Source: a virus (lineage: Duplodnaviria > Caudoviricetes). Taken from it: a DNA stretch of 59,619 nucleotides. Positions within the stretch are counted from its first letter, which is position 1. Every line of letters begins with the position of its first letter. The DNA lies in IMG/VR virus record IMGVR_UViG_3300046170_000404, positions 1 through 59,619 of that record. One strand, given 5' to 3'. Position numbers and translations under genes: made by a program. Positions 1-59,619 of this stretch are shown here, piece by piece. The notes beneath the pieces were generated by a model that saw nothing but the letters and a program-made list of their open reading frames with translations, did not search any database and was not told where the DNA came from.

Positions 1-3
1 CCT

Positions 4-144
4 CACATGCAATCTCAAAGTTTACGCACGTATAAAGGTATATATGAAGAAGAAAAAAACCCACATGCAATCTCAATATTTACGCACGTATAAAGGTTAA
101 TGAGTATTGTAAAAATTCCACATGCAATCTCAAACTTTACGCAC
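4..144. repeat. Three direct repeats, core CACATGCAATCTCAA.NTTTACGCAC(GTATAAAGG), period 57-58 bp
   Basis: Copies start at 4, 62 and 119; read directly from the sequence. Confidence 0.9.
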
Positions 145-163
145 TACGAAGTAGTGCGTAAAG
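135..163. other. Perfect 13-bp inverted repeat with a GAA triloop
   Basis: CTTTACGCACTAC-GAA-GTAGTGCGTAAAG. Confidence 0.9.
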
Positions 164-548
164 AAATCGTGAGACGTGGTTCAAGCGTCTTGAATTTTTT
201 TGATTGCGTCTTTTAGATTGAGTGATGAGTAGGCACGGATAACAGGTTCTCGGTTCACGAACCACGAAAATTTGTAGATTTTGAGGGGGTCTCTGCGAGA
301 GGTCTTCTCGCAAGATAAAAGATTGTCCACCATTTTTAAAATGTGTTAAAGTGCCAATTAATTTGGTACTTTGATAAACCAATATTCTTGACATCATTTG
401 ACTTGAGTTCAATCCAAATACTTTTGTTGTTTATCAACCAATAAACATCTGGAATTCCATTGATTGTATTACTTTCTATGCGAAATAATTGACCTTTTAA
501 CTTTAATTTTTTTATACGTTGCCAAAGATTATTTTCTGGTTTTCTCAT
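137..548 (-). CDS. VRR-NUC / PD-(D/E)xK endonuclease (putative Holliday junction resolvase), split by one frameshift near 345
   Basis: GIPD...WIELK...LSKYQINWH motif in ORF 336-548; continues as HFKNGGQSFIL in ORF 137-412. Confidence 0.7.
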
Positions 549-570
549 TATGTTATTAAGTCAATAACAT

Positions 571-611
571 AAAAAAAGGGACAACTAAAGTCTCCCGTTG
601 TTGCCCCTTTT
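571..611 (-). terminator. Intrinsic terminator after the early gene block
   Basis: Minus-strand stem AAAAGGGGCAAC/GTTGTCCCTTTT followed by a U-tract. Confidence 0.7.
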
Positions 612-655
612 AATCAAAATATTTGGTTGTCCGTGTTAACCCAAATATCAAGAAT

Positions 656-829
656 TTAAGAATAATATCTTTTTAAATAATAAGCAAGTGATCTCTCAAT
701 TTTAAAAGAAAAGGCAATTTGAGGTTCAATAAACTCTTCTCTGCAATTACTAAAATCTTTAATAAAATCTTGAAAAGTGCCTTTGTAATTTTTGTTTAAT
801 GCTTTTTTATATATTTCTCGCAAAGTCAT
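656..829 (-). CDS. Hypothetical protein, 57 aa (MTLREIYKK...)
   Basis: Translated by hand; TAATG stop-start overlap with the upstream gene. Confidence 0.6.
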   Translation of the reverse strand: MTLREIYKKALNKNYKGTFQDFIKDFSNCREEFIEPQIAFSFKIERSLAYYLKRYYS

Positions 830-1104
830 TAATAAATTACAGGAATTATTGGAAGTTCTTTTATATTTGTATGAATTGCCCCACCATTATTTCCCTCATC
901 ATCACTTGTTGGAGTTAACCAAGTTCCATTGTCTAAAAGAATTTGAATTGGTCTATTATGCCAACCTTGATCTTTACTTAATTCTTGAACGCAATACTCA
1001 ATCTTAACAATAGTTCTTCCAACTAAATATTTATTTATTTTTTTTTGCCATGTTTTACTCAACTCTTCATTATTCATTTCATCAAGTTTTTTTTCTTTTG
1101 CCAT
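829..1104 (-). CDS. Hypothetical phage protein
   Basis: ORF track; LVGRTI...DDEGNNGGA pattern typical of small phage genes; SD-like AAGGA upstream. Confidence 0.75.
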   Translation of the reverse strand: MAKEKKLDEMNNEELSKTWQKKINKYLVGRTIVKIEYCVQELSKDQGWHNRPIQILLDNGTWLTPTSDDEGNNGGAIHTNIKELPIIPVIY

Positions 1105-1286
1105 TTTTCATATTCCTTTTCTTGTGTGTAATCCCAAACAGAAATAAATCTTTCAAGCCATTTTTCTTGTTTGAGTGTTAGTGTCATATTCCAAGCCAAC
1201 TCTTCATCTGCACTTCCTAATGGGGAGAGTTCTTCTCTCTCCCCAAAATTATTGTAGATTTTAACAAGTGTTTCTATACTACGCAC
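1074..1286 (-). CDS. Hypothetical protein
   Basis: ORF overlapping both neighbours in operon fashion. Confidence 0.6.
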   Translation of the reverse strand: MRSIETLVKIYNNFGEREELSPLGSADEELAWNMTLTLKQEKWLERFISVWDYTQEKEYEKWQKKKNLMK

Positions 1287-1896
1287 TTAATTGTTTAACA
1301 GTTGTTTCTGGAATTGTAATTGCAATTTTTGACTTTTGAGCAATCAAAGATATTTGTTTTAATACCTCTGTCCCAATCATGTCAGAGTGCAATAAGTCTT
1401 CTGCTTTTTCTTGCAAGTCGTCAATCATTTGTACTTCTTGACCTTTTTTTGATTGATAAAATGCTTTTTTAGTTTCTTCTAAACATTTTTCTTCTAAGTA
1501 TTTGTCAATCATAGCACAATGTTTATGAGTGCCCTTTTCAAAACAATCAGAGTAATCTGGTAAAGATGAACCATAATCCCAATCTCTATTGTCTTTCCAT
1601 TGTTTGATTTTACTTACTGCTTTTAAAGTTGCGTCTGCAAACTTTTGTCTTTTGTCTTGCAACTTTTTATCTATGCTTGAAAAGAAATCATTAAAATCTT
1701 TTTCTGCCAATTTTAATTCTTTCAACTCTTTATCCAATGCTAATCTTTTTAAAAACATTGGGTAGTTCTTTTCAGAGTTCTTATTGATCTCTGCCAAGTG
1801 CAAACTTTCAACTGCACTTCTTTTTTCTCTAAACTTTTTAGAAAGTTTATTTGACCAATATTCTCTGTTGTCTTTGCTTATTTGTTTATTACTCAT
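1279..1896 (-). CDS. Hypothetical coiled-coil early protein
   Basis: 205 aa ORF with GGAG SD. Confidence 0.8.
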   Translation of the reverse strand: MSNKQISKDNREYWSNKLSKKFREKRSAVESLHLAEINKNSEKNYPMFLKRLALDKELKELKLAEKDFNDFFSSIDKKLQDKRQKFADATLKAVSKIKQWKDNRDWDYGSSLPDYSDCFEKGTHKHCAMIDKYLEEKCLEETKKAFYQSKKGQEVQMIDDLQEKAEDLLHSDMIGTEVLKQISLIAQKSKIAITIPETTVKQLSA

Positions 1897-1925
1897 TTTT
1901 GCTCCATTGTTAGTTGTTAGTTAGT

Positions 1926-1960
1926 GAGTACCCTCAATGGATATCTTCCAGAGGGTACTC
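1926..1960. other. Stem-loop in the early leader region
   Basis: GAGTACCCTC...GAGGGTACTC inverted repeat. Confidence 0.6.
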
Positions 1961-2058
1961 TGTAAGTTTGGTTTTTAAAGTCTATACTAAACTTACAAAG
2001 AAACAGACTATTTGTTTTTATCTTACTTACGAGAGGTAAAAAACAAATAAAAATTTTG

Positions 2059-2656
2059 TTATCCAATAGTAAAGCCACCAGAATTTTTACAAAACTCTGA
2101 AAACTTTTTTACATTATCAACAGAAAAAGGGATAATTACCATTAAAATTTTTTTTATCATAAATCTCATCCCATTTTCTTTTAAATTGATCTGGAAATTC
2201 ATTTGGTGCAAGATTATATTTACCAAGTTTTTTTTCAACTGCTTTACAAAACTTATCTAATTGTTTTTCAATCTTGTCATTATGCTTTTCAATTATTTTT
2301 CTATTCTTTTCAAATTGATCTTCGTATGCTTTACAATGACCAGATTTAATTAAATGATCTAATTGTTGAGATATCATTTCTGCGTTTTGTTGCGAAACTT
2401 CATAACAATCATTATAGCCCCAATGTTCATGTTCATTTTCTGGAATTACTTTTGTATGTGTTAGAACATAATCTGCTAAAGGTCTCCACCACCAAACATT
2501 ATTTCTAAAATAAGTTCCAGATTGAGAAGTGTAATTATCTTGTTCTTCAAAATATTTATTCTGTATATCTTCTGATAATTCAAATAAATTATCTGGTTTT
2601 TTTGGTTCTTCTATGTGTAAGTTTTTTGGATTCATTCCTGTAATATCAAATCCCAT
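2059..2656 (-). CDS. Hypothetical phage protein (YFRNNVWWWRPL motif), frameshift near 2125
   Basis: ORF 2117-2656 continues as SVDNVKKFSEFCKNSGGFTIG* in the adjacent frame. Confidence 0.75.
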
Positions 2657-2820
2657 TATTGCTCCTTTGTTAGTTTTTTTATTATTGATTTAAGATTTTT
2701 TAAAGTTGGTGGAAACATGTCTTGTGATGAAGTTGCAAAATCTTTCCTAGCTATATCTAGATCATCACTTAACCAATTAATTAAAAAGTCTTTTTCTTTT
2801 TTTGTTAGTTTTATAATCAT
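2656..2820 (-). CDS. Hypothetical protein, 54 aa (MIIKLTKKEK...), probably leaderless
   Basis: Translated by hand; ATG directly follows the promoter/operator; TAATG overlap downstream. Confidence 0.6.
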   Translation of the reverse strand: MIIKLTKKEKDFLINWLSDDLDIARKDFATSSQDMFPPTLKNLKSIIKKLTKEQ

Positions 2821-2855
2821 ATCCCACGAATATAAGATATGAGTTTTATTGTCAA
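2821..2855 (-). promoter_or_regulatory. Sigma70-type early promoter with ATCYYA-N6-TRRGAT operator
   Basis: TTGACA at 2855-2850; palindrome ATCCCA-CGAATA-TAAGAT at 2821-2838. Confidence 0.7.
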
Positions 2856-2858
2856 ATG

Positions 2859-2957
2859 TTAATTTATGCCTAAAAAGGCAATTAAACCAATGATTATTAG
2901 GGTGGGTATAGGGTAAAATACAATTAATCTTACTAAAAACGCTAAAAAATTATCCAT
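2859..2957 (-). CDS. 32-aa hydrophobic peptide MDNFLAFLVRLIVFYPIPTLIIIGLIAFLGIN
   Basis: Translated by hand; similar to the peptide at 58344-58433. Confidence 0.6.
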   Translation of the reverse strand: MDNFLAFLVRLIVFYPIPTLIIIGLIAFLGIN

Positions 2958-2996
2958 GATTTGAGAGAGATATACGTTAAAAATTTAATTACAAGA

Positions 2997-3320
2997 TTAA
3001 AGTTTTATTTTTTTTATTGATTGAATAACTGATGTTGGAATTATTGTAGTATTACCTATATTATCAAATGTTGGTTTATCTTTTGTTTCAATATAATCAG
3101 TAAATATTCTGGTTATACCTTTTGATTGAGATAATAAATATCCTTTTGAAACGCATATTGGAAGTTTAGAATTTTTTAAATTTTTTGTATCTGACCAACC
3201 ACTGTCCCCCTCTATATCTGCCCATTTAATCTCAACAAATGGATAATCTAAAATATTGTTTCCTAAATTTTTAAAATTAAAATTTAAAATTTTTGATTTT
3301 TGTATTTTTTTTGTTTTCAT
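2997..3320 (-). CDS. Hypothetical phage protein (VEIKWADI.GDSGW...GNTTIIP pattern)
   Basis: ORF track; motif pattern common in marine phages. Confidence 0.75.
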   Translation of the reverse strand: MKTKKIQKSKILNFNFKNLGNNILDYPFVEIKWADIEGDSGWSDTKNLKNSKLPICVSKGYLLSQSKGITRIFTDYIETKDKPTFDNIGNTTIIPTSVIQSIKKIKL

Positions 3321-3414
3321 AATTCCCACATATCACTTCAAAGTTTTGAAAATAATTCCCACATATGATCTCAAAGTTTTGAAAATAATTCCCACATATG
3401 GTCTCAAAGTTTTC
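3321..3414. repeat. Three tandem 33-bp repeats AATTCCCACATATGATCTCAAAGTTTTGAAAAT
   Basis: Units start at 3321, 3354 and 3387. Confidence 0.9.
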
Positions 3415-3509
3415 ATTTTTTGTCTTCAGTTAAAATTGAAACAATACCAACAGATGTACTTAAATGACTGTTATGTATTTCGTTAAAAACTGTCATAAAA
3501 TTTCCATCA

Positions 3510-4017
3510 TCAAGTAATTTCTTCTGGCGTAACGTCAATGATATTTTTGGCTTCTCCAATTTTACCTTCAAGTTCGGATAACCGTTTCTCAAGTTGTTCA
3601 CGACTCATACCCTCCAATCCAACATGGGTTACTTCTTTTTTATCTACAAAGAATCCTGCCATTTGACCACTACGATATTCTGCATTTACAGCTACAGAAA
3701 ATTGTTTTTTATCTTCTGCTTTTTTACTTAAGTGTTTCAAATCTTTTATATTTTTTAAGCTTGTCCCCTTCATGTTTTTTTAACTCCTGGTTATATTTCA
3801 TTTCCATATAACGCACTACATGAGGATTTTTATTTGGATTAGTTAGTCTACTTGCAATTTCTGTTGGTCCTTCTTTTTTCTCTGAGGTATAGCCAGCTCT
3901 GGAAGCTGCTTCGGTTTTAGAAATCTCTCCCCAATTACTAACATATATATCCACAAACGCTTTTTGTTTTAAAGTTAGTTCAGATGTTGATTTCAAAGTA
4001 TTTTTTCTTTTAGTCAT
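3510..4017 (-). CDS. terS: Terminase small subunit, split by a frameshift near 3730
   Basis: LTLKQKAFV..Y...TEAA.RAGY...ASRL..NP N-terminal HTH pattern; C-terminal part in ORF 3510-3773. Confidence 0.75.
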
Positions 4018-4040
4018 CTTGACCTCTTATATCATATAAT

Positions 4041-4260
4041 TTTTCCTAATACGCTTTCTTACAAACTTTTTTTATTTTATTTTTTAGCAGAAAATGGCCT
4101 CAAGCAGAGTATTTTCCTAGAATTACTAGGAATTTTCCTAGTGTTTTCCTAGTCTATTTTGCTCTAGAAGTGTTGTATATCAATGTTTTTCCTAGTTTCC
4201 TAGAAAAAAACCCTTACAAACTTTTTTTTATTTTTTTTTTCTAAGGAAGTGTACTAGGAA
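4041..4260. repeat. Iteron-like TTTTCCTAG cluster between two CTTACAAACTTTTTTT direct repeats (candidate origin or pac region)
   Basis: TTTTCCTAG at 4112, 4133, 4144, 4187; TTTCCTAG at 4196; inverted CTAGGAA at 4126 and 4254. Confidence 0.65.
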
Positions 4261-4261
4261 A

Positions 4262-4300
4262 CAAGGCCCGTGAACCGTGGTACATGGTACTTGGTACTAG
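4262..4300 (+). repeat. Six CNNG units with 7-bp periodicity
   Basis: CAAG, CGTG, CGTG, CATG, CTTG, CTAG at 4262, 4269, 4276, 4283, 4290, 4297. Confidence 0.75.
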
Positions 4301-4329
4301 GTCAACGAACCATTGCCCCAGATAAAAGA

Positions 4330-4358
4330 TTGACGGATCAAGATCAATGCCCTAAAGT
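4330..4358 (+). promoter_or_regulatory. Sigma70-type promoter of the candidate sRNA
   Basis: TTGACG-17 bp-TAAAGT. Confidence 0.7.
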
Positions 4359-4364
4359 TATCTC

Positions 4365-4460
4365 GAGTAATGTTTGTTATCATTTTCATTACCTCAATTG
4401 TTAGTTATATTCTTAGGCTCACGTTTTTGAATTTCCTTTCTAGTGAGCCTAAGTTTTATT
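4365..4460 (+). ncRNA. Candidate trans-acting small RNA, about 95 nt
   Basis: Predicted +1 coincides with a 5' hairpin; single-stranded linker AATTGTTAGTTATAT; 11-bp terminator stem CTTAGGCTCAC/GTGAGCCTAAG followed by TTTT. Confidence 0.6.
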
Positions 4461-4658
4461 ATGAGAAATCTTTTCGAAACACTAATTGATGTCGGCTCAG
4501 GCTTATTACTATCAACATTAGTGCAGCTATATATATTCCCCTATTTCGATATGTATCCAACGGTATGGGAGTCCTTTCATATAGCAGTCATATTTACGGC
4601 TATTTCTATTTGCAGATCCTGGTTGTGGAGAACATTTTTTAGAAGAAAAAAATCTTGA
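4461..4658 (+). CDS. Small two-TM membrane protein (DUF7220-like)
   Basis: ETLIDVGSG...IFP.F...IFTAISICRS..WR.FF pattern. Confidence 0.65.
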   Translation: MRNLFETLIDVGSGLLLSTLVQLYIFPYFDMYPTVWESFHIAVIFTAISICRSWLWRTFFRRKKS

Positions 4659-4706
4659 AAAAAAATTTTTTACCTATATATTTAATTTACTAACTTAGGA
4701 GAAATC

Positions 4707-4762
4707 ATGAGTTATATGCTTTAGCTTGCAGTTTGGCGATTGCTCCCTAGGCTGCAAGTTAA
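4707..4762 (+). other. Five-codon minigene (MSYML) with strong SD, followed by a 16-bp hairpin
   Basis: AGGAG at 4697-4701; ATG at 4707; TAG at 4722-4724; hairpin 4721-4762. Confidence 0.4.
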
Positions 4763-5202
4763 AGTTCAATATTTAAATCCTTTTTAAAATTATCAACATA
4801 AACATTATCAGCGTCCATAATTTGTCTACGTTTGTTTTCTATATTACGTCTAAGCTCACGTCTTAAATCATTATCGGTTTCTACTTTAAGTCTTTGAAAT
4901 AACTTATCGTATTCATACCAAAGAAAATGTTTTCTCTTAAATTTTATGTCCCCGTTCTTCAATGCTTTGTAATACCGGTACCTAACATTATCGGGTTCCC
5001 ATCCTGCCCACCAACAGATCTGTTCAAAATCTTCTGAAGCTGCTATCCAATAATGCGCATCAGTTTTGTGTAAAGAAGCTTTACGATCAGCACTCAAGGA
5101 TCTTGTATCCTCAAACGCATTTAAAATTACATGCCTCCATAACTTCTGTTCATTACAGATGTGATTTTCTTCTATAATATCGGCAGTTATTTTAATGCCC
5201 AT
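4759..5202 (-). CDS. Hypothetical phage protein (EQKLWRHVILNAFED pattern)
   Basis: ORF track; start placed at the MGIK ATG. Confidence 0.75.
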   Translation of the reverse strand: MGIKITADIIEENHICNEQKLWRHVILNAFEDTRSLSADRKASLHKTDAHYWIAASEDFEQICWWAGWEPDNVRYRYYKALKNGDIKFKRKHFLWYEYDKLFQRLKVETDNDLRRELRRNIENKRRQIMDADNVYVDNFKKDLNIEL

Positions 5203-5407
5203 AAGTTTTAATAAGTCTACTGAGTAGAGCACGATAATGGCCTTTCGATTTTTTAAAATTTAATCGAGTGGCGACCTCAAAGTGTTCGTGTACATCATCA
5301 ATCAAAGTTGTGATGGCTGCGCCTTCTAAGTTTTCTTCTTCAATATGTTCAGAGATATCTCTAAAATCTAATTGTGCTTCTGCTTTAGTATACTTATCCG
5401 CCATCAT
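5192..5407 (-). CDS. Hypothetical protein
   Basis: Operon-like overlaps with neighbours. Confidence 0.65.
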   Translation of the reverse strand: MMADKYTKAEAQLDFRDISEHIEEENLEGAAITTLIDDVHEHFEVATRLNFKKSKGHYRALLSRLIKTYGH

Positions 5408-5771
5408 TCGTAGCATCCTGTTTGTAATCACTAAATTTGATGACGTTGTTTTTACTTTTATTTTTTCTTTTAAAATTAGAAACCTTTGATGGATCGGGTT
5501 TATGCTTTTTAAATTTTGATAATGTTTTTTCTACTTCATCTAAATCTTTATCTATTTGTGCAAAGAATTCTTTATCATCCTGGTGTATCTCATATATGTC
5601 ATTAGCATCATTTAAGAAACGCTGATCCATCTCAGTATAACCGTAATTAACCCCATGCAACATAGCAAAGATTACAGAAGTAAGTTTACTGTATTGTGTT
5701 TTTGAAAATTTTTTAGAAGCTGCAATAAGCAACTTCGTCAAATCAGTGATACCATCCGTTTTGTTTGCCAT
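5394..5771 (-). CDS. Hypothetical protein
   Basis: 125 aa ORF. Confidence 0.7.
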   Translation of the reverse strand: MANKTDGITDLTKLLIAASKKFSKTQYSKLTSVIFAMLHGVNYGYTEMDQRFLNDANDIYEIHQDDKEFFAQIDKDLDEVEKTLSKFKKHKPDPSKVSNFKRKNKSKNNVIKFSDYKQDATNDGG

Positions 5772-5955
5772 TAATATAATCCCACGCTACCTTAAATAAT
5801 AATACTTGTTCTGCTTCTGATGATGAGCCGTGAGACGTGCTTCCTGATCCATTGCAAATGATACAAGATACAAAACTATTGACTAGAAGTCTTTTATTAA
5901 CCCTGTACCTTTACAGTCGGTACATATCTTGTAGGTTGCGTAATAGTTTAGTCAT
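5743..5955 (-). pseudogene. Small DnaJ-type zinc-finger protein, frameshifted (errors or pseudogene)
   Basis: Hand translation gives ICTDCKGTG and, in another frame, SCIICNGSG...VAWDYINGKQNGWYH*: two CxxCxGxG motifs. Confidence 0.55.
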
Positions 5956-6017
5956 ATAAAAAATTTACCTTCATAGGCAAGTACTTATTATAAACTAATC
6001 AGTGTCGTGGGTACAAG
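5943..6017. repeat. Copy 1 of a 75-bp direct repeat
   Basis: Nearly identical to 6581-6654. Confidence 0.95.
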
Positions 6018-6574
6018 GGACAGGAATTATTTTTTTACAGTAAACTAACTTAGGTTTTAAATTTTCTCTATCCCAAATTCTTTTACCATTCTTAAATACA
6101 CCTTTTTCTTTTCCAGATACTCTCTTACAAGTATAGCCATGAGTCTTACCAACAAGGTCCCATTTATCTTTTTTATACAGATCTGCAGTTCTAGGTGGTT
6201 CAATTAAAGATTCAAAACCTATGACCTTATTTTTATATTTATTATACCAATCAATACTAATTTGAGATCTCCATGTAGCTAACACCTTAGAAGTAAAGTT
6301 ACGAGTTGGATACTTTCCATTAACTTTTTCTACATGATAAAAGATATTATTTATAATGTTAGGAAATTTAGATTTATCAATTCCAAAAGTATTCATTGCG
6401 TCCTGGTAGAAACAAAGTGCAGCTCCCACCAATAATATGGCCATAATAAATATCATTATAGTAAATCGCATAACAAATAGATCTTCCTACAAAACCTTTT
6501 GGCTTTGTGTAATGTTTAGCCATTGATTGTTTAAGTCGTTCATCATTCTTTAAAGTTACTTCTAAACGAATCAT
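5995..6574 (-). CDS. DUF4338 (DruA/Mom-like GNAT-fold) protein, frameshift near 6385
   Basis: KHY....GR.I.Y, INNIF, NFTSKVL, DW..KY, ESLIE, LYKKDKWDLVGKTHG resemble the DUF4338 motif series; recognised by eye. Confidence 0.55.
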
Positions 6575-6580
6575 TCCCAA

Positions 6581-6654
6581 ATAGTTTAGTCATATAAAAA
6601 ATTTACCTTAGTGGCAAGTACTTATTATAAACTAATCAGTGTCGTGGGTACAAG
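6581..6654. repeat. Copy 2 of the 75-bp direct repeat
   Basis: Nearly identical to 5943-6017. Confidence 0.95.
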
Positions 6655-6705
6655 TTACAAGAAAAATATTTTTAATTAAAATGTTGTATGTTATATTTAC
6701 TTATC

Positions 6706-7819
6706 ATGAAAATAACTATTTTAGGAAGGGGTAATGCTGGATGTATATCTGCAATGCACCTTGCATATTTTAGAAAATTTAAAAATACTAAAGTAGAAAT
6801 AGATTTAATTTACGACTCTAACATTCCACCAGTGCCTACAGGTCAAGGTACTACGTTAGAATTTCCTGAAAAATTATTTGAAAATTTTGGCTCAAGTATT
6901 TTTAAATCATTTCCACATACTATTAAAGGTGGGATCATGTATGAAAATTGGAATAAAAAAAATAATAAATTCTTTCATTCTTTTCCTGTAGGTAAGTATG
7001 GATTACATATAGAACCTAAGGCATTTCAAGATTATGTATGTAATAATTTAAAAGTAAATTTTATGTCTAAGGATGAAAACATACAAAGCTATGATAGCCG
7101 TGGATTCAGATTACATTATTGATTGCAGAGGTAAGCCCTCTGATTTTAATGATTATGCTCCCCTCGTTAATCCACTTAACTGTGCTTTATTATCTGAGCT
7201 GCCACCAAAGGTAAATGATGTAAAATGGACTAGAGCAATTGCTCATGAACATGGTTGGTGTTTTTATATACCTTTACCAAGTAAAACTTCTTTAGGATAC
7301 CTGTTCAATTCAAACATAACTACAGCTGAAGAGGCTACTCTAAATTTTAAGAAAAAATTTGGAATAGAAAAAGTAAACAAAGTATTTCCTTTTAATCAAT
7401 ATATAGCCAAAGATCCCATTATAGATAATAGAGTCCTTCTTAATGGTAATAAATTATTTTTTTTAGAACCCTTAGAAGCTACTGCAATGGCTACTTATAA
7501 TTTTACTATTCAATGTTACTTCGATTATATGTTTCATAATATTGATGGTCAAACAACTAAATTCAAAATATTAGATTATATAAATAAAGTTGAAAATTTT
7601 ATTTTATGGCAATATCGAAACAATACTTTCTATCAAACTAAATTTTGGGATTTTGCTAATAAGCTTTCATTAAATACAGATCTTGGAGATTTAAATAGAA
7701 TAATGACTGTGGTCAAAGATATGACTGCAGAAGATACTAGAAAAAGTATTAAAGACAATGATAACTATGCTCAATGGCAGAATTGGAATTTTAAAATTTT
7801 TCATGACAACAGAATTTAA
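6706..7819 (+). CDS. Tryptophan-halogenase-like FAD-dependent oxidoreductase, frameshift near 7095
   Basis: ITILGRGNAG Rossmann motif, DYIIDCRG, GWCFYIP, FLEPLEAT. Confidence 0.75.
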
Positions 7820-7844
7820 TTATTTCTTTGGCTCTCTTTGTTTT

Positions 7845-9140
7845 TTACCTTCCTATCAATTCTGCTAAACCTCTACCATAACCTTTTGTAGTTCTACCAG
7901 GTTCGTTTGCTCTAGGAGTCGGATAAAACTTTCTTGATTGCGAGTCCGAAGATTCTTGCCATTTGTGGGACGATTGCGTTTCCGAGACTTTTGATTCTGC
8001 TTGCTCTATCTTTGTCCAATTCTCTGGAAATCCCATTAGGAACTCCACAAAGGTCGGATTCAATTTGCCACCAGGTTTTGGTATTTCGTTCTTTAGCATG
8101 TTGCCCACTACTGTTGATTTCCCCTTCTGACTGATTGGGAACGTCACGTTCTTTGAGTCGTGAGCCGTGGGTGTTGGTATTTGATTCTTGTCTGTGTTGT
8201 AAATCTTGTTCACTACATCGTTCAACTTCGCTCCGAACTTGGTTCCAGTGCCAACCCTCGTTACACTCCAACCTGATGAGTTCTGCTTCACTGTCTCTGG
8301 TGGTGCTACTACATCCATCTGACAACTCGCTGATGGTGTAGGAAACATTTGCATGTGTGCCGTCAGATTGTGTTGAGATGCTGCCTTCTCTCCCTTCCTC
8401 TTGATTAATGTCTCTGCATCCTCCTGTCCCGATGCTCTCGGTGTTGGATACATCTTCACTTGATCTGCTGCTATTCGTTGACCCAGACTGTGACCTCTCG
8501 TTTTCCCTACTGAGGGTGGTACCTTGTTCACTGAGTCCTTCCAATCTCTTGCGTTCGGTGTTGGGTACATCTTCTTTTGTTTCTGTATTTCGTCTGCTAC
8601 TACTCTCATCGATAGATCCATTCCCCTCGTTTTCCCTATTGATGGTGGCACTGTGTTCCTTGAATGATCTTGTGATGTCGGTGTTGGATACATCTTCATC
8701 GTTTCTGGATCCACTTGTTCTCTTAGATTCGATGGTTTGGTTCTGCCCTTCCTGTGTCCCTCCATTAATTTTTTTGTCCCTGCTGAGCTTCTCGGCGGCA
8801 AGTAATCCATTGTGTTTGGAGTGGCCCACAATCCAGACTCTAAATCTTTGGTGCCAAGCACCGATGCCTGAAGCTGGTATAAGGAAACATTGGACTTCGA
8901 AACCTTCACCTTCCAAGTCATCTTGCACCTGTCTGAGGACCATGCCGTTTTGGAGGTTAACAAGTCCTTGCACATTCTCCCCAATAACGAACTCGGGTTT
9001 GATTTCTTTAATGAGTCTAAACATTTCTGGCCAGAGATAACGGTTGTCGTCTCTCCCTTTTTGTTTTCCTGCAACGCTGAACGGCTGGCAGGGAAAACCT
9101 CCGACCACGATGTCTGCTTCGAATTCTTTTCCTTTGACAT
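7845..9140 (-). CDS. Alternative-frame second subunit of the C5 methyltransferase (PTP repeat modules plus motif IX)
   Basis: 431 aa ORF nested in the MTase gene; LNPTFVEFLMGFPENW is motif IX-like; repeated PTP modules. Confidence 0.75.
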   Translation of the reverse strand: MSKEKNSKQTSWSEVFPASRSALQENKKGETTTVISGQKCLDSLKKSNPSSLLGRMCKDLLTSKTAWSSDRCKMTWKVKVSKSNVSLYQLQASVLGTKDLESGLWATPNTMDYLPPRSSAGTKKLMEGHRKGRTKPSNLREQVDPETMKMYPTPTSQDHSRNTVPPSIGKTRGMDLSMRVVADEIQKQKKMYPTPNARDWKDSVNKVPPSVGKTRGHSLGQRIAADQVKMYPTPRASGQEDAETLIKRKGEKAASQHNLTAHMQMFPTPSASCQMDVVAPPETVKQNSSGWSVTRVGTGTKFGAKLNDVVNKIYNTDKNQIPTPTAHDSKNVTFPISQKGKSTVVGNMLKNEIPKPGGKLNPTFVEFLMGFPENWTKIEQAESKVSETQSSHKWQESSDSQSRKFYPTPRANEPGRTTKGYGRGLAELIGR

Positions 9141-9312
9141 TTTTTATATCTCCTTCAATTGGTATGTTTGGATAATTCTTTTTTAAAACCTTTTGACAAA
9201 ACTCATCAAACTCTACAAACTTAATTGTATCAAATATTCCTGTTGAGTGGAGGCCTAACGAGAAGCCTCCAATCCCAGAAAATAAATCTAAAACTTTTAA
9301 TTTATTTTCCAA
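7912..9312 (-). CDS. dcm: DNA cytosine-5 methyltransferase, catalytic subunit
   Basis: Motif I LDLFSGIGG, IV GFPCQ, VI ENV, VIII HQRFR, X LGNAIVP. Confidence 0.92.
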   Translation of the reverse strand: MENKLKVLDLFSGIGGFSLGLHSTGIFDTIKFVEFDEFCQKVLKKNYPNIPIEGDIKNVKGKEFEADIVVGGFPCQPFSVAGKQKGRDDNRYLWPEMFRLIKEIKPEFVIGENVQGLVNLQNGMVLRQVQDDLEGEGFEVQCFLIPASGIGAWHQRFRVWIVGHSKHNGLLAAEKLSRDKKINGGTQEGQNQTIESKRTSGSRNDEDVSNTDITRSFKEHSATINRENEGNGSIDESSSRRNTETKEDVPNTERKRLEGLSEQGTTLSRENERSQSGSTNSSRSSEDVSNTESIGTGGCRDINQEEGREGSISTQSDGTHANVSYTISELSDGCSSTTRDSEAELIRLECNEGWHWNQVRSEVERCSEQDLQHRQESNTNTHGSRLKERDVPNQSEGEINSSGQHAKERNTKTWWQIESDLCGVPNGISRELDKDRASRIKSLGNAIVPQMARIFGLAIKKVLSDS

Positions 9313-9535
9313 TGTATTCTTTTCTACTAGCGTCTCTCATTTTTAAGAATTTAAATTTTGCTATCTTTAACATTCTTTCAAATAAAGACTCTGCTTTAAA
9401 TGTTTTAACAACATTCATTATTTTACCATTCACTATAAATGTAAGTGTGTTGTTTGCATGATCTAACTCAATAGTAAAAAGTTCTTTTGCTTTTATTCGA
9501 GTATCAACTCTTTTTAGATCGTTTTCCGTCATCAT
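9302..9535 (-). CDS. Hypothetical protein
   Basis: Operon-like overlaps. Confidence 0.65.
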   Translation of the reverse strand: MMTENDLKRVDTRIKAKELFTIELDHANNTLTFIVNGKIMNVVKTFKAESLFERMLKIAKFKFLKMRDASRKEYIGK

Positions 9536-9731
9536 TACTTTCTCCGTTTAATAATTTTTTTCTAAAACTTTCAACAGTTGTTTTATTTTTCTTAGCTTGA
9601 TGTTCTACATAATCATTAAGAAGTTTTGAGACCATAGCTCCTGGTGCTCTAAACTTTGATTTGCAAAGTGATTTTAAAATTTTATAATCGTTAGCAGGAA
9701 TTGCTACTGACTTCCATTTATTGATGTCCAT
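9504..9731 (-). CDS. Ribbon-helix-helix (CopG/Arc-like) DNA-binding protein
   Basis: KSVAI strand followed by two helices (DYKILKSLC; GAMVSKLL). Confidence 0.65.
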   Translation of the reverse strand: MDINKWKSVAIPANDYKILKSLCKSKFRAPGAMVSKLLNDYVEHQAKKNKTTVESFRKKLLNGESNDDGKRSKKS

Positions 9732-10008
9732 CTTTGACCTCCATATCTTCAGTTAAAACTAAGGGCTCTTGTTCTACTTCAATTCCATAAGTTCTATATT
9801 TTGTTTTTTCAAGATCTAAAGGCTCTATTGTTTCAGTAATACCTAAAGCATCTTTGAGTCTTTTATTTTCTTCTTTTAATTTATTTATGTTTTCTTCTAG
9901 TAATTTCCAACTACTCATTAATTTATTAAATGCGTTTTGCATTCTAAGTAATGAATGTAATTCTCCTTCAGGCTTTTGTCCTAAGGGTAGTAAGTTATCT
10001 TTGGTCAT
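9718..10008 (-). CDS. Hypothetical coiled-coil protein
   Basis: GAGGAG SD; first gene after the operator-bearing promoter. Confidence 0.7.
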   Translation of the reverse strand: MTKDNLLPLGQKPEGELHSLLRMQNAFNKLMSSWKLLEENINKLKEENKRLKDALGITETIEPLDLEKTKYRTYGIEVEQEPLVLTEDMEVKDGHQ

Positions 10009-10046
10009 TTTGTCTCCTCATATTGTTGGTTTGTTTTTATTATGCT

Positions 10047-10079
10047 ATCTTAAATATATGGGATGTAATTAGAAGTCAA
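10047..10079 (-). promoter_or_regulatory. Promoter with ATCYYA-N6-TRRGAT operator
   Basis: TTGACT at 10079-10074; ATCTTA-AATATA-TGGGAT at 10047-10064. Confidence 0.7.
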
Positions 10080-10291
10080 TGAAAATAATTTTAATAATTT
10101 ATATCTGTTCAGTTGTAGGTGGTAGTTGTGCAAACCCTATACAAATAGAACCCCTTTATAAAGACTCGTTCGATTGCTATGTTGATGGCTACAAAAAATC
10201 AGTAGACTTATTAGAGGAAATGGGTAGAGATGAAGTAAATAAGTATGAGATATATACAAAGTTTACTTGTAAAAAATTATTAGAAATCTAA
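10079..10291 (+). CDS. Small Cys-containing exported or membrane-anchored protein
   Basis: Hydrophobic N-terminus, four Cys. Confidence 0.65.
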   Translation: MKIILIIYICSVVGGSCANPIQIEPLYKDSFDCYVDGYKKSVDLLEEMGRDEVNKYEIYTKFTCKKLLEI

Positions 10292-10552
10292 GTGATTATT
10301 AAATTTATACTATTAACATCATTTTGTTTAACATACCCAAATGGAGAGACAAAGTGTGGACAATACCTTAGAGATAACCTCTCAGATGCCTCAGAATGCA
10401 GATCGATAGCTAAAGCCATAGGTACAGCTAAAAAACGTCAAATCGAAGAATTAGGGGGCTCTATGGCCTCTTACAGTGTATTTTGTTATGCTATTGACAA
10501 ACAAGGCCTGGATATTGACCAAACCTTTGAAATATCTTATAATATCTTATGA
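10292..10552 (+). CDS. Small Cys-containing exported or membrane-anchored protein
   Basis: Hydrophobic N-terminus, four Cys with spacing like the neighbour. Confidence 0.6.
   Translation: MIIKFILLTSFCLTYPNGETKCGQYLRDNLSDASECRSIAKAIGTAKKRQIEELGGSMASYSVFCYAIDKQGLDIDQTFEISYNIL
10515..10543 (+). promoter_or_regulatory. Near-consensus sigma70 promoter for a leaderless transcript
   Basis: TTGACC-17 bp-TATAAT; ATG 5 nt downstream. Confidence 0.7.
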
Positions 10553-10743
10553 CAGCTTATCGTATCAAAGCATACATGGGAGGCTTGCAAGTAGACCAAG
10601 TAGTCGAAGCAGCCGATTGCAAAGAAGCGATTTTAAAAGTGTCAAAACAAGTGGAGGATGGTACTACTGAAGTTATCAATGATGGCTTCACTGGTAATAA
10701 AAGACTTCACGTAACATACGAGGAGATCGTAAATGTTAAGTAA
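10549..10743 (+). CDS. Hypothetical protein
   Basis: ORF track. Confidence 0.65.
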   Translation: MTAYRIKAYMGGLQVDQVVEAADCKEAILKVSKQVEDGTTEVINDGFTGNKRLHVTYEEIVNVK

Positions 10744-10918
10744 AGAAAAATTGGAGTTGCTTAAAAAACTTCAACACAAAGAGCATACTTGGTCAGCTAG
10801 TCTTATGACAAATGGAATATGTACTACTGAGATGTTAAAGACTGAGAGTGAAATTAAATCTCTTAGAAATGAGTTAAAGCACCAAGATGTTCAAGAACTC
10901 TTAGCTGCAACAGGCTAA
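10733..10918 (+). CDS. Hypothetical protein
   Basis: GAGGAG SD; ORF track. Confidence 0.65.
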   Translation: MLSKEKLELLKKLQHKEHTWSASLMTNGICTTEMLKTESEIKSLRNELKHQDVQELLAATG

Positions 10919-11343
10919 GTTTTATTTGGTTTTAAAAAACTAAACTTTTTTCCTAGGGATTCTTTCGGCTTAATAAACTCATAATGGTTTATAATTTTTA
11001 AAAGTCTTTCTCTTTTTACAGTAGCATAGGGTAAAAATAATTTTGCAAGATGTAATGCTTTTTGGTGTGAACATCTCCATCTCCATTGATCTACCTTACC
11101 TAATGATCCTTTACCTATACCCTTAAAATGAATACTTCCAACCTTAACAATATCATAAAAATTTTTAATACAATCTAAATCAGTCATTGCAATCTCCATC
11201 GCAACATTCCATTTTAAATAAGTCTTACCGTTTGGTTTATTACATTTATATTGTGCGTAATTAATATTACCTTCACCATCAAACAATCCTGCTGCGTAAG
11301 CCATTAAGTCTTTGTTATCGTGAGGGAAATTTCTACTTAGCAT
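10915..11343 (-). CDS. Single-motif LAGLIDADG endonuclease-like protein
   Basis: AYAAGLFDGEGNI motif; free-standing, directly after the polymerase. Confidence 0.75.
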   Translation of the reverse strand: MLSRNFPHDNKDLMAYAAGLFDGEGNINYAQYKCNKPNGKTYLKWNVAMEIAMTDLDCIKNFYDIVKVGSIHFKGIGKGSLGKVDQWRWRCSHQKALHLAKLFLPYATVKRERLLKIINHYEFIKPKESLGKKFSFLKPNKT

Positions 11344-13207
11344 CTCCCCAACTTTTTCCAAGTCCTACATCAACTACTGAAGGTACTTTAAATTCAATTG
11401 AGTCTTCCATAATATTTTTAATATCTTTTGCATGAGCCTCATCTTTTATATTAAAACAAAGTTCATCATGGATCTGTAACATTGGTAAGTGGCCTGCATT
11501 GTAGCAATCTAACATTGATTGTTTTGTTTGATCAGCTGAGGATCCTTGAATTAATCTATTTAAAGCTTTGTATGTAAATGCTCTTTTAATATTATCTTTG
11601 CCATATTTTGCTACTGCATTATCAAATGTTTCAGCTTGGTGTAACCCAAAGTCTCTTGTTTCCCATTTATCAAATCTACACTTCCTACCTTTTTTAGTTC
11701 TTATCACACCCTTCTCATCTGCTGCTAACTTACATCTGTCAGATAGTTTTCTAATAAATGGCACCTTCTTATTATATTTTGTAATTAATTCATCTGCTTC
11801 ATCTTTAGTAACACCTAATGACAATGCTAATTTATTCTTACCCATTCCATACATGATACCAAGGCCAATAGTTTTAGCTTGAGTTCTCTCAATACCCACA
11901 AGATCTGCAACTGTTTGATGAAAGTCTGCACTGTTATCTTTATATGCTTCAACTAATTCTTGAGATCCTGCATAACCATTTTCTCCAATAGATGCTGCAT
12001 AGTGTACAGTCATTCTAGGTTCTTGTTGTGAATAATCAAATGATCCCCATTGATATCCCTCTTCTGGTATAAATAATGATCTTATCTTTGGTCCTAAATC
12101 TTTGTTTCTAGCAGGTACTTGTTGTAGGTTTGGGTTACTCATGGATAGTCTACCCGATACAGTTCCCCCTAAATCAGATCTAAGTTGTTGGATCTCTCCA
12201 TGTATTCTACCTTTGACCTGGTATCGAAGTATTGATGACAGGAAAGTGCTATGAAATTTATTTACCTCTCTGGCTTGCACAATCAATTGGGCTAGTTTAT
12301 GTTTGTTATTTATTAACCAATTTTGTGTAAAGGAAGGCTCTTTTGTTTTTTCAGTTCGTGGATAGTCTAGTTTCATTTTGTCAAAAGCTTTGGCAATCTG
12401 GCGTGATGCCCAAATGTCTACTTCTATTCCTGATTCTTTTTGTATGGCCTCCAGTATTACTTTTTCTTGGCTCAACATTTCTTTTTTTAGTTGTTCAGCT
12501 AATTCCACTTGGACTCTCACTCCTCGTTGACGCATTTTTATCAACACCGGAATTAATTGTTGTTCTAAATCCCACACAGTTTCTAGACTCTGAGTTCTTA
12601 TCTCTTGTTTAAATCTTTGCCATAACTTTAATGTAAGCACTGCATCTTGCTCTGCATAATATCCAACATGCTCTGCAGGTAACTTCCACATCTCTGCTTT
12701 AGGATCTATACCATGAGCCGCGGCAGCTTCTCTTAATTCTGTTTCTGCTTTTATTTCTCCAAGATAATCTACTGACAATGCATTTAATGAATAACTAAAT
12801 CTATTCTCATCTATTAATGCTGCGGCAATCATTGTATCTACTATTGGTCCGTTGACCGTGATCCCAGATGCTTCTAACCATCCTACATCATACTGAGCAT
12901 TATGAAATATTTTTGCACAAGGTAAGCTACAAACTTTTTTCATGTATGCTTTGACTTGTTCAGGTATCATATTACCACCACCTAAATGACCAAACGGAAA
13001 GTATCCTTGCCATCCATCAACGGCTACTGCAAAACCTACAATCTCTCCTTTACCTAAAGCCCAACCAGCTCCAAGCTTTTCATTAATACCATCGTCCCTA
13101 GTTTCTAAGTCGATTGCTATCTCAGTTGCACTAGATAGATCTTTATACTCTGATGGTGTGTTCCACATTGATTTCTTAAATGTTAACGTGAGTTGTAGTC
13201 CGTTCAT
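11333..13207 (-). CDS. polA: Family A DNA polymerase with 3'-5' exonuclease
   Basis: IDLET, FHNAQYD, GRLS..NPNLQQ, DYSQQEPR, KTIGLGIMYG, IHDE. Confidence 0.95.
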   Translation of the reverse strand: MNGLQLTLTFKKSMWNTPSEYKDLSSATEIAIDLETRDDGINEKLGAGWALGKGEIVGFAVAVDGWQGYFPFGHLGGGNMIPEQVKAYMKKVCSLPCAKIFHNAQYDVGWLEASGITVNGPIVDTMIAAALIDENRFSYSLNALSVDYLGEIKAETELREAAAAHGIDPKAEMWKLPAEHVGYYAEQDAVLTLKLWQRFKQEIRTQSLETVWDLEQQLIPVLIKMRQRGVRVQVELAEQLKKEMLSQEKVILEAIQKESGIEVDIWASRQIAKAFDKMKLDYPRTEKTKEPSFTQNWLINNKHKLAQLIVQAREVNKFHSTFLSSILRYQVKGRIHGEIQQLRSDLGGTVSGRLSMSNPNLQQVPARNKDLGPKIRSLFIPEEGYQWGSFDYSQQEPRMTVHYAASIGENGYAGSQELVEAYKDNSADFHQTVADLVGIERTQAKTIGLGIMYGMGKNKLALSLGVTKDEADELITKYNKKVPFIRKLSDRCKLAADEKGVIRTKKGRKCRFDKWETRDFGLHQAETFDNAVAKYGKDNIKRAFTYKALNRLIQGSSADQTKQSMLDCYNAGHLPMLQIHDELCFNIKDEAHAKDIKNIMEDSIEFKVPSVVDVGLGKSWGDAK

Positions 13208-13452
13208 TTTTTTTCTTCTTTCAAATGTTGTTTCTCTAACTCGCAGTAATGAATAATCTTGTCTATATCTTCTATTGTTTTACCTTTAAATAAATATCTA
13301 CATACATACTTAATTACATTTGCTTGAAAAGGATTGAGACCATTCTTTCGTATAAAAGTCCATGGTTGAATAATAAATGATTGATAGTGAGATCCTCCAA
13401 TTTGTTTTTCATCTGCATCTTTAGTTTCATCAAACATTTTTTTATTTGTCAT
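13204..13452 (-). CDS. DUF3310-family protein
   Basis: QIGGSHY...NVIKY.CRY..KG..ED..K..HY. Confidence 0.8.
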   Translation of the reverse strand: MTNKKMFDETKDADEKQIGGSHYQSFIIQPWTFIRKNGLNPFQANVIKYVCRYLFKGKTIEDIDKIIHYCELEKQHLKEEKK

Positions 13453-13453
13453 A

Positions 13454-14089
13454 TTAATTTAAAATTAATTTGTTTATACTTTTTTCATACCCAGCAATTC
13501 CTTTTACGAAAACATTAAAACCTAAACTGACTCTAGTGTAATTTTGTTCATTAATTTCTACATAATGTTTTAAATTTGATGGAAAAATAATAAGCATTCC
13601 CTTGTTTACTGGAAAAATACATTTGTAAGAATTGTAAGTGTTGTATTTTTTTGGTTTACCAAAATAAATTATATCACTAGTATCTCTTCTAGTTGTTGTT
13701 TTAAAATTTATTGCATCATTTTGTTTGTCACTATTTACATAAAAGACACCAGAAATTATAGAGTTTTGGTGTATATGAACATGATGCCCTTGATCTTTGT
13801 TATTATAATTTAACCAAGATTGCAAAATATATGGTTTTAATCCATCTTCAATGGACACTACTTCTTTAAAATAATTATTTAAATGTTCCTCAAAAAAAAA
13901 TTTTAAATTTTTTAATCTCGAATCATTTAAAACATTAGTACATTGAGAAGTAAAATTTTTATATTTGTTTTCATTTGTATTATTAAAATTTTCTTTAACT
14001 GAATTTATTTCTTCTTCAGTCAAATTTCTTTGTAGTTCAGTTTGATACAAAGGCACTGAAAATAATGGATTAATTTTAAAATTTGTCAT
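13454..14089 (-). CDS. Putative 2OG-Fe(II) oxygenase (TIGR02466-like)
   Basis: SW.N, HIH, ISGVFY, IIFPS.L.H.V, RVSLGFN. Confidence 0.85.
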   Translation of the reverse strand: MTNFKINPLFSVPLYQTELQRNLTEEEINSVKENFNNTNENKYKNFTSQCTNVLNDSRLKNLKFFFEEHLNNYFKEVVSIEDGLKPYILQSWLNYNNKDQGHHVHIHQNSIISGVFYVNSDKQNDAINFKTTTRRDTSDIIYFGKPKKYNTYNSYKCIFPVNKGMLIIFPSNLKHYVEINEQNYTRVSLGFNVFVKGIAGYEKSINKLILN

Positions 14090-15722
14090 TTTTCTCCTGT
14101 ACGTAAATCAAATAGTCTTGTCCAATTGGGTAGTTAAACTTATAGTCTGTTCTTAATAAATGTAAAGTTTTTCTTGCTCTTGTTGCACCGGTGTACCAAA
14201 CCTTACGTTCATCACTTTTTTCTTGTTTGTTTTTGTTTGCATAATCAGATGGGTAGTTACCTTTACTGTATAAGACAACATGATTTGCTTCACCACCTTT
14301 TACACTATGTATTGTATCTATGGTTATTAATGGATCTTTATCTAATTCTTTTTGACCATACCTTCTTAATAATCTAATAAAGTGTCTTACTTGTCTTGGT
14401 TTAAAATTTCTTCTTAATATCCAATACCAAGGTTTATTTTTTTGTGTATCCTCTAATGCTAAACCACACCACTCTTTTAAAGTTTGGAAATCATATTCTC
14501 TTAGATCTGGTTCATTTCTCCAAAATTTATCTAATCTGTATGCAGGGTCTTCAAGTTCTCTTATATACTTAACCATATTACGTGCTGCTCTTTTATCTAT
14601 CTTCTTATTATTACTTAAAGTTGTCCAAGCTTTGATAGCTTCCCATTGTTTCTGATCAAAACATTTAGTGCCCTTATTATCTTTGTAATATAAACCTGCA
14701 TCCTTAGCTAACATTCTAAGTTCATTAACAGTTTCATTAATACGACCTAGAATATACCAATCTTCTTTAAAAGTTTCGAAAGGAATTTCTTTAAATGATA
14801 AATAACTTTTAACAGATCCTTTAGAGTTTCCTGGTTGATATTCTTTCTCTTCACTATCTCTTATCCCTCTTCTAATTACTTGAGAGAACCTATGAATTGC
14901 TTCTCCAAACCTTTGAGTCTTTCTTAATTTTACTTTTCGACCTGGAAAGAACTTAGTAAAATATTTTGGATCAGCTCCATTCCATTTGTATATAGCTTGA
15001 TCATCATCTCCTGCTAAATATATTCTATCTACTTTAGGTGCCATCTTATATAACACTGACCATTGTAACGGTGTACAATCTTGTGCTTCATCTAAAATTA
15101 AAACTTTAAGTGGTGGAAAATCTACTTCTGTAATTGCTCTTTGAATCATATCGTCAAAGTCTATAAAGGATCTCTCTCCTCCACCTGTCTTATAGTGTTC
15201 GTAAGTATCTATCTTTCTTTTAAATACTGTAAGTGAATCTCTTTTATAACTCTCCATTTTATATGCTTCTTCTGGATCAATTAGTAAATTTCTGGCTTTA
15301 CTATAAACTCCTAATGACCAATCTTTATACATGAAATTATCATCGGCTAATCTTTTATCTGAAGACTTAATTACTTTAGTCTGTAGTGCAAAATCAATTG
15401 TACAATCTTTAGGATCAAATACTTCTTCTGGAAAATATCTACGACAATAGGTATGTAATGTTTTAAATCTTGAAAAGTCTTCTGTAGAATAATTAGGAAA
15501 AGATTCCATGGCTCTTTTAACTGCAGTGTTAACTGCTTTGTTGGTAAATGATAAGTAAGCAATATCATTTGGCCTAATACCTTTTCTTAAATAACTTTTA
15601 AGTACCTTCTCAATCAGTGTGTATGTTTTACCTGTACCTGGAGGACCAAAGATCTTCACTGTCTTATGATAAAGATCTTTAAGTATTTTAAGTTCTAAAC
15701 TTTCCTGTGTGGAATTCGTCAT
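14076..15722 (-). CDS. UvrD/Rep-like SF1 helicase
   Basis: GPPGTGKT, DEAQD, GDDDQAIY, TIHSVKGGE, YTGATRA. Confidence 0.92.
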   Translation of the reverse strand: MTNSTQESLELKILKDLYHKTVKIFGPPGTGKTYTLIEKVLKSYLRKGIRPNDIAYLSFTNKAVNTAVKRAMESFPNYSTEDFSRFKTLHTYCRRYFPEEVFDPKDCTIDFALQTKVIKSSDKRLADDNFMYKDWSLGVYSKARNLLIDPEEAYKMESYKRDSLTVFKRKIDTYEHYKTGGGERSFIDFDDMIQRAITEVDFPPLKVLILDEAQDCTPLQWSVLYKMAPKVDRIYLAGDDDQAIYKWNGADPKYFTKFFPGRKVKLRKTQRFGEAIHRFSQVIRRGIRDSEEKEYQPGNSKGSVKSYLSFKEIPFETFKEDWYILGRINETVNELRMLAKDAGLYYKDNKGTKCFDQKQWEAIKAWTTLSNNKKIDKRAARNMVKYIRELEDPAYRLDKFWRNEPDLREYDFQTLKEWCGLALEDTQKNKPWYWILRRNFKPRQVRHFIRLLRRYGQKELDKDPLITIDTIHSVKGGEANHVVLYSKGNYPSDYANKNKQEKSDERKVWYTGATRARKTLHLLRTDYKFNYPIGQDYLIYVQEKNDKF

Positions 15723-17238
15723 CCATCTCCGATACAGTTTTAGTTGTTTCTTTTTTCTCTGCTACTTTGTAATCAACAAACTTAGGCATCATTACTGACC
15801 ATACATTCTTAACTCCTTCATGATAATCATGCCTGTCACAATTAAGAAGATTCAATGCTTCACTAGCACTCTTAAATGTTTTATCACTACCTAAAAACTT
15901 TTCAAAAGTAATCTTTTTAAAATAACAAATATTTGTTGAAGAGTCGAGTATAACATAATTATCTTTAAGTTTCTCGAAATCATCTTCTTCAATATGAGAC
16001 TCAAAGAATTTTTTAAGAAAATTATATTTCTCTTCACCAAGTGTGTCTTCAAATTTCATCTTCTCATTCTCTACTGCTTTTCTAACTAATGTAGCCATAA
16101 GCATTTCAAATGGAGATGGTCCCGACTTAGGTTTAGGTAATGTCATCCAATAGATACCATATCTAAGTAACTTAACTCTAAAAGATTTTTCATCTTTCAT
16201 ATCTTCTGGATTAATTATTATTTTCTCATCTTGAAACTTAAATGTGTATTCAATTGATTTAGTGGATCTAATAAACTCTACATCTTCAAAGTCATCAATC
16301 ATATCTGGTACTTGTGAACCAATACCCAGCTTTCTTAATTTACATAGATCCTTATTACATAGGGGTGCAATTGCATTTGTTTTAGGTGGACATTTATAAG
16401 TATAATCTTTTTTAGATATAGACTTAGCAAGTGTCTCTACTTCTTTTGGATCTAACGGGGTTGTAAATATTTCATAGTTTCTTTTCTGTAAAATATTTTG
16501 CATCTCATTTGCATTTAAGCTGCCATCGGCTTTCTTCATTTCAAGAACACCAACATTAAATAATAGTTCGTTACGGTGGTTACCTTCCCATTTTTCTGAA
16601 ATCATTTTCTGAACACAAGGAGGATAATGTTTCCAATCACTCTCTGGTTCATACTCTTTAACTTTAATATTATTTAACTGCTCCAAAGTCACAGTCTTTT
16701 TAGTTATCATTTCTAAAAAATTATTTATCATTACTGGAGTATTGTTATCATTGTAAGCAAACTCAGTAGTTTGATCCATGTTGAAGTAAGGCATGTTCAA
16801 ACATTTGTTCATAGGAAATACTTCTTCAGAATAGAAAAAAGTTTTATTCCACTCATTTAAAACTTTAAGAACTTCTTGAGTAGGATACCAATCATTTAAA
16901 AATAAAAATAAATGTAACCCACCAGATTTAGATCTTACTGCTATTAATGGTAGTTGATTGTCTCTTATGATATCTACAATTTTCTTTTCTGAAAATGTAG
17001 TATAGTTACGAGGATCAATATCAATACATCCCCATTTACACACGTCACCGTTCTCAGGTTTAATCCCAATCCGTGTCTCTCCTTTTAAATGTTTCTTCCA
17101 TAGTTCAAGGGTAACAGGTTCGTGAACCGTGAGTACTTTAACCTGCTTCTTTCCCCGTTCATCAACTTCCCCCGTAAGAGAAGTTGTGATGAACAGTTCA
17201 GAATTACCCTCAAATATTTTTAAGAGTTTTTGCTCCAT
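15688..17238 (-). CDS. AEP-superfamily primase with Cys-rich C-terminal domain
   Basis: IDID, RSKSGGLH, PPC...RN...YKC...C...C pattern. Confidence 0.75.
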   Translation of the reverse strand: MEQKLLKIFEGNSELFITTSLTGEVDERGKKQVKVLTVHEPVTLELWKKHLKGETRIGIKPENGDVCKWGCIDIDPRNYTTFSEKKIVDIIRDNQLPLIAVRSKSGGLHLFLFLNDWYPTQEVLKVLNEWNKTFFYSEEVFPMNKCLNMPYFNMDQTTEFAYNDNNTPVMINNFLEMITKKTVTLEQLNNIKVKEYEPESDWKHYPPCVQKMISEKWEGNHRNELLFNVGVLEMKKADGSLNANEMQNILQKRNYEIFTTPLDPKEVETLAKSISKKDYTYKCPPKTNAIAPLCNKDLCKLRKLGIGSQVPDMIDDFEDVEFIRSTKSIEYTFKFQDEKIIINPEDMKDEKSFRVKLLRYGIYWMTLPKPKSGPSPFEMLMATLVRKAVENEKMKFEDTLGEEKYNFLKKFFESHIEEDDFEKLKDNYVILDSSTNICYFKKITFEKFLGSDKTFKSASEALNLLNCDRHDYHEGVKNVWSVMMPKFVDYKVAEKKETTKTVSEMDDEFHTGKFRT

Positions 17239-17244
17239 GGTTAA

Positions 17245-18060
17245 TTAAAATGGAGTTGCTTCTTTAGGTGCGTTTCCTTGTGATTGATTCTCTTGGGAGA
17301 AGTCAACCTTACCAAAGATATCACTCTTCATTGCACTCTTATAAAACCCTTGAGTAGCCTCTAATATTTTTAAATGATCAGTTGCGTTCAAGAATGAATT
17401 AAATTCTATAACCCAACCATACCATGAGTTCTTAGAATTAGATTCTTTAGTCGTACTCAATTTATAAGTCGTAGACCAAGACGCAGGATTATACATCCCG
17501 TTCTTACCCTGCGTTCTTCTAGATTGAATCATAGAGTTCCAAGTTTTGGATTTCTTTTTTTGAGTTGACTTTAAAGGTATTAAGGCTTGTTCAATTGGAT
17601 TTAAATCTTTATCCAATATGTAAACAAAATGATTACCCGTATCCTCGATATAATTACCATTAGGCAATCTATCCTTATTATCTGCAGACCTAGTAGTCTC
17701 AGACATAATTGCAGGATCCGTGTGTATTGCTACAGGTCTTCCTAAACCTTCACCTTTGTCCTTCCACTCATTAAATGTGTTTATGTAAAGACATGGTGCT
17801 ACTATCAAACCTTCTTTACCTTTCCACACAGTACCAGATGTTTCACTCCATATATCGCCCTGTCTTGCAGATTCGACAAATTTACCATCTGTCTCATCTA
17901 ACACAGGAGAGTTAGCATAAAGTATTTTTAACATTGGAAGTTTTTGATCTCGAGCTGTTGTAAACTCTTGACCTTGTCCCGCCATACTCTCTAAATCAAA
18001 TTGAGCTGGTAGGTTTTCTTTTTTTGTTGCTATCGCTTTTTCTTGTTGCTTTTCTATCAT
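17245..18060 (-). CDS. Putative single-stranded DNA-binding protein
   Basis: Position in the replication operon; C-terminus ending in PF. Confidence 0.6.
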   Translation of the reverse strand: MIEKQQEKAIATKKENLPAQFDLESMAGQGQEFTTARDQKLPMLKILYANSPVLDETDGKFVESARQGDIWSETSGTVWKGKEGLIVAPCLYINTFNEWKDKGEGLGRPVAIHTDPAIMSETTRSADNKDRLPNGNYIEDTGNHFVYILDKDLNPIEQALIPLKSTQKKKSKTWNSMIQSRRTQGKNGMYNPASWSTTYKLSTTKESNSKNSWYGWVIEFNSFLNATDHLKILEATQGFYKSAMKSDIFGKVDFSQENQSQGNAPKEATPF

Positions 18061-18062
18061 GG

Positions 18063-18608
18063 TTACTCCTTCGTGGTTATTTTAGTTTTATTTGCAACGT
18101 AAGTTCCAAACAATTCTGCAGGAACATCTTTACCTAAATCTGCGATCTGTTCTTTTACGAACGATCTTAGACTACTAGGATGTACTGATGTTTTCTGTTG
18201 AACTGCTAGACCTTTATTCTTCAACTCTTCTACAAGTGCTTTGGCTTCATTGTCTTGCTTCATTTTAAACTCCAAAGATACTTGGTTTTTAATCAAGTCT
18301 CCATGACCGTTTGCACGTAGCCAATCAAAAGCTTCTTCACTTCTAGATGCTGGTATTCTTGCAGAGTAGAATGGTTTAACCTCTACGGATATTCCACCTT
18401 CGAGTTTAATTAACTCTACACCTGCTTGTTGCATTAAGTTTGGAATTGTTTGCTCAGAAAGATTAGTCTCAACTTCTTTTAACTTCTTTAGTTCTTCTTC
18501 AGCCGTTGCTATTTTTTTCTGAGTTTCCAATAACTTTTTGCAAGAGTCGGTAATGTCAGTCGACATCGCCATATCTATATTTACTATAGATTCTGCTTCT
18601 AAGTCCAT
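18063..18608 (-). CDS. Conserved phage replication-region protein
   Basis: AFDWLR.NGHGDLIK...VHPSSL pattern. Confidence 0.75.
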   Translation of the reverse strand: MDLEAESIVNIDMAMSTDITDSCKKLLETQKKIATAEEELKKLKEVETNLSEQTIPNLMQQAGVELIKLEGGISVEVKPFYSARIPASRSEEAFDWLRANGHGDLIKNQVSLEFKMKQDNEAKALVEELKNKGLAVQQKTSVHPSSLRSFVKEQIADLGKDVPAELFGTYVANKTKITTKE

Positions 18609-18680
18609 AAGAACCTCCTTGGTCGAATCAATATATTATTTGTTTGATCTTTGCAAATAAATAATTTAAATAATTTTACA

Positions 18681-20087
18681 ATGTATAAATACAAAACAGA
18701 ACCCTTCAAGCATCAAAGAAGATCGCTTGTAGAAGGGGCTAAACCTTACAACTTTGCATACTTCATGGAGATGGGAACTGGTAAGACAAAAGTTGCTATA
18801 GATAATGCAGCTTACTTGTTTCAAGATAAAAGAATTGATTTTGCATTTGTAATTGCACCAAACTCTGTATACCAAAATTGGAAAAAAGAAATTAATATAC
18901 ATTGTCCAGAAGATACTAATATTTATATTTGGAAAGTATCAAAGGATAAAACATTTAGAATGGATCCAGATAAACTTACATTTGTACTTATGAATGTTGA
19001 AGCGTTATCCCATGCTTCAGGTAAGAAGTGGTTAGAATCTAAATTACAAAAACATGGTATGAGAAGTATGATTATATTAGATGAAAGTACTTCAATTAAA
19101 AATTTAAGAGCATCAAGAACTAAGACTATAATTAAATTAGGTCAACTTGCTAGATACAAAAGAATTCTTACAGGTTCTCCTATAACTAAGTCTCCATTAG
19201 ATTTATTTTCACAATGTGCATTCTTAGATAAGAAGTTATTGGGGTATGATAATTATACAGTATTTAAAGCTAAGTATGCAGTTATGTTTAGTATAGAACG
19301 GGGTGGATACAATATACAAATACCAAAGTATTATGTAAATCTTGAAGAGTTAGAATATAAATTAAAAAACTTTTCATATAGGGTAAGAAAAAAAGATTGT
19401 TTAGATTTACCTGAGAAGATGTATGTACAAAGATATGTAGATCTACCAGATGAACAAAGAAAAGCTTATGAACAATTAAAAGAATCTGCATTAATGATCT
19501 TGAGAGATGCAGAGGTATCTTACAATAATAAACTTACTGAACTACTTAAATTACAACAAGTTGCTAATGGCTTTGTCAAAACAAATGAAGGAGACATTGT
19601 AGATTTTAAAACTAATGCCAAGCTTAATGAGTTAATGAATATAATAGGAGAGACAGAAGACAAGTGTATTATCTGGGCTAACTATGTTCATAATATTGAA
19701 AGCATCAAAAAGAAATTAGCAGAGACTTATGGTGTAGATTCAGTTGTATCTATCTATGGTAAAGACTCAGTAGATGTTCGTAATCAAGCAGTAGAAAAAT
19801 TTCAAAACAATGATGAGTGTAGATTCTTAGTTGGTAATCCAACAGTAGGTGGTTATGGTTTAACATTAACTGCTGCTAAATATGTTATCTATTTTAGTAA
19901 TTCATACAATCTAGAAGTCAGACAACAAAGTGAAGACAGGGCTCATAGAATAGGACAGAAGTCCCAAGTAACTTATATTGATATAATTTGTAGAGATACT
20001 ATTGATCAAATGGTATTACACAATCTTGAAAACAAAATTGAATTATCTGCTAAGACTCTTGGGGAACAGGTTCAGAAGTGGCTTTAG
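18681..20087 (+). CDS. SNF2-like SF2 helicase
   Basis: MEMGTGKT, LDES, LTGSP, GGYGLTL, QSEDRAHRIGQ. Confidence 0.92.
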   Translation: MYKYKTEPFKHQRRSLVEGAKPYNFAYFMEMGTGKTKVAIDNAAYLFQDKRIDFAFVIAPNSVYQNWKKEINIHCPEDTNIYIWKVSKDKTFRMDPDKLTFVLMNVEALSHASGKKWLESKLQKHGMRSMIILDESTSIKNLRASRTKTIIKLGQLARYKRILTGSPITKSPLDLFSQCAFLDKKLLGYDNYTVFKAKYAVMFSIERGGYNIQIPKYYVNLEELEYKLKNFSYRVRKKDCLDLPEKMYVQRYVDLPDEQRKAYEQLKESALMILRDAEVSYNNKLTELLKLQQVANGFVKTNEGDIVDFKTNAKLNELMNIIGETEDKCIIWANYVHNIESIKKKLAETYGVDSVVSIYGKDSVDVRNQAVEKFQNNDECRFLVGNPTVGGYGLTLTAAKYVIYFSNSYNLEVRQQSEDRAHRIGQKSQVTYIDIICRDTIDQMVLHNLENKIELSAKTLGEQVQKWL

Positions 20088-20790
20088 TCTTATGGTAGTT
20101 ATCAACTCTCTCTAACCATTTCTCTTCATACTCTTTTAATTTTTCTTGATCCATTTTAAACTCTTGGTAAATTTTATCTTTAGTACAGACACAAATAAGT
20201 CCTTGTGTTATAGGACCATATTGTTTCTTATGTGCTAATGAGTATGCACTAATTTGATAATAATAATCCTCAACATACTCTTCTCTTTTTAATTTGTTTG
20301 ATTGCTTGAAGTCAATGATCGTAGGTTGATCATCATATAAACCAACTACATCTGTTGCACCTGCCCATCTATCTTCATATGCAAGACTAACTTCATTACC
20401 CCATACTTCTTTTAACTTTCCTAAGTTATCTACAATTTCGTGAGCCATGAGTCGTGGTAATGCACCCTCCGGTGACAGGTTAATATATCCTCTACCGTCA
20501 ATATAATTCTCTAATACATAATGCATCTCAGTTCCTCGAGTTGCAGCTTGATTAGTTATACGTTGCGCTTCTTGATAACCAACTCTTTCTCTCCATCTAT
20601 CCAAACCTGCTTTCTTATCTTCTGATTGTGTAGCTGATAATATAGTTGTAACTGATGGTATCTTTATGTCTCCAACATTATAGTGCCGTGAGCCGAGGTC
20701 ATTGTCTCGAGTATACTTAGCATACTCATATTTTTTTTCGAGTTTTAAGTCGGTAATATAAAATGAATTATTTTCTCTAACAAGACGCAC
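20050..20790 (-). CDS. PD-(D/E)xK exonuclease
   Basis: PSVTTIL, RGT.MH, AGATD, IIDFKQS, YYQ..AY. Confidence 0.85.
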   Translation of the reverse strand: MRLVRENNSFYITDLKLEKKYEYAKYTRDNDLGSRHYNVGDIKIPSVTTILSATQSEDKKAGLDRWRERVGYQEAQRITNQAATRGTEMHYVLENYIDGRGYINLSPEGALPRLMAHEIVDNLGKLKEVWGNEVSLAYEDRWAGATDVVGLYDDQPTIIDFKQSNKLKREEYVEDYYYQISAYSLAHKKQYGPITQGLICVCTKDKIYQEFKMDQEKLKEYEEKWLERVDNYHKTKATSEPVPQES

Positions 20791-20798
20791 AAGGTCTT

Positions 20799-21014
20799 TT
20801 AGTTTATTTTAAATACAAGGGCAACTATTATTCCTATCATTGATGTCATTAAAAATGCAGTTGAAGATATTAGAATCTTTTCAATTCTATGAATATCTGT
20901 GTGTAATTCTTTTATTTGTTTATTAGTATTTTCTTGCATAATTCTGCATAACTTCTCATGGTCATCCATTCTTTGATGAGCGAGTATATCTTTATTAGAA
21001 GCTTTTCTTGGCAC
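20799..21014 (-). CDS. Small protein with coiled coil and C-terminal TM
   Basis: HE..C..coiled coil followed by a hydrophobic tail. Confidence 0.6.
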   Translation of the reverse strand: MPRKASNKDILAHQRMDDHEKLCRIMQENTNKQIKELHTDIHRIEKILISSTAFLMTSMIGIIVALVFKIN

Positions 21015-23607
21015 TGACTATCCCTCCCTTACTAAAAAGGTTTAAAGCCTGTGCTAGTTCTGTGTTTGATTGTCCACCCATAGGTAAATTAGATGGTGTT
21101 ACATTTGGTAAAGGTATATCAGATCCAGATCTAACTATTGATCCTGCTCTTTGTCCTGTACCTTGTTGTTGTACTCCAGATTGTAAGTATGGATCTATTT
21201 CAATCGCAGGTGCATTCTCTGGATCAAATTCTCTTTTGGCAGGAGCACCTGGCATAACACCCGTTTTAAAATATTGTTCATAAGCTTCTTTGTTTCCTTC
21301 AACTTTGTTCATAGCTGCTTTTGCTTCTACAGGACCAATTATACCTTCTGAAACTAATGCACTACTTAATTGGCCAACATATCTTGTTAAACCTTGATAG
21401 CTATCAATTCCTTTACTACCTTTACCTAAACCTTCAATTAATGCTCTAGTAGTTGCAGGTCTAGACATTGCATAAGCTAAACCAGCAGGACCTAATACAA
21501 AAAATGTTGCAGCACCTGGATCGATTGTACCTGTACCAAAACCAACTACACCAACTATTTGTGATAATGCACCAGCTTGTTTCATCTGTACAAGCATGTC
21601 TCCACTTGTTCCTGCTGCACCCGGTGGTTTTATTTTACCTTCAATTAATTGTAATCTTCTTGTGTAATCTTTGATACCTTTAATTTGTGACTTTGTTAAA
21701 AAACCAACATCGTCTTTAAGTAACCAATCATAATCTTTTAAAAATTTTTCTGCACCTGTTTTATTTAATTTGAAGTATTGACCAGATTTATCAACACTGT
21801 TTCTTAAAAAATCTTTAAAGAATTGTCCTTGTAATGCTCCTTGAATAGCTTCCCTTTGTGGAAATAAATCGTATTTTTTTCCGCCTGCTTCTATTTTCCC
21901 GTCTCTTAGACTTTTTTGAAAAGCTCTAAAGTAAGTTGGCTTACCTGCACCAATAATATTTTTGTATAATCTTTCTTGTCCAAAATCAGTCTTTAATAAA
22001 TCCCCGACAACTTTACCTTCAAATGCCTTACCTCCTAAGTTTGTAAAATCTGCAGCAGTTCTTCTTGCTTTGTTTAGTGCAGCAGGTAAAGGAGAACTAG
22101 CTAACATAGCTTCCATTCTTTTTGTTAATTCAGCTTGAACTGCTTTTGCAGGACCAACTGGTCTCATACTTGATATTTCACCATAACCTCTAACAAAAGA
22201 ATTATAATCTGTTTCACTACCCATTCTATTTAGAATACCTAACATTTTATTAACATCTTCATTATTTGGAACTATGTTTTCTTTTGTAGCTTTTTGTATA
22301 TAACTACTTAAATTATCTACTGATTCACTTATACCTTTATAAGTATTATTTACATTTATTTTTGCAGAAACTTCTGGTCCTCTAATTTTAACATTAAAAG
22401 CAGGGTTATATGAACCATCCGCTCTAATTGTAGTTTTAGCTACACCGTCATACAAATCATCCCATAGCTTATCTTTTGTAGTTTTATAAATTTGTTGACC
22501 ACCTCTTATTTGTGAATTTAAAAAAGCAGTTACACCATCTGCAGCAGTATCATAGTCTATCTTTGGTAAGTCTTTTGTTAATACTTTTGTAAAATTATCA
22601 ATAGATTCAATTGTCATTAATCTACTTAAACCTTCTGTTTGTCTAATAAAAGCACCACCACCAATAGAGGCAGCAGACAGTGAACTAGCTAACTCAACAC
22701 CAGATTGTTCTGTAACTTTACCTGCAATAATATTAGCATCTTCAAATTTATATTTACCTCTTTTTACATTAAAGAAATCTGGGTTACCTTTTTGTGCACT
22801 TAAAAATGCATCATCAATTAATTCTGAACTTTCTAAAATAGATCTTTGTTCTGGTGTTATAAAAACTTTTTGTGATTCATCTGATAATTTATCTAATACT
22901 TCTTTACTTGGAAGTTTTCCTGTTTCTTTAAACTTAGCAACTTCCTTATAAAATAATTTATCTCCATCTAAACCTCTGATAACATCTTGAGCACCGTCAA
23001 TTGTTTTTAAAGAAAATCCTGTAACTTTATTATAAACTTTAGCTAAACCTCCAGCCATACCAAAACCAAGTAGTTCACCAAAAGCACCTTGAGCTGTACC
23101 TCTTGCAACTTCTTTTACAATATCTTCTTTAGGATCAAAAGTTTGGGCAATAGCAGCACCAGAACCACCCCCGACTGAAGCAGCCACTACACCTGAACCC
23201 ATCTTAGCTACTTGTCTTGCAGAAACATTTAAAAGAGGTCTTGCTATTCTCGCTATCCTTGCTGCCATAGCAGCAGTTCCAATTAATGAACTTCCTCCTG
23301 TAAAAGGAGCTGCAGCGAAACCAGCTATACCACCAGCTATAGATAAACCTACCTCTGTTACAATTCTTTTAAATGATGGAGATGATAAAAATGATTCAGT
23401 ATCTTTATTGTACTTGCCTCTTTCTCCTTCACTTAAAACTTCTTCAGGTGTTATAAATACTCTACCTTCATCTATGTCTTCAATTCCTGTTTTTTCATCA
23501 TCAAGATTTCTTGCTTTTAAAAATGAATCAATAGCTACTTGTTCTTGAGCTGTAGGTTGATCTCCCTTAATTTCAAAAGTCTGTCCACCTTGTACTATCT
23601 CTGCCAT
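20995..23607 (-). CDS. Large internal virion / ejection protein
   Basis: 870 aa with Ala/Gly-rich hydrophobic segments; last gene of the structural operon. Confidence 0.6.
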   Translation of the reverse strand: MAEIVQGGQTFEIKGDQPTAQEQVAIDSFLKARNLDDEKTGIEDIDEGRVFITPEEVLSEGERGKYNKDTESFLSSPSFKRIVTEVGLSIAGGIAGFAAAPFTGGSSLIGTAAMAARIARIARPLLNVSARQVAKMGSGVVAASVGGGSGAAIAQTFDPKEDIVKEVARGTAQGAFGELLGFGMAGGLAKVYNKVTGFSLKTIDGAQDVIRGLDGDKLFYKEVAKFKETGKLPSKEVLDKLSDESQKVFITPEQRSILESSELIDDAFLSAQKGNPDFFNVKRGKYKFEDANIIAGKVTEQSGVELASSLSAASIGGGAFIRQTEGLSRLMTIESIDNFTKVLTKDLPKIDYDTAADGVTAFLNSQIRGGQQIYKTTKDKLWDDLYDGVAKTTIRADGSYNPAFNVKIRGPEVSAKINVNNTYKGISESVDNLSSYIQKATKENIVPNNEDVNKMLGILNRMGSETDYNSFVRGYGEISSMRPVGPAKAVQAELTKRMEAMLASSPLPAALNKARRTAADFTNLGGKAFEGKVVGDLLKTDFGQERLYKNIIGAGKPTYFRAFQKSLRDGKIEAGGKKYDLFPQREAIQGALQGQFFKDFLRNSVDKSGQYFKLNKTGAEKFLKDYDWLLKDDVGFLTKSQIKGIKDYTRRLQLIEGKIKPPGAAGTSGDMLVQMKQAGALSQIVGVVGFGTGTIDPGAATFFVLGPAGLAYAMSRPATTRALIEGLGKGSKGIDSYQGLTRYVGQLSSALVSEGIIGPVEAKAAMNKVEGNKEAYEQYFKTGVMPGAPAKREFDPENAPAIEIDPYLQSGVQQQGTGQRAGSIVRSGSDIPLPNVTPSNLPMGGQSNTELAQALNLFSKGGIVSAKKSF

Positions 23608-23615
23608 ATAAATCC

Positions 23616-24477
23616 TTAATTTGGTGTAACATCGTATTTGTTACCATCGTATTGTTTAATACTAACACCTTCACTTAAATCTACATAGTTAGAGGCACCT
23701 CTTCCAGAAGCCTCCATAATCTCAAGTGCAGTTGTAAAGTCTGCATTATTATCTTCTGCAATTGCAATAGCATCTGCAAAGTAACTATCTAATGCTTGTA
23801 GCTTTGCCTCAAACGTAGCTTCAGTGTCCCCTACTTGTGGGATAAGTTTTGTAATTCTTTCTGCTTCTTGCTCTGATACTGCAGCACCAGAGATCGCTTG
23901 TGTTACGAATGATGTTGCTTGTTGTATTCTACTTTTAAAAGCACCATAGTCTTTTGAAAATTGTGACCCCCCTACTTTACCAAGTGATGCTCTAATTCTT
24001 GATAGATCCCCAAACCCTACTGGCTTACCTAATTTATAATAGTCATCACCAATTCTAGATAAAATAGTTCTTACTCTTTTACTAACCTCTCAGTTCCTTC
24101 ATCTGTTCTGCAGAAGGCTTAGATACAACTGTAATTTTACCATCACCGTCTATTTGAGCCACAGTGCCAGTTGGTAGTTTATAGTTTTTTAATTCTGATT
24201 CAGTTAAAGTTCTAAGCCCTTTACCAGAACCCTTTGCTTTTTCTACAGATAGAATAGTTGCAGGTAATTTAGCAACACCTTCTCCTAATGCTGATAGTGC
24301 AGGAGAAAGTCCTTTACCTTTTGCTTGAAGTAATGGTGCAGCCAAAGTTGCGGCATAGATAGCTTTTTCTTTAGGAGTTAATGCAGATATACCTCCAGTT
24401 TGAAAATGTTTTATAGTTGGTTTCAATGACTTGAAGTATCTATCTTTAAACATTTTTCTTGTTAATACTTTATCCAT
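23616..24477 (-). CDS. Internal virion protein, frameshift near 24085
   Basis: ORF 24082-24477 continues as KRVRTILSRIG...SGAAVSEQEAER...DVTPN* to 23616. Confidence 0.65.
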
Positions 24478-24479
24478 AC

Positions 24480-25343
24480 TTACCTCGGTTGCATCATGTT
24501 ATAAGCAGAATATCCTGCTAAACCAGTTCCCACTGCTTGTCCTAAAGGATTAGCTCCGGGAGCCGTGGTTGCTGTAAGTGTACTCTGTGTAGTAGGTAAA
24601 TTAGTCATGATACCTTTTAAGAACTCAACTCTTTGGTATGGCTCATATGCTCTTTGTAAAGCAGTAGCTCTTTGAGCATCTAATGCTGATTGACCAATAC
24701 CTCTTTGTAGTGCACCTGCTTGCATCTGTGCATTAATATCTGCTAATGACATCGCTTGTTGTTGTGCACCTAACTGACCTAAACCTTGACCTGCAGCCAA
24801 TTGAGTTGAAGTTTGTAAACCTTGTTGTTGTTGAGCTGCACCTAAAGCAGTTTGAAACCCTGCTGCTTGTGCTTGACCTATACTTGCTAGTCTTGCTCTT
24901 TCTATTTCTGCAGATTGAATACCTTGTCTACCACCACCAAAAGCACCTGCATTTACTGCTTGTGCCGCGGCTTGGTTTTGTGCCATTCCTGCTTGTCTAG
25001 AAATTTCATCAGTAACATAAGATTGATATGGATTTAAAAATTGATTTATATTTGGTCCTGCAGCAGCAGTTTGTTGTGCTCCTGTAAATGCACCAATACC
25101 TCCTGTAACTGAACCAGCACCTACTCCTGTTTGACCTGCTTGTGTAATACCTGCTTGCTCTAAAGGAGTTAAAGGTGCAACTTGAATACCTGGTAATGAT
25201 ACAGGTGACTTAGCTAAGTTTGCTGCTTCATCATATAAGGCTAGTTTTCTAGCCTCTACTCCTGGTGCTTCTCTTGCAATACTTGTTTGTGTCCCTGTAG
25301 AGGTTGTACCTCCTCCACCACCGCCACCGCCAAAAATACTCAT
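24480..25343 (-). CDS. Gln/Ala/Gly-rich DNA transfer (ejection) protein
   Basis: FLNPYQ..V, GAFGGGRQ pattern typical of podovirus pilot proteins. Confidence 0.65.
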   Translation of the reverse strand: MSIFGGGGGGGGTTSTGTQTSIAREAPGVEARKLALYDEAANLAKSPVSLPGIQVAPLTPLEQAGITQAGQTGVGAGSVTGGIGAFTGAQQTAAAGPNINQFLNPYQSYVTDEISRQAGMAQNQAAAQAVNAGAFGGGRQGIQSAEIERARLASIGQAQAAGFQTALGAAQQQQGLQTSTQLAAGQGLGQLGAQQQAMSLADINAQMQAGALQRGIGQSALDAQRATALQRAYEPYQRVEFLKGIMTNLPTTQSTLTATTAPGANPLGQAVGTGLAGYSAYNMMQPR

Positions 25344-25801
25344 TAGTTTAACTCCTTTTCAAATTCAACATGTCTAGACTTATAACCATATTTAGGCATA
25401 ACTTTTTTATAACCTGGTCTCATATAAGCTTTAATTTTTTTACAACCATTTACTTTAGCAAAAGTTTCTAAAGTATTAATTAATTTTTCTTCCCATAAAT
25501 TCATTTTCTTACCTGTACAAATTAAACCTTGTAATTCTTTAAAGTTAGGGTTGTTAAATATTCTAGTTGTAACAACACCGTAAACCTTATTTGACTCTTC
25601 TCCTTCTGAACCAAATACTAAAAACAATTGATTCTCTCCAGAGAGAAGTAATTCTTTAATATCATTAGGCTCCGCATAACCACCACTATAAACCAAAGCT
25701 TCCTTAATCATAAAATGAACTAAATCCCAAATATCCTCTACCTTAGAAGGAATGATTGGTAATACTTCAATTTCGTTTTTAATTATCTTTTGTGTTTGCA
25801 T
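25343..25801 (-). CDS. GNAT-like acetyltransferase in the virion module
   Basis: LE.FAK.NGC..I....RPG..K pattern. Confidence 0.6.
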   Translation of the reverse strand: MQTQKIIKNEIEVLPIIPSKVEDIWDLVHFMIKEALVYSGGYAEPNDIKELLLSGENQLFLVFGSEGEESNKVYGVVTTRIFNNPNFKELQGLICTGKKMNLWEEKLINTLETFAKVNGCKKIKAYMRPGYKKVMPKYGYKSRHVEFEKELN

Positions 25802-26717
25802 CGACTAAATCATAAATTCGTTTTAATTTTTTTTGTTGATCATAAAAGAAATTAGCGCCTGCTTTTCTCATACTCTTATAACTTTTAGGATCTCCACCTG
25901 ATAAAATACCTGCACCTAATACGGCATCAGCACGTGATACAAATTCTCCATCAGCCAATTGTGCAAGCATTGTATCTTCATCCTTGTCACCGTTACCTGC
26001 ACCATCTTCAACATAACCTTCGGCTCTTACATAATTGTTGTAATCGTTTTCATCATGATCTGTTTTAGACGGTAAATAATTTACTCCACCTTTATTAAAT
26101 TTTTTTACTGCACTTGCTAGACCACCTTCATTTGCATAAAACATATTTGATCCATAAGTTTCAGCTCTAGTCGGCATAGCGTTTGTTGCTGGTGTAAATG
26201 CACCTTGTAATTTATCAGATTGCTCTGCGTATGCTTTTGTATAATCTTCTTCAGTAAACGGTGGATCTACAACTTCCTCTTCTTCTAATAAAGGTAAAAC
26301 ACTTGAAGCTAATATTGCAGTTTGAAAAGGATTATCTTTTGCTTTTTTTAGTAAGTTAGCAGCTATACCTTTGTTTTCTGTTGCCTCCACTACATTTAAT
26401 CCAGATAACTCTCCACCTCTTGATATAATATCTCTACCTTTTTTATCTACACCTATAACTGTACCTTCAGGCATGTTTGCTTTATTTAAAAAACTTGTAC
26501 CTAAATTTCCTTTAGGCATAGGTGTTGCTGGCTGTGCTCCTCCTAATCCAATACTAGATAATGGAGCATTTTGAAATGATGCAGGACCAATGCCTGATGC
26601 TCCTAATGCATAAGAACCACCACCAATTAAGGCAGCATCTCTTAATGCTCGTTTTGTAGATTTTCCTCTAAGTTTTTGTACGCCAAATGTGGCTAACGCT
26701 AATGTAAATGGATCCAT
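25779..26717 (-). CDS. Probable internal virion protein
   Basis: G.G....D...AQLADGEFV..ADAV motif; two xxGG motifs. Confidence 0.6.
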   Translation of the reverse strand: MDPFTLALATFGVQKLRGKSTKRALRDAALIGGGSYALGASGIGPASFQNAPLSSIGLGGAQPATPMPKGNLGTSFLNKANMPEGTVIGVDKKGRDIISRGGELSGLNVVEATENKGIAANLLKKAKDNPFQTAILASSVLPLLEEEEVVDPPFTEEDYTKAYAEQSDKLQGAFTPATNAMPTRAETYGSNMFYANEGGLASAVKKFNKGGVNYLPSKTDHDENDYNNYVRAEGYVEDGAGNGDKDEDTMLAQLADGEFVSRADAVLGAGILSGGDPKSYKSMRKAGANFFYDQQKKLKRIYDLVDANTKDN

Positions 26718-26752
26718 AGTCTATTTTCCTAATAATAGCATATAATACCATT

Positions 26753-27628
26753 TTACTTAGCTGATATCAACTCATCGTAGAACTTGCCTTGATATTGATG
26801 TTCTCCAACATGAACAATAGCATCATTAACATAGGCATAACATTTACCACCAAGATCTCTCCAAAGTTTACAGAAAGCAAAATCTTCCCCGTTATATGTT
26901 TTTTCTTTGGGATCATGTAATGTGTCAAAAAAATTCCACATATTAGGTTTATTAACATACTCACCATTAATGACTGTTTTTTGAACAATTTCTTTGTCTG
27001 GATATTTTTCTATCATTTTTTCAATGACTTCTCTTTTTATTAACATACATCCAGTAGGAGAATCTGTTACCTCCATTATACCTTTATCTAATTTAATATC
27101 ATTAGGGTTAGGAACTTTCATAGGATAAGTATGTAAAGCCTTCCTTATATCATCTGGTGTTTTAATTCTTCCCTCTTGCATTTTCTTAAAGGCTTTATCC
27201 CACATCAAAGTTTTTAATGGGTAAGGTACAGATATAATATGTTTATCTGCTTTAAGCATAGTAAATATAGACTTACCTTGAAAATATATATCTGAATCAA
27301 TAAATAATAAATGAGTGGCTTTAGACTCAAGAAAGCCTGCAACTGATAAATTTCTACCTTGTGTAACTAAGGATGATTTGACTAGATGAAAAGATACTTT
27401 TAATTTTTTATAAAAACAATCTTTTTGAAATTCTATTAAGGCTTGTGTAAAGTGAATTGAAACATCACTGTGTACAGGTGTTGCAACAAAAACTTCAAAA
27501 TTTTTAAATTCGTCTTGTTGTTCCTTCCATAAAGGCTCTATGGCTTTTTCATAATCTGATTGTGTTTCTATACTTACCTCTTGTAAGGTTTGATATGTAT
27601 CTTCATTTATATATTTATTGTTTGACAC
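26753..27628 (-). CDS. GT-A fold glycosyltransferase-like protein
   Basis: VATP, SLVTQGRN, LFIDSD, TGCMLI.R, GEDFAFC..W, HVG. Confidence 0.8.
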   Translation of the reverse strand: MSNNKYINEDTYQTLQEVSIETQSDYEKAIEPLWKEQQDEFKNFEVFVATPVHSDVSIHFTQALIEFQKDCFYKKLKVSFHLVKSSLVTQGRNLSVAGFLESKATHLLFIDSDIYFQGKSIFTMLKADKHIISVPYPLKTLMWDKAFKKMQEGRIKTPDDIRKALHTYPMKVPNPNDIKLDKGIMEVTDSPTGCMLIKREVIEKMIEKYPDKEIVQKTVINGEYVNKPNMWNFFDTLHDPKEKTYNGEDFAFCKLWRDLGGKCYAYVNDAIVHVGEHQYQGKFYDELISAK

Positions 27629-28544
27629 GTAAGGCTCCTTTCAAAAAGTTTGTCCATTCAATACCCTTTTTTTCCCAGCTATAAAATTTTTTATAGTATT
27701 TTTGTTGTTCATCTAAATGGTTTTGTATTGTATCTGTGTGAAGATAATCTGCACAGACATCAATTGCCCCTGCAATACTACTAGCTAAAAGTTCTAAATT
27801 TTTAGTGTAAGATACATATACCGGCCACTCTGCACAAGTTTCTGGTAGTGCTCCAAAGTTTGTTGTTATTACATGAACTCCTGCAGCTAAAGCTTCTAAT
27901 GCTGATGCACAAAATGTTTCTTCAAAAATGGATGGATACACAAAAAGATTATAATCAGACATATGCTCTAAAATATATTCATGAGGCTTGTACCCAATAT
28001 AGTTCACGTTAGGTAATTTACTTGCTTGTTCAAATAATGCTTTTGTATCTTGGTTTGCTTTTTCAGCAAATTCACTTCCATATATTTCATTTGAACTATA
28101 CACATCTAAAGTAACATTTGGGTTTTTTATTAATTGCATTGCTAGCAACAAAACATTTAAACCTCTCCAAGGAGTACAATGATGTAAGATTCTTATTGAA
28201 TCTCCTTTTTTATATATTTTTCTTTTTGGAAAATGACTTGCTCCATTTTTAATAACTATTGATCTGTCCTCTGGTATTTGGAAAAAATACCTAAACTTTT
28301 CAAAAGTCCAATGTGAATTAAAAACATACCAATCATATTCACGATGTCTATCTTTGTTTCTAAAAAAACTTTGTAAGTTAGGTTGATCCCAAGAATTTTT
28401 TTGCCAAAGTATATTTATTTTATTTGGATCTAGTGGAACTTTACCTGGTATTGATGTACAAATTTGAAATTTACTTAACAAATCTTTAGAAACATATTTT
28501 TCTAAAAATTCATGTTGTATTTCTGTAGCGCCTCTAGGTTGCAT
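27615..28544 (-). CDS. Glycosyltransferase (GT-B, GT4-like)
   Basis: P.RGL..L, YPS.FEET.C...LEA.AAG motif. Confidence 0.85.
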   Translation of the reverse strand: MQPRGATEIQHEFLEKYVSKDLLSKFQICTSIPGKVPLDPNKINILWQKNSWDQPNLQSFFRNKDRHREYDWYVFNSHWTFEKFRYFFQIPEDRSIVIKNGASHFPKRKIYKKGDSIRILHHCTPWRGLNVLLLAMQLIKNPNVTLDVYSSNEIYGSEFAEKANQDTKALFEQASKLPNVNYIGYKPHEYILEHMSDYNLFVYPSIFEETFCASALEALAAGVHVITTNFGALPETCAEWPVYVSYTKNLELLASSIAGAIDVCADYLHTDTIQNHLDEQQKYYKKFYSWEKKGIEWTNFLKGALRVKQ

Positions 28545-28565
28545 TTAAGTCTTATATTTCATAAT

Positions 28566-29093
28566 TTATGGTTTGTAAACATGTTTAAATTCAGAATTGT
28601 TAGCTGTCCACTCTAAAAATTCTTCACTCTCTACAATAGGGTAGCCCGCTAAATTAAAAGAAGTATTTAATAGCATAGGGACATTTGTTTTTTTAAAAAA
28701 CATTTCTATTAAATCATAATAATTTTTATTATCTATTTTTTTTAAGGTTTGTATCCTGCAAGTATTATCTACATGCACTATAGAAGGTACTTCTTTAATT
28801 GCTTTCTCTTTAGCATAAACTGCAAACGACATGTGTGGACTTTCTTTTAATGTACCTAAATCAAAATAATCATGTGCGTGTTCCAACAATATTGTCCCTG
28901 CAAGTGGTCTCCACCATTCTCTTTTTTTAAATTTATTAACAATGTTTTTAGCTTCAGGATTTCTAGGATCAAATAAAATAGAACGATTACCTAAAGCTCT
29001 AGATCCCCATTCGCTTTCATTTTGAAAAATAACTAATGGTTTTTGTTCCAGTAGTATGTCTACTGCTTTTTCTTTAGTTTCTATAATTATCAT
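28566..29093 (-). CDS. Carbamoyltransferase (NodU/CmcH family), C-terminal domain
   Basis: EWGSRALGNRSIL, KKREWWRP, HVDNTCRIQT, LLNTSFN. Confidence 0.88.
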   Translation of the reverse strand: MIIIETKEKAVDILLEQKPLVIFQNESEWGSRALGNRSILFDPRNPEAKNIVNKFKKREWWRPLAGTILLEHAHDYFDLGTLKESPHMSFAVYAKEKAIKEVPSIVHVDNTCRIQTLKKIDNKNYYDLIEMFFKKTNVPMLLNTSFNLAGYPIVESEEFLEWTANNSEFKHVYKP

Positions 29094-29997
29094 AATACAA
29101 TGCAGCTCCAATAGCTGTTCCACCATCATGTGGTATAGGGTCTACAAAAAAATTTAATTCAGGGTATTGTTTAACATATTTAAAATTATTAGAGCAATTT
29201 AAAAAATAACCACCAGATAATACAATATTTTTACTTCTATGTTTTACTTGATTTATTAATTCACAAGTTTCTACATAAGTTTTTTCTTGTACCTCTTTTG
29301 CAATATTTACATTATCATAATCTAAATTATACTTTTTATCAGTATAAGCATATGAAGATAATCCCATAACTTTACCAGAATTTTCACCATCCTCTGCATA
29401 ACCAATTTCACCACATGCTTTTGTAAAAGATGCACCACCTCTTATTTCATTACTAAATTTATTTCGAAAGCCATCAACGTATTTAAAAAAACTAAAAGGA
29501 GACATATCTTTAGATATTTCTGCTTTCATACAAGTGCTGTGCTTATAGAAAGGCACAACATTTTTTTTATTAATTAAATAAATTGATTCTATTTCTTGAT
29601 AAGGAATATAAGAAGCGCAAGCACCTCCACCGTCAACTATAATAGCTGCCGCCTCATCAAAATCTGAAAAATAAAAAGAACTTATTGCGTGATAAATATG
29701 ATGTTGTTTTTCATTAAAATAATAAGGAGGATTATCTAATTGTTTTTGTAAACAATTTATAATGTCTTGATCATTACCACATTCATAAGAAAAATTTCTA
29801 CCATAAGATACATAGCAAACAAAATCTGGTTGAAAGTTTATTTTTTGTAAAATAGATTGATATACTTTTAAATTTTTATCTGGGGTATAACCTTTTTTTA
29901 AAACAAATCTTGTTTCGTCAAAGTAGTGTGTAATTCTTTTATTTTCATACACACAAATAGATGGATTATGAGAAATATTAATAGAAAGTATTTTCAC
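29074..29997 (-). CDS. Carbamoyltransferase (NodU/CmcH family), N-terminal domain
   Basis: HHIYHA, VDGGG, GKVMGLSSY, LSGG..LNC..N, DGGTAIGAA. Confidence 0.88.
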   Translation of the reverse strand: MKILSINISHNPSICVYENKRITHYFDETRFVLKKGYTPDKNLKVYQSILQKINFQPDFVCYVSYGRNFSYECGNDQDIINCLQKQLDNPPYYFNEKQHHIYHAISSFYFSDFDEAAAIIVDGGGACASYIPYQEIESIYLINKKNVVPFYKHSTCMKAEISKDMSPFSFFKYVDGFRNKFSNEIRGGASFTKACGEIGYAEDGENSGKVMGLSSYAYTDKKYNLDYDNVNIAKEVQEKTYVETCELINQVKHRSKNIVLSGGYFLNCSNNFKYVKQYPELNFFVDPIPHDGGTAIGAALYYDNYRN

Positions 29998-30011
29998 AGA
30001 AAATATTTTAA

Positions 30012-30212
30012 TTACTTTTTAGTTAAAGCTCCCATTTCACCAATTCTTGTAACTTTTATTTCAAGGTCTTGCCTAAAGTCATCCACAGTAGTATCAGTAT
30101 TGGGATCAGCAACATCAGCATCAAAATCAACTTTGCTAGCATACACTTTGCCTGTTCTTTTATTTTTAATAATTTCTTTTGCAGTTGCTGGTATTTTAGG
30201 TAAATCACTCAT
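30012..30212 (-). CDS. Hypothetical protein
   Basis: ORF track; ATGA overlap with the upstream gene. Confidence 0.7.
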   Translation of the reverse strand: MSDLPKIPATAKEIIKNKRTGKVYASKVDFDADVADPNTDTTVDDFRQDLEIKVTRIGEMGALTKK

Positions 30213-30343
30213 TGCGTACGTCCCTGTCTATTATATTTTTTATTATGTTGCAACTTCTTTTTTTTATTAGGACTCTTACAATGTCTTCTAGGTCTTTTCC
30301 TAGGTTGATCTCTTTCTACAAAATCTTTAAATTTTCTAGCCAT
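30209..30343 (-). CDS. 44-aa highly basic peptide (MARKFKDF...KKYNRQGRTQ)
   Basis: Translated by hand; overlaps both neighbours. Confidence 0.65.
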   Translation of the reverse strand: MARKFKDFVERDQPRKRPRRHCKSPNKKKKLQHNKKYNRQGRTQ

Positions 30344-30671
30344 TTTCCTGTGATCGGTCTATAAGAGCGTAACTTACAACACCTGTTATTTCGTTCGCTG
30401 AACCTGCTTGCATTGATAAAACATCACTTGCTTCCATTGCTAAAGTTTCTTCGATCATATTTGCTTGAGCTTTATTAAGTTCTTTATAACCTATTTTTAC
30501 AGCTGAACCTCCAGACTTTGTTAATAAAGCATGTGTATCAACATTGCTTGCAGTATCGTGAACTGCTTGTAAATTTTTTACAAGTATAGTTGCATCTGCA
30601 GGGCACGTCAAAACAGGAGTAGCATCTGTAGTTGTTAAATTAAATGTTTCGCTTTTGTATCTAATTGTCAT
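30336..30671 (-). CDS. Probable small tail protein
   Basis: Beta-rich ORF downstream of the tail nozzle gene. Confidence 0.6.
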   Translation of the reverse strand: MTIRYKSETFNLTTTDATPVLTCPADATILVKNLQAVHDTASNVDTHALLTKSGGSAVKIGYKELNKAQANMIEETLAMEASDVLSMQAGSANEITGVVSYALIDRSQENG

Positions 30672-30832
30672 GATATAAACCAATTAAAAGTATCTTGTTC
30701 ATTTTTTAATTCTTGTTGATAAGAAGTGTTTAACTTATCTTGCATCGTTCGTAAAGACTGTGCTACTTGTCTTTGGTTTTCTTGAGTATAAGCAGGGGTA
30801 GGTTCGGGTATAACAATATCTACTCTGGCCAT
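30668..30832 (-). CDS. 54-aa tail-associated protein (MARVDIVIPEP...)
   Basis: Translated by hand; TAATG and ATGA overlaps. Confidence 0.65.
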   Translation of the reverse strand: MARVDIVIPEPTPAYTQENQRQVAQSLRTMQDKLNTSYQQELKNEQDTFNWFIS

Positions 30833-32982
30833 TATCTCATTCCATCTGGTTGAACATCTACTCTAAAAGTTCCATATCTCCAATTTTGATCTGTAGAAGT
30901 ATTTGCTATTTTAACACTAGCAAACCTAGATCTCGCTCTTGTGTCTACCTTTTGTGTTGATCCGGTAACCGTGAATGGTCCTAAAGGAGAAGATGTTTCT
31001 GTATCACTAGGGAAGTCTCTAAGTAAAATAGTTACTTGGGCATCACCCTGTATAAGTTTAAAATCTGGAATAAACCTTCTCATACTCATAAACATTTGTG
31101 CTTCACCCTCAACGGCTAAACTAAAGTCCCCTGATTCAATAAAAGCTGCAATAGCTGTTTTGTTTCCTGCAGTATCTACCTGATCTGTTCCAACTTCGTG
31201 AGCATAATAAATAGTCCCACCATTTAAATTTGTTACACCTTGAATTAAAGGGAAAGTTGGTGTTGTTGTTGAATTAAATTCAGTTGCATAAGGAACATCG
31301 TATAAATTGGCATCTGTCCAAGTAGTTCTTGATAAAGAACCTGTTGTCCATGTTCCACTTTGATAATTAAAAGTAACGCATCTATCATTAAAATCTGAAC
31401 CTGCTTTAGGATAAAACCAAGTAAGTTCTTCATATAAATGATTAAGTCCTACGTATACTGATTCACCGTTTTGATAATTAACCCCAAGGTTATCTCCTTT
31501 ACTTGTAAATACAAAGTCTTCAACTTGGCATGGTAAAGATTTAACGGTACCATCGTATACAAAGAATCCACCAGATTCCCCCATCCAATATACAGCTCCA
31601 TTTACATATTTTATAGAGTGTTGTCCAATAGCTCCACAATTAGAACCTACTTGTCTTATAGAAAAAGTGAAAGGTGGTCCTACAAATTGAATTACATAAG
31701 CTGAATTATCGGTTAAAACTAACGTATAATCTTTTCCTTTAACTGCCCCTACTATTTTTGTACCTGCATCTATTCTAAAGGTACCAGCCGTGTTTACTGA
31801 AGTTGGTGCATAGTCACTAATATTTTCTTGATCAGAAAACCTTATAAACATTTTATCTTGCGTGCCCCCACTTCCAATTGTAGTTTCAGTCCCTAACATT
31901 AATAAATGCCTATCCCTATCTGATACAAGAGACATAACTGATTTTTCTGGTGCTCCACTTACAACAGTTGCTCTTGTAGTTAATGCATTAGGATTTGAGT
32001 TAATGGGATTCCATTCAAATGTTTTACCATTTTTAATTGTAGCAATTAATTTTTCTCCAAAATTATCTAAAGACCAAGATGCAGGATCAATTGTCAAAGT
32101 CGAAGCTAAAGAAGCTTGTCCCCAACCAGTGTAGTATTCAACACCAGACCCAGATGCATGTGCAGATCTTGTACCTGCAGTTGCTCTAGTAATTCCTGTA
32201 AGATCATTTGTAGATACACCAGTGTAAGAAATAAATTCTGCGCCAACTTTTATTGTTCCAGAAGTTGGAAACCCAGTTGTTGATGCAAGTGTAATAGAAG
32301 TTCCAGACCCCCCAGTACCTGCAGTGTCATCTAATAAAGCTCCGTTTAAAGTTCCAAATACTTGTTGACCTCCACCCCATAGTCCTGTTCCCCAACCAAA
32401 ACCATAAGTAAAACCTAGAGCACCTGCACTAATGTACGGATTGACAGTTGCAGACCCACTTCCGTTGACCGTGGTTCCTGCTGCGCTTGCCATTGTAATA
32501 GTAAAAGAATCACTATCTGGAACAGTGACTACTTGAAAAGTATTTGTTTCAAAATTTCCAGCAGTGTATCCAGCACCAGACGGAGGAGTAACTGAAGTAA
32601 ATGTAAATAAGTCTCCAGGTTGTAATGTATGAGCTGCTTTATTTACCGTAACGGTAGCCGAAGTATTTACAGTATCAAATGTACAACCAGTTATAGCTGT
32701 ACCTAATGGTGTTATATCGTAAAAAGCACCTTCATAATAAATAATTAAAACTTTGTTTGTGCCTATGGCTGCATATCTTCGACCATCTAAATCAGCCCAT
32801 ATAAACTGTTCTCTTGCTGCACCTACTAAAGATGAATTAACAAGTTGTTCCCAACCTCCTATTTTTTCAGGTAGTCCGTATCTAAAACGTACAAAGTCCC
32901 CATCAGTCCACTGACCTTGAGCTCCTGTTTCAGTTACCTGTTTGTTAAATCCTGGTGCTATTTGTACTTTTGTTAGAGGCAT
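30832..32982 (-). CDS. Tail nozzle / DNA stabilization protein (P22 gp10-like)
   Basis: 716 aa; W.DGD.VRF..G.PEKIGGW, IRFSDQE and DG.R C-terminus; position. Confidence 0.7.
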   Translation of the reverse strand: MPLTKVQIAPGFNKQVTETGAQGQWTDGDFVRFRYGLPEKIGGWEQLVNSSLVGAAREQFIWADLDGRRYAAIGTNKVLIIYYEGAFYDITPLGTAITGCTFDTVNTSATVTVNKAAHTLQPGDLFTFTSVTPPSGAGYTAGNFETNTFQVVTVPDSDSFTITMASAAGTTVNGSGSATVNPYISAGALGFTYGFGWGTGLWGGGQQVFGTLNGALLDDTAGTGGSGTSITLASTTGFPTSGTIKVGAEFISYTGVSTNDLTGITRATAGTRSAHASGSGVEYYTGWGQASLASTLTIDPASWSLDNFGEKLIATIKNGKTFEWNPINSNPNALTTRATVVSGAPEKSVMSLVSDRDRHLLMLGTETTIGSGGTQDKMFIRFSDQENISDYAPTSVNTAGTFRIDAGTKIVGAVKGKDYTLVLTDNSAYVIQFVGPPFTFSIRQVGSNCGAIGQHSIKYVNGAVYWMGESGGFFVYDGTVKSLPCQVEDFVFTSKGDNLGVNYQNGESVYVGLNHLYEELTWFYPKAGSDFNDRCVTFNYQSGTWTTGSLSRTTWTDANLYDVPYATEFNSTTTPTFPLIQGVTNLNGGTIYYAHEVGTDQVDTAGNKTAIAAFIESGDFSLAVEGEAQMFMSMRRFIPDFKLIQGDAQVTILLRDFPSDTETSSPLGPFTVTGSTQKVDTRARSRFASVKIANTSTDQNWRYGTFRVDVQPDGMR

Positions 32983-33016
32983 GGCTTATTATACCATGAC
33001 AATATTAAGAAATCTA

Positions 33017-33235
33017 TTATTCGCCCTTGATTTCAGTTTCTTCCCTTGTTTCCAAGTTTTTAATTTCATCATTAAAATTAAAATTCCAATCCATTACAAT
33101 CTTAGCTATTACATTACCAAAATGTTTTAAAGTTAAAGCTGGTAAATGTAGTTTTTTCTTTTCTTGTATTATTTTTACTTCATGATCTTCAAAAATAATA
33201 TCACATGATCCATCTTCTTTTTGTATAAATTTCAT
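33017..33235 (-). CDS. Hypothetical protein
   Basis: ORF track. Confidence 0.6.
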   Translation of the reverse strand: MKFIQKEDGSCDIIFEDHEVKIIQEKKKLHLPALTLKHFGNVIAKIVMDWNFNFNDEIKNLETREETEIKGE

Positions 33236-33787
33236 CTAAACCTCCTTTCTAGTTCCCCAAAGTTTTCTTTTATCTCCAAAATGATCTGCATATAAACCAT
33301 TTGCATCAACATAATGAAGAAATGTTTGAGCACACCAATCTCCTTGAAATTCATTTCTCCAATGAGTGAGGTCACAACCTAAATATATTACTCCATCTCC
33401 AGGATTTAAGTCTATTGCTTTGTCTTCAATAAAAATAGGCCACTCTGTTCCATCACTTCCAATATTTACTGTAACACTTATTTCACATGACGGTCTATCT
33501 TTGTGTGCCGACAGTTCAGAAAATTTTGTATACATTCTCCAAAAAGAATAAGTTGGTAATAGTGAAAGTCCTGTAAGTTCCTCCATTTTAGATTTTTTGT
33601 TACATAGTAAAGATTCCATAATAGGATCTCCGTAAATAGAAGTATCCCAATTTGTTGATTGTTCCATGTCAAATTGACTATCGTTAATTCTATGTTTTAT
33701 TTGACAGTAAGTATTTAAAATATTTTTTTCTTCTACTGTTAGAATATTTTTAACTTTTTTATATTTAAATTGTTTTATGTTGTCCAT
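33236..33787 (-). CDS. 2OG-Fe(II) oxygenase-like protein
   Basis: HKDRPSCEIS, HWR, Q.FLHY. Confidence 0.8.
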   Translation of the reverse strand: MDNIKQFKYKKVKNILTVEEKNILNTYCQIKHRINDSQFDMEQSTNWDTSIYGDPIMESLLCNKKSKMEELTGLSLLPTYSFWRMYTKFSELSAHKDRPSCEISVTVNIGSDGTEWPIFIEDKAIDLNPGDGVIYLGCDLTHWRNEFQGDWCAQTFLHYVDANGLYADHFGDKRKLWGTRKEV

Positions 33788-34335
33788 GCTGCAATACTAT
33801 ACCTTTCTCCGTTTTTGACAGGGGCTACTGAGTGTGGAAACAAAAAACAAGATGGCCAAATTATAATTCTATTTTTCTTTTTTTGAATTTTAAATTCATT
33901 AGTACCATTAGGGTTTCTAAAACAAAGTTCTCCCCCTTCATAATCTTCATTTAAAAAAATTATACAACTTAAAGTTCTCGACATTTGTGGTGCATGATCA
34001 TAATGCCATACATAATAATCCGATGATTGGTACTTTAAAAATTGAATTGATTCAATACCACTTGTATAAATTGTTTTAATTTTGTTTTCTTCTGTATATC
34101 TAGACACAGTATTTGCAACAATATCTTTAATTATATAAAACCAATGTACTTCAGTCATTGATTCACTAGAAGGATGCACACCACAAATATTTACTTTTCT
34201 AACTTTTTTGTTAATTTCACCCTGTCCAACTTCTCCTTCTTTCCAAGTAAAATTTTTACATACTTTAAAAAGTTTGTTTAAAACTTTTTCTGGAAAAACA
34301 TCATCATAAACATTAATGTAATTTTTTAAGTCCAT
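33775..34335 (-). CDS. 2OG-Fe(II) oxygenase (prolyl-hydroxylase-like)
   Basis: WHYD, LNEDYEGGEL, FPHSV.PV..G.RYS. Confidence 0.88.
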   Translation of the reverse strand: MDLKNYINVYDDVFPEKVLNKLFKVCKNFTWKEGEVGQGEINKKVRKVNICGVHPSSESMTEVHWFYIIKDIVANTVSRYTEENKIKTIYTSGIESIQFLKYQSSDYYVWHYDHAPQMSRTLSCIIFLNEDYEGGELCFRNPNGTNEFKIQKKKNRIIIWPSCFLFPHSVAPVKNGERYSIAAWTT

Positions 34336-35069
34336 TTTTTTTTATTCCAAAATTTATTTTTATACTTATGTAATATTCCTAGACTATAAAATATTTTGTT
34401 TTTAATTATATCATCTGTCGATGCACTTTTTATTTTCATATTCCAAGAATCTCTTTTAAAAGGTATTATTTGAACATAAGGTGTTCCCTTTTTTATTGTT
34501 GTTTCTAAATATGGATATTTATCTCCATTAATCACAATTGGAAAATTAATTTCATTTTTAAAACTATCTGTATCGACTATTCCAGAAATTATAGAAAACC
34601 TATCATCAGTATTATTTAAGGGTGGCACAAATAAACATGAGTAACCAGGAGGTGTTTTTATTATCCATGGATTTAATATTTTTAAAAAAGGAAGTTTTTT
34701 ATTTTTTTCTACATATGGAGATTCTCCTAATTGATGCGGAGGGTGCATATTTGGAGTGTTTCCAGTTAAATTAATTGATTTTTTATATAGTAAAGAATCA
34801 TCTGCTTCGTTAGGATGCCAAATAATATCCCCACTTCCGTCTTCTTTTTTAGAGTTATGTATAAAAGAATAATCTTGAGGTACCTTTAAAAGATAACCAG
34901 TTGTTAAGGTATCTAGAAAAGGCATACAACCTTTTACGGTTTGGCTTCCTACATTATGGTTTAATTTTTTAAACCAATCTGGAATATTTAATTTTATTGG
35001 AGTGGGATAATCTTCTTTAAATTTAACGTAATCTTCATGTGCAATAAATTCTATATTTTTAGAAAACAT
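34326..35069 (-). CDS. Conserved hypothetical protein usually found beside tail-fibre genes and oxygenases
   Basis: TVKGCMPFLD, NPW.IKTPPGYS.LF, G.VDTD, GTP.VQ.IPFKR. Confidence 0.7.
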   Translation of the reverse strand: MFSKNIEFIAHEDYVKFKEDYPTPIKLNIPDWFKKLNHNVGSQTVKGCMPFLDTLTTGYLLKVPQDYSFIHNSKKEDGSGDIIWHPNEADDSLLYKKSINLTGNTPNMHPPHQLGESPYVEKNKKLPFLKILNPWIIKTPPGYSCLFVPPLNNTDDRFSIISGIVDTDSFKNEINFPIVINGDKYPYLETTIKKGTPYVQIIPFKRDSWNMKIKSASTDDIIKNKIFYSLGILHKYKNKFWNKKKWT

Positions 35070-35105
35070 AAAACCAAACTATATTTTTTTTATAAAAAGT
35101 AAACC

Positions 35106-35591
35106 TTAAATAAGTTCAAGTACACTCAATGATTCTTGACCTTGTTGAGTAGCATATTTTTCTAAACTTATATTCAAGGGAGCTAAAGATGATGTATCTA
35201 ATGCTTTCATCCAACTTACATATGAATTTATAATAGATATAATAGGTTTACCAGAATTATATTTAGTATAATTTTCTAGTTGTTCTATTTGTTCTTTAAT
35301 ATAATCTTTTAATTCTGCTTCTGTTTTAAATTTAGGTTCAGTAGTATTTCCCGCAGGTGCTGCAGGTTCTGTAGAAACTATATTTTCAAAAGTTATTGTT
35401 GAACCATCATGACTTATAACTTCTAATTCTTGGTTTTTTATGCCTTCAAATTGTTCCGTTGTTATGTCAAAAATAGTATAGCTAGAACTATCAAAATTTT
35501 TATTTGCATTTAAAAAATCTTCATCTCTCGCTATTCGGTACAATGAATGCATTTCATTTTCACTATTTAAATTAAAAATTGCTTTAGCCAT
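35106..35591 (-). CDS. Hypothetical protein (tail-fibre associated)
   Basis: Directly follows the fibre gene. Confidence 0.6.
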   Translation of the reverse strand: MAKAIFNLNSENEMHSLYRIARDEDFLNANKNFDSSSYTIFDITTEQFEGIKNQELEVISHDGSTITFENIVSTEPAAPAGNTTEPKFKTEAELKDYIKEQIEQLENYTKYNSGKPIISIINSYVSWMKALDTSSLAPLNISLEKYATQQGQESLSVLELI

Positions 35592-35592
35592 A

Positions 35593-36867
35593 TTATTGTC
35601 CTGTATTTTCTAAAATTAATATTAGCCCTTGTTTTCCAGATGTTCCTGCTGTGGCTTGATTAGGGCTTATTGAAATACCACCCGGACCTCCTTCGCCATA
35701 TGATACAACAGAAGTACCAGTTGCTCCAGATGATCCATAAATTCTTGAAGGTAAAGTAGTCAAAGTAGCGGGGGCTGTTACAGAAGTAGCACCATTGTTA
35801 CCAGGGTTTCCTACAGGTTGACCATGCCAACTTCCACCTTGTCCACCATTTCCTGCAGTGAAACTAAAAACATTAGTTAAAGAAGTTGTACCACCAGCAC
35901 TACCAGCATTTCCTCTTGGGTTTTGTGGATTTCCTCTTGAACCTCCAGCTCCAACACTAAAAGGTTGTGAAAAAGGTTGCGTTATTGGTTTGCTTACAAA
36001 TCCAAAAGCACCGTTTCCTCCGTTTCCTCCTCCAGGCCCTGCACCTGGATTATAAGCTCCTCCGCCTCCGCCTCCGCCTGCGTAAGCATATATTCCAGCA
36101 AAGTTTGCGTTTGCACTAGCTGTATAAGTTCCAGAAGAAGGTCCTGCATTAACTTGTTTGAATATCATGTTAGCACCACCACCTGCTCCATCTGCAGCAG
36201 CAGTAAGTCTTCCTTGAGCATCAACTGTAATAGCCGCTGACGAGTAAGATCCTGCAGTTACTGCAGTGTTTGCTAATTTGTCAGCAGTCACAGCATCGTC
36301 TGCGATTTTTGCAGTGCTTACTGCTGAGTCTGCGATTTTAGCAGTAGTTACATTTGCATCAGTAATTTTAGCAGTAGTTATAGCATCGTCTGCAATTTGT
36401 GCGGTTGCAATTGTACCTGAAATATTTGCAGCAGCAATAGTTCCACCTAGAGTGTCTAATGAAATTTCATTTAAGTTTGTTCCATCAGAATATGCTGCGT
36501 AAATTTTTGCTTGGTCTAAAGTAAATCCAGTTCCTGATGCAGTTTTAATTGTAAGGTTAGTTGGATTAGTTAAACCTGTTGCATCAAATATATAAAATTT
36601 TTCTATTGAATCTGGGATAGTACAAATTGTACTAGCAGCAATAGTTGCTGATGCAAATTTAATTACCATGTTTCTTGCGTTAGATAATGCACCATCTGAC
36701 ATTACAAGTGCTAAAGTACCACCACTTGAAAGTGTTACTTGTTCGAAACCAGCGATAGCTTGTTGAATTACATTTAAGTTTGTGTTTGTTTTATCTCCCC
36801 ATGTACCAGCGTTTTCGCCAGTCACCATTAGTTCGAGTTTTAAATCTGTAGAATAACTAGATGTCAT
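35593..36867 (-). CDS. Tail fibre protein with Gly-rich C-terminal domain
   Basis: GENAGTWG..TN.NL N-terminus; (I/V)TTAKIAD repeats; poly-Gly domain. Confidence 0.8.
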   Translation of the reverse strand: MTSSYSTDLKLELMVTGENAGTWGDKTNTNLNVIQQAIAGFEQVTLSSGGTLALVMSDGALSNARNMVIKFASATIAASTICTIPDSIEKFYIFDATGLTNPTNLTIKTASGTGFTLDQAKIYAAYSDGTNLNEISLDTLGGTIAAANISGTIATAQIADDAITTAKITDANVTTAKIADSAVSTAKIADDAVTADKLANTAVTAGSYSSAAITVDAQGRLTAAADGAGGGANMIFKQVNAGPSSGTYTASANANFAGIYAYAGGGGGGGAYNPGAGPGGGNGGNGAFGFVSKPITQPFSQPFSVGAGGSRGNPQNPRGNAGSAGGTTSLTNVFSFTAGNGGQGGSWHGQPVGNPGNNGATSVTAPATLTTLPSRIYGSSGATGTSVVSYGEGGPGGISISPNQATAGTSGKQGLILILENTGQ

Positions 36868-36903
36868 AAATTTTATCTCCTAAATAATCTAATAATACCT
36901 TAT

Positions 36904-37884
36904 TTAAGCTGCTCTATCAACCTCTGTCCAATTATTATTAACGCCTGGGTTTACTTCAGCCCATGCAGTAACAATAGGACTTCCTACTGAAGCTGCCAAT
37001 TGTATGCCTGTAACATCTATATTTGCAGTACCTTCAGCTACCACAGAGCCTATTGAGGTCGCTAATTGTAACCCGCCTACACCTATAATTTGACCTGGTA
37101 TATCTGCGTGTTGGCCAAGAGTCAATGTCAACTGTTGTCCCGTAACCGATTCATTAGTTGATTGAATTAGGGTTATAGAACCCAAAGTCATTGTAGCTTG
37201 GATACCTGTAACATCTACTGGAGTTTTAAGACCTCCTGTAGTATTTCCTTGAGACATTGTAGCTTGAACACCAGTGACACTAACATTCGCATCTGCAGAT
37301 ACTGTTGAGGCTGAGGTTAAAGCATCAAGCTGATCTTCCGAAGCTAGTACAAATATATCTTGATCAATCTGAATCGAAAAAGATGGATGAGAGAAAGAAG
37401 CAGCTAGTTGTTGTCCTGTAACAGATGCAGTAACATCTGTAAATGCTGTCTCTTCACCAATTGAAGATGTAAGTGAAATACCTGTAACTTGAATTGAATA
37501 ATTATCGCCCCAAGCAAAACTTCCCCAAGCATCTCTACCCCAACCTTCTCCAGTTAGTGTTGTGTCATCAATGGTTACTGCTCCTTGATTAAATTGTATC
37601 TGTGAACCAGATACACCAACCTCTTGTCCAATAGGTGTTGAAACACTTCCAACACCAATAGATTCTAGACTACCGGTGACTGAAACTAAAGCAGAGGTTC
37701 CCCCTACAGCAGATCCTTGAGTTGATGTTAATTGTAATCCAGTGAGAGTTACTTGATGATCAATTACGTGGGTTTCGTTCCCAATAGTTGATGTTAATGA
37801 TAGGCCACTTAGGTTAACGGATGTATCGCTTAGATCTCCCCAAGCTTCTGCACCCCATGTCTTCTTACCCCATCCAGTGGCCAT
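36904..37884 (-). CDS. Virion structural protein (Thr/Ser/Gly/Val-rich, WG repeats)
   Basis: Repeated VTG.QL and GWG...WG motifs. Confidence 0.65.
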   Translation of the reverse strand: MATGWGKKTWGAEAWGDLSDTSVNLSGLSLTSTIGNETHVIDHQVTLTGLQLTSTQGSAVGGTSALVSVTGSLESIGVGSVSTPIGQEVGVSGSQIQFNQGAVTIDDTTLTGEGWGRDAWGSFAWGDNYSIQVTGISLTSSIGEETAFTDVTASVTGQQLAASFSHPSFSIQIDQDIFVLASEDQLDALTSASTVSADANVSVTGVQATMSQGNTTGGLKTPVDVTGIQATMTLGSITLIQSTNESVTGQQLTLTLGQHADIPGQIIGVGGLQLATSIGSVVAEGTANIDVTGIQLAASVGSPIVTAWAEVNPGVNNNWTEVDRAA

Positions 37885-37901
37885 ATCATCTTATTCCTTT
37901 A

Positions 37902-38345
37902 TTAAGCTATTCTTAAAATAGCAGCAGAAGTAGTAAATGCAGGAAACTGAATTGTAAATGTTCCAGCTGTTGCAGTTTTATCACTTCCAAAATCTAACAC
38001 AGCAACTGCATCAGTAGTGTTTGTACCACCGTTTGTTTGAGTGTTATAGATTAATGCACCTCTTGCAGTAAGAGTTACGTTTTGAAAACTAAGATCAGCA
38101 AAATCAGTAATAGCTACTGAAGATGAAACTTTAACACCTTGATTTACTAAGGCAGCTCCACCAGCTGTGTAGTTTGATGAAGTCACTTCATTTGCAGTAA
38201 TATAGTTTGTTGTTGATTTTCCTAAAGTCGCTGAACTAGTATACATCGCTAATTTATATGTGTCTGTTGATGCATCAAAATCGTGACTTCCTTGAAGTAA
38301 TTCTTTTTTAAAAGAATCACAGATTGCGTTTGTTGTTATTGCCAT
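37902..38345 (-). CDS. Virion structural protein
   Basis: SFKKELL.G.H, YTAGG..L, ARGALIYN, VLDFG.DK pattern. Confidence 0.7.
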   Translation of the reverse strand: MAITTNAICDSFKKELLQGSHDFDASTDTYKLAMYTSSATLGKSTTNYITANEVTSSNYTAGGAALVNQGVKVSSSVAITDFADLSFQNVTLTARGALIYNTQTNGGTNTTDAVAVLDFGSDKTATAGTFTIQFPAFTTSAAILRIA

Positions 38346-38363
38346 AATTATTCTCCTTTAAAA

Positions 38364-39023
38364 TTATTGGTTTGGAGAGGGAGAGGGCACTACCATTCTT
38401 GGTACACCATCATCAAACTCCGCTCGTCTTCTTCTGCCCATTTGTTGTAGAGCAAAATTCTGTACTTCTTCAGTATACTTTGTATTGTAGATGTTGCCAA
38501 GACTGTCGGGTCCTTTTAAAAACCTAAAAGCTTCTGCTAGAACACCATGTAATAACATTGATTCTTGATAAGTAGATAAAAAAGTATTGTTTGTAGAAGT
38601 AAAATTAGGTGGATCAATGATATAATTTATTTGTACTTGTAAAGCTGAACTTGGAACTGGAGCTACCAAAAGGTTAAAATCATCCCAATTAGCCCAATAT
38701 TTAGGAGTGCCGGTTGCACCTTCGTTATTGTATTCTGATATAAAACTTGTGTCTCTTTTTTCTAAAAAAGTTCTGTTTCCACTTCCATCTATTGATTGAA
38801 CTGATCTTATAATTGTTAAATCTGAAGGTAATGAAACATATCTATTGTCAGCAGTAAAATTAGATGTAGAGTATTTTCTTAAATCATCATAGTCAACTTT
38901 ACCTGCAACATCTAATTCAACACTTCTTATAAAATCTTGAATAATTGCATCCGTTAAAACATTAGCGTCTACTTCTGTGTAGTTTCTAACTTGTGTAAGA
39001 AAAGATGAGTGTGTAATAGCCAT
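38364..39023 (-). CDS. Head-tail adaptor-like protein
   Basis: G.PKY, AP.P, LL.G.L.EA pattern; position. Confidence 0.6.
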   Translation of the reverse strand: MAITHSSFLTQVRNYTEVDANVLTDAIIQDFIRSVELDVAGKVDYDDLRKYSTSNFTADNRYVSLPSDLTIIRSVQSIDGSGNRTFLEKRDTSFISEYNNEGATGTPKYWANWDDFNLLVAPVPSSALQVQINYIIDPPNFTSTNNTFLSTYQESMLLHGVLAEAFRFLKGPDSLGNIYNTKYTEEVQNFALQQMGRRRRAEFDDGVPRMVVPSPSPNQ

Positions 39024-39460
39024 TATGATATACTAACTCCTACTGATCCAATTGTTGAAATTAATTCTCTACTTCTATTTTGAAGTGATGGGTCTTCTGG
39101 AACCATACTGTGAATTGTAGTTGTAATACCGTTTGATGTAACATTAAAATCTTGTGTTCTAAAAGCAAAGTCTCCAGGTAATGAAAGATTTGCTACTCCA
39201 ACATGAATACCACCAGAATCTGAAATAGTTTGATCGTTTGAAAATTCTTGAGTTGGTTGTTGTACCGTCATAGTTCTTGGGTTTCTCAATGCTACTGCAT
39301 CTGCTTTATGATAAGGTGGATCAAGTTGTGGATGTTTAGGTTCAAACTCAGATATGTGTACTAGAGAACCATTCCATTCTTTAACCATCTCCTTATAAGG
39401 AAATGCTTGTCCAGATCTATCAGAAATAGCTTTTGATCTTTTACCAGTTGCGAAAGACAT
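39023..39460 (-). CDS. Conserved structural-module protein
   Basis: AISDRSG..F.Y...EW.G...EPKHPQL. Confidence 0.7.
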   Translation of the reverse strand: MSFATGKRSKAISDRSGQAFPYKEMVKEWNGSLVHISEFEPKHPQLDPPYHKADAVALRNPRTMTVQQPTQEFSNDQTISDSGGIHVGVANLSLPGDFAFRTQDFNVTSNGITTTIHSMVPEDPSLQNRSRELISTIGSVGVSIS

Positions 39461-40155
39461 TATACTCCATCTCCAAAATAAGTTTGTGGAGAGATATAAA
39501 CTGAAGTTCTTGAACCGTCTTCGTTTAATGCTCTAAGTAATTCATCCTCATATAATTGTTTTAATAATTGTATTCTATCTGGTGCTCTTTTTTGTGATAA
39601 ATAATATGCAAGGCCAGAACACATACAAGGTAAAAATCTATAAGCGACATCAGCTGTTTTTGTAAAACCACCTGCATCTTCGATTCTGTTTATTGTGTAA
39701 AATTTTAATGTTGTATAAGTAGTTGCATCTGGAGCTAAATACAAACTTATAGTAGGTGTCGTTTGTCTGTCGACAAAATACTGCGAAGGTTGTCCTGTTT
39801 GTAATTTATTTGGAATTGCAGCATAAGCAGATCTATCAATTTTTGTTAATGATATATCGTTTGTTGATGAAGTATTTCCTGCTGCTGCAGTTGTAGAAAT
39901 ATATGCTTCAAGAACATCGTTAACATCTGTTGCAACAGTATAAGTTGCAGTTCCTGCAGTTAAAACTTGTTCATTAAGTTGAACTTTCCAAAGGTGTATA
40001 CCTCTGTTGCCCCATTCTGAAAATAAAAGATTTAAACTTCTTCTTGCGCTACGTAAGTCATTCCCACTATTAGTCCGCATACCACATCGTTCGTATGCTT
40101 CTTCAATAATGTCATCGATCTGAAGATCGAATGATGTAGTTCCTGACGTAGCCAT
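39460..40155 (-). CDS. Tail adaptor / connector protein
   Basis: MATSGT, IEEAYERCG, ARRSLN, W.NRG..LW, GLAYY. Confidence 0.65.
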   Translation of the reverse strand: MATSGTTSFDLQIDDIIEEAYERCGMRTNSGNDLRSARRSLNLLFSEWGNRGIHLWKVQLNEQVLTAGTATYTVATDVNDVLEAYISTTAAAGNTSSTNDISLTKIDRSAYAAIPNKLQTGQPSQYFVDRQTTPTISLYLAPDATTYTTLKFYTINRIEDAGGFTKTADVAYRFLPCMCSGLAYYLSQKRAPDRIQLLKQLYEDELLRALNEDGSRTSVYISPQTYFGDGV

Positions 40156-40161
40156 AATTCA

Positions 40162-40512
40162 TTACATTATGTCTTTGTAATAATCCAAAGACTTATCTAG
40201 TGGTAAACTTTCATCTTGTAAGCCCGAACCAGAAGTTCTAGCTGCACCATAACCTTGAGTAGATTTCATTTCGCCACCTATGTTTTTTTTCTTGATATCT
40301 TTAGAAAGACGACTTGTACCTTTTCCTTTTTTAGCATCAAGTTTCATTTCTCTGACTTGTTTTGCATACTTGTCTTCTTCAGCAAATTTACCTTCTGTGG
40401 CTTTCATCATAGTGCCTTTTTTAGCGTAACCCATTTTATTTCTTACATCAGTTGGTAATTTACCTAGCGATTTTTGTTTATTTGCCGGTACTTCTTTTAA
40501 ATTCTTATCCAT
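40162..40512 (-). CDS. Small basic protein
   Basis: Lys-rich; GGAGA SD. Confidence 0.7.
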   Translation of the reverse strand: MDKNLKEVPANKQKSLGKLPTDVRNKMGYAKKGTMMKATEGKFAEEDKYAKQVREMKLDAKKGKGTSRLSKDIKKKNIGGEMKSTQGYGAARTSGSGLQDESLPLDKSLDYYKDIM

Positions 40513-40529
40513 AATTTTCTCCTAAAATA

Positions 40530-40799
40530 TTATACGTCTATCATACCACCATAGTATCTCTTGGTAAAGGTACTGACATTATTTGGCTTTCCTCCAGGAT
40601 TACCTGCTTGTCTTTTCCTTGCAACAGCAGAACGCTTTTCTGAACTTGTCATTCGGGCTGCTTTTGCAGCAGGCACGCATTTGGGGTATTTTCTTTTTGA
40701 TCCACTTGCAGATTTTCTTCCACATTCTTTATATCCTCCCCCTTTTTTTGGTGATCCTATATCAACCCATTTTTCATTGAACCATTTCTTTAGGCTCAT
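40530..40799 (-). CDS. Small basic protein (DUF5872-like)
   Basis: LKKWF.EKWVDI...CGR...YPKC.P. Confidence 0.7.
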   Translation of the reverse strand: MSLKKWFNEKWVDIGSPKKGGGYKECGRKSASGSKRKYPKCVPAAKAARMTSSEKRSAVARKRQAGNPGGKPNNVSTFTKRYYGGMIDV

Positions 40800-41179
40800 T
40801 AAAATATACCTTTGAAACCTTTGCCTTGAATCGCTGCTCCCGTGCCCCTAGCTTCTCCGCCTTCACTAAATGTTTTAGAAAAACTAAATGTAGCACTTTT
40901 GTTTTTACCAGATTTAGTTCCAGTTAAACTTACTCCACCACTTTCATCATCAAATTTACGAGAAATACCTAATGATATTTCACTATTAATATTTTCTTTA
41001 TCAAATTTACTAATAGGTTTTGCGACTCCACCTTCTATAGTAGTTTTACCTTTTGAAATATTTAGTGTTCCTTTAGGTACTGTAACATATTCAGTATCAT
41101 CAACCCCTAGGCTTCCACCCAATGTTGTTCCTTTAAGTGAGTTTTTTAAATAGTCTGGTATACTTTTTTTCTTTCCCAT
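40799..41179 (-). CDS. Small beta-strand-rich protein with GG..RG.GAA..G..FKG.F tail
   Basis: ORF track; tail shared with the next gene. Confidence 0.7.
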   Translation of the reverse strand: MGKKKSIPDYLKNSLKGTTLGGSLGVDDTEYVTVPKGTLNISKGKTTIEGGVAKPISKFDKENINSEISLGISRKFDDESGGVSLTGTKSGKNKSATFSFSKTFSEGGEARGTGAAIQGKGFKGIF

Positions 41180-41703
41180 TAAAATACTCCTTTAAATTTA
41201 GTTCCTTTAATCGCTGCTCCTGCTCCACGTACCTCGCCACCACACATCATTTTATTTGTAGAAGGTAGTTTACTAAATTTTGATGATTTTTTCTTTTTAT
41301 TTGCAGCAGAGCCACTACTGTCTGTAGTTGTATCTATTTTTAAACCTCTAGGTAAATCTTCTAAATTATTGTCGTACCTATCTCTTGCCTTCTTTTTTTT
41401 AGCACCCATGTCTTTTCCACCACCATATTTAAGCTTCAGAGTGCTTAAAGTTTCTGCTTGTGCAGCATGTGTTTTAGATGCTTTTTTTAAACCCTTTATT
41501 ACTTCATTTACTTTTACTTTAGTTTCTCCACCAATTTTTTTACCTGCAGGTTTAGGACCTTTAAAATCTTTTCTTTTTACACCTGATGGATCTTTAATTT
41601 TTCCTGCACAAATCTTTGATGCATAAGCATTTGCATATGCGCTTGGATATACTTTGAATTTTCTTTTAGCGGCTGATTTGCCTCTTGCACATAATTTAGT
41701 CAT
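41179..41703 (-). CDS. Basic protein (KRKFKVYPSAYAN motif) with GG..RG.GAA..G..FKG.F tail
   Basis: ORF track. Confidence 0.7.
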   Translation of the reverse strand: MTKLCARGKSAAKRKFKVYPSAYANAYASKICAGKIKDPSGVKRKDFKGPKPAGKKIGGETKVKVNEVIKGLKKASKTHAAQAETLSTLKLKYGGGKDMGAKKKKARDRYDNNLEDLPRGLKIDTTTDSSGSAANKKKKSSKFSKLPSTNKMMCGGEVRGAGAAIKGTKFKGVF

Positions 41704-41726
41704 GCAAGAATTATATCATTTTTTAA

Positions 41727-41867
41727 TTAAACAGTAAACGTCTTGGCTAAAGGGTTTTTCTTCTTTTTAATAGCTATTTTGACTCTTTTCTTTTTTTCTT
41801 TCTCGTCTCTCGCCCCTCTTAATTTTCCATCAATTTGTGCTGGTATTTGTCCTCTAGTTATAGCCAT
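41727..41867 (-). CDS. 46-aa basic peptide (MAITRGQIPAQI...)
   Basis: Translated by hand; AAGGAG SD. Confidence 0.65.
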   Translation of the reverse strand: MAITRGQIPAQIDGKLRGARDEKEKKKRVKIAIKKKKNPLAKTFTV

Positions 41868-42385
41868 GTTTTTATCTCCTTAATTTTATTTAAAAATATT
41901 ACAATAGTTAATCTTTCATTTTTATCTAAGCTAGTAGCTCCATGATAAACATTACCATCATAACATGCAAGAGTATTAAATGAATTTGAAACTTGTATTG
42001 ATGGGTTTTTATCTTTATCGTAAATTGTAGTACCCGTATAAAAATTATTTGTATCTTGATTTAGATAAATTATACCCGCTAAGTCAGTAAAATCTTTATG
42101 AATTCTTGTATTCTTCTTATCATGCAGTAACCAATCTTCGTATGTAATTTTATGAAACTGTATGGTTGTACTTTCAATAGATACTTTGTAACCATTAAAA
42201 TATAATTTTACTATTTTCTCTACTATGTCATCGTGAAGTTTTTGGTTAATTTCAAATAGATTGTCTGATCTTAATCCAGGCCAGTTGTCTTGGTTTGATG
42301 GTTTTTTCCATGTAATTTGTTTCGAATATTTTATAACTTCTTCTGGGTTTTCAAAAAAATTATTTTTAATTATTGTTGGTTTCAT
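41858..42385 (-). CDS. 2OG-Fe(II) oxygenase-like protein
   Basis: WPGLRS, IHKD, AGIIYL, GT, YHG, RLT.V.F. Confidence 0.75.
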   Translation of the reverse strand: MKPTIIKNNFFENPEEVIKYSKQITWKKPSNQDNWPGLRSDNLFEINQKLHDDIVEKIVKLYFNGYKVSIESTTIQFHKITYEDWLLHDKKNTRIHKDFTDLAGIIYLNQDTNNFYTGTTIYDKDKNPSIQVSNSFNTLACYDGNVYHGATSLDKNERLTIVIFLNKIKEIKTWL

Positions 42386-43145
42386 TTAATTTTTTTAAAG
42401 ATATTGGGTTATTATATTTAATAAATTGAATCATATCATAATTTAAGTAGTCTTCCACAACGTAATTTAATTTTTCAATTTTATCTGTTCTTATTTTATG
42501 TAAGTTATCAATATAGTTATCTTTGTAGTAAATTTGATCTATTGAAAATTGTTTTAATTTTTTTGGTTTTTTTATATCGAAGCCAAGAAAAAGGCTTAGG
42601 TTTTGAAGAAAATAATCTGTATTATTTATTAAATCATCGTAATAAAATATTTTATAATTTTCATTTTCTTTTATTAAATTATTAATACTCCATATATTTT
42701 TACCGATTACCTCGTCTTGTCTTAGTAGTCTCAATAAATAATTGTTGATGTTATTTTTTGTATAATTTTTGTTATCTATTTGTATTTTTGCAAATGAAGC
42801 TAAACATTCCTCTAACGGTCTTAAAAGTATTAAAAATTTTGGATTATTAATAATTTTTTTTAGTATATATAAATTATCTGGTGTTCCCCATGGTCCTCTA
42901 TCTATTATTAAGTCACAGTTCCAATCCTTATAATAATTCTGTAAACTTAATTTAATTAAGTTATCTAAAGAGCTATGTTTAGGAAAGTTTTTAAAAATAT
43001 CATCATTTTTTAATTCATGTAGTTTATATACAATATCCAAAGTAATTGAATTTGGACTAAGTTTTATTTTTTTATTTTCATTTATTATTGACCCAAGTAA
43101 TGTATTACCTGCTCTAGGTAGAGAACATAAAAAATTAATATTCAT
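42366..43145 (-). CDS. Sulfotransferase-family protein
   Basis: SLPRAGNTLL PAPS-binding loop; R...E..ASF; Y.DL. Confidence 0.8.
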   Translation of the reverse strand: MNINFLCSLPRAGNTLLGSIINENKKIKLSPNSITLDIVYKLHELKNDDIFKNFPKHSSLDNLIKLSLQNYYKDWNCDLIIDRGPWGTPDNLYILKKIINNPKFLILLRPLEECLASFAKIQIDNKNYTKNNINNYLLRLLRQDEVIGKNIWSINNLIKENENYKIFYYDDLINNTDYFLQNLSLFLGFDIKKPKKLKQFSIDQIYYKDNYIDNLHKIRTDKIEKLNYVVEDYLNYDMIQFIKYNNPISLKKLNETNNN

Positions 43146-43147
43146 AA

Positions 43148-43642
43148 TTATTTTATATAATTAAAATTTATTACAATTCTATTAGATGTATTTGTATGTG
43201 TAACCGCTTGGTGTTTTATAGAACCATCAAACTCAATATAAGAATTTTCAATACTGTAATTTTTAGTTCCATCTTCAAATAAAGTGTACCCATCATTTGT
43301 ATTTAGATAATATAGTCCAGTAAAAATTTTATAATTTTTTGCATTTTGTATATCTATATGTAAACCAGTTTCTTTATTTTTTTGAGTTGGAAAGGTAAGA
43401 TTAGCTTTTATTCTAATTAGTGTAAAAGGATTTATATTTGTAATTAAATTTTTAAGTAAATCAAAATAGTTTGAATTAATATAATTTTTTTGATTATCAA
43501 AAAAGTTATGGGTCATCATTACATTGCCATCATTTTTATACAGTACACCCTTGTGTAAATACCAAGGAAAATAATTTGAAGTAAGATTTTCTTTTAAATT
43601 GTTAAAATCTTCAACTTTTAAGAAATTTTTAAAAACTTTCAC
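43148..43642 (-). CDS. 2OG-Fe(II) oxygenase-like protein
   Basis: FPW, RIKANL, HID, YLNTNDGYT, H, RIVINFNY. Confidence 0.8.
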   Translation of the reverse strand: MKVFKNFLKVEDFNNLKENLTSNYFPWYLHKGVLYKNDGNVMMTHNFFDNQKNYINSNYFDLLKNLITNINPFTLIRIKANLTFPTQKNKETGLHIDIQNAKNYKIFTGLYYLNTNDGYTLFEDGTKNYSIENSYIEFDGSIKHQAVTHTNTSNRIVINFNYIK

Positions 43643-43651
43643 AAAAGATAA

Positions 43652-44128
43652 TTATATTAAATCTTTTGCTTTGCCAATAATTGGTTTGTATTTTGTTTTA
43701 CCTTCAAATTTAAAAACATGCATAAACTGTCTTCTAGGTTGATAAGGTATCCAACTGGCGTGAATCCATCCAGAGTTAGGTTCTCCTGGTGTATAAAACT
43801 CAAGCAACAATTGATCTGTCTCACAGTTCATATGTACCCAATCAGCTACCTCAGCGTTGTCGACCCCTATACATTCGAAATCAACGGCCTCAGCTTTTGC
43901 ATGCTGCGATTTTTCTGAGCTACCGATGGCACGGCAAAGCTCAATAGTACGGAACCCTGATGTGACTTTTACTCTACCAAAATGATCTCTGACCGGTTGC
44001 AATACATTTTCACATAATGCTTTTAATTTTTCTATTTGATCTGCATTAGGATTATTATCAATGCCCAAACGTATAGCTGTATCTGATTTAATTAACTCTT
44101 GAAGAGTAAAATTTTGTGAAAGGTTCAT
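43652..44128 (-). CDS. Peptidase M15 endolysin
   Basis: LS.NFTL.E, SGFR, SQH...AVD, WIH. Confidence 0.88.
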   Translation of the reverse strand: MNLSQNFTLQELIKSDTAIRLGIDNNPNADQIEKLKALCENVLQPVRDHFGRVKVTSGFRTIELCRAIGSSEKSQHAKAEAVDFECIGVDNAEVADWVHMNCETDQLLLEFYTPGEPNSGWIHASWIPYQPRRQFMHVFKFEGKTKYKPIIGKAKDLI

Positions 44129-44133
44129 AATTA

Positions 44134-44346
44134 TTATTCTAATATTAACTTCTTAATTGAAAAAGATCCATCTATATTTTTTTCGAGCTCTGCTATTTGC
44201 TTCAGGCATTGATACTTTACGTGCGATTTAGAATCACGTCTAGCTGTACGTGCTCCTTTAAGACAATCAGACATTGAAGTCTGGATACGTGCCTCCTTTA
44301 TCTCTCCATGTACAATCATAAGTAATGCTACCACTAACTCTGTCAT
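44134..44346 (-). CDS. Small exported Cys-containing protein
   Basis: Hydrophobic N-terminus; S..DC...Y.C. Confidence 0.6.
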   Translation of the reverse strand: MTELVVALLMIVHGEIKEARIQTSMSDCLKGARTARRDSKSHVKYQCLKQIAELEKNIDGSFSIKKLILE

Positions 44347-44723
44347 TAGTATGCCTTACCATTTTCTCTTACTTTATCTTTCAGTCCTTCAATATCTTCT
44401 AATGCTTTATCTAATTGTTCTCTTAAAAATTCTATGTTGACTTTGTTAGTCATGTTCATCTCTTGAGTTTCTTCCATCTTCTCAACGGTTTTGTACAAAT
44501 CCTCAATTAAAAAATGTTGCTCCTGGTCCGTAGGCACTTGTTCAGATTTTTTTAATAAATCATTTTCAAATAACTCACGTGATGTCTCTAACGATACTAA
44601 CCTCGCAGTCAGCTCCGTATAAGCGAACACGCCCATTGCAACGAGCACGATCAGGCTAGCAACCGTCTTCATCGGCATCTGTACTCTTGCCTCTTCTCCG
44701 ATATCTAAAGGTTTATTGGACAC
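44346..44723 (-). CDS. Membrane-anchored coiled-coil protein near the endolysin
   Basis: One TM followed by a coiled coil; GTG start. Confidence 0.6.
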   Translation of the reverse strand: MSNKPLDIGEEARVQMPMKTVASLIVLVAMGVFAYTELTARLVSLETSRELFENDLLKKSEQVPTDQEQHFLIEDLYKTVEKMEETQEMNMTNKVNIEFLREQLDKALEDIEGLKDKVRENGKAY

Positions 44724-44895
44724 TTGGTCCCCCACAAAGAGCTAATATGACTAGCATTAATATCAATAAACCTGTCGCATAATAGTTCATTCTTTGATAC
44801 CCCATAATTATTTCTTTTTATTTTTCCTGTTAAATATATTATCTATCTTATTAAATAACTTGTCTAGTAGCCCAAAAAAATTATATATAAACCTA

Positions 44896-45675
44896 TCAAT
44901 CATTTTTATTACCATCGTTTTCAAATGATAAATCGTGTGCATATTCCTTATAATTTAAATAAGTTCTTTTGTTTTTTTCTTCCTCTTCATACATTTTTTT
45001 CTCTTCTTCAAAACCCTCTCTAAGTAACTCAGATGTTGTTTTTTCTTTCATTTCGTAAAACATTTTGTCACTATCTTCTGTAACCATATTTGAATCTTCT
45101 GCATCCCAGTATGTAGTTTGAACTTTGTAGTCAGGCCAACTGTCATCAGTAGTGTAACTATTAACATGCCACAAAATACGATTATTAGGCTGAGCTGCAT
45201 AATTACCGTTAGTAAGCTCCAATATATGTGCACACTTATGTTCCTGAGGAATTTCAGAATGCTCTGTGTCCAAAATATTAGTTTCTGGATGAGCCCAATC
45301 AATAGTAAATAAATATTTTCCATGGTAAAATTTTTTGTCTAAACCTAAAAATTTACCTTTTAAACCAGCCAACCAATCAAAACAAGTAACACTAGGGTAG
45401 TAACTAAAACAGTTCCACAGTTCCAACTCGTGCGTCTGCATATTCGGCACAGTGGCTCTATCATGTGATTTTTGGAAAAACGCTGAGATAGGCAAGCGCC
45501 AAAAGCATGCACCATTTGGTAACATGATGTTAAATAAGATTGCACGTCCCGATATGGATGTGATACTGAAGACCACACACTCTTCACTTTCTCCTTGATG
45601 TTTTTTAAGATCATATAAATACTCCTTTTTTACTTTACAATATATAGGTGGTATATTAGCATTTAGGTAAGACAT
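44896..45675 (-). CDS. Conserved hypothetical protein (YLFTIDW...HK..H...QPNNR)
   Basis: 259 aa ORF with enzyme-like conserved residues. Confidence 0.75.
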   Translation of the reverse strand: MSYLNANIPPIYCKVKKEYLYDLKKHQGESEECVVFSITSISGRAILFNIMLPNGACFWRLPISAFFQKSHDRATVPNMQTHELELWNCFSYYPSVTCFDWLAGLKGKFLGLDKKFYHGKYLFTIDWAHPETNILDTEHSEIPQEHKCAHILELTNGNYAAQPNNRILWHVNSYTTDDSWPDYKVQTTYWDAEDSNMVTEDSDKMFYEMKEKTTSELLREGFEEEKKMYEEEEKNKRTYLNYKEYAHDLSFENDGNKND

Positions 45676-45678
45676 AGT

Positions 45679-45987
45679 CTAACACTTCCATCTACGTCTA
45701 GCCTGTCTTAATCTTGAATTAGGGTCTTTTGCAGCTTTAGGAAACTTTTTCATTTGTCCTGCGCTTCTTGCACAATATGATTTTCTCCGAGCTGCTCTTT
45801 TCTTACCTGGTTTATCTTCTGTGACTGCAGTTTTTAATTTACTTCCAGGATTTTTTCTTCTGTAAGCCATGACTCCAGCTTGAGTCATTCCCGCTCCACT
45901 TTTTGTAGAACGGAAATTCTTTTTATTTCTAGGTGGCATGCCACCTTTTTTTAATTCGATTATATCAGCGTAATAATCTAAATCCAT
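45679..45987 (-). CDS. Basic protein (DUF6321-like)
   Basis: G.T..G...YRR.NPGSKL...RRKS.CAR...KDPNSR....RRW.C. Confidence 0.7.
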   Translation of the reverse strand: MDLDYYADIIELKKGGMPPRNKKNFRSTKSGAGMTQAGVMAYRRKNPGSKLKTAVTEDKPGKKRAARRKSYCARSAGQMKKFPKAAKDPNSRLRQARRRWKC

Positions 45988-45988
45988 T

Positions 45989-46291
45989 TTAAGTAAATGA
46001 AATAGTTACACCTGCAGTTCCAGCAATAGTCGCATGAATACCATCTGCGAAAAAAATACCATTACCTGGTAAGTACATATCTAAACCTTCAGTTCCAAAA
46101 AGATAAGTTGCAATAACATCTCCTGTAGCGCCACCAGATCTAAATATAATTGAACCACTAGCATTTCCTTTTGCTTGAATAGAAGTTAATCTTGTTCTAT
46201 TTGTTTTACCTGTTCCACCTACTGCTACCATTTGAGCTGTACCAGTTGCGTGTGCAACCGACTGATCCGATGAAAAACTTGATCCACCCAT
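45989..46291 (-). CDS. Small virion protein
   Basis: AGGAG SD; P..GI.F..G pattern. Confidence 0.65.
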   Translation of the reverse strand: MGGSSFSSDQSVAHATGTAQMVAVGGTGKTNRTRLTSIQAKGNASGSIIFRSGGATGDVIATYLFGTEGLDMYLPGNGIFFADGIHATIAGTAGVTISFT

Positions 46292-46309
46292 AATTTTCTC
46301 CTTTAATTT

Positions 46310-46329
46310 GTGGCTCCCGAAGGAGCCAC
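46310..46329 (-). other. Stable cUUCGg hairpin between structural genes
   Basis: GTGGCTCC-TTCG-GGAGCCAC on the minus strand; no U-tract. Confidence 0.65.
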
Positions 46330-46339
46330 TAGTTTATTA

Positions 46340-46861
46340 TTACGTGTCGCTAAACGGTGTAACGATAGTTCCTGATCCAAGCAACATTGAGCTATGAACC
46401 AAATAGTTAGCTGCTTCAATAGCAGTCACTGAAACTATAGATCCAATGATACCACCTTGAGTAGTTCCATTCATAGTAAGAACATCATTAGATGCTCCTG
46501 GAAAGAAAGCTTTTTTAGCTCCATCATCTACAGCAACCATAGCTGCACCTGTGAACTTATCAGTTCCATCAGTTACGATTTGAACATCAGTTGCAGTTGT
46601 GTCTACGTAAAAAGTAAAAGTTGCACCAATATTATTTGCATTATTTAAATCACTTCCTGGTCCTGCCACTGCTGAATCAGCTGTTGCAACAATTGAAGGT
46701 AAAGTGAAAATACCATCTGCATCTTGTGTTAAAAGGATTCTTCCTGCGTGAGCATTTACAGTTAACGATGTGTTAGCTGTTAGTGCTACAGTTGATCCTG
46801 GTCCAGTACCTATAAAGCCATTTTTAGAAATGACTGGTCCTGAAAAAGTTGTGTTTGCCAT
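46340..46861 (-). CDS. Probable capsid decoration or head fibre protein
   Basis: MANTTFSGPV N-terminus; Thr/Ala/Gly-rich; downstream of the capsid gene. Confidence 0.6.
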   Translation of the reverse strand: MANTTFSGPVISKNGFIGTGPGSTVALTANTSLTVNAHAGRILLTQDADGIFTLPSIVATADSAVAGPGSDLNNANNIGATFTFYVDTTATDVQIVTDGTDKFTGAAMVAVDDGAKKAFFPGASNDVLTMNGTTQGGIIGSIVSVTAIEAANYLVHSSMLLGSGTIVTPFSDT

Positions 46862-46870
46862 AATAGTTTT

Positions 46871-46945
46871 CTCCTGTATAGCGGTTAAATTTTGTAGTCT
46901 CTATACCGTCTGCCTAGCCAGTCTACAAAATTATATTTTCTAGGT
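46871..46945 (-). ncRNA. Structured leader RNA, pseudoknot-capable
   Basis: 10-bp stem plus two loop pairings, one abutting the SD. Confidence 0.45.
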
Positions 46946-46994
46946 CTTTTTATTATATTATACTTATTAGTTTAGGTAAATACTACTTGAATTA

Positions 46995-47516
46995 TTAAGC
47001 TTTTAATTCATTAAAATTAAGACTCATTCCAAATTTTGAAATAGTATCTGTATTTTTTTTACATCCATGACTTAAAAATGAACTAAAAATACAAAAAGCA
47101 CCTTTTTGTGGTTTACATTTTTGTTCAATATCTTTAAATTCTAAATTTTGTTCACAATCATTTAAATATACTACTGCCGACCATAATGCTTCATGGTGAT
47201 CATGAAATATTGTTTTTTCTCTAGGTCTTAGCTCAAATCCCCAAGCATCTCGAAGACTATAGCTTATTTGTTTATAGTTTTCGTCAACATAATCCATAAG
47301 GGGATGAGCAATTTCTTTTATAAATTTTTCATCATTTACAAAAAAATTATAAGGAGTCATTAGTCCTAATATATTAGTGACATAATTGTTATTATCTTTT
47401 GAAGAGCAACTTTCCTTAATTTTTTCAATAAAATATTGACAGTCTATGTCTAAAATGCCTTTAATAAAAAAATATTCTTTTTCTACCTTACGATTAATTT
47501 CTTTATTAATAATCAT
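46995..47516 (-). CDS. 2OG-Fe(II) oxygenase-like protein
   Basis: HDH, WSAVVYLN, FSSFL.H, K..MSLN. Confidence 0.7.
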   Translation of the reverse strand: MIINKEINRKVEKEYFFIKGILDIDCQYFIEKIKESCSSKDNNNYVTNILGLMTPYNFFVNDEKFIKEIAHPLMDYVDENYKQISYSLRDAWGFELRPREKTIFHDHHEALWSAVVYLNDCEQNLEFKDIEQKCKPQKGAFCIFSSFLSHGCKKNTDTISKFGMSLNFNELKA

Positions 47517-47531
47517 AATTATAATTAACAT

Positions 47532-47568
47532 AAAAAAAAGGGCAGTGCAAAGTTAATGCACCGCCCTT
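47532..47568 (-). terminator. Intrinsic terminator after the major capsid gene
   Basis: AAGGGCGGTGCA/TGCACTGCCCTT stem followed by a U-tract. Confidence 0.85.
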
Positions 47569-47588
47569 AATATAATCTTTAAAGACTA

Positions 47589-48506
47589 TTAACTAGTTGG
47601 TAAGTTTCCGTTACCAAAGATTGCTCTAGGATCTGAGAATCCAAAAGAGTATCTTTCTCTAGCTTTAAATCTTACGTTACCAGTATCGAAGTCACCTTCA
47701 ATCGCAGTTTTGATTGGTGATCTAACGAAATGTTTCATTCCATTAGGTACATCAGTCATTAGGAAGAACGAGTCAGTATCAGTTAAGAAATTATTAACTG
47801 AGTATCCTTCTGGTACCATCCCCATTGAAGCGATTGCGTTGATATCGTTATCAGCTGTTCCAACTCTTTGAGGAGTTTTCATCAATCTCTCAGCAGTAAA
47901 TTGTAATTCTTTTGGAATTATCATCTTTCTACCTTGAGTAGCGATTCTTAGACCTCTTTCGTCTACGAATCCAGCGATGTCGATTAACGACTGCTCTAGT
48001 GAAGTTTCGTTAAGATCTGCAGCTACAGTAAGTCTATTCGAGAATGTACCGCCTGTTGCTAGTGGGTGAGAAGCCGAAATTAACGGTACACCGTCACCAC
48101 CAGTTACAGCATTGAATTGTGCTTGGTTAAGCACGTTTGCAGCTTTAACTTGCTTCGTGTTTGACATAGATCTTGCAAGAGCTCTTGTGTATCTTGCAGC
48201 TAATCTGTCATACAGGTTGTCTTCGATTGCTTCTTCAGTGATCGAAAATGCTAAAGCGATTGTTTCGTGGTTGTATCTAGCAGTGAAAGTTTCACCAGCT
48301 GTATCAAACACAACTCCAGCACCCTCTTGTTTAGTTGGTGCAGAAGCGAAACCACTTAACATTACTTCTTCTTCAAAAGCTCTGTCAGATGTTTCAGTTA
48401 CGAAAATTTCAGCATGCTGATTTTCGTATCTATTATATTCCAGGCCGAATAAAGCATTCAAACCTGGCTCTAGTTCTTTGACTAGTTGGGATCGTGATAT
48501 TGCCAT
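47589..48506 (-). CDS. Major capsid protein
   Basis: MAISRSQL.KELEPGLNALFG, ITEEA.EDNLY, ARERYSFG.SD.R pattern; biased codon use. Confidence 0.88.
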   Translation of the reverse strand: MAISRSQLVKELEPGLNALFGLEYNRYENQHAEIFVTETSDRAFEEEVMLSGFASAPTKQEGAGVVFDTAGETFTARYNHETIALAFSITEEAIEDNLYDRLAARYTRALARSMSNTKQVKAANVLNQAQFNAVTGGDGVPLISASHPLATGGTFSNRLTVAADLNETSLEQSLIDIAGFVDERGLRIATQGRKMIIPKELQFTAERLMKTPQRVGTADNDINAIASMGMVPEGYSVNNFLTDTDSFFLMTDVPNGMKHFVRSPIKTAIEGDFDTGNVRFKARERYSFGFSDPRAIFGNGNLPTS

Positions 48507-48521
48507 AGTATGTCTCCTTTA

Positions 48522-49100
48522 TTACGCTATACCTGTGCCACTTCTATAGAAGTGATTGTTGATTCTAACAAGAATGTTCGCATTAGCTGAACCTGTGTCA
48601 GAGTTTTCTGGGTCTTGCGAAATATCAATCGCTTGAATAGCGAATGTAGTTGCAGTTCCTGAAACACTAACATCAAGTTGTTGTTTTGATATTCCTGTTT
48701 GTGTTACACCTGTTGTGTTAGTAACAGAGTAGTTCTTGTACAGATCGGCTCTAGTAAAAGCTTCGTCAGCATCAACTAAAAATACTGCATCTGGATCATC
48801 AACAACAAATGCTGTGATGTCAGAAGCAGCAATACCACCTGGGTAGTAGTTGCTGTAAGTCGGCTTTTGAGTAGTTGGGTCTGTGTAAAAACATCCGTTA
48901 AAAACACCCACAACAGCGTCCGAAGTGTTCGGGCCGTGTCTCTGAATATTTCCAGTGCCTAATGGTTCAACCATTTCGCCTTGGAAAATTGCAGAAGCAT
49001 AACCTGAAGCAATCGTATATCTGTTTTGGGCTCCAACAAGAGGTGTTCCATCTAGTTTTCTGTAAGGTCTTAGACCAAACTTTTCTACTTGATTTGACAT
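48522..49100 (-). CDS. Capsid-associated (cement/minor capsid) protein
   Basis: FGLRP, IF.G, GVF.GC.YTDP, V.DDP; directly upstream of the capsid gene. Confidence 0.6.
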   Translation of the reverse strand: MSNQVEKFGLRPYRKLDGTPLVGAQNRYTIASGYASAIFQGEMVEPLGTGNIQRHGPNTSDAVVGVFNGCFYTDPTTQKPTYSNYYPGGIAASDITAFVVDDPDAVFLVDADEAFTRADLYKNYSVTNTTGVTQTGISKQQLDVSVSGTATTFAIQAIDISQDPENSDTGSANANILVRINNHFYRSGTGIA

Positions 49101-49158
49101 ATTTGTTTTCTCCGTTTTAACAGTTTATTTTAATAACCCGGTAGGTATTGCAAAAATA

Positions 49159-49629
49159 TTATTTTTTACGACTACCACCAAAGGTCACTCTTGACTGTCT
49201 ATCAATATTGATAGGCATGTCAGGGTGCTGTTCCTTCATAAGATCATTGTCTACCGCGTTCATTCTGTCTTGAGTAAGTTTTTTAAAATACTCAGCACGT
49301 GAAACCAATATCTCTTCTGGTATCCTTGCCAGCACAAGGCCTCCAATTCCTATACACCCCTCGTATTTGCCTTCGGTATAGAAAGGATATTTATTAGTGC
49401 CGATCTCATCTTTGACTTGTTCGACTGTAACAAAATCCCATCCTTCCCTTAATTTTTTAGATACATTAGCTGTATCTTCAAAACCTTGAACGGTAGTACG
49501 GATCCATCTGTGGGCGTAACCGTTCGGTGCGGGTGGTGCATCCAAACTGGATGGTGGAGTCCAAGCTTTTGGAGCTTCTTTCGTTGCTTTATTCTCTGAC
49601 TCCCGTGAAGTTCTCTTAATTGTACTCAT
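49159..49629 (-). CDS. Conserved head-module protein
   Basis: W.PPS.L.AP..P.G...RWIR...REGW pattern. Confidence 0.7.
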   Translation of the reverse strand: MSTIKRTSRESENKATKEAPKAWTPPSSLDAPPAPNGYAHRWIRTTVQGFEDTANVSKKLREGWDFVTVEQVKDEIGTNKYPFYTEGKYEGCIGIGGLVLARIPEEILVSRAEYFKKLTQDRMNAVDNDLMKEQHPDMPINIDRQSRVTFGGSRKK

Positions 49630-49630
49630 A

Positions 49631-50698
49631 CTATTTATCCTCCTTCACGTATCTAGCATATTCCTCTAGTGGCACATTTAATCTTTTAGCAATCGCTACC
49701 TGTGACTTTGTGAGTTTCACAGTTCTGCGTCCTTGTTGACTACGACCAGCCGAGGCAACCGTTTGGACGGGTTTGGGTGTCTCTTTTTTAGGCTCGTCAT
49801 TAGTGTTACTAAAACTCTCTGGAAAATATCCTTTAAGTCTTGAGTTAACTTCATTATAATACTCATCACTGTCGACTTCAATACCCTCTTGAGAAATATT
49901 GTTGTGTATAGTAATAGCAGCATTAGTCATGACCTCATCAGTCCCGAACCACGTATTTTCCTCAGCCCATTTCTTAGCTCTAGGTGTAATTTGTGGTGCC
50001 GTTTGTGATGTTTCCGCTGTTTGAGGTTCAGCTTGTACGTTTTGTTGTTGTTTACTTTTTTCTTCTTCAACTTTCTTTTTTTCTTCACGATTATTCATCT
50101 CTAATCTAGCTTTTTCTTTTTCGACAGCTAGTTGAGTTAATTTATCGTTAGCCTCCATAATTTTAGAAGCGTCTTGACTTTCGATTGCTGATTGAAGAGC
50201 TACTTTGACCTGTTCTCTCTGAGCGTCTACTCTAGCATCTAATTCTTTTAGATACTGATCGTCAGTAGAATTTAACTTTTTAAGATTAGTGTCAAATTTC
50301 TTTTGTATACCTTGTGCAAAATCAAGTGCTGCTTTTTCTCTTCTTTCAGCTTCTTTTTTTTGAAAGACAAGTTTATCAATTCTTTTTTGATAATCTCTTC
50401 TCGACTCATTAAGGTTTGGTTTTTCTTCTTCAGTTTTAGATTCAACTTTTTCCTCAACAGGAGTTTCAGGTTTATCTTCTGTAACTTCTATTTGTGGTTT
50501 TTCTGTTTTATCTTCTTCTGGTTTATCGTGTCCTGTATATCCTAAATCAACTTCACCAACATTTAAATTTGGTGCTTCTTCTTTTTTTGATTTTTCTTCT
50601 ACAGATACATTTTCTTCTTTAACATTATCGGTATCTAACTCTACCTCATGTTCTTTTGCCATAAGTGCTTCTGCACTATAGTCTTTTACTTCTGCCAT
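49631..50698 (-). CDS. Scaffolding protein
   Basis: Acidic coiled coil; W...N.WFG; C-terminal LT.SQVAIAKRL.VPLEEYA. Confidence 0.7.
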   Translation of the reverse strand: MAEVKDYSAEALMAKEHEVELDTDNVKEENVSVEEKSKKEEAPNLNVGEVDLGYTGHDKPEEDKTEKPQIEVTEDKPETPVEEKVESKTEEEKPNLNESRRDYQKRIDKLVFQKKEAERREKAALDFAQGIQKKFDTNLKKLNSTDDQYLKELDARVDAQREQVKVALQSAIESQDASKIMEANDKLTQLAVEKEKARLEMNNREEKKKVEEEKSKQQQNVQAEPQTAETSQTAPQITPRAKKWAEENTWFGTDEVMTNAAITIHNNISQEGIEVDSDEYYNEVNSRLKGYFPESFSNTNDEPKKETPKPVQTVASAGRSQQGRRTVKLTKSQVAIAKRLNVPLEEYARYVKEDK

Positions 50699-50714
50699 TT
50701 TTATTCTCCTTTAT

Positions 50715-51155
50715 TTAAAATAAATGGAGAATATCTTCTGGCTTACCTATAGTTCCTATGATCTCGTCATCATTGAGTATTCGGTGCTCACCGAATTTAG
50801 TTTGAAATCTACTTCCAGAGTATCTGCCATAAATAACAAATTCTCCTTCTTTACACCAAGCACCTTTAGGAAATTTTTCTTTATCTTGATAACAAAGGTC
50901 ACCCTGTTTGACAACTAATCCAACGACAGTTGTCATTTGAATTTTGTCTTGAGTTTCGTCTGCTAAGATTACACCGCCTTTTGTTTTTGCTTGTCCTGAC
51001 CAAGGTCTAACAAGCATACGGTATCCTACTGGGTTGGGTATGATTTCAAGATATTCTTTGATGCCTTTGGGATCTGTTGGAATCTGTGATTTAACCTCTT
51101 CCTTGTTTTTTTCGTTTCCGAAATCAGTAAGTTTAGGTTTTATCAATTGTACCAT
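50715..51155 (-). CDS. groES: GroES-like co-chaperonin
   Basis: P.GYR.LV, KTKGG.IL, G.VV..G, RY.G, ILNDDEI. Confidence 0.85.
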   Translation of the reverse strand: MVQLIKPKLTDFGNEKNKEEVKSQIPTDPKGIKEYLEIIPNPVGYRMLVRPWSGQAKTKGGVILADETQDKIQMTTVVGLVVKQGDLCYQDKEKFPKGAWCKEGEFVIYGRYSGSRFQTKFGEHRILNDDEIIGTIGKPEDILHLF

Positions 51156-51336
51156 CGTTATCCTCCTTTTGCAGGTTTTTAATATCCTGAAGCAGCGTTT
51201 CTAAGGCGCTGAGTCTGCCCCTACCATACATCAGTTGTTCTACCGTTTCAACCCCATAGCAGAGATGATCTTTTATATCTTTAATTTGTTTATTAATTAC
51301 ATTAACAATCTGTTCTTTAGTGTGATAATCCAACAT
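51133..51336 (-). CDS. Hypothetical protein
   Basis: Small helical ORF upstream of the GroES-like gene. Confidence 0.65.
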   Translation of the reverse strand: MLDYHTKEQIVNVINKQIKDIKDHLCYGVETVEQLMYGRGRLSALETLLQDIKNLQKEDNDGTIDKT

Positions 51337-51339
51337 TAA

Positions 51340-51546
51340 TTATAATTTGAATTGTTGTAGTACTTCTAACTTTTCTTCTGCTTCTGAAATTTTTGTAATT
51401 AATTTATCTATTTCATCTAAGTGTTGAGGATGCTCTCCGATTGCTACAGGTTTTTCTAAATATATTTGAATAGTAGCATCGGCTTCAGATATCTGAGCAT
51501 TATATCTATCTTCTAAAGCTTGTAAAAGTGTAGATCGAAGATTCAT
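51340..51546 (-). CDS. Hypothetical protein (P..IGEHP motif)
   Basis: ORF track. Confidence 0.7.
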   Translation of the reverse strand: MNLRSTLLQALEDRYNAQISEADATIQIYLEKPVAIGEHPQHLDEIDKLITKISEAEEKLEVLQQFKL

Positions 51547-51560
51547 ACAGAATCTATATA

Positions 51561-51719
51561 TTAATTATAAGGTTTGTAAATACTTTTTATTTTACCTTGT
51601 GCCTTTAATTTTTTAAGGTCGCCTTTTGATAGTTTTGAATAATCAACTTCCTCAAATTGTTGAATATGAGGATCAGTTTGATTTTTAGGTTTAAATAAAT
51701 TTTTAAGCCACTTCCACAT
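51561..51719 (-). CDS. 52-aa hypothetical protein (MWKWLKNLF...)
   Basis: Translated by hand; TAATG overlap. Confidence 0.55.
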   Translation of the reverse strand: MWKWLKNLFKPKNQTDPHIQQFEEVDYSKLSKGDLKKLKAQGKIKSIYKPYN

Positions 51720-51874
51720 TATATTTTTTGCATCTCTGGGTTAGTTGATAAAATATTTTTTTCTGCTCTAGGTCTAGCTACTGAATCTTTACTTCTTTTT
51801 CTAAGTTGAGCAATAGCAGATTCTTTCATCTGTTTTTCTTTTTTAAGTTTTTGTAGATCTCTTTCTAGATTCAT
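51719..51874 (-). CDS. 51-aa basic protein (MNLERDLQK...)
   Basis: Translated by hand; ATGA overlap with the holin-like gene. Confidence 0.6.
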   Translation of the reverse strand: MNLERDLQKLKKEKQMKESAIAQLRKRSKDSVARPRAEKNILSTNPEMQKI

Positions 51875-52266
51875 TTTTTATCCTTATTCATTCCGCCTCT
51901 GAAGATTTGAGTTCCCTTAATACCATAGATGCTCGCCACGACAAGGATCCACAAATTTGTAAACCATGATGGGAGCTGCGAGAACATCTCGAAGAACAAT
52001 TTAACCTTGTCCATAGCGGACGGATCATCGCTGACAACTGCCCAAGCTAAAATTGCTATGGGCAAACTTAAAATTAATAAAACTGCCTCGTCCTTCCAGT
52101 CCGATTGACGTGCTTCTAAAAGTTTTCCTTGGTAAGCTTCCTTACCCTCGGCCATACGAGATGCATGCATAAGCTGTGCATCTGACATAGCTATTTTTGT
52201 CTTCTGCTTGTTAGCATAAATTTTACTTCCAGCAGAGACTGCGAGTTTGATAGCTGATAACCACAT
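51871..52266 (-). CDS. Holin-like membrane protein
   Basis: WKDE, two TM segments, P.W, ASIYG. Confidence 0.6.
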   Translation of the reverse strand: MWLSAIKLAVSAGSKIYANKQKTKIAMSDAQLMHASRMAEGKEAYQGKLLEARQSDWKDEAVLLILSLPIAILAWAVVSDDPSAMDKVKLFFEMFSQLPSWFTNLWILVVASIYGIKGTQIFRGGMNKDKK

Positions 52267-52880
52267 TATTTTTTATATCCTCCTCTTTTCATTTTTATTG
52301 GAGGTACTTGAGGGTTAGGTCCTCTCTTTGGTGGTGGTCCATAACTTATACCACCTGATAAACCTCCAACTTTGTAAGCTACAAAATTAAAAAAATTATC
52401 TTTAGGTTTTATTAATAAGGGATCAACTGGTTTAGTTGCTGCGATTGGAATAATTGAAGAGTTATTATTGTCTCCTCCTCCACCTCCAATAGGAGTTATA
52501 GGTGCGTTACCACCAAACCCTGCTTTTTTTAAATATTTTTTACCCTCTGGTGAATTAGGTTGCAAAACCTTACCTGTGGTTTTGTATTTGTCTCTGTACA
52601 AGCCTTCTTTTTTCGCAAACTTCTGTCTACCTTTATAATTTTGTTTAGCTGCAAAATTTATTGCAGTACCTAAAAAAGGAATTCCTAAACTTCCTACAAC
52701 AGTGGATGCAACAGTACCTAAAGGTTTTTTAAATGGAACATCTTTGACTGCAGGACCAATTTTACTTCCTCCACCATTTCCACCTCCTTGATTAGCACTC
52801 TTATTTACGGAAGGACTTTTAAAATCTGATTTTGAAGCATCCATTCCTCCACCACGAAGTTTTCTAATTTTTCTTTTCAT
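52266..52880 (-). CDS. Basic Gly-rich protein, probably virion-associated
   Basis: Three xxGG motifs; GPPPKRGP.PQ tail. Confidence 0.65.
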   Translation of the reverse strand: MKRKIRKLRGGGMDASKSDFKSPSVNKSANQGGGNGGGSKIGPAVKDVPFKKPLGTVASTVVGSLGIPFLGTAINFAAKQNYKGRQKFAKKEGLYRDKYKTTGKVLQPNSPEGKKYLKKAGFGGNAPITPIGGGGGDNNNSSIIPIAATKPVDPLLIKPKDNFFNFVAYKVGGLSGGISYGPPPKRGPNPQVPPIKMKRGGYKK

Positions 52881-55211
52881 TATTTACTTTGTCTTTTTTT
52901 AATTCTAGCAATCTCAAGTTTCTCATCAGCAATTCTAATTCTTTCTGCTGCTTGATCTTCATTGTTTTCTAGTTTCATTTTTTCAATATCTAATCTTTCA
53001 TCGATTTCATTTTCTCTAATCTCATTAGAATTCATATCTTGTTCTGCTCTTCTTTGAATATCAATTGCTTTTAGATCTAATTCTCTTTCTTTTAATGCAA
53101 CTAGTGGATCTTTCTGTTGACCCATAGCTTCACCTTGAGCAAGTTGTGTTGTTATCTCTGCAACTCTTTTTGCAATCATAGAAGCAACTTGAATCTCTGC
53201 TCCTTCTGGATCTTGTTGTAACATCTGTTGCATTTGAGGATCATTTTGAATCATTGCACCAACTTCTCCTTGTGCTTTTAATGAAACGTGCTCAGATATG
53301 TGTGCTTGTAGAGCTGAATACACTTGAGGATTAATTTGAACCATTCTTGTTTGCATAAATGCTACATGAGCTGAAATATGTGCGTCATGATCTTGAGTTG
53401 GAAATGCTCTTAAAGGTTTTTGCATTAAAGCTTCCATATTCTCGGTCGCTGGATCTTTAGGAGTTGGTTTTTCTTGTGGAATAAGTAATTGATCTATGTC
53501 TTGAGTTCCTAATGCTTCATATACTCTACGATATGCCTCTCTCAAGTTGTGCATCATAGGATTTGACATAGCAATCTTTAAATTTTCGTTAGCAAGCGTT
53601 ACTCTTTGTGCCATACTCATAATATTTGGGTCGGCAACCGGTATTACATCTACTCTATCATCGAAATCAGTTTGTTTTACTGCTTGATCAGGCACCATAT
53701 ACTGAATATGGGTAGATCGGTGGTAGATATGTACCAAATACTTTTGATAAAAGTCTAAATTCTCTTCTCATTGAGTAGTAACATCGCTTGTGTATTGCGC
53801 TCATGACCCTCGATCCACGTTCCAATAAGGACACAGTGGTACCAACAGCTCTATTTTGCATGTCATTACCTGTATCCATGTTAGTAATTGCTGCAAACTT
53901 CTGTCCTGCGTTAACAACAAAGCCCATTAATTGATATAATGTAGCTGATGGCTCTTTAAAAGGTAAAATTTGAAATTGATCTTTGATGTTACCCCCAGGT
54001 GCATCCACATCTCTGAACTCTCCTGGTTGAAATGGTTGGTCATCGTCTCTAATTCTTATACCTCTAGACTTAAATCCTGCAGGTAAGTTAGATAATGTAC
54101 CTGCATCTAGTAATTGTCTTAGTGATTGTGTTGCAGTTCTAGATAATCCACCTATCATGTGTGTTAATCCAAAACCATAAAAACCTAATCCTGGTAAAAA
54201 TTTAAAATGTACAAAGTATTCTTTTCTTTTTTTAGTTTCATCTGCCATATCATAGTTACGATAGATAGATAAAACTTCTCCAGAGCCTTCATCAATAGTT
54301 ATGATGTAAGGAACCTTAACTTCTTTTTCTGAATTAGTGTTTTCAAACTCTTGTAAATTACAATCAACGTGCATCTCAAGAACTGAGTATGAATATTGTT
54401 TATCAGTTGAAGGAGTAACCCCTTCTAACTCTTGATATTTTTTTTCAATTTCTGTGGGACCACTTGAAGTTGGTTTTAATTCTACATCTCTATAAAATCC
54501 TGCTGCTTGTTTTTTAAGTATTTCATTCTCTCCCATTTTTATAACATGGGTAATTCTTTCACATTCTAATAAATCGCTAGCATAGTATGGAACCACTAAG
54601 TCTTCTGCAGGAATAAATTTAGATACAGCTCTTTGCATCACTTCATCATAGTAAACCTTCTTAAATGCAGAACCTGCTAATGCTAAATAAAATAATAACT
54701 GATCAAATTCTGGAGTGTACTCTTCCATCTCTTCAGTAATCATGTAGTTCATAAAATCTTGAACACGTTGTGCTTGATTTACTTTTTCATTATCTTCCAT
54801 TCCAAGAACTCTAGCTCTTACAGGTCCTTGAGACGGGAGTAATTCTTTATAGGCTTGTGCTTGAAATTGAGTTACAGCTTCTGATAAAAGTGGATGAGTC
54901 ACGGATGCCGAACCTTTAAACGGTCTAGTCATCTCTGTGTGTTTAATTCCAAGTAAATCTAAATTATTGGTATAAGAAGTTTCCCAATCTTTTCTTGAAA
55001 CTCTATCTTTTTTATAATCATCTAATAGCTGATTTGACATTCTTTGAAGAGTCTCGTCAGACATGTCTTCTGCAAGATTCTTAAAAAATTCTTCAGTCTC
55101 GTTGACAGCTTCTTCTACAGTTGTCGGTTCCTCACCTTCAATTTCGATATCAACTTCTTCTGAATCAGGAGTTATTACTTCCTCTTCAATTGCTTTGTCA
55201 ATTTCAGCCAT
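52880..55211 (-). CDS. Portal protein, split by a frameshift near 53690
   Basis: HPLL.EAV.QFQA, GSAFKK.Y, FYG.GL, PGEFRDVD; ORFs 53688-55211 and 52880-53737 join at YSVYG-(A)DQ. Confidence 0.88.
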
Positions 55212-55219
55212 GTTAAAAA

Positions 55220-55816
55220 TTAATAAAGTTTAGTTGGTTTATTTCTCGCCATTCCACCACCACGAGCTTTAACCATTGTGCCTTTGTTAAATAATTTTTT
55301 ATCAAATGTAAAACCAAATAAACCTGGATTTTTGCTATCCGTGCTTTTTTTCATTGCATTAGATTTTTTTGATCTTGCAACTTTCATTGCAGATGAATAA
55401 GCTTTTTTATTTTCATAAGTCTTACCACCACTTTCAATTTTCCCATCTTTTAAAACATTAATAGATTTTTGATTCAAACCACTAACTTTTTTACCACCTT
55501 GATAAATTCCAGATCCACTTCCTTTACTTGAATCTAAATTTACAAATTTAGTTTTAGTATTACCAACTCCTTTGTTAACACCATCTTTAAAAACATTACC
55601 TGTTGAATCTACTTTTAATCTTGGAAATTTTGTTTTAACTTTTGTTGGACCAACAGCAGTTTTAAATTTTTTAGCTGTACCTGTAAACAATCTTTTATCT
55701 GTACCTGTTGCTCCTGTAATTTGTGATTTTCCTCCTAGCATTCCTAACTTAGATGCACCAAATAATGCTGCCCCAGCTAGAAGAATCTTATTTCGTCTTC
55801 TTGATTTTTTTGACAT
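55220..55816 (-). CDS. Basic protein between terminase and portal
   Basis: Lys-rich with N-terminal hydrophobic segment; ARGGG.A tail. Confidence 0.7.
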   Translation of the reverse strand: MSKKSRRRNKILLAGAALFGASKLGMLGGKSQITGATGTDKRLFTGTAKKFKTAVGPTKVKTKFPRLKVDSTGNVFKDGVNKGVGNTKTKFVNLDSSKGSGSGIYQGGKKVSGLNQKSINVLKDGKIESGGKTYENKKAYSSAMKVARSKKSNAMKKSTDSKNPGLFGFTFDKKLFNKGTMVKARGGGMARNKPTKLY

Positions 55817-55831
55817 GTCTTTAACTCCTAA

Positions 55832-57316
55832 TTAATAATATACGTATTTACGTTCTTTATAACTTTGAACCTCATCCTCGTCAGCATAAGTAGTTACAAA
55901 AGAACCTTGTCGATATCTTAACATAGCTTGGGTAGTGCTGTCCACATAATCGTCATGTTCTCCATGAGGAAACGCAGCACATTCCTCAATCACTTCTTGA
56001 GCCCAATGTTCGTCTCTAGGAAAATATACTTGTTTAGATTCAAATAATGGAGCACAGGCGTTGACCCGTGAGTGTTTGTCCTGGCCTCTTCCTGGTGTGT
56101 AATCCATAACCGGTATACCCATTCTTCTTAATTCTTGTAATAAACTTTGTCCACTAGCTTTAGCTTCTATAATAATTGTTTCTGGTTGCCAATACTTATA
56201 TTGATCGAGTGCAACCATTTTTAATTCTGGAAAATCATATTTACCTTTTACGGCATCAATTAACATAATAGCATCAGGCATGGATTCGTGAGGCGTGAAT
56301 ATTCCCCATGTAGTAATTGCACTATAATCGGCAGATTCTTTTTTACTGAATGCAGTATCATAAGATTGAATAACATGTTTTAACGTAGGAAGATCCCCGA
56401 CCCAAGGCTGCCACCATTCTCTTTTAAGAATTGCTCCTTCCTCTGACGTGGGGTTTTGCATGTATTGAGCTGACCAATTTCTAATTGATATGGACGCTTT
56501 AACTTTTTCTAATTCATCTAGGCTCCAATATTCAGGCCACACGGGTTGGACATTGTCATCTTCTCCAAGCAAAGCAGGAAAAGAAATTGTTTCCCATTGG
56601 TCTGACTTAGGTTCATTTTGTGATTTAATTAATCGACCTGTCAAATCATCTTGAGCCCATCTTGTCATTACAAGTACAATTGAGCCTCCAGGTTGTAGAC
56701 GTTGTCTTGGTCCTGATAAGTACCAATCAAAAGTTCTCTCCATAGCACTATCGGATAACGAATCTTGCTCCGTGTGTGGATCGTCAATAATAAGTAAGTC
56801 CGCCCCTCGTCCTGTGATAGAACCGCCAACACCCGCTGCAAAGTATTCCCCACCTTGATTGGTCTCCCAACGTCCTTTTGCCTTACTATCTTCTCTTAGT
56901 CTAACATCTCCAAAGATCTGTTTATACTCCGCACTATCAATTAAGTTTCTTACCTTAGCACCGAACCTTCCTGAAAGTTCTGCGTTGTGAGATACCTGCA
57001 TAATTTTCATTTTAGGATTCTTTCCGATCATCCAAGCAGGAAAGTATATGGATGCAAATTCTGATTTGGTATGTCTAGGAGGCATATTCACTATGAGCCT
57101 TCCTTTTTTATTTTTAGATATCTTAGTAAACTCGTGTGCTATGTGTTGATGGTGTCCCCACTTATCTGGATCTTTATCAGTTCTACAAATGAAATCTGGC
57201 CAAACATTCTTTACAAAATACAAGAAGTTGTCTTGGCATAATTTTATATGTTTCAACCATACTTTTTCGAGCCTCTCTCGTAATTGATCGGTGGTCAATA
57301 ATTCTGTATCTGTCAT
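55832..57316 (-). CDS. terL: Terminase large subunit
   Basis: MPPRHTKSE, GRGAD..IIDDP, MTRW, YDTA, HDD.VD. Confidence 0.95.
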   Translation of the reverse strand: MTDTELLTTDQLRERLEKVWLKHIKLCQDNFLYFVKNVWPDFICRTDKDPDKWGHHQHIAHEFTKISKNKKGRLIVNMPPRHTKSEFASIYFPAWMIGKNPKMKIMQVSHNAELSGRFGAKVRNLIDSAEYKQIFGDVRLREDSKAKGRWETNQGGEYFAAGVGGSITGRGADLLIIDDPHTEQDSLSDSAMERTFDWYLSGPRQRLQPGGSIVLVMTRWAQDDLTGRLIKSQNEPKSDQWETISFPALLGEDDNVQPVWPEYWSLDELEKVKASISIRNWSAQYMQNPTSEEGAILKREWWQPWVGDLPTLKHVIQSYDTAFSKKESADYSAITTWGIFTPHESMPDAIMLIDAVKGKYDFPELKMVALDQYKYWQPETIIIEAKASGQSLLQELRRMGIPVMDYTPGRGQDKHSRVNACAPLFESKQVYFPRDEHWAQEVIEECAAFPHGEHDDYVDSTTQAMLRYRQGSFVTTYADEDEVQSYKERKYVYY

Positions 57317-57498
57317 CTTAATTTACTATACCCTCGGGTCCCCTTTAAATCTACCCCCTAATTCTAGGAAGCCTTACTACTTCTATCTGCCATACAATGT
57401 TAAGGTAAAGTAAGTTAAATATCGTAAAAAAATCGTAAAAAAATAGAAATAAAAAAATTTCTATTTTTGGATTTTGGTTGGTACCTCTATCGAGTACC

Positions 57499-57523
57499 AC
57501 GCCCCACGGATCACGTGGGGCGT
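57499..57523. terminator. GC-rich hairpin ending the right early block
   Basis: ACGCCCCACG-GATCA-CGTGGGGCGT. Confidence 0.55.
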
Positions 57524-57717
57524 TTGTTATTAGATTAGTTTTTTATTAATTGTGATTGTCTTGTTTTGACTTGACTATCTATAAAAGATTTATGTTGATC
57601 TTGTAAGAGATAGTTTTCTAGGCTTTTATTAACTCCTCGGGTTTATACTTAATCATAAAATCTTTATGACATAAGTTGCTATAATCTTTTAATAGTTGTT
57701 TTATATAGTCGCTCATG

Positions 57718-57870
57718 TTAAGCCCTCGACATTGTTCGAATTGATAAGATAAGCCCACCCACGGACAGGCCAAAGCCTGTCCACGGATCAACCGTAAATA
57801 ATACAATCACGCCTAAAAATGCGATTGTAAAACTTACAATTATTAAAATAATATATAATGCTAATTCCAT
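57718..57870 (-). CDS. Small two-TM protein, frameshifted
   Basis: Hand translation MELALYIILIIVSFTIAFLGVIVLF / TVDPWTGFGLSVGGLILSIRTMSRA*. Confidence 0.45.
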   Translation of the reverse strand: MELALYIILIIVSFTIAFLGVIVLFTVDPWTGFGLSVGGLILSIRTMSRA

Positions 57871-58202
57871 TATAATTTATTTACGTTAACTTCTAACGTT
57901 GTAGACTCAACCTTTTTGACTTTGTATTGTTTATATATTTTAGGTTGCTCCTCTTTTAATTTAGCTAAATCAATCGTTAAATATTCTTTAAACATTGTTT
58001 TAGCGTGGACGTTGTGACCTTTACAAAGTGTAAAGACTTGCCCTCCATGTTTTGCCACAAGCTTTACGGCATCCTCTTTAATGCTTTTTTCTAGATCCGT
58101 GAAAGCCTTTTTTTTAATTTTTACTTCGGAATAGTTAAATAAAAGTTTACTATCTAAAGTAGACAAATTATTTAATTTTGTCTTTTTTTTAAGTGTACTC
58201 AT
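57870..58202 (-). CDS. Hypothetical early protein
   Basis: GAGG SD; D..KLKEE.P.IY pattern. Confidence 0.75.
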   Translation of the reverse strand: MSTLKKKTKLNNLSTLDSKLLFNYSEVKIKKKAFTDLEKSIKEDAVKLVAKHGGQVFTLCKGHNVHAKTMFKEYLTIDLAKLKEEQPKIYKQYKVKKVESTTLEVNVNKL

Positions 58203-58244
58203 TTTTTTACCTCGTTTTTAGTTATATCTAACTTATGTTAGATA

Positions 58245-58277
58245 AGCCCAATTTAATGGGATATTATGGGAAGTCAA
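58245..58277 (-). promoter_or_regulatory. Promoter with a variant ATCYYA-N6-TRRGAT operator
   Basis: TTGACT at 58277-58272; AGCCCA-ATTTAA-TGGGAT at 58245-58262. Confidence 0.65.
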
Positions 58278-58304
58278 GAAAATAATTTATTTTATTTTGA
58301 GCTG

Positions 58305-58331
58305 CTACAGCCCCAGGTTGTGGGGCTGTAG
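58305..58331. terminator. Hairpin after the gp88-like operon
   Basis: CTACAGCCCCA/TGGGGCTGTAG. Confidence 0.6.
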
Positions 58332-58343
58332 TTTAGAATAATT

Positions 58344-58433
58344 CTAAAAAAGGATTAACAATAATAATATAAAACCTATTACGCCTGGATAGAATATTAT
58401 TATCCGCATAATAAAAGCTATAAAAGCGTCCAT
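58344..58433 (-). CDS. 29-aa hydrophobic peptide MDAFIAFIMRIIIFYPGVIGFILLLLILF
   Basis: Translated by hand; TAATG overlap; similar to 2859-2957. Confidence 0.6.
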   Translation of the reverse strand: MDAFIAFIMRIIIFYPGVIGFILLLLILF

Positions 58434-59137
58434 TATGATGCGATCTTAATGAAACTATTCTTTGTTACTTTTTTTCCTAGGCCTTTAGCAACTAAGCCCA
58501 CAATCACGCCTGACGGATCCTTAAAGCGTAAGTCGTGAGCATCGCCATCTATAACGGGGCGACTCATCCAGGTACGGGGCAACTTATCCTTAAACACAAC
58601 GGCAACGTTAGCATAGTACTCAGCCATCGCCTTAACTTGGTCCTGGTAATTAGTGCCTGAGTCGCTAAAGGTAACATGATAATTTTTTTTACCATGATCA
58701 AGGTAATTGAGTACCTTAGTATAATCGTAAAAGGTCACTTTAGGGTGTATATCCATTAAGCTGCCACCTCCATCAACTTTATATTTAAACCATGGAAGGT
58801 CACTCGTCCCGTTGAGTCGAACGGCAAATTTAAATCCTGCTCGAGCTGCCCTTTTCCTTAGCAGCTCAATCTCGTTTGATAACTCATAAAGAAAACCGTT
58901 TTTATTATTCCAAAAATAATTAGTTTTATTTATTCGAGCTTGCTGCACGCTATTCATTTGACCCCGACCCGATGTATTTAAACAAGGTTTAACACATCCA
59001 CCAGGCCCCAGGGTAGCTTTAGGACAGACATTTTTGCCACTCATATCATATGGCGCAAAATGCAAGATAGCCGTTTTATATCCATGAGCTTCACCCTTTG
59101 CCATTTTAGTTTGGCTGTAATAATTAAGCAATGCCAT
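58433..59137 (-). CDS. GP88-family protein (radical-SAM-like)
   Basis: CP.A...C...CL..SG, RLNGTSD, FYDYTK, DGD..DLRF.D. Confidence 0.75.
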   Translation of the reverse strand: MALLNYYSQTKMAKGEAHGYKTAILHFAPYDMSGKNVCPKATLGPGGCVKPCLNTSGRGQMNSVQQARINKTNYFWNNKNGFLYELSNEIELLRKRAARAGFKFAVRLNGTSDLPWFKYKVDGGGSLMDIHPKVTFYDYTKVLNYLDHGKKNYHVTFSDSGTNYQDQVKAMAEYYANVAVVFKDKLPRTWMSRPVIDGDAHDLRFKDPSGVIVGLVAKGLGKKVTKNSFIKIAS

Positions 59138-59372
59138 GAGTTACCGCCTTCCAGCTTCCATCAACTTCAGCTAATTTTATATTATGACTGTATACGCTGC
59201 CAGCTTCATCGAATAAGCCAACTTCTGAGCCCTTAGCATCTATTAGAATAGTTTTTTTAATTCCTTTTCCTTGCTTAGGCGACTCAAGAAGCTCACCGCT
59301 GATTAGTACACCAGGGCCTAGCTGATCGCTTTTTATTTTTTGTCCTTTTTTTAGATCTTTAAAGTTTATCAT
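59124..59372 (-). CDS. Hypothetical early protein
   Basis: GGAG SD; E.GSVY pattern. Confidence 0.7.
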   Translation of the reverse strand: MINFKDLKKGQKIKSDQLGPGVLISGELLESPKQGKGIKKTILIDAKGSEVGLFDEAGSVYSHNIKLAEVDGSWKAVTHGIA

Positions 59373-59397
59373 TTTTTTTCTCCATGTTAGTTAATGA

Positions 59398-59430
59398 GTC
59401 TTATTAACATGGGATGGGCTGAGCTGTCAA
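59398..59430 (-). promoter_or_regulatory. Promoter with a variant ATCYYA-N6-TRRGAT operator
   Basis: TTGACA at 59430-59425; GTCTTA-TTAACA-TGGGAT at 59398-59415. Confidence 0.65.
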
Positions 59431-59619
59431 ATCTTTTTTAGATCCTGCTGCTAGATCTTGCTGCAATAAATAAGGCTCGACCTGGAAGCCAGGCCCTGGA
59501 GATCTTAGAACTTTAAGCTGCCATCGAGCTGCACGACTCACGGGACCAATTAAAAATATTTTTTAAAAAAATGTTAATGTAAACAATTACAAAAAAAGCC
59601 ATATATATAGTCAACGATA

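What the first reader, a model, noticed from the sequence alone, without database searches (positions are those of the whole stretch)
4330..4460. Candidate phage sRNA complementary to a leader motif shared by the early genes
Seen: promoter TTGACG-17-TAAAGT, predicted +1 near 4365 at the base of a hairpin (GAGTAATG/CATTACCTC), an unpaired linker AAUUGUUAGUUAUAU (4396-4410), then an 11-bp terminator with a U-tract. The segment UUAUCAUUUUCAUUACCUCAAUUGUUAGUUAUAU reads as anti-AUG, anti-SD and anti-AACUAACA. Its complement sits at the initiation regions of distant minus-strand early genes: 1906-1923 (two copies), 2667-2675, 2802-2810 (first codons of a leaderless gene), 58200-58227 (CATTTT, TTACCTC and TTAGTTATAT blocks) and 59366-59393 (TTATCATTTT plus TGTTAGTTA). 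The terminator loop carries a second anti-SD-like tract, UUUCCUUUCU. These targets belong to operons that also carry the palindromic operator. Inference: one trans-acting RNA silences a whole early gene class through a shared leader tag, a second shut-off layer that I do not know to be described for these phages.
Basis: partly seen in the sequence, partly recalled or inferred. Interest (0 to 1): 0.85.

Follow-up and report, generated by a model that had tools for sequence, protein, structure and literature searches.

The report
Conserved anti-leader small RNA of pelagiphages
A widespread group of ocean phages keeps a small promoter-to-hairpin RNA gene next to its DNA-packaging gene, and the exposed middle of that RNA mirrors a short tag in front of several of the phage's own genes, so it probably controls their translation, although no transcript has yet been shown.

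Summary
Window 4330-4460 carries a sigma-70-like promoter, a 5' hairpin, an unpaired linker and an 11-bp 3' hairpin with a U-tract. The window is an HTVC023P-like pelagiphage.

A covariance model built from close variants finds the unit in 34 of 44 terS-neighbour loci and in HTVC023P itself. It is always upstream of terS on the opposite strand.

- **Structure:** both hairpins covary.
- **Strand:** G.U pairs favour the + strand, 42 versus 1 in hairpin 2.
- **Promoter:** a -35 box sits 30-35 nt before hairpin 1 in 44 of 45 distinct upstream sequences.
- **Minus-strand ORF:** it is not conserved, 0-58 codons.
- **Downstream gene:** 33 of 49 copies have no + strand gene within 90 nt, so this is not merely the leader of the DUF7220 gene at 4461.

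The linker UUGUUAGUU mirrors AACUAACA, which precedes the ribosome-binding site of genes between terS and terL. In relatives the motif occurs 200 times on the gene strand and 16 on the other.

Trans repression stays inferred. Antisenses of ordinary start regions pair about as well, and RNA contigs gave no strand. The "early" label is untested.

The scan noted the same unit in another genome (e1-6284784).

The parts
4330..4358 (+). Sigma-70-like promoter of the small RNA: TTGACG (4330-4335), 17-nt spacer, TAAAGT (4353-4358). Predicted start near 4365.
   Evidence: One search lists it. Across relatives the -35 and -10 are kept while the spacer varies. In 44 of 45 distinct upstream sequences TTGAC[AGT] or TTTACA lies 30-35 nt before hairpin 1, and 41 of those 44 have a TA-starting hexamer 17 nt later. 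L192 has a different upstream sequence that again reads TTGACA-17-TATCAT.
4365..4395 (+). Hairpin 1 (5' stem-loop). The loop 4373-4386 and the 3' arm hold CAU (4381-4383, 4387-4389). CCUC (4392-4395, anti-Shine-Dalgarno) closes the stem.
   Evidence: Fold. RNAalifold on an independent MAFFT alignment of 22 diverse copies predicts it, with double changes in most pairs. On the opposite strand 47 of 49 copies show an ATG 14-28 nt after ACTAACA.
4396..4411 (+). Unpaired linker with the seed UUGUUAGUU (4398-4406), the complement of AACUAACA(A).
   Evidence: Unpaired in the minimum-energy and centroid folds. TTGTTAGTT is identical in all 22 diverse copies of A3. The copies were found with a pattern or model that contains it, so this invariance is partly by construction. 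Seed variants exist in L019/L020, L068/L075 and L069/L070.
4412..4460 (+). Hairpin 2 (4412-4422 pairs with 4443-4453; loop 4423-4442 with UUUCCUUUCU at 4432-4441), then the U-rich tail 4454-4460. Terminator-like 3' end of a ~95-nt RNA.
   Evidence: Seven of 11 pairs change on both sides in close relatives, and 95.3% of cells pair. G.U pairs number 42 on the + strand against 1 on the minus strand. Five or more T in the next 8 nt occur in 32 of 49 copies.
4297..4389 (-). 30-codon minus-strand frame (MKMITNITRDN...) behind a start-region look-alike (AACTAACA, GAGG, ATG). Judged not to be a gene.
   Evidence: In 49 copies the frame from the equivalent ATG runs 1-58 codons (M*, MIKT*, MKKK* and others), and two copies have no ATG. 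L041 and L048 differ by one T and so by frame.
4461..4658 (+). DUF7220 small membrane-protein gene (65 aa) that starts 7 nt after hairpin 2, with no Shine-Dalgarno sequence. A passenger behind the RNA unit, probably expressed by read-through.
   Evidence: Pfam PF23858, E 1e-14. There are 139 tblastn relatives in IMG/VR in many other contexts. It is present behind only 14 of 49 copies of the RNA unit.
2654..2675 (-). Candidate target A: leader AACTAACAAAGGAGCAATAATG of the 179-aa gene 2117-2656.
   Evidence: Duplex of 25 pairs from -20 to +14, -22.4 kcal/mol, rank 2 of 101 start regions. The orthologous MGFD... genes carry the tag in relatives.
1894..1922 (-). Candidate target B: leader with two overlapping AACTAACA copies, then ATGGAGCAAAAATG, of the 205-aa gene 1279-1896.
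   Evidence: Energy -19.8 kcal/mol, rank 3 of 101. The orthologous MSNKQISK... genes carry the tag in relatives.
59370..59392 (-). Candidate target C: leader AACTAACATGGAGAAAAAAAATG of the 82-aa gene 59124-59372.
   Evidence: Energy -18.7 kcal/mol, rank 5 of 101. TTGACA-18-TAATAA upstream would start the mRNA 2-4 nt before the tag (sequence; inference).
58200..58229 (-). Candidate target D: leader ATATAACTAAAAACGAGGTAAAAAAATG of the 110-aa gene 57870-58202. It has an imperfect tag.
   Evidence: It gives the best duplex of all 101 start regions: -27.3 kcal/mol, 28 pairs, -27 to +10.
2803..2810 (-). AACTAACA inside codons 4-6 of the 54-aa gene 2656-2820, which follows TTGACA-17-TATTCG and may be leaderless.
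   Evidence: The tag and its context are kept in relatives. Pairing in the -35..+15 frame is poor (-11.9 kcal/mol) because that frame cuts the tag.

Best explanation
Window 4330-4460 is a stand-alone gene for a small RNA of about 95 nt, transcribed from the + strand by the host RNA polymerase. That strand is opposite to nearly all the phage's genes. The RNA has a 5' hairpin, an unpaired seed (CCUC..UUGUUAGUU) and a 3' terminator-like hairpin.

Proposed mechanism: the seed pairs with the tag AACUAACA that lies just 5' of the ribosome-binding site of several phage mRNAs between terS and terL. Pairing then spreads over the Shine-Dalgarno sequence and the start codon (CCUC and CAU in and beside hairpin 1). 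This keeps ribosomes off and may expose the duplex to RNases.

Shown by comparison: the unit, its promoter, its fold, its strand, and the tag as a leader motif. Inferred: that the RNA is made, that it pairs with these leaders in trans, and that the effect is repression. The timing is unknown.
For: **Family.**
- A covariance model from 35 close variants gives full-length matches at E <= 0.01 in 34 of 44 terS-neighbour loci that had been fetched through the TerS protein alone.
- It also matches HTVC023P (42.9 bits).
- Every match is on the strand opposite terS and upstream of it.

**Structure.**
- 95.7% of 622 cells pair.
- Eight pairs change on both sides, against 3.2 +/- 1.1 in shuffles (0 of 500 reach it).
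- Sliding the partner by 1-3 columns drops pairing to 21-43%.
- RNAalifold on an independent MAFFT alignment of 22 diverse copies finds the same two hairpins. Fifteen of 18 pairs show compensatory changes.

**Strand.**
- Hairpin 2 has 42 G.U cells on the + strand and 1 on the minus strand.
- The + strand folds better in 46 of 48 distinct copies, mean -24.0 against -19.4 kcal/mol.

**Promoter.**
- A -35 box lies 30-35 nt before hairpin 1 in 44 of 45 distinct upstream sequences, over a variable spacer.
- One lineage has swapped in another promoter at the same place.

**Not a leader and not a minus-strand gene.**
- Thirty-three of 49 copies have no + strand ORF of 40 aa or more starting within 90 nt.
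- The minus-strand frame is 0-58 codons and shifts between near-identical copies.

**Tag.**
- AACTAACA occurs 200 times on the gene strand and 16 on the other in 80 loci (507 kb, redundant).
- In 109 of 154 distinct contexts an SD-like word and a start codon follow within 30 nt.
- HTVC023P has ACTAACA 7 times against 2.17 expected, all on the gene strand.

**Ranking.** Four of the five best-pairing start regions out of 101 are the tagged ones.

**Seed and tag changing together, in two lineages, read by eye.**
- L019/L020 have seed UUGGUAGUU, with leaders A(A/T)AACCAAAGGAG.
- L068/L075 and L069/L070 have GUUAAUU, with leaders AATTAACAA.
- These variants fold the same way.
Against: - **No transcript shown.** The four metatranscriptome runs are held as contigs. 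They cover coding and non-coding DNA alike, give no strand or ends, and one contig runs through the hairpin into the DUF7220 gene.
- **Energy is not special.** Twenty-two of 101 antisenses of ordinary start regions pair with the other start regions as well as this RNA does.
- **Own versus foreign leaders.** The RNA pairs with its own leaders only 1-2 kcal/mol better than with other clades' leaders in two clades, and no better in the window's clade.
- **Another cause fits the covariation.** Seed-tag covariation would also arise if the gene-strand copy at this locus and the real leaders answer to one common factor, or are homogenised by recombination.
- **Tolerant pairing.** AATTAACA leaders also occur with the canonical seed. 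A G.U pair could tolerate this, but it weakens the covariation argument.
- **A lineage without the unit.** L064/L067 have tagged leaders but no detectable unit in records of 22.6 and 15.5 kb. Both are fragments, 38% and 25% complete.
- **Weak terminators.** Seventeen of 49 copies lack a good U-tract.
- **Circular invariance.** Seed invariance is partly by construction, because the search pattern and the model contain the seed.
Confidence: 0.55

Rival explanations
1. The + strand RNA is real but acts only in cis. It is antisense to minus-strand read-through transcripts that run from the replication-side genes (4759-6471) towards terS. It works as an insulator or timer for the packaging and late genes, by duplex formation with RNase cleavage or by transcriptional collision. 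The likeness to other leaders is a relic of a duplicated leader.
For: The unit always sits between the upstream module and terS, on the opposite strand. Perfect cis complementarity is a given. The classical phage antisense RNAs OOP and sar act on overlapping transcripts (passages of PMC12197685).
Against: A cis-only antisense needs no particular sequence. Yet the linker, the CCUC and the CAU are kept across clades whose stems have changed completely. The cis partner has no conserved frame to regulate. The seed matches a motif that is strand-specific at other leaders.
Confidence: 0.15
2. The functional element is on the gene (minus) strand. It is one more copy of a hairpin-AACUAACA-SD-AUG cassette, read by a common protein or ribosomal factor. 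It would be, for example, a ribosome-loading mini-frame or a processing site ahead of terS. The + strand RNA would be secondary.
For: The minus strand here has the same layout as real leaders: a hairpin, the tag, an SD-like word and an ATG at the usual spacing in 47 of 49 copies. A common factor would also explain why tag variants appear at this locus and at the leaders together. The authors of the start-associated sequences of Cluster K mycobacteriophages left open whether those bind an RNA or a protein (passages of PMC3203893).
Against: G.U pairs in hairpin 2 would be A.C mismatches on the minus strand (42 against 1). The minus strand folds worse in 46 of 48 copies. A conserved + strand promoter at a fixed distance has no role in this reading. 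The mini-frame can be a bare ATG-stop, or absent.
Confidence: 0.1
3. The stretch is just the promoter and structured 5' leader (attenuator) of the DUF7220 gene at 4461-4658.
For: In the window and its nearest relatives the gene starts 7 nt after hairpin 2 and has no promoter or Shine-Dalgarno sequence of its own. A relative's contig in an RNA library runs from 4212 to 4658.
Against: Only 14 of 49 copies of the unit are followed by this gene, and 33 of 49 have no downstream + strand ORF. L018, the L015/L190 group and L016 keep the unit without the gene. In HTVC023P the unit ends in a perfect terminator that faces a convergent gene. The DUF7220 gene occurs in many other contexts without this unit.
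Confidence: 0.05
4. The RNA is real but aimed elsewhere. It could target host mRNAs or the ribosome, since it carries anti-SD-like CCUC and U/C-rich loops. Or it could serve replication or packaging, since it lies beside the TTTTCCTAG repeats and terS.
For: The RNA carries anti-SD-like tracts in every clade. In the window it lies 100-200 nt from iteron-like repeats that are conserved with HTVC023P.
Against: In HTVC023P a 133-aa gene separates the repeats from the unit, so the adjacency is not conserved. The most conserved block is the complement of a phage leader tag, not of an SD alone. No host genome could be searched here.
Confidence: 0.1

Closest known systems
c4 antisense RNA of phages P1 and P7 (Rfam RF01695)
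   Same: A phage-made small RNA whose exposed parts pair with short complementary sequences around a ribosome-binding site and block translation. Its function depends on its fold (passages of the review PMC12197685). More than one target box is recalled from my own knowledge.
   Different: c4 is cut out of the same operon transcript and serves immunity of temperate phages (recalled). This unit has its own promoter and terminator-like hairpin, sits in a phage of the type called lytic in PMC12753301 (abstract), and its candidate targets are dispersed mRNAs. No Rfam family, c4 included, matches window 4250-4550 even at E <= 10, apart from three chance hits to eukaryotic families.
sar RNA of phage P22 and OOP RNA of phage lambda
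   Same: Short phage antisense RNAs with their own promoter. sar controls antirepressor synthesis. OOP pairs with cII mRNA and promotes its cleavage by RNase III (passages of PMC12197685).
   Different: Both act on the transcript they overlap. Here the overlapped strand has no conserved gene, and the conserved seed matches leaders 1.5-5 kb away.
Start-associated sequences (SAS) of Cluster K mycobacteriophages
   Same: A short, oriented repeat placed a few bases before the start codons of a subset of phage genes, kept across related phages and of unknown role. The authors left open whether an RNA or a protein binds it. Several genomes have a single copy on the complementary strand (passages of PMC3203893).
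   Different: SAS contains the Shine-Dalgarno core itself. AACUAACA lies just 5' of it. No antisense RNA has been tied to SAS in the passages I read. Here a candidate partner RNA is identified.
Trans-encoded base-pairing sRNAs of bacteria (5' hairpin, single-stranded seed, Rho-independent terminator)
   Same: The architecture and the proposed mode of action at the start region are the same (from general knowledge, not from a call).
   Different: This unit is encoded by a virulent-type phage and is aimed, as proposed, at the phage's own genes through a shared tag. Dependence on a chaperone such as Hfq is unknown.
RegA translational repressor of phage T4
   Same: One phage product that shuts off many phage mRNAs at their start regions (recalled; the T4 review PMC3014915 was seen only in a search listing).
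   Different: RegA is a protein. Here the proposed effector is an RNA.

Membership tests
Stand-alone trans-acting base-pairing sRNA gene (generic class) | Own promoter directly upstream of the RNA | tested here: met
   A -35 box lies 30-35 nt before hairpin 1 in 44 of 45 distinct upstream sequences, with a variable 17-nt spacer and a TA-starting -10 in 41 of 44. This is comparative evidence, not a mapped start.
Stand-alone trans-acting base-pairing sRNA gene (generic class) | Intrinsic terminator at the 3' end | tested here: inconclusive
   Hairpin 2 is conserved with covariation. Only 32 of 49 copies have 5 or more T in the next 8 nt. A 13-row sub-clade reads (A)TCTAAAAAA instead.
Stand-alone trans-acting base-pairing sRNA gene (generic class) | Conserved single-stranded seed complementary to target start regions | tested here: met
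   The linker is unpaired. TTGTTAGTT is identical in 22 of 22 diverse copies, though partly by construction. Its complement is a strand-specific leader motif. Duplexes span the tag, the SD and the AUG.
Stand-alone trans-acting base-pairing sRNA gene (generic class) | A discrete transcript of the predicted size and strand | not testable with these tools
   Only contigs of RNA libraries were on hand. They give no strand or ends, and non-coding DNA nearby is covered equally.
Cis-antisense regulator of an overlapping gene (P22 sar type) or type I toxin-antitoxin | A conserved protein-coding gene on the opposite strand whose start region the RNA overlaps | tested here: not met
   The opposite-strand frame is 0-58 codons, and often ATG-stop or MIKT*. 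It shifts with single-base indels and is absent in 2 of 49 copies.
c4 antisense RNA (Rfam RF01695) and any other Rfam 15 family | Match to the family's covariance model | tested here: not met
   There are no matches at gathering score in the whole window. At E <= 10 on 4250-4550 there are only three chance hits to eukaryotic families, all far below their gathering scores.
5' leader or attenuator of the downstream DUF7220 gene | The unit always accompanies that gene | tested here: not met
   The gene follows 14 of 49 copies, and 33 of 49 have no downstream ORF. The gene occurs in many contexts without the unit.

The most novel reading that the evidence does not exclude
[quoted passage not shown] In the boldest reading they run a private post-transcriptional regulon. 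One ~95-nt RNA reads a 5' tag (AACUAACA) that marks a set of separately promoted phage mRNAs and switches the whole set together. Seed and tag drift together between lineages (UUGGUAGUU with ACCAAAG; GUUAAUU with AAUUAAC). The pair would then also work as a lineage-specific code that could act on a co-infecting relative's tagged genes, as P1/P7 heteroimmunity does. With the similar units this scan has noted in unrelated phages, anti-leader RNAs would be a general and overlooked layer of phage gene timing.
Probability: 0.3. Interest if true: 0.85.

Novelty: new variant of a known kind. Interest (0 to 1): 0.68.

Why it matters
Antisense control of phage genes is textbook, but it is known mainly from temperate coliphages and from single overlapping targets. 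Here comparative evidence defines a new RNA family that matches no Rfam model. Searches of the held library for 'pelagiphage' with 'sRNA' or 'small RNA' found nothing on such an RNA: 0 and 2 papers, the two judged unrelated from title and abstract start only. Two papers on HTVC023P-type phages do not use the words sRNA or antisense.

The family is kept across a phage group that dominates marine viromes and infects SAR11. It comes with a testable target set, the tagged leaders. It would also explain why a short oriented motif sits in front of a subset of genes, a puzzle first raised for the start-associated sequences of mycobacteriophages.

A directional RNA-seq time course of a phage of this type already exists (PMC12753301, methods passage). 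The central prediction can therefore be checked without new wet work.

Tried and rejected
**RNA evidence.** The look-up of sequencing runs listed 13 RNA runs holding at most 28% of the words of 3000-6000. I laid X1-X4 on 3700-5300.
- All four are contigs.
- They cover the non-coding 3996-4235 as well as the genes.
- They give no strand.
- They break at 4339/4365, where relatives differ in the promoter spacer, so the contig that begins at 4365 is not a mapped 5' end.
- No conclusion on expression is drawn from this.

**Rfam.** Nothing was found.

**Energy statistics.**
- The RNA beats its own shuffles (0 of 300) but not the antisenses of other start regions (22 of 101 as good). I do not use energy as evidence of targeting, only the ranking.
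- The own-versus-foreign leader test (37 of 49 loci had 4 or more downstream starts) gave 0-2.4 kcal/mol differences and is inconclusive.
- The regex table of seeds against leaders was muddied, because the regex also caught antisenses of real leaders. I used it only to see that AATTAACA and ACTAATA leaders also occur with the canonical seed.

**Rejected readings.** These are treated under rivals: the minus-strand 30-aa gene, the leader of the DUF7220 gene and a type I toxin-antitoxin pair (no conserved peptide).

**Temporal class of the targets.** PMC12753301 states that HTVC027P's early genes are all of unknown function and are scattered. The gene lists are in Table S3, which is closed. That supplement may bear directly on the 'early gene' claim.

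**Rows dropped.**
- Of the 60 distinct fragments from the pattern scans, I judged 22 to be chance matches.
- Of the 38 related fragments, 34 went into A1 with the window. L181 and L228 are cut. L016 and L166 lack hairpin 2.
- The search for related loci kept 80 of 112 (TerS) and 80 of 139 (DUF7220) relatives.
- searched 44 and 56 chosen loci, not all 260.

**Papers.**
- PMC12753301, PMC9599517, PMC3203893 and PMC12197685 were read as passages found by term search.
- All other titles come from search listings only.
- The properties of P4 CI, RegA and c4 processing are recalled.
Full report
**What the window is.** The 59,619-base window is a virus record judged 99% complete. Its only near relative among deposited phages is Pelagibacter phage HTVC023P, at 75-78% identity over terS and the non-coding DNA beside it. 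Nearly all genes are on the minus strand.

The finding lies in a divergent gap. On the left is terS (Pfam Terminase_2; start at 4017, minus strand). On the right is a 65-aa + strand gene at 4461-4658 that belongs to DUF7220. TerL is at 55832-57316. The genes with the claimed targets therefore lie between terS and terL on the circular order, as gp22-gp28 do in HTVC023P.

**The observation.**
- The fold of 4365-4460 is -24.0 kcal/mol against -9.9 +/- 2.5 for shuffles (z -5.6).
- The promoter match by itself is ordinary, because the scan finds as many in shuffled sequence.
- AACTAACA is not over-represented in the window (6 against 5.3 expected). All six copies, however, are on the minus strand between 59385 and 4406 and sit in leaders.

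**Relatives.**
- I fetched loci through the TerS protein (80 kept of 112) and through the DUF7220 protein (80 of 139). The DUF7220 gene turned up in many unrelated contexts, often overlapping the stop of a methyltransferase-like gene.
- BLAST of 4280-4475 found the unit in 32 of 161 loci.
- A pattern scan added 19 viral and 69 metagenome stretches. Of 60 distinct fragments, 38 are related.
- Three natural variants decide against the 'mere leader' reading. L018 and the L015/L190 group keep the promoter, both hairpins and the linker but have no DUF7220 gene. L016 keeps the promoter, hairpin 1 and the linker, and ends in the next hairpin.
- L192 has an unrelated upstream sequence that again forms TTGACA-17-TATCAT at the same distance.

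**Structure and family.**
- On 35 close variants, the two helices pair in 95.7% of cells.
- Seven of the 11 pairs of hairpin 2 change on both sides, and no shuffle or slid control comes near.
- A covariance model then found full-length matches at E <= 0.01 in 34 of the 44 terS-neighbour loci I searched, and in HTVC023P just after gp20. Every match is on the strand opposite terS and 300-1700 nt upstream of it.
- The stems of these distant copies are completely different in sequence but still pair.
- RNAalifold on an independent MAFFT alignment of 22 of them predicts the same two hairpins, with compensatory changes in 15 of 18 pairs.
- The window has one copy.

**Which strand.**
- In hairpin 2 there are 42 G.U cells on the + strand and one on the minus strand.
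- The + strand RNA is the more stable in 46 of 48 distinct copies.
- Hairpin 1 is less decisive (32 against 16).
- A -35 box (TTGACA, TTGACG, TTGACT or TTTACA) lies 30-35 nt before hairpin 1 in 44 of 45 distinct upstream sequences. A TA-starting hexamer follows 17 nt later in 41 of those 44, and the spacer varies freely.
- Together these point to a + strand transcript that begins a few bases before hairpin 1.

**Not a minus-strand gene.**
- The minus strand reads like a start region in nearly every copy: AACTAACA, an SD-like word, then ATG.
- The frame behind it is 0-58 codons, often ATG-stop or MIKT*.
- It shifts between near-identical copies and is missing in two.
- What is conserved, then, is the look of a start region and not a protein. 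That is what one expects if the complement, the + strand RNA, must pair with start regions.

**The tag.**
- In 80 terS loci AACTAACA occurs 200 times on the gene strand and 16 on the other.
- In 109 of 154 distinct contexts an SD-like word and a start codon follow within 30 nt.
- The same three orthologous genes carry it in all clades: MGFD..., MSNKQISK... and ..FKDLKK...
- HTVC023P shows the same pattern.
- In the window, four of the five best-pairing start regions out of 101 are tagged ones. The predicted duplexes have 22-28 pairs and run from about -27/-20 to +8/+14.

**Limits of the targeting argument.**
- Antisenses of ordinary start regions pair with other start regions as well as this RNA does (22 of 101).
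- The own-versus-foreign leader test is weak.
- Two lineages support co-change of seed and tag. L019/L020 have seed UUGGUAGUU with leaders carrying ACCAAAGGAG. L068/L075 and L069/L070 have GUUAAUU with leaders AATTAACAA, and the same fold.
- I read these by eye. AATTAACA leaders also occur with the canonical seed. A common gene-strand factor or recombination between cassettes would give the same picture.
- L064/L067 have tagged leaders but no detectable unit in their incomplete records. At that place they carry a promoter-like site followed by the tag in the opposite sense.
- A distant clade (G001, TerS 66% identical) has only a 16.6-bit match. It does have a short promoter-to-terminator unit at the same place without the seed, and its leaders are AACAACAA-like.

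**Expression.** The RNA-library contigs could not show strand, ends or level. A directional RNA-seq time course exists for HTVC027P, a phage of this type. The paper does not mention small or antisense RNAs, and its gene classes are in a closed supplement.

**Known relatives of the idea.** No Rfam family matches. The closest known systems are:
- the c4 RNA of P1/P7, sar of P22 and OOP of lambda (passages of PMC12197685);
- for the tag, the start-associated sequences of Cluster K mycobacteriophages, whose binding partner was left open (PMC3203893).

Searches for 'pelagiphage' with 'small RNA' or 'sRNA' found nothing on such an RNA; the two papers returned were judged unrelated from title and abstract start only. 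Earlier notes of this scan describe the same unit in another genome (e1-6284784, unchecked) and analogous anti-leader RNAs in unrelated phages. I treat those as leads only.

**Verdict.**
- My own estimate that the small RNA gene is real as a conserved + strand unit is about 0.85.
- Its action as a trans repressor of the AACUAACA-tagged leaders is the best-supported mechanism, at 0.55.
- The 'early gene shut-off' timing is untested.

Noticed in passing
window 3510-4017 (minus strand): terS is split into two overlapping frames (3724-4017, 97 aa, and 3510-3773, 87 aa), while HTVC023P has one 168-aa gene. Contigs of relatives in RNA libraries lack one base at 3729/3730. The cause may be a frameshift, a sequencing slip in a homopolymer, or programmed slippage.
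   Followed up: partly
window 4018-4300: There are five to six TTTTCCTAG repeats, some as inverted pairs, with long A and T tracts and GGTAC repeats. This non-coding stretch is 75-78% identical to HTVC023P, so it is under constraint. It may be a pac or terminase-binding site, or an origin.
   Followed up: partly
window 4461-4658 (+): The DUF7220 small membrane-protein gene moves around. It has 139 relatives in IMG/VR in many contexts, commonly overlapping the stop codon of a cytosine-methyltransferase-like gene. Here it starts 7 nt after the RNA's hairpin, without a ribosome-binding site.
   Followed up: partly
window 4690-4757: A five-codon frame (ATGAGTTATATGCTTTAG) sits behind a strong TTAGGAG site. 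A 34-nt hairpin (CTTGCAG...CTGCAAG) follows, and it recurs in relatives as the 3' hairpin of some RNA-unit copies (L016, L068, L069). Relatives' contigs replace 4659-4737 with 74 other letters.
   Followed up: no
L067:3600-3700 and L064 (strand opposite terS): In this lineage the RNA unit is not detectable. At its place, TTGATT-17-TATATT is followed by the tag AACTAACA in the sense orientation on the strand opposite terS. This could be a decoy or a different cassette.
   Followed up: partly
L254:1500-1600 (G001, strand opposite the genes): A distant clade has TTGAAC-17-TATAAT, then about 65 nt with UUUUCAUUCCUUUC, then a CCCTGGG/CCAGGG hairpin and T7. This sits at the equivalent place and lacks UGUUAGUU. 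Its leaders read AACAACAA rather than AACTAACA. It may be a diverged relative of the RNA with a changed code.
   Followed up: partly
window 59393-59440 and 2821-2862 (minus strand): Targets have their own sigma-70-like promoters. TTGACA-18-TAATAA would start the mRNA of 59124-59372 two to four bases before the tag. TTGACA-17-TATTCG would make the 2656-2820 mRNA leaderless. The tag may therefore mark the extreme 5' end of these mRNAs.
   Followed up: no
literature: PMC3203893: The legend of Figure S3 in the Cluster K mycobacteriophage paper says that several genomes have a single start-associated sequence on the complementary strand. This is the same layout as the lone antisense copy here and is worth a look for a promoter and hairpins.
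   Followed up: no

What the first reader, a model, noticed from the sequence alone, without database searches (positions are those of the whole stretch)
7845..9312. Two-frame C5 methyltransferase with an array of about seven PTP modules in the nested frame
Seen: the 466-aa frame has motifs I, IV, VI, VIII and X, but its variable region is a featureless Ser/Arg/Glu-rich stretch and motif IX is missing. A second frame stays open for 431 codons over the same DNA and supplies a motif IX-like LNPTFVEFLMGFPENW plus tandem ~35-55 aa modules starting LWATP, MYPTP, MYPTP, MYPTP, MFPTP, QIPTP, with one more (FYPTP) after motif IX. Modules have variable cores, often ending in a G..L-type helix, and share DNA junctions (GG(A/G)TACATCTTC near 8446, 8564, 8686). 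Established: M.EcoHK31I uses an alternative-frame beta polypeptide carrying motif IX; multispecific Bacillus phage MTases use tandem target-recognition domains. Inference: an overprinted, modular multispecific methyltransferase whose specificity cassettes can be shuffled at the junctions to evade several host restriction systems, under the constraint of keeping both frames open.
Basis: partly seen in the sequence, partly recalled or inferred. Interest (0 to 1): 0.85.

Follow-up and report, generated by a model that had tools for sequence, protein, structure and literature searches.

The report
Two-frame phage cytosine methyltransferase with cassettes
One stretch of this ocean phage's DNA is read in two frames to make the two halves of a DNA cytosine methyltransferase, and the half that should read DNA carries a row of small modules that related phages gain and lose.

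Summary
On the minus strand, frame A (7912..9312, 466 aa) is a C5 DNA methyltransferase with motifs I, IV, VI, VIII and X. Frame B (+1, 7845..9140, 431 aa) carries seven xTP modules and motif IX.

This is not chance. In 5000 synonymous-codon permutations, none kept frame A open across the module region, and the third frame has 26 stops. The same +1 nesting is intact in 127 complete viral or metagenomic loci.

[quoted passage not shown] Frame B has a conserved Shine-Dalgarno sequence plus ATG. A complex model docks it on frame A (ipSAE 0.88, best control 0.00).

Relatives carry 1-7 modules before motif IX, drawn from about 29 types. Module gains and losses fall at direct repeats of up to 21 nt at module junctions.

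Best reading: a heterodimeric enzyme of the M.EcoHK31I kind, but with the recognition part moved to the nested chain as a cassette array.

Multispecificity and an anti-restriction role remain untested inference. I rate it a new variant of a known kind, widespread and mostly unannotated.

The parts
7912..9312 (-). Frame A = alpha chain (466 aa plus stop). It is the catalytic domain of a C5 DNA methyltransferase with motifs I, IV, VI, VIII and X. It starts at TTG, overlapping the stop of the upstream ORF 9302..9535.
   Evidence: pN/pS is 0.21 in the N-terminal part.
7845..9140 (-). Frame B = beta chain (431 aa plus stop), +1 relative to A. It comprises a docking N-domain, six xTP modules, motif IX, a linker and a seventh module.
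   Evidence: (phrog_1008, E 1.3e-32).
9150..9155 (-). Shine-Dalgarno AAGGAG, 9 nt upstream of beta's ATG (9138..9140), lying inside alpha codons IEGD.
   Evidence: A GGAG-type motif plus ATG is kept in all 29 loci examined, even where alpha changes G to E.
9265..9288 (-). Alpha motif I, DLFSGIGG (SAM binding).
   Evidence: invariant in 21 of 21 alpha sequences.
9076..9099 (-). Alpha motif IV, GFPCQPFS (catalytic Cys75). It is overlapped by beta's N-terminus.
8965..8982 (-). Alpha motif VI, GENVQG.
8824..8850 (-). Alpha motif VIII, QRFRVWIVG. It is overlapped by the end of beta's N-domain and the start of module A.
8832..9035 (-). Core of the beta N-domain (residues 36-103; two helices and a hairpin at 72-94). 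It is dual-coded with alpha motifs IV-VIII, and its hairpin is predicted to pair with alpha strand 139-146.
   Evidence: Synonymous diversity of frame A falls from 0.366 to 0.08-0.14 here. Interface list; secondary structure.
8083..8814 (-). Alpha linker (residues 167-410). It is kept open, but its amino-acid sequence is unconstrained.
   Evidence: Frame A pN/pS is 4.5-20 over modules A, B and C. None of 5000 permutations is open. Its length varies among the 21 aligned alphas.
8694..8831 (-). Beta module A (residues 104-149, LWATP...). It is nearly constant in the close clade and touches alpha in the model.
   Evidence: 113 copies; frame B pN/pS 0.148.
8571..8693 (-). Beta module E, first copy (residues 150-190, MYPTPTSQD...).
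   Evidence: It is absent, together with the second copy, from L013, L015, L026 and L028.
8454..8570 (-). Beta module E, second copy (residues 191-229, MYPTPNARD...).
   Evidence: (D2 repeat, 80% over 41 nt against the first copy).
8349..8453 (-). Beta module C (residues 230-264, MYPTPRASGQED...).
   Evidence: 92 copies; frame B pN/pS 0.096, frame A 20.
8184..8348 (-). Beta module B (residues 265-319, MFPTPSASC...; three strands and a helix). This is the type present in nearly all relatives and resembles the only module of the smallest ones.
   Evidence: 107 copies; frame B pN/pS 0.078.
8064..8183 (-). Beta module G (residues 320-359, QIPTPTAHD...). Optional among relatives.
   Evidence: 20 copies; frame B pN/pS 0.098; only 3 distinct sequences.
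8013..8063 (-). Beta motif IX, LNPTFVEFLMGFPENWT (residues 360-376). It is dual-coded with alpha's conserved WWQIESDLCGVPNGIS.
   Evidence: frame B pN/pS 0.21; L360, P362, V365, E366, L368 and M369 invariant; alpha W414, W415, S419, P425 and G427 invariant.
7963..7986 (-). Alpha motif X, LGNAIVPQ (residues 443-450). Here beta is the unconstrained frame.
   Evidence: frame A pN/pS 0.206, frame B 0.967.
7848..7928 (-). Beta module F (residues 405-431, FYPTPRANEPGR...), after motif IX and mostly beyond alpha's stop.
   Evidence: 27 copies.
8433..8462 (.). Junction repeat at the start of module C (reference copy of family D1).
   Evidence: a 21-nt exact repeat flanks the 240-nt indel.
8550..8579 (.). 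Junction repeat at the start of the second E module.
8673..8702 (.). Junction repeat at the start of the first E module.

Best explanation
The locus encodes one C5 DNA methyltransferase made of two chains read from the same DNA in two frames.

Alpha (frame A) is the catalytic domain. It carries motifs I-VIII, then a roughly 245-residue linker whose only requirement is to contain no stop codon, then motif X.

Beta (frame B, +1) starts at its own Shine-Dalgarno sequence and ATG inside alpha. Its N-domain hairpin adds to the edge of alpha's sheet at motifs VII/VIII. Its motif IX packs on alpha's motif X. Between those two anchors it carries an array of 29-58 residue xTP modules, each a PTP turn, a loop and often a G..L helix. 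I take these modules to be the DNA-recognition part.

Constraint alternates along the DNA: A plus B, then B, then A, then B. Each chain uses the other's essential segment as its own free linker.

Short direct repeats at module junctions (up to 21 nt, always in phase) let modules be deleted, duplicated or exchanged without closing either frame. That produces the many architectures seen in related phages.

Shown here: both frames are under selection where stated; the arrangement is conserved; modules are gained and lost at junction repeats; docking is predicted.

Inferred, not shown: the modules are target-recognition cassettes (about 45% that they give several specificities); the enzyme protects the phage genome from restriction.
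For: Openness and composition
- None of 5000 permutations keeps frame A open over the module region, and the third frame has 26 stops.
- GC is 0.29 in the A-only part and 0.46-0.47 once the overlap starts.

Conservation
- Of 40 IMG/VR loci, 31 are complete with both frames, 7 are cut by a contig end with both frames still open, 1 is too short and 1 is broken.
- Of 80 metagenome loci, 71 show the same arrangement.
- There are 127 complete loci, giving 82 distinct beta proteins.
- The same +1 nesting occurs in Paenibacillus phages, where both genes are annotated in Tadhana. It also occurs unannotated in Sulfitobacter phage phiGT1, Phage C75C1 and P. polymyxa plasmid pAP1.

Selection
- Frame A pN/pS is 0.21 in motifs I-VIII and 0.206 at motif X.
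- Frame B pN/pS is 0.078-0.148 in modules A, B and C, and 0.21 at motif IX.
- Frame A's synonymous diversity is halved to quartered under beta's N-domain.

Translation signals
- A Shine-Dalgarno sequence plus ATG precedes beta in 29 of 29 loci.
- No X_XXY_YYZ slippery site lies at either frame transition.

Binding model
- ipSAE was 0.88, 0.88 and 0.90 in three runs, against 0.00 for the best of 3 controls. That mark was reached by 58 of 80 solved complexes and 2 of 110 mismatched pairs.
- The runs share at least 97% of contacts and the partner's pLDDT is at least 68. My own alignments were used, so those counts hold only roughly.

Modules
- 585 modules from 121 proteins fall into 29 clusters and 60 architecture strings.
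- A 240-nt indel is flanked by a 21-nt exact repeat in 4 of the 8 loci compared. Other indels have 10- and 11-nt repeats.

Size of the family
- 1518 hits.
- 6077 representative clusters at E <= 1e-3.
Against: - There is no direct evidence of translation or of methylation.
- Beta alone folds poorly (mean pLDDT 53.7 and 57.0).
- Beta has no Pfam, NCBIfam or PDB sequence match, and a Foldseek search of the small model found nothing at E <= 0.001. The claim that the modules recognise DNA therefore rests on their position between motifs VIII and IX and on analogy.
- The complex pass may partly reflect the model's memory of solved single-chain C5 methyltransferases.
- Modules E, C, B and G make no confident contact in the model.
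- The module E selection test gave no signal: 3 distinct sequences mixing two subtypes, pN/pS 1.0 and 1.1.
- One contig (L017 = L064) has several frame breaks.
- Rare relatives (P0098, P0105 and others) carry motifs IX and X in one frame. This shows the split point is not fixed.
- The likely host group is SAR11, because TerL is 91.9% identical to that of Pelagibacter phage HTVC023P. I did not examine its restriction systems.
Confidence: 0.78

Rival explanations
1. It is a two-chain enzyme as above, but the modules together build one DNA-binding domain with a single specificity. Alternatively, several are inert pseudo-domains, and module number tunes affinity, flanking preference or nothing.
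For: - Modules A and B are nearly constant (113 and 107 copies in 121 proteins).
- The smallest relatives work with one B-like module (L043).
- Module order is mostly collinear.
- Single-chain Mycobacterium phage Wachhund has four short, similar PTP repeats in frame, which looks more like a repeat domain than like distinct TRDs.
- From recall only: pseudo-domains are described for Bacillus phage methyltransferases.
Against: - Optional modules are each strongly conserved as types (frame B pN/pS about 0.1 for C and G) and differ greatly from one another.
- Modules are inserted or removed as whole units with no change elsewhere. This is the pattern known for independent TRDs.
Confidence: 0.3
2. 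A single polypeptide is made by two programmed frameshifts: A to B after motif VIII, and B to A after motif IX. That would recreate a canonical I-VIII, TRD, IX, X enzyme.
For: - The motif order across frames is that of a canonical enzyme.
- Rare relatives join IX and X in one frame (P0098 and P0105).
- An A7 run lies at 8769-8775, just after motif VIII.
Against: - Frame A is kept stop-free through the whole module region (0 of 5000 permutations). That would be needless if ribosomes left frame A.
- Beta's first 105 residues lie upstream of any such shift, yet they are conserved, selected, preceded by a conserved Shine-Dalgarno sequence plus ATG, and predicted to dock on alpha.
- No canonical slippery heptamer lies at either transition.
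Confidence: 0.04
3. Only one frame is a gene. The other is open through base composition or sequencing error.
For: - The coding strand is T-poor (AT skew to -0.47 on the + strand).
- A 210-aa ORF is open even on the opposite strand (8408..9040).
Against: - The third frame has 26 stops in the same DNA.
- Permutations never keep frame A open.
- Each frame shows purifying selection in its own segments.
- Both frames are intact in 127 complete loci.
Confidence: 0.01

Closest known systems
M.EcoHK31I (E. coli; YGGCCR)
   Same: Two polypeptides are needed. Beta is read from a different frame of the alpha gene. [quoted passage not shown]
   Different: - There the predicted TRD is on alpha and beta holds only motif IX. 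Here alpha's variable region is an unconstrained linker, and the TRD-like array plus a docking N-domain are on beta.
- Here beta runs 67 nt beyond alpha's stop.
- Sequence homology to M.EcoHK31I could not be tested, because no sequence was at hand and the 1995 paper is not held.
M.AquI (CYCGRG)
   Same: It is a natural two-chain C5 methyltransferase split in the variable region. Its smaller chain carries the distal variable region and motif IX (passage in PMC3404938).
   Different: - In M.AquI, beta also carries motif X, and the passages read say nothing of overlapping frames.
- In this window motif X is on alpha.
- Rare relatives of this family (P0098, P0105, P0217, P0223, P0239) do have IX and X in one frame.
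Multispecific C5 methyltransferases of Bacillus phages (SPR, phi3T, rho11, H2) and M.(phi)BssHII
   Same: - Phage-borne enzymes with tandem target-recognizing domains in sequential order between motifs VIII and IX.
- M.(phi)BssHII has TRDs at separated places, as module F lies after motif IX here.
- Basis: titles seen in the reference list of PMC8936443; the rest is recalled.
   Different: - Those are single chains in one frame.
- No Bacillus phage appears in the organism tally of the 54 phage records that match beta by tblastn.
- Multispecificity is not tested here. The papers themselves are not held.
Nested methyltransferase genes of Paenibacillus larvae phages (for example TADHANA_54 and TADHANA_55)
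   Same: They are true relatives. Alpha is 357 aa. The nested +1 beta is 234 aa, with the same N-domain, three xTP modules and motif IX. Both are annotated as DNA-cytosine methyltransferase.
   Different: - They have three modules, and beta lies wholly inside alpha.
- In the passages I read, the genome paper lists two DNA-cytosine methyltransferase rows in its gene table and does not discuss the nesting (PMC6070908).

Membership tests
C5 DNA methyltransferase (PF00145 / TIGR00675) | Profile match above the curated cut-off | tested here: met
   Alpha: PF00145 at 174.6 bits (cut-off 22), E 4.6e-51. TIGR00675 at 157.9 bits (cut-off 100.65).
C5 DNA methyltransferase (PF00145 / TIGR00675) | Motifs I (FxGxG), IV (PCQ, catalytic Cys), VI (ENV), VIII (QxRxR) and X (GNxxxP) | tested here: met
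   All five are in frame A at residues 9-16, 72-79, 111-116, 155-163 and 443-450, and are invariant in 21 alpha sequences. The motif names and consensus forms are recalled.
C5 DNA methyltransferase (PF00145 / TIGR00675) | Motif IX in the same chain, between the TRD and motif X | tested here: not met
   Motif IX is absent from frame A and present in frame B at 360-376. In relative P0098, where IX and X share a frame, residues 312-376 align to PF00145 positions 257-323 at E 0.018, which is below the cut-off.
M.EcoHK31I-type two-frame heterodimer | Beta is read from another frame of the alpha gene | tested here: met
   Beta starts 172 nt inside alpha in frame +1. It extends 67 nt past alpha's stop.
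M.EcoHK31I-type two-frame heterodimer | Alpha carries motifs I-VIII and X; beta carries motif IX | tested here: met
M.EcoHK31I-type two-frame heterodimer | The TRD is on alpha | tested here: not met
   Alpha residues 167-410 show frame A pN/pS of 4.5-20 over modules A, B and C. The conserved modules are in beta.
M.EcoHK31I-type two-frame heterodimer | Both chains are required for activity | not testable with these tools
   Only a predicted complex is available (ipSAE 0.88, best control 0.00).
M.EcoHK31I-type two-frame heterodimer | Sequence homology to M.EcoHK31I alpha and beta | not tested
Multispecific phage C5 methyltransferases | Several tandem TRD-sized units between motifs VIII and IX | tested here: met
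   Six units of 35-55 aa lie before motif IX and one after it. Relatives have 1-7 before motif IX.
Multispecific phage C5 methyltransferases | Each unit confers its own target sequence | not testable with these tools
   This needs methylome reads from module variants.
Multispecific phage C5 methyltransferases | Single polypeptide | tested here: not met
   The modules are in a different frame from the catalytic motifs.
M.AquI-type split enzyme | The smaller chain carries both motif IX and motif X | tested here: not met
   Motif X is on alpha in the window and in all loci scanned: 0 of 61 and 0 of 80 have X in beta's frame. It is met only in some database proteins.

The most novel reading that the evidence does not exclude
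This would be a natural cassette system for methylation specificity, hidden in a second reading frame.

Beta subunits of this kind form a large and almost wholly unannotated family: 6077 representative clusters, with no Pfam or NCBIfam model.

Their xTP modules would be independent target-recognition cassettes. They would be exchanged between ocean phages by recombination at in-phase junction repeats.

Every cassette would have to be written so that the catalytic chain's linker stays open in the other frame. The result would be reciprocal overprinting, in which each protein's essential segment serves as the other's spacer.
Probability: 0.4. Interest if true: 0.88.

Novelty: new variant of a known kind. 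Interest (0 to 1): 0.76.

Why it matters
- **Annotation.** Gene callers that forbid same-strand nesting miss one chain. Several deposited phage and plasmid records annotate only alpha, so these methyltransferases look as if they lack motif IX and a recognition domain.
- **Evolution.** About 1.2 kb is dual-coded, with constraint passing back and forth between frames. Cassettes are exchanged without breaking either frame. This gives a clean natural case for studying how overlapping genes evolve.
- **Use.** If each module sets a target sequence, the family would be a ready library of small recognition units for a split, and so controllable, cytosine methyltransferase. Module content could then predict phage methylomes in metagenomes.

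Tried and rejected
- **Fold of beta alone.** The window's beta gave mean pLDDT 53.7 and pTM 0.22. The smallest relative, from L043, gave pLDDT 57.0 and pTM 0.27. Both are too weak to interpret beyond secondary structure.
- **Foldseek search of the small model against the PDB.** 0 matches at E <= 0.001, and the top rows were unrelated. I discarded it.
- **Sequence searches with beta.** Searches of the PDB (E up to 10), Pfam and NCBIfam returned nothing. The ESM Atlas returned only unnamed, mainly viral clusters.
- **A natural experiment that could not be run.** In relatives whose motif X has moved to beta (P0098, P0105), frame A should be free to close after motif VIII. I looked for their DNA in viral contigs (none among the 61 loci with a motif IX ORF, of 64 locus ids) and in metagenome contigs (0 of 80). 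It was not found, so the test could not be done.
- **Tandem Repeats Finder.** It found no array at DNA level.
- **Programmed frameshifting.** No canonical heptamer lies at either transition.
- **Primary papers.** The papers on M.EcoHK31I, on the order of TRDs and on M.(phi)BssHII are not held. Supplementary files were not consulted.
- **Literature searches.** Searches listed no paper describing a nested beta chain with a module array. The library lacks most subscription journals, so this is not proof that none exists.
Full report
WHAT IS THERE

The window is a complete virus record of 59,619 bp, 99% complete by CheckV. It carries DNA polymerase, helicase, primase, portal and terminase genes. 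Its terminase is 91.9% identical to that of Pelagibacter phage HTVC023P, so it is a HTVC023P-type marine phage.

Two ORFs overlap on the minus strand:
- Frame A, 7912..9312, 466 aa, TTG start.
- Frame B, 7845..9140, 431 aa, ATG start, shifted +1.

Frame A is a C5 DNA methyltransferase: PF00145 at E 4.6e-51 and TIGR00675 at 157.9 bits. It has motifs I, IV, VI, VIII and X but no motif IX. Its residues 167-410 are rich in S, E, N and R.

Frame B has no Pfam, NCBIfam or PDB sequence match. It does match phrog_1008, named 'DNA methyltransferase', at E 1.3e-32 over residues 10-166. Frame B carries seven [AP]TP motifs at 106, 152, 193, 232, 267, 322 and 407, and LNPTFVEFLMGFPENW at residue 360. Shuffles of its sequence give 0.33 such motifs on average, and none of 20000 reached seven.

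IT IS NOT CHANCE

Over B codons 109-385, frame A has no stop and the third frame has 26. Permuting B's synonymous codons never leaves A open (0 of 5000; mean 8.5 stops). Recoding B with the phage's own codon usage gives a mean of 27.7 stops.

The reverse also holds. Frame B is open over alpha codons 58-165 in only 2.1% of permutations, and in 0 of 5000 recodings.

GC content is 0.291 in the part of the gene read only in frame A. It jumps to 0.469 and 0.460 where the overlap begins (profile). That pattern fits avoidance of AT-rich stop codons in two frames. It does not fit a foreign origin for the whole gene.

CONSERVATION

Frame B has 1518 database relatives at E <= 1e-3 and 6077 representative clusters (2010 at E <= 1e-10). 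None of the 120 listed carries a precomputed Pfam domain.

| Set of loci | Standard arrangement | Other |
|---|---|---|
| 40 IMG/VR loci | 31 complete (A with motif X; B in +1 with motif IX) | 7 cut by a contig end with both frames open; 1 too short (L038); 1 with several frame breaks (L017) |
| 80 metagenome loci | 71 | 6 do not reach motif IX; 3 cut by a contig end |

In the complete IMG/VR loci the third frame has 20-32 stops. Pooling all scans gives 127 complete loci and 82 distinct beta proteins. Some contigs recur between collections.

The same +1 nesting exists far away:
- Paenibacillus larvae phages have an alpha of 357 aa and a beta of 234 aa. Both are annotated in Tadhana; only alpha is annotated in Xenia.
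- A marine Chosvirus has it.
- It is present without a beta annotation in Sulfitobacter phage phiGT1, in Phage C75C1 (six modules) and in Paenibacillus polymyxa plasmid pAP1.

Mycobacterium phage Wachhund is a useful contrast. It is a single chain with four PTP units, motif IX and motif X all in frame.

WHICH FRAME IS UNDER SELECTION, AND WHERE

| Region | Sequences | Frame A pN/pS | Frame B pN/pS |
|---|---|---|---|
| A-only N-terminus | 22 distinct of 29 loci | 0.21 | not coding |
| Module C | 13 distinct of 18 | 20 | 0.096 |
| Module B | 13 distinct of 16 | 4.5 | 0.078 |
| Module A | 12 distinct of 20 | 7.8 | 0.148 |
| Module G | 3 distinct of 4 | not computable (pS = 0) | 0.098 |
| Motif IX region | 11 distinct of 22 | 1.25 | 0.21 |
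| Motif X region | 13 distinct of 17 | 0.206 | 0.967 |

In the A-only N-terminus, diversity at frame A's third codon position is 0.366. Under beta's first 108 codons it falls to 0.159, and under beta residues 36-108 it falls to 0.08-0.14. Frame A's pS drops from 0.539 to 0.241. This is the signature of a second constraint on the same DNA.

At the motif IX region, alpha also keeps W414, W415, S419, P425 and G427 invariant.

Module E gave no signal: only 3 distinct sequences, mixing two subtypes, with pN/pS near 1 in both frames.

So constraint runs A (with B) over motifs IV-VIII, then B over the modules and motif IX, then A over motif X, then B beyond alpha's stop. Alpha's middle is a spacer that must merely stay open. 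Its length varies among the 21 aligned alphas. Stop-to-stop, frame A spans 265 to 520 codons across loci.

HOW BETA IS MADE

AAGGAG lies 9 nt before beta's ATG. A GGAG-type motif plus ATG is kept in 29 of 29 loci, even where alpha's residue changes from G to E.

Alpha starts at TTG in 18 of those 29 loci. In the window its start overlaps the stop of the upstream ORF.

No canonical X_XXY_YYZ site lies at either frame transition.

Two facts argue for two chains rather than one frameshifted chain. Frame A is kept open through the modules. And beta's N-domain, which lies upstream of any plausible shift site, is conserved.

PREDICTED ASSEMBLY

The complex model supports binding but does not show it.
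- ipSAE was 0.88, 0.88 and 0.90 in three runs. The best of 3 controls scored 0.00.
- That mark was reached by 58 of 80 solved complexes and by 2 of 110 mismatched pairs.
- The runs share at least 97% of contacts, and the partner's pLDDT is at least 68.
- My own alignments were used, so the calibration counts hold only roughly.

Beta's hairpin (residues 81-92) pairs with alpha strand 139-146. Beta residues 355-380 (motif IX) pack on alpha 411-466 (motif X) and on the motif I region. This is what a canonical C5 enzyme would look like if it were cut, so the pass may owe something to solved single-chain structures.

Modules E, C, B and G make no confident contact.

THE MODULES

I cut 121 close relatives at each xTP and obtained 585 modules in 29 clusters.
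- Cluster A has 113 copies, B 107 and C 92.
- Optional types include E (38 copies), G (20), H (17), and I, J and K (11 each), plus N, O and P.
- Post-IX types are F (27 copies) and D (89).

There are 60 architecture strings. The count is inflated by proteins cut at contig ends. The window reads A-E-E-C-B-G-[IX]-F, and no other protein in the set has that string.

Among the 82 distinct complete betas, the number of modules before motif IX is 1 (2 proteins), 2 (4), 3 (26), 4 (21), 5 (15), 6 (13) or 7 (1). The window has six (a looser xTP pattern was used there).

Order is mostly collinear, with a few exceptions such as K placed before O-C.

The smallest relatives (L042 and L043; alpha 265 aa, beta 183 aa stop-to-stop) have the N-domain, one B-like module and motif IX.

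At DNA level I compared 8 loci with the window:
- L004 is identical over 939 nt.
- Four loci (L013, L015, L026, L028) lack exactly 240 nt, the two E modules. The breakpoint lies inside a 21-nt exact direct repeat.
- L005 lacks 123 nt, with a 10-nt repeat at the breakpoint.
- L012 also lacks 240 nt, but the aligner placed that gap with no shared repeat. It has an extra 99 nt flanked by an 11-nt repeat.
- L007 shows complex replacement.

Flanking identity is 0.91-0.99. The window's own junction repeats sit at 8433, 8550 and 8673, with weaker copies at 8328 and 7908. Their spacings are multiples of three.

COMPARISON WITH WHAT IS KNOWN

M.EcoHK31I is the precedent for a beta chain read from another frame of alpha, with motif IX on beta. 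In that enzyme, however, the predicted TRD is on alpha (passages read in PMC2836561, and PMC3404938).

M.AquI is split in the variable region and has motifs IX and X on its smaller chain (PMC3404938). A few database relatives of this family have that form (P0098, P0105, P0217, P0223, P0239). In P0098 the IX-X stretch aligns to the end of PF00145 at E 0.018, below the cut-off.

Tandem TRDs are the hallmark of the multispecific Bacillus phage enzymes. I saw only the titles of those papers, in a reference list (PMC8936443). The papers are not held, so the rest is recalled.

The Paenibacillus phage genome paper does not discuss the nesting in the passages I read (PMC6070908). The pelagiphage preprint names a DNA cytosine methyltransferase only in a figure legend (10.1101/2019.12.14.876532).

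Seven literature searches listed nothing describing a nested chain with a module array. The library is incomplete, and I did not see any supplements.

WHAT IS NOT SHOWN

- Translation of either frame.
- Methylation.
- The target sequences.
- Whether each module reads its own site.
- Any role against restriction.

Beta alone folds poorly and a fold search found nothing.

VERDICT

The two-frame, two-chain reading is well supported.

The cassette behaviour of the modules is shown at sequence level. Their function as independent specificity units is a reasonable but untested inference, at about 0.4-0.45.

The finding is a new variant of a known kind. It is widespread in phages and largely unannotated.

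Noticed in passing
window 6688..7122 and 7073..7819 (+): Two ORFs overlap by 50 nt in different frames. The second matches phrog_2928, 'tryptophan halogenase', at profile positions 194-425 of 475. The first begins with a dinucleotide-binding-like GRGNAG. This looks like one FAD-dependent halogenase-like gene split by a frameshift, or another two-frame arrangement.
   Followed up: no
relatives P0043, P0007, P0017, P0067 and others; absent from the window: Of the 121 close beta relatives, 89 continue after motif IX into an extra domain of about 140 aa that begins FYRTPTAMDKG (cluster D). The window's beta lacks it and ends at module F. A 1-nt difference near window B-ORF nt 1287 ends it a few codons earlier than in relatives such as P0112.
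   Followed up: partly
proteins P0098, P0105, P0217, P0223, P0239: In these variants motifs IX and X are in the same frame, so beta would carry X as in M.AquI. P0098 and P0105 share the same junction but have different module sets. Their DNA was not among the 64 viral or 80 metagenome loci fetched. A real lineage cannot be told from a recurrent 1-nt error.
   Followed up: partly
L017 = L064 (IMG/VR contig of 60,254 bp): This is the only complete locus where the arrangement is broken. Motifs I, IV-VI, IX and X fall in shifted frames. It may be an error-rich assembly or a decaying copy.
   Followed up: no
L044 (Sulfitobacter phage phiGT1), L046 (Phage C75C1), L047 (P. polymyxa plasmid pAP1): These deposited records annotate only the alpha gene. 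In each, a +1 ORF holds an N-domain, PTP modules (one, six and four respectively) and motif IX. Module A of the window recurs almost unchanged in pattern in C75C1 and pAP1.
   Followed up: partly
L045 (Mycobacterium phage Wachhund) 1223..1756: This single-chain methyltransferase has its PTP units in frame. A 178-aa +1 ORF over motifs IV-VIII still resembles the beta N-domain and has one PTP unit. The genome is GC-rich, so the ORF could be chance.
   Followed up: no
window 8769..8775: An A7 run on the coding strand lies just after motif VIII. Loss of one A in a transcript would join alpha 1-180 to frame B. There is no evidence that this happens.
   Followed up: no
window 8408..9040 (+): A 210-aa ORF is open on the opposite strand across the module region. 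It is probably a by-product of the T-poor coding strand (AT skew to -0.47). It was not tested for conservation.
   Followed up: no
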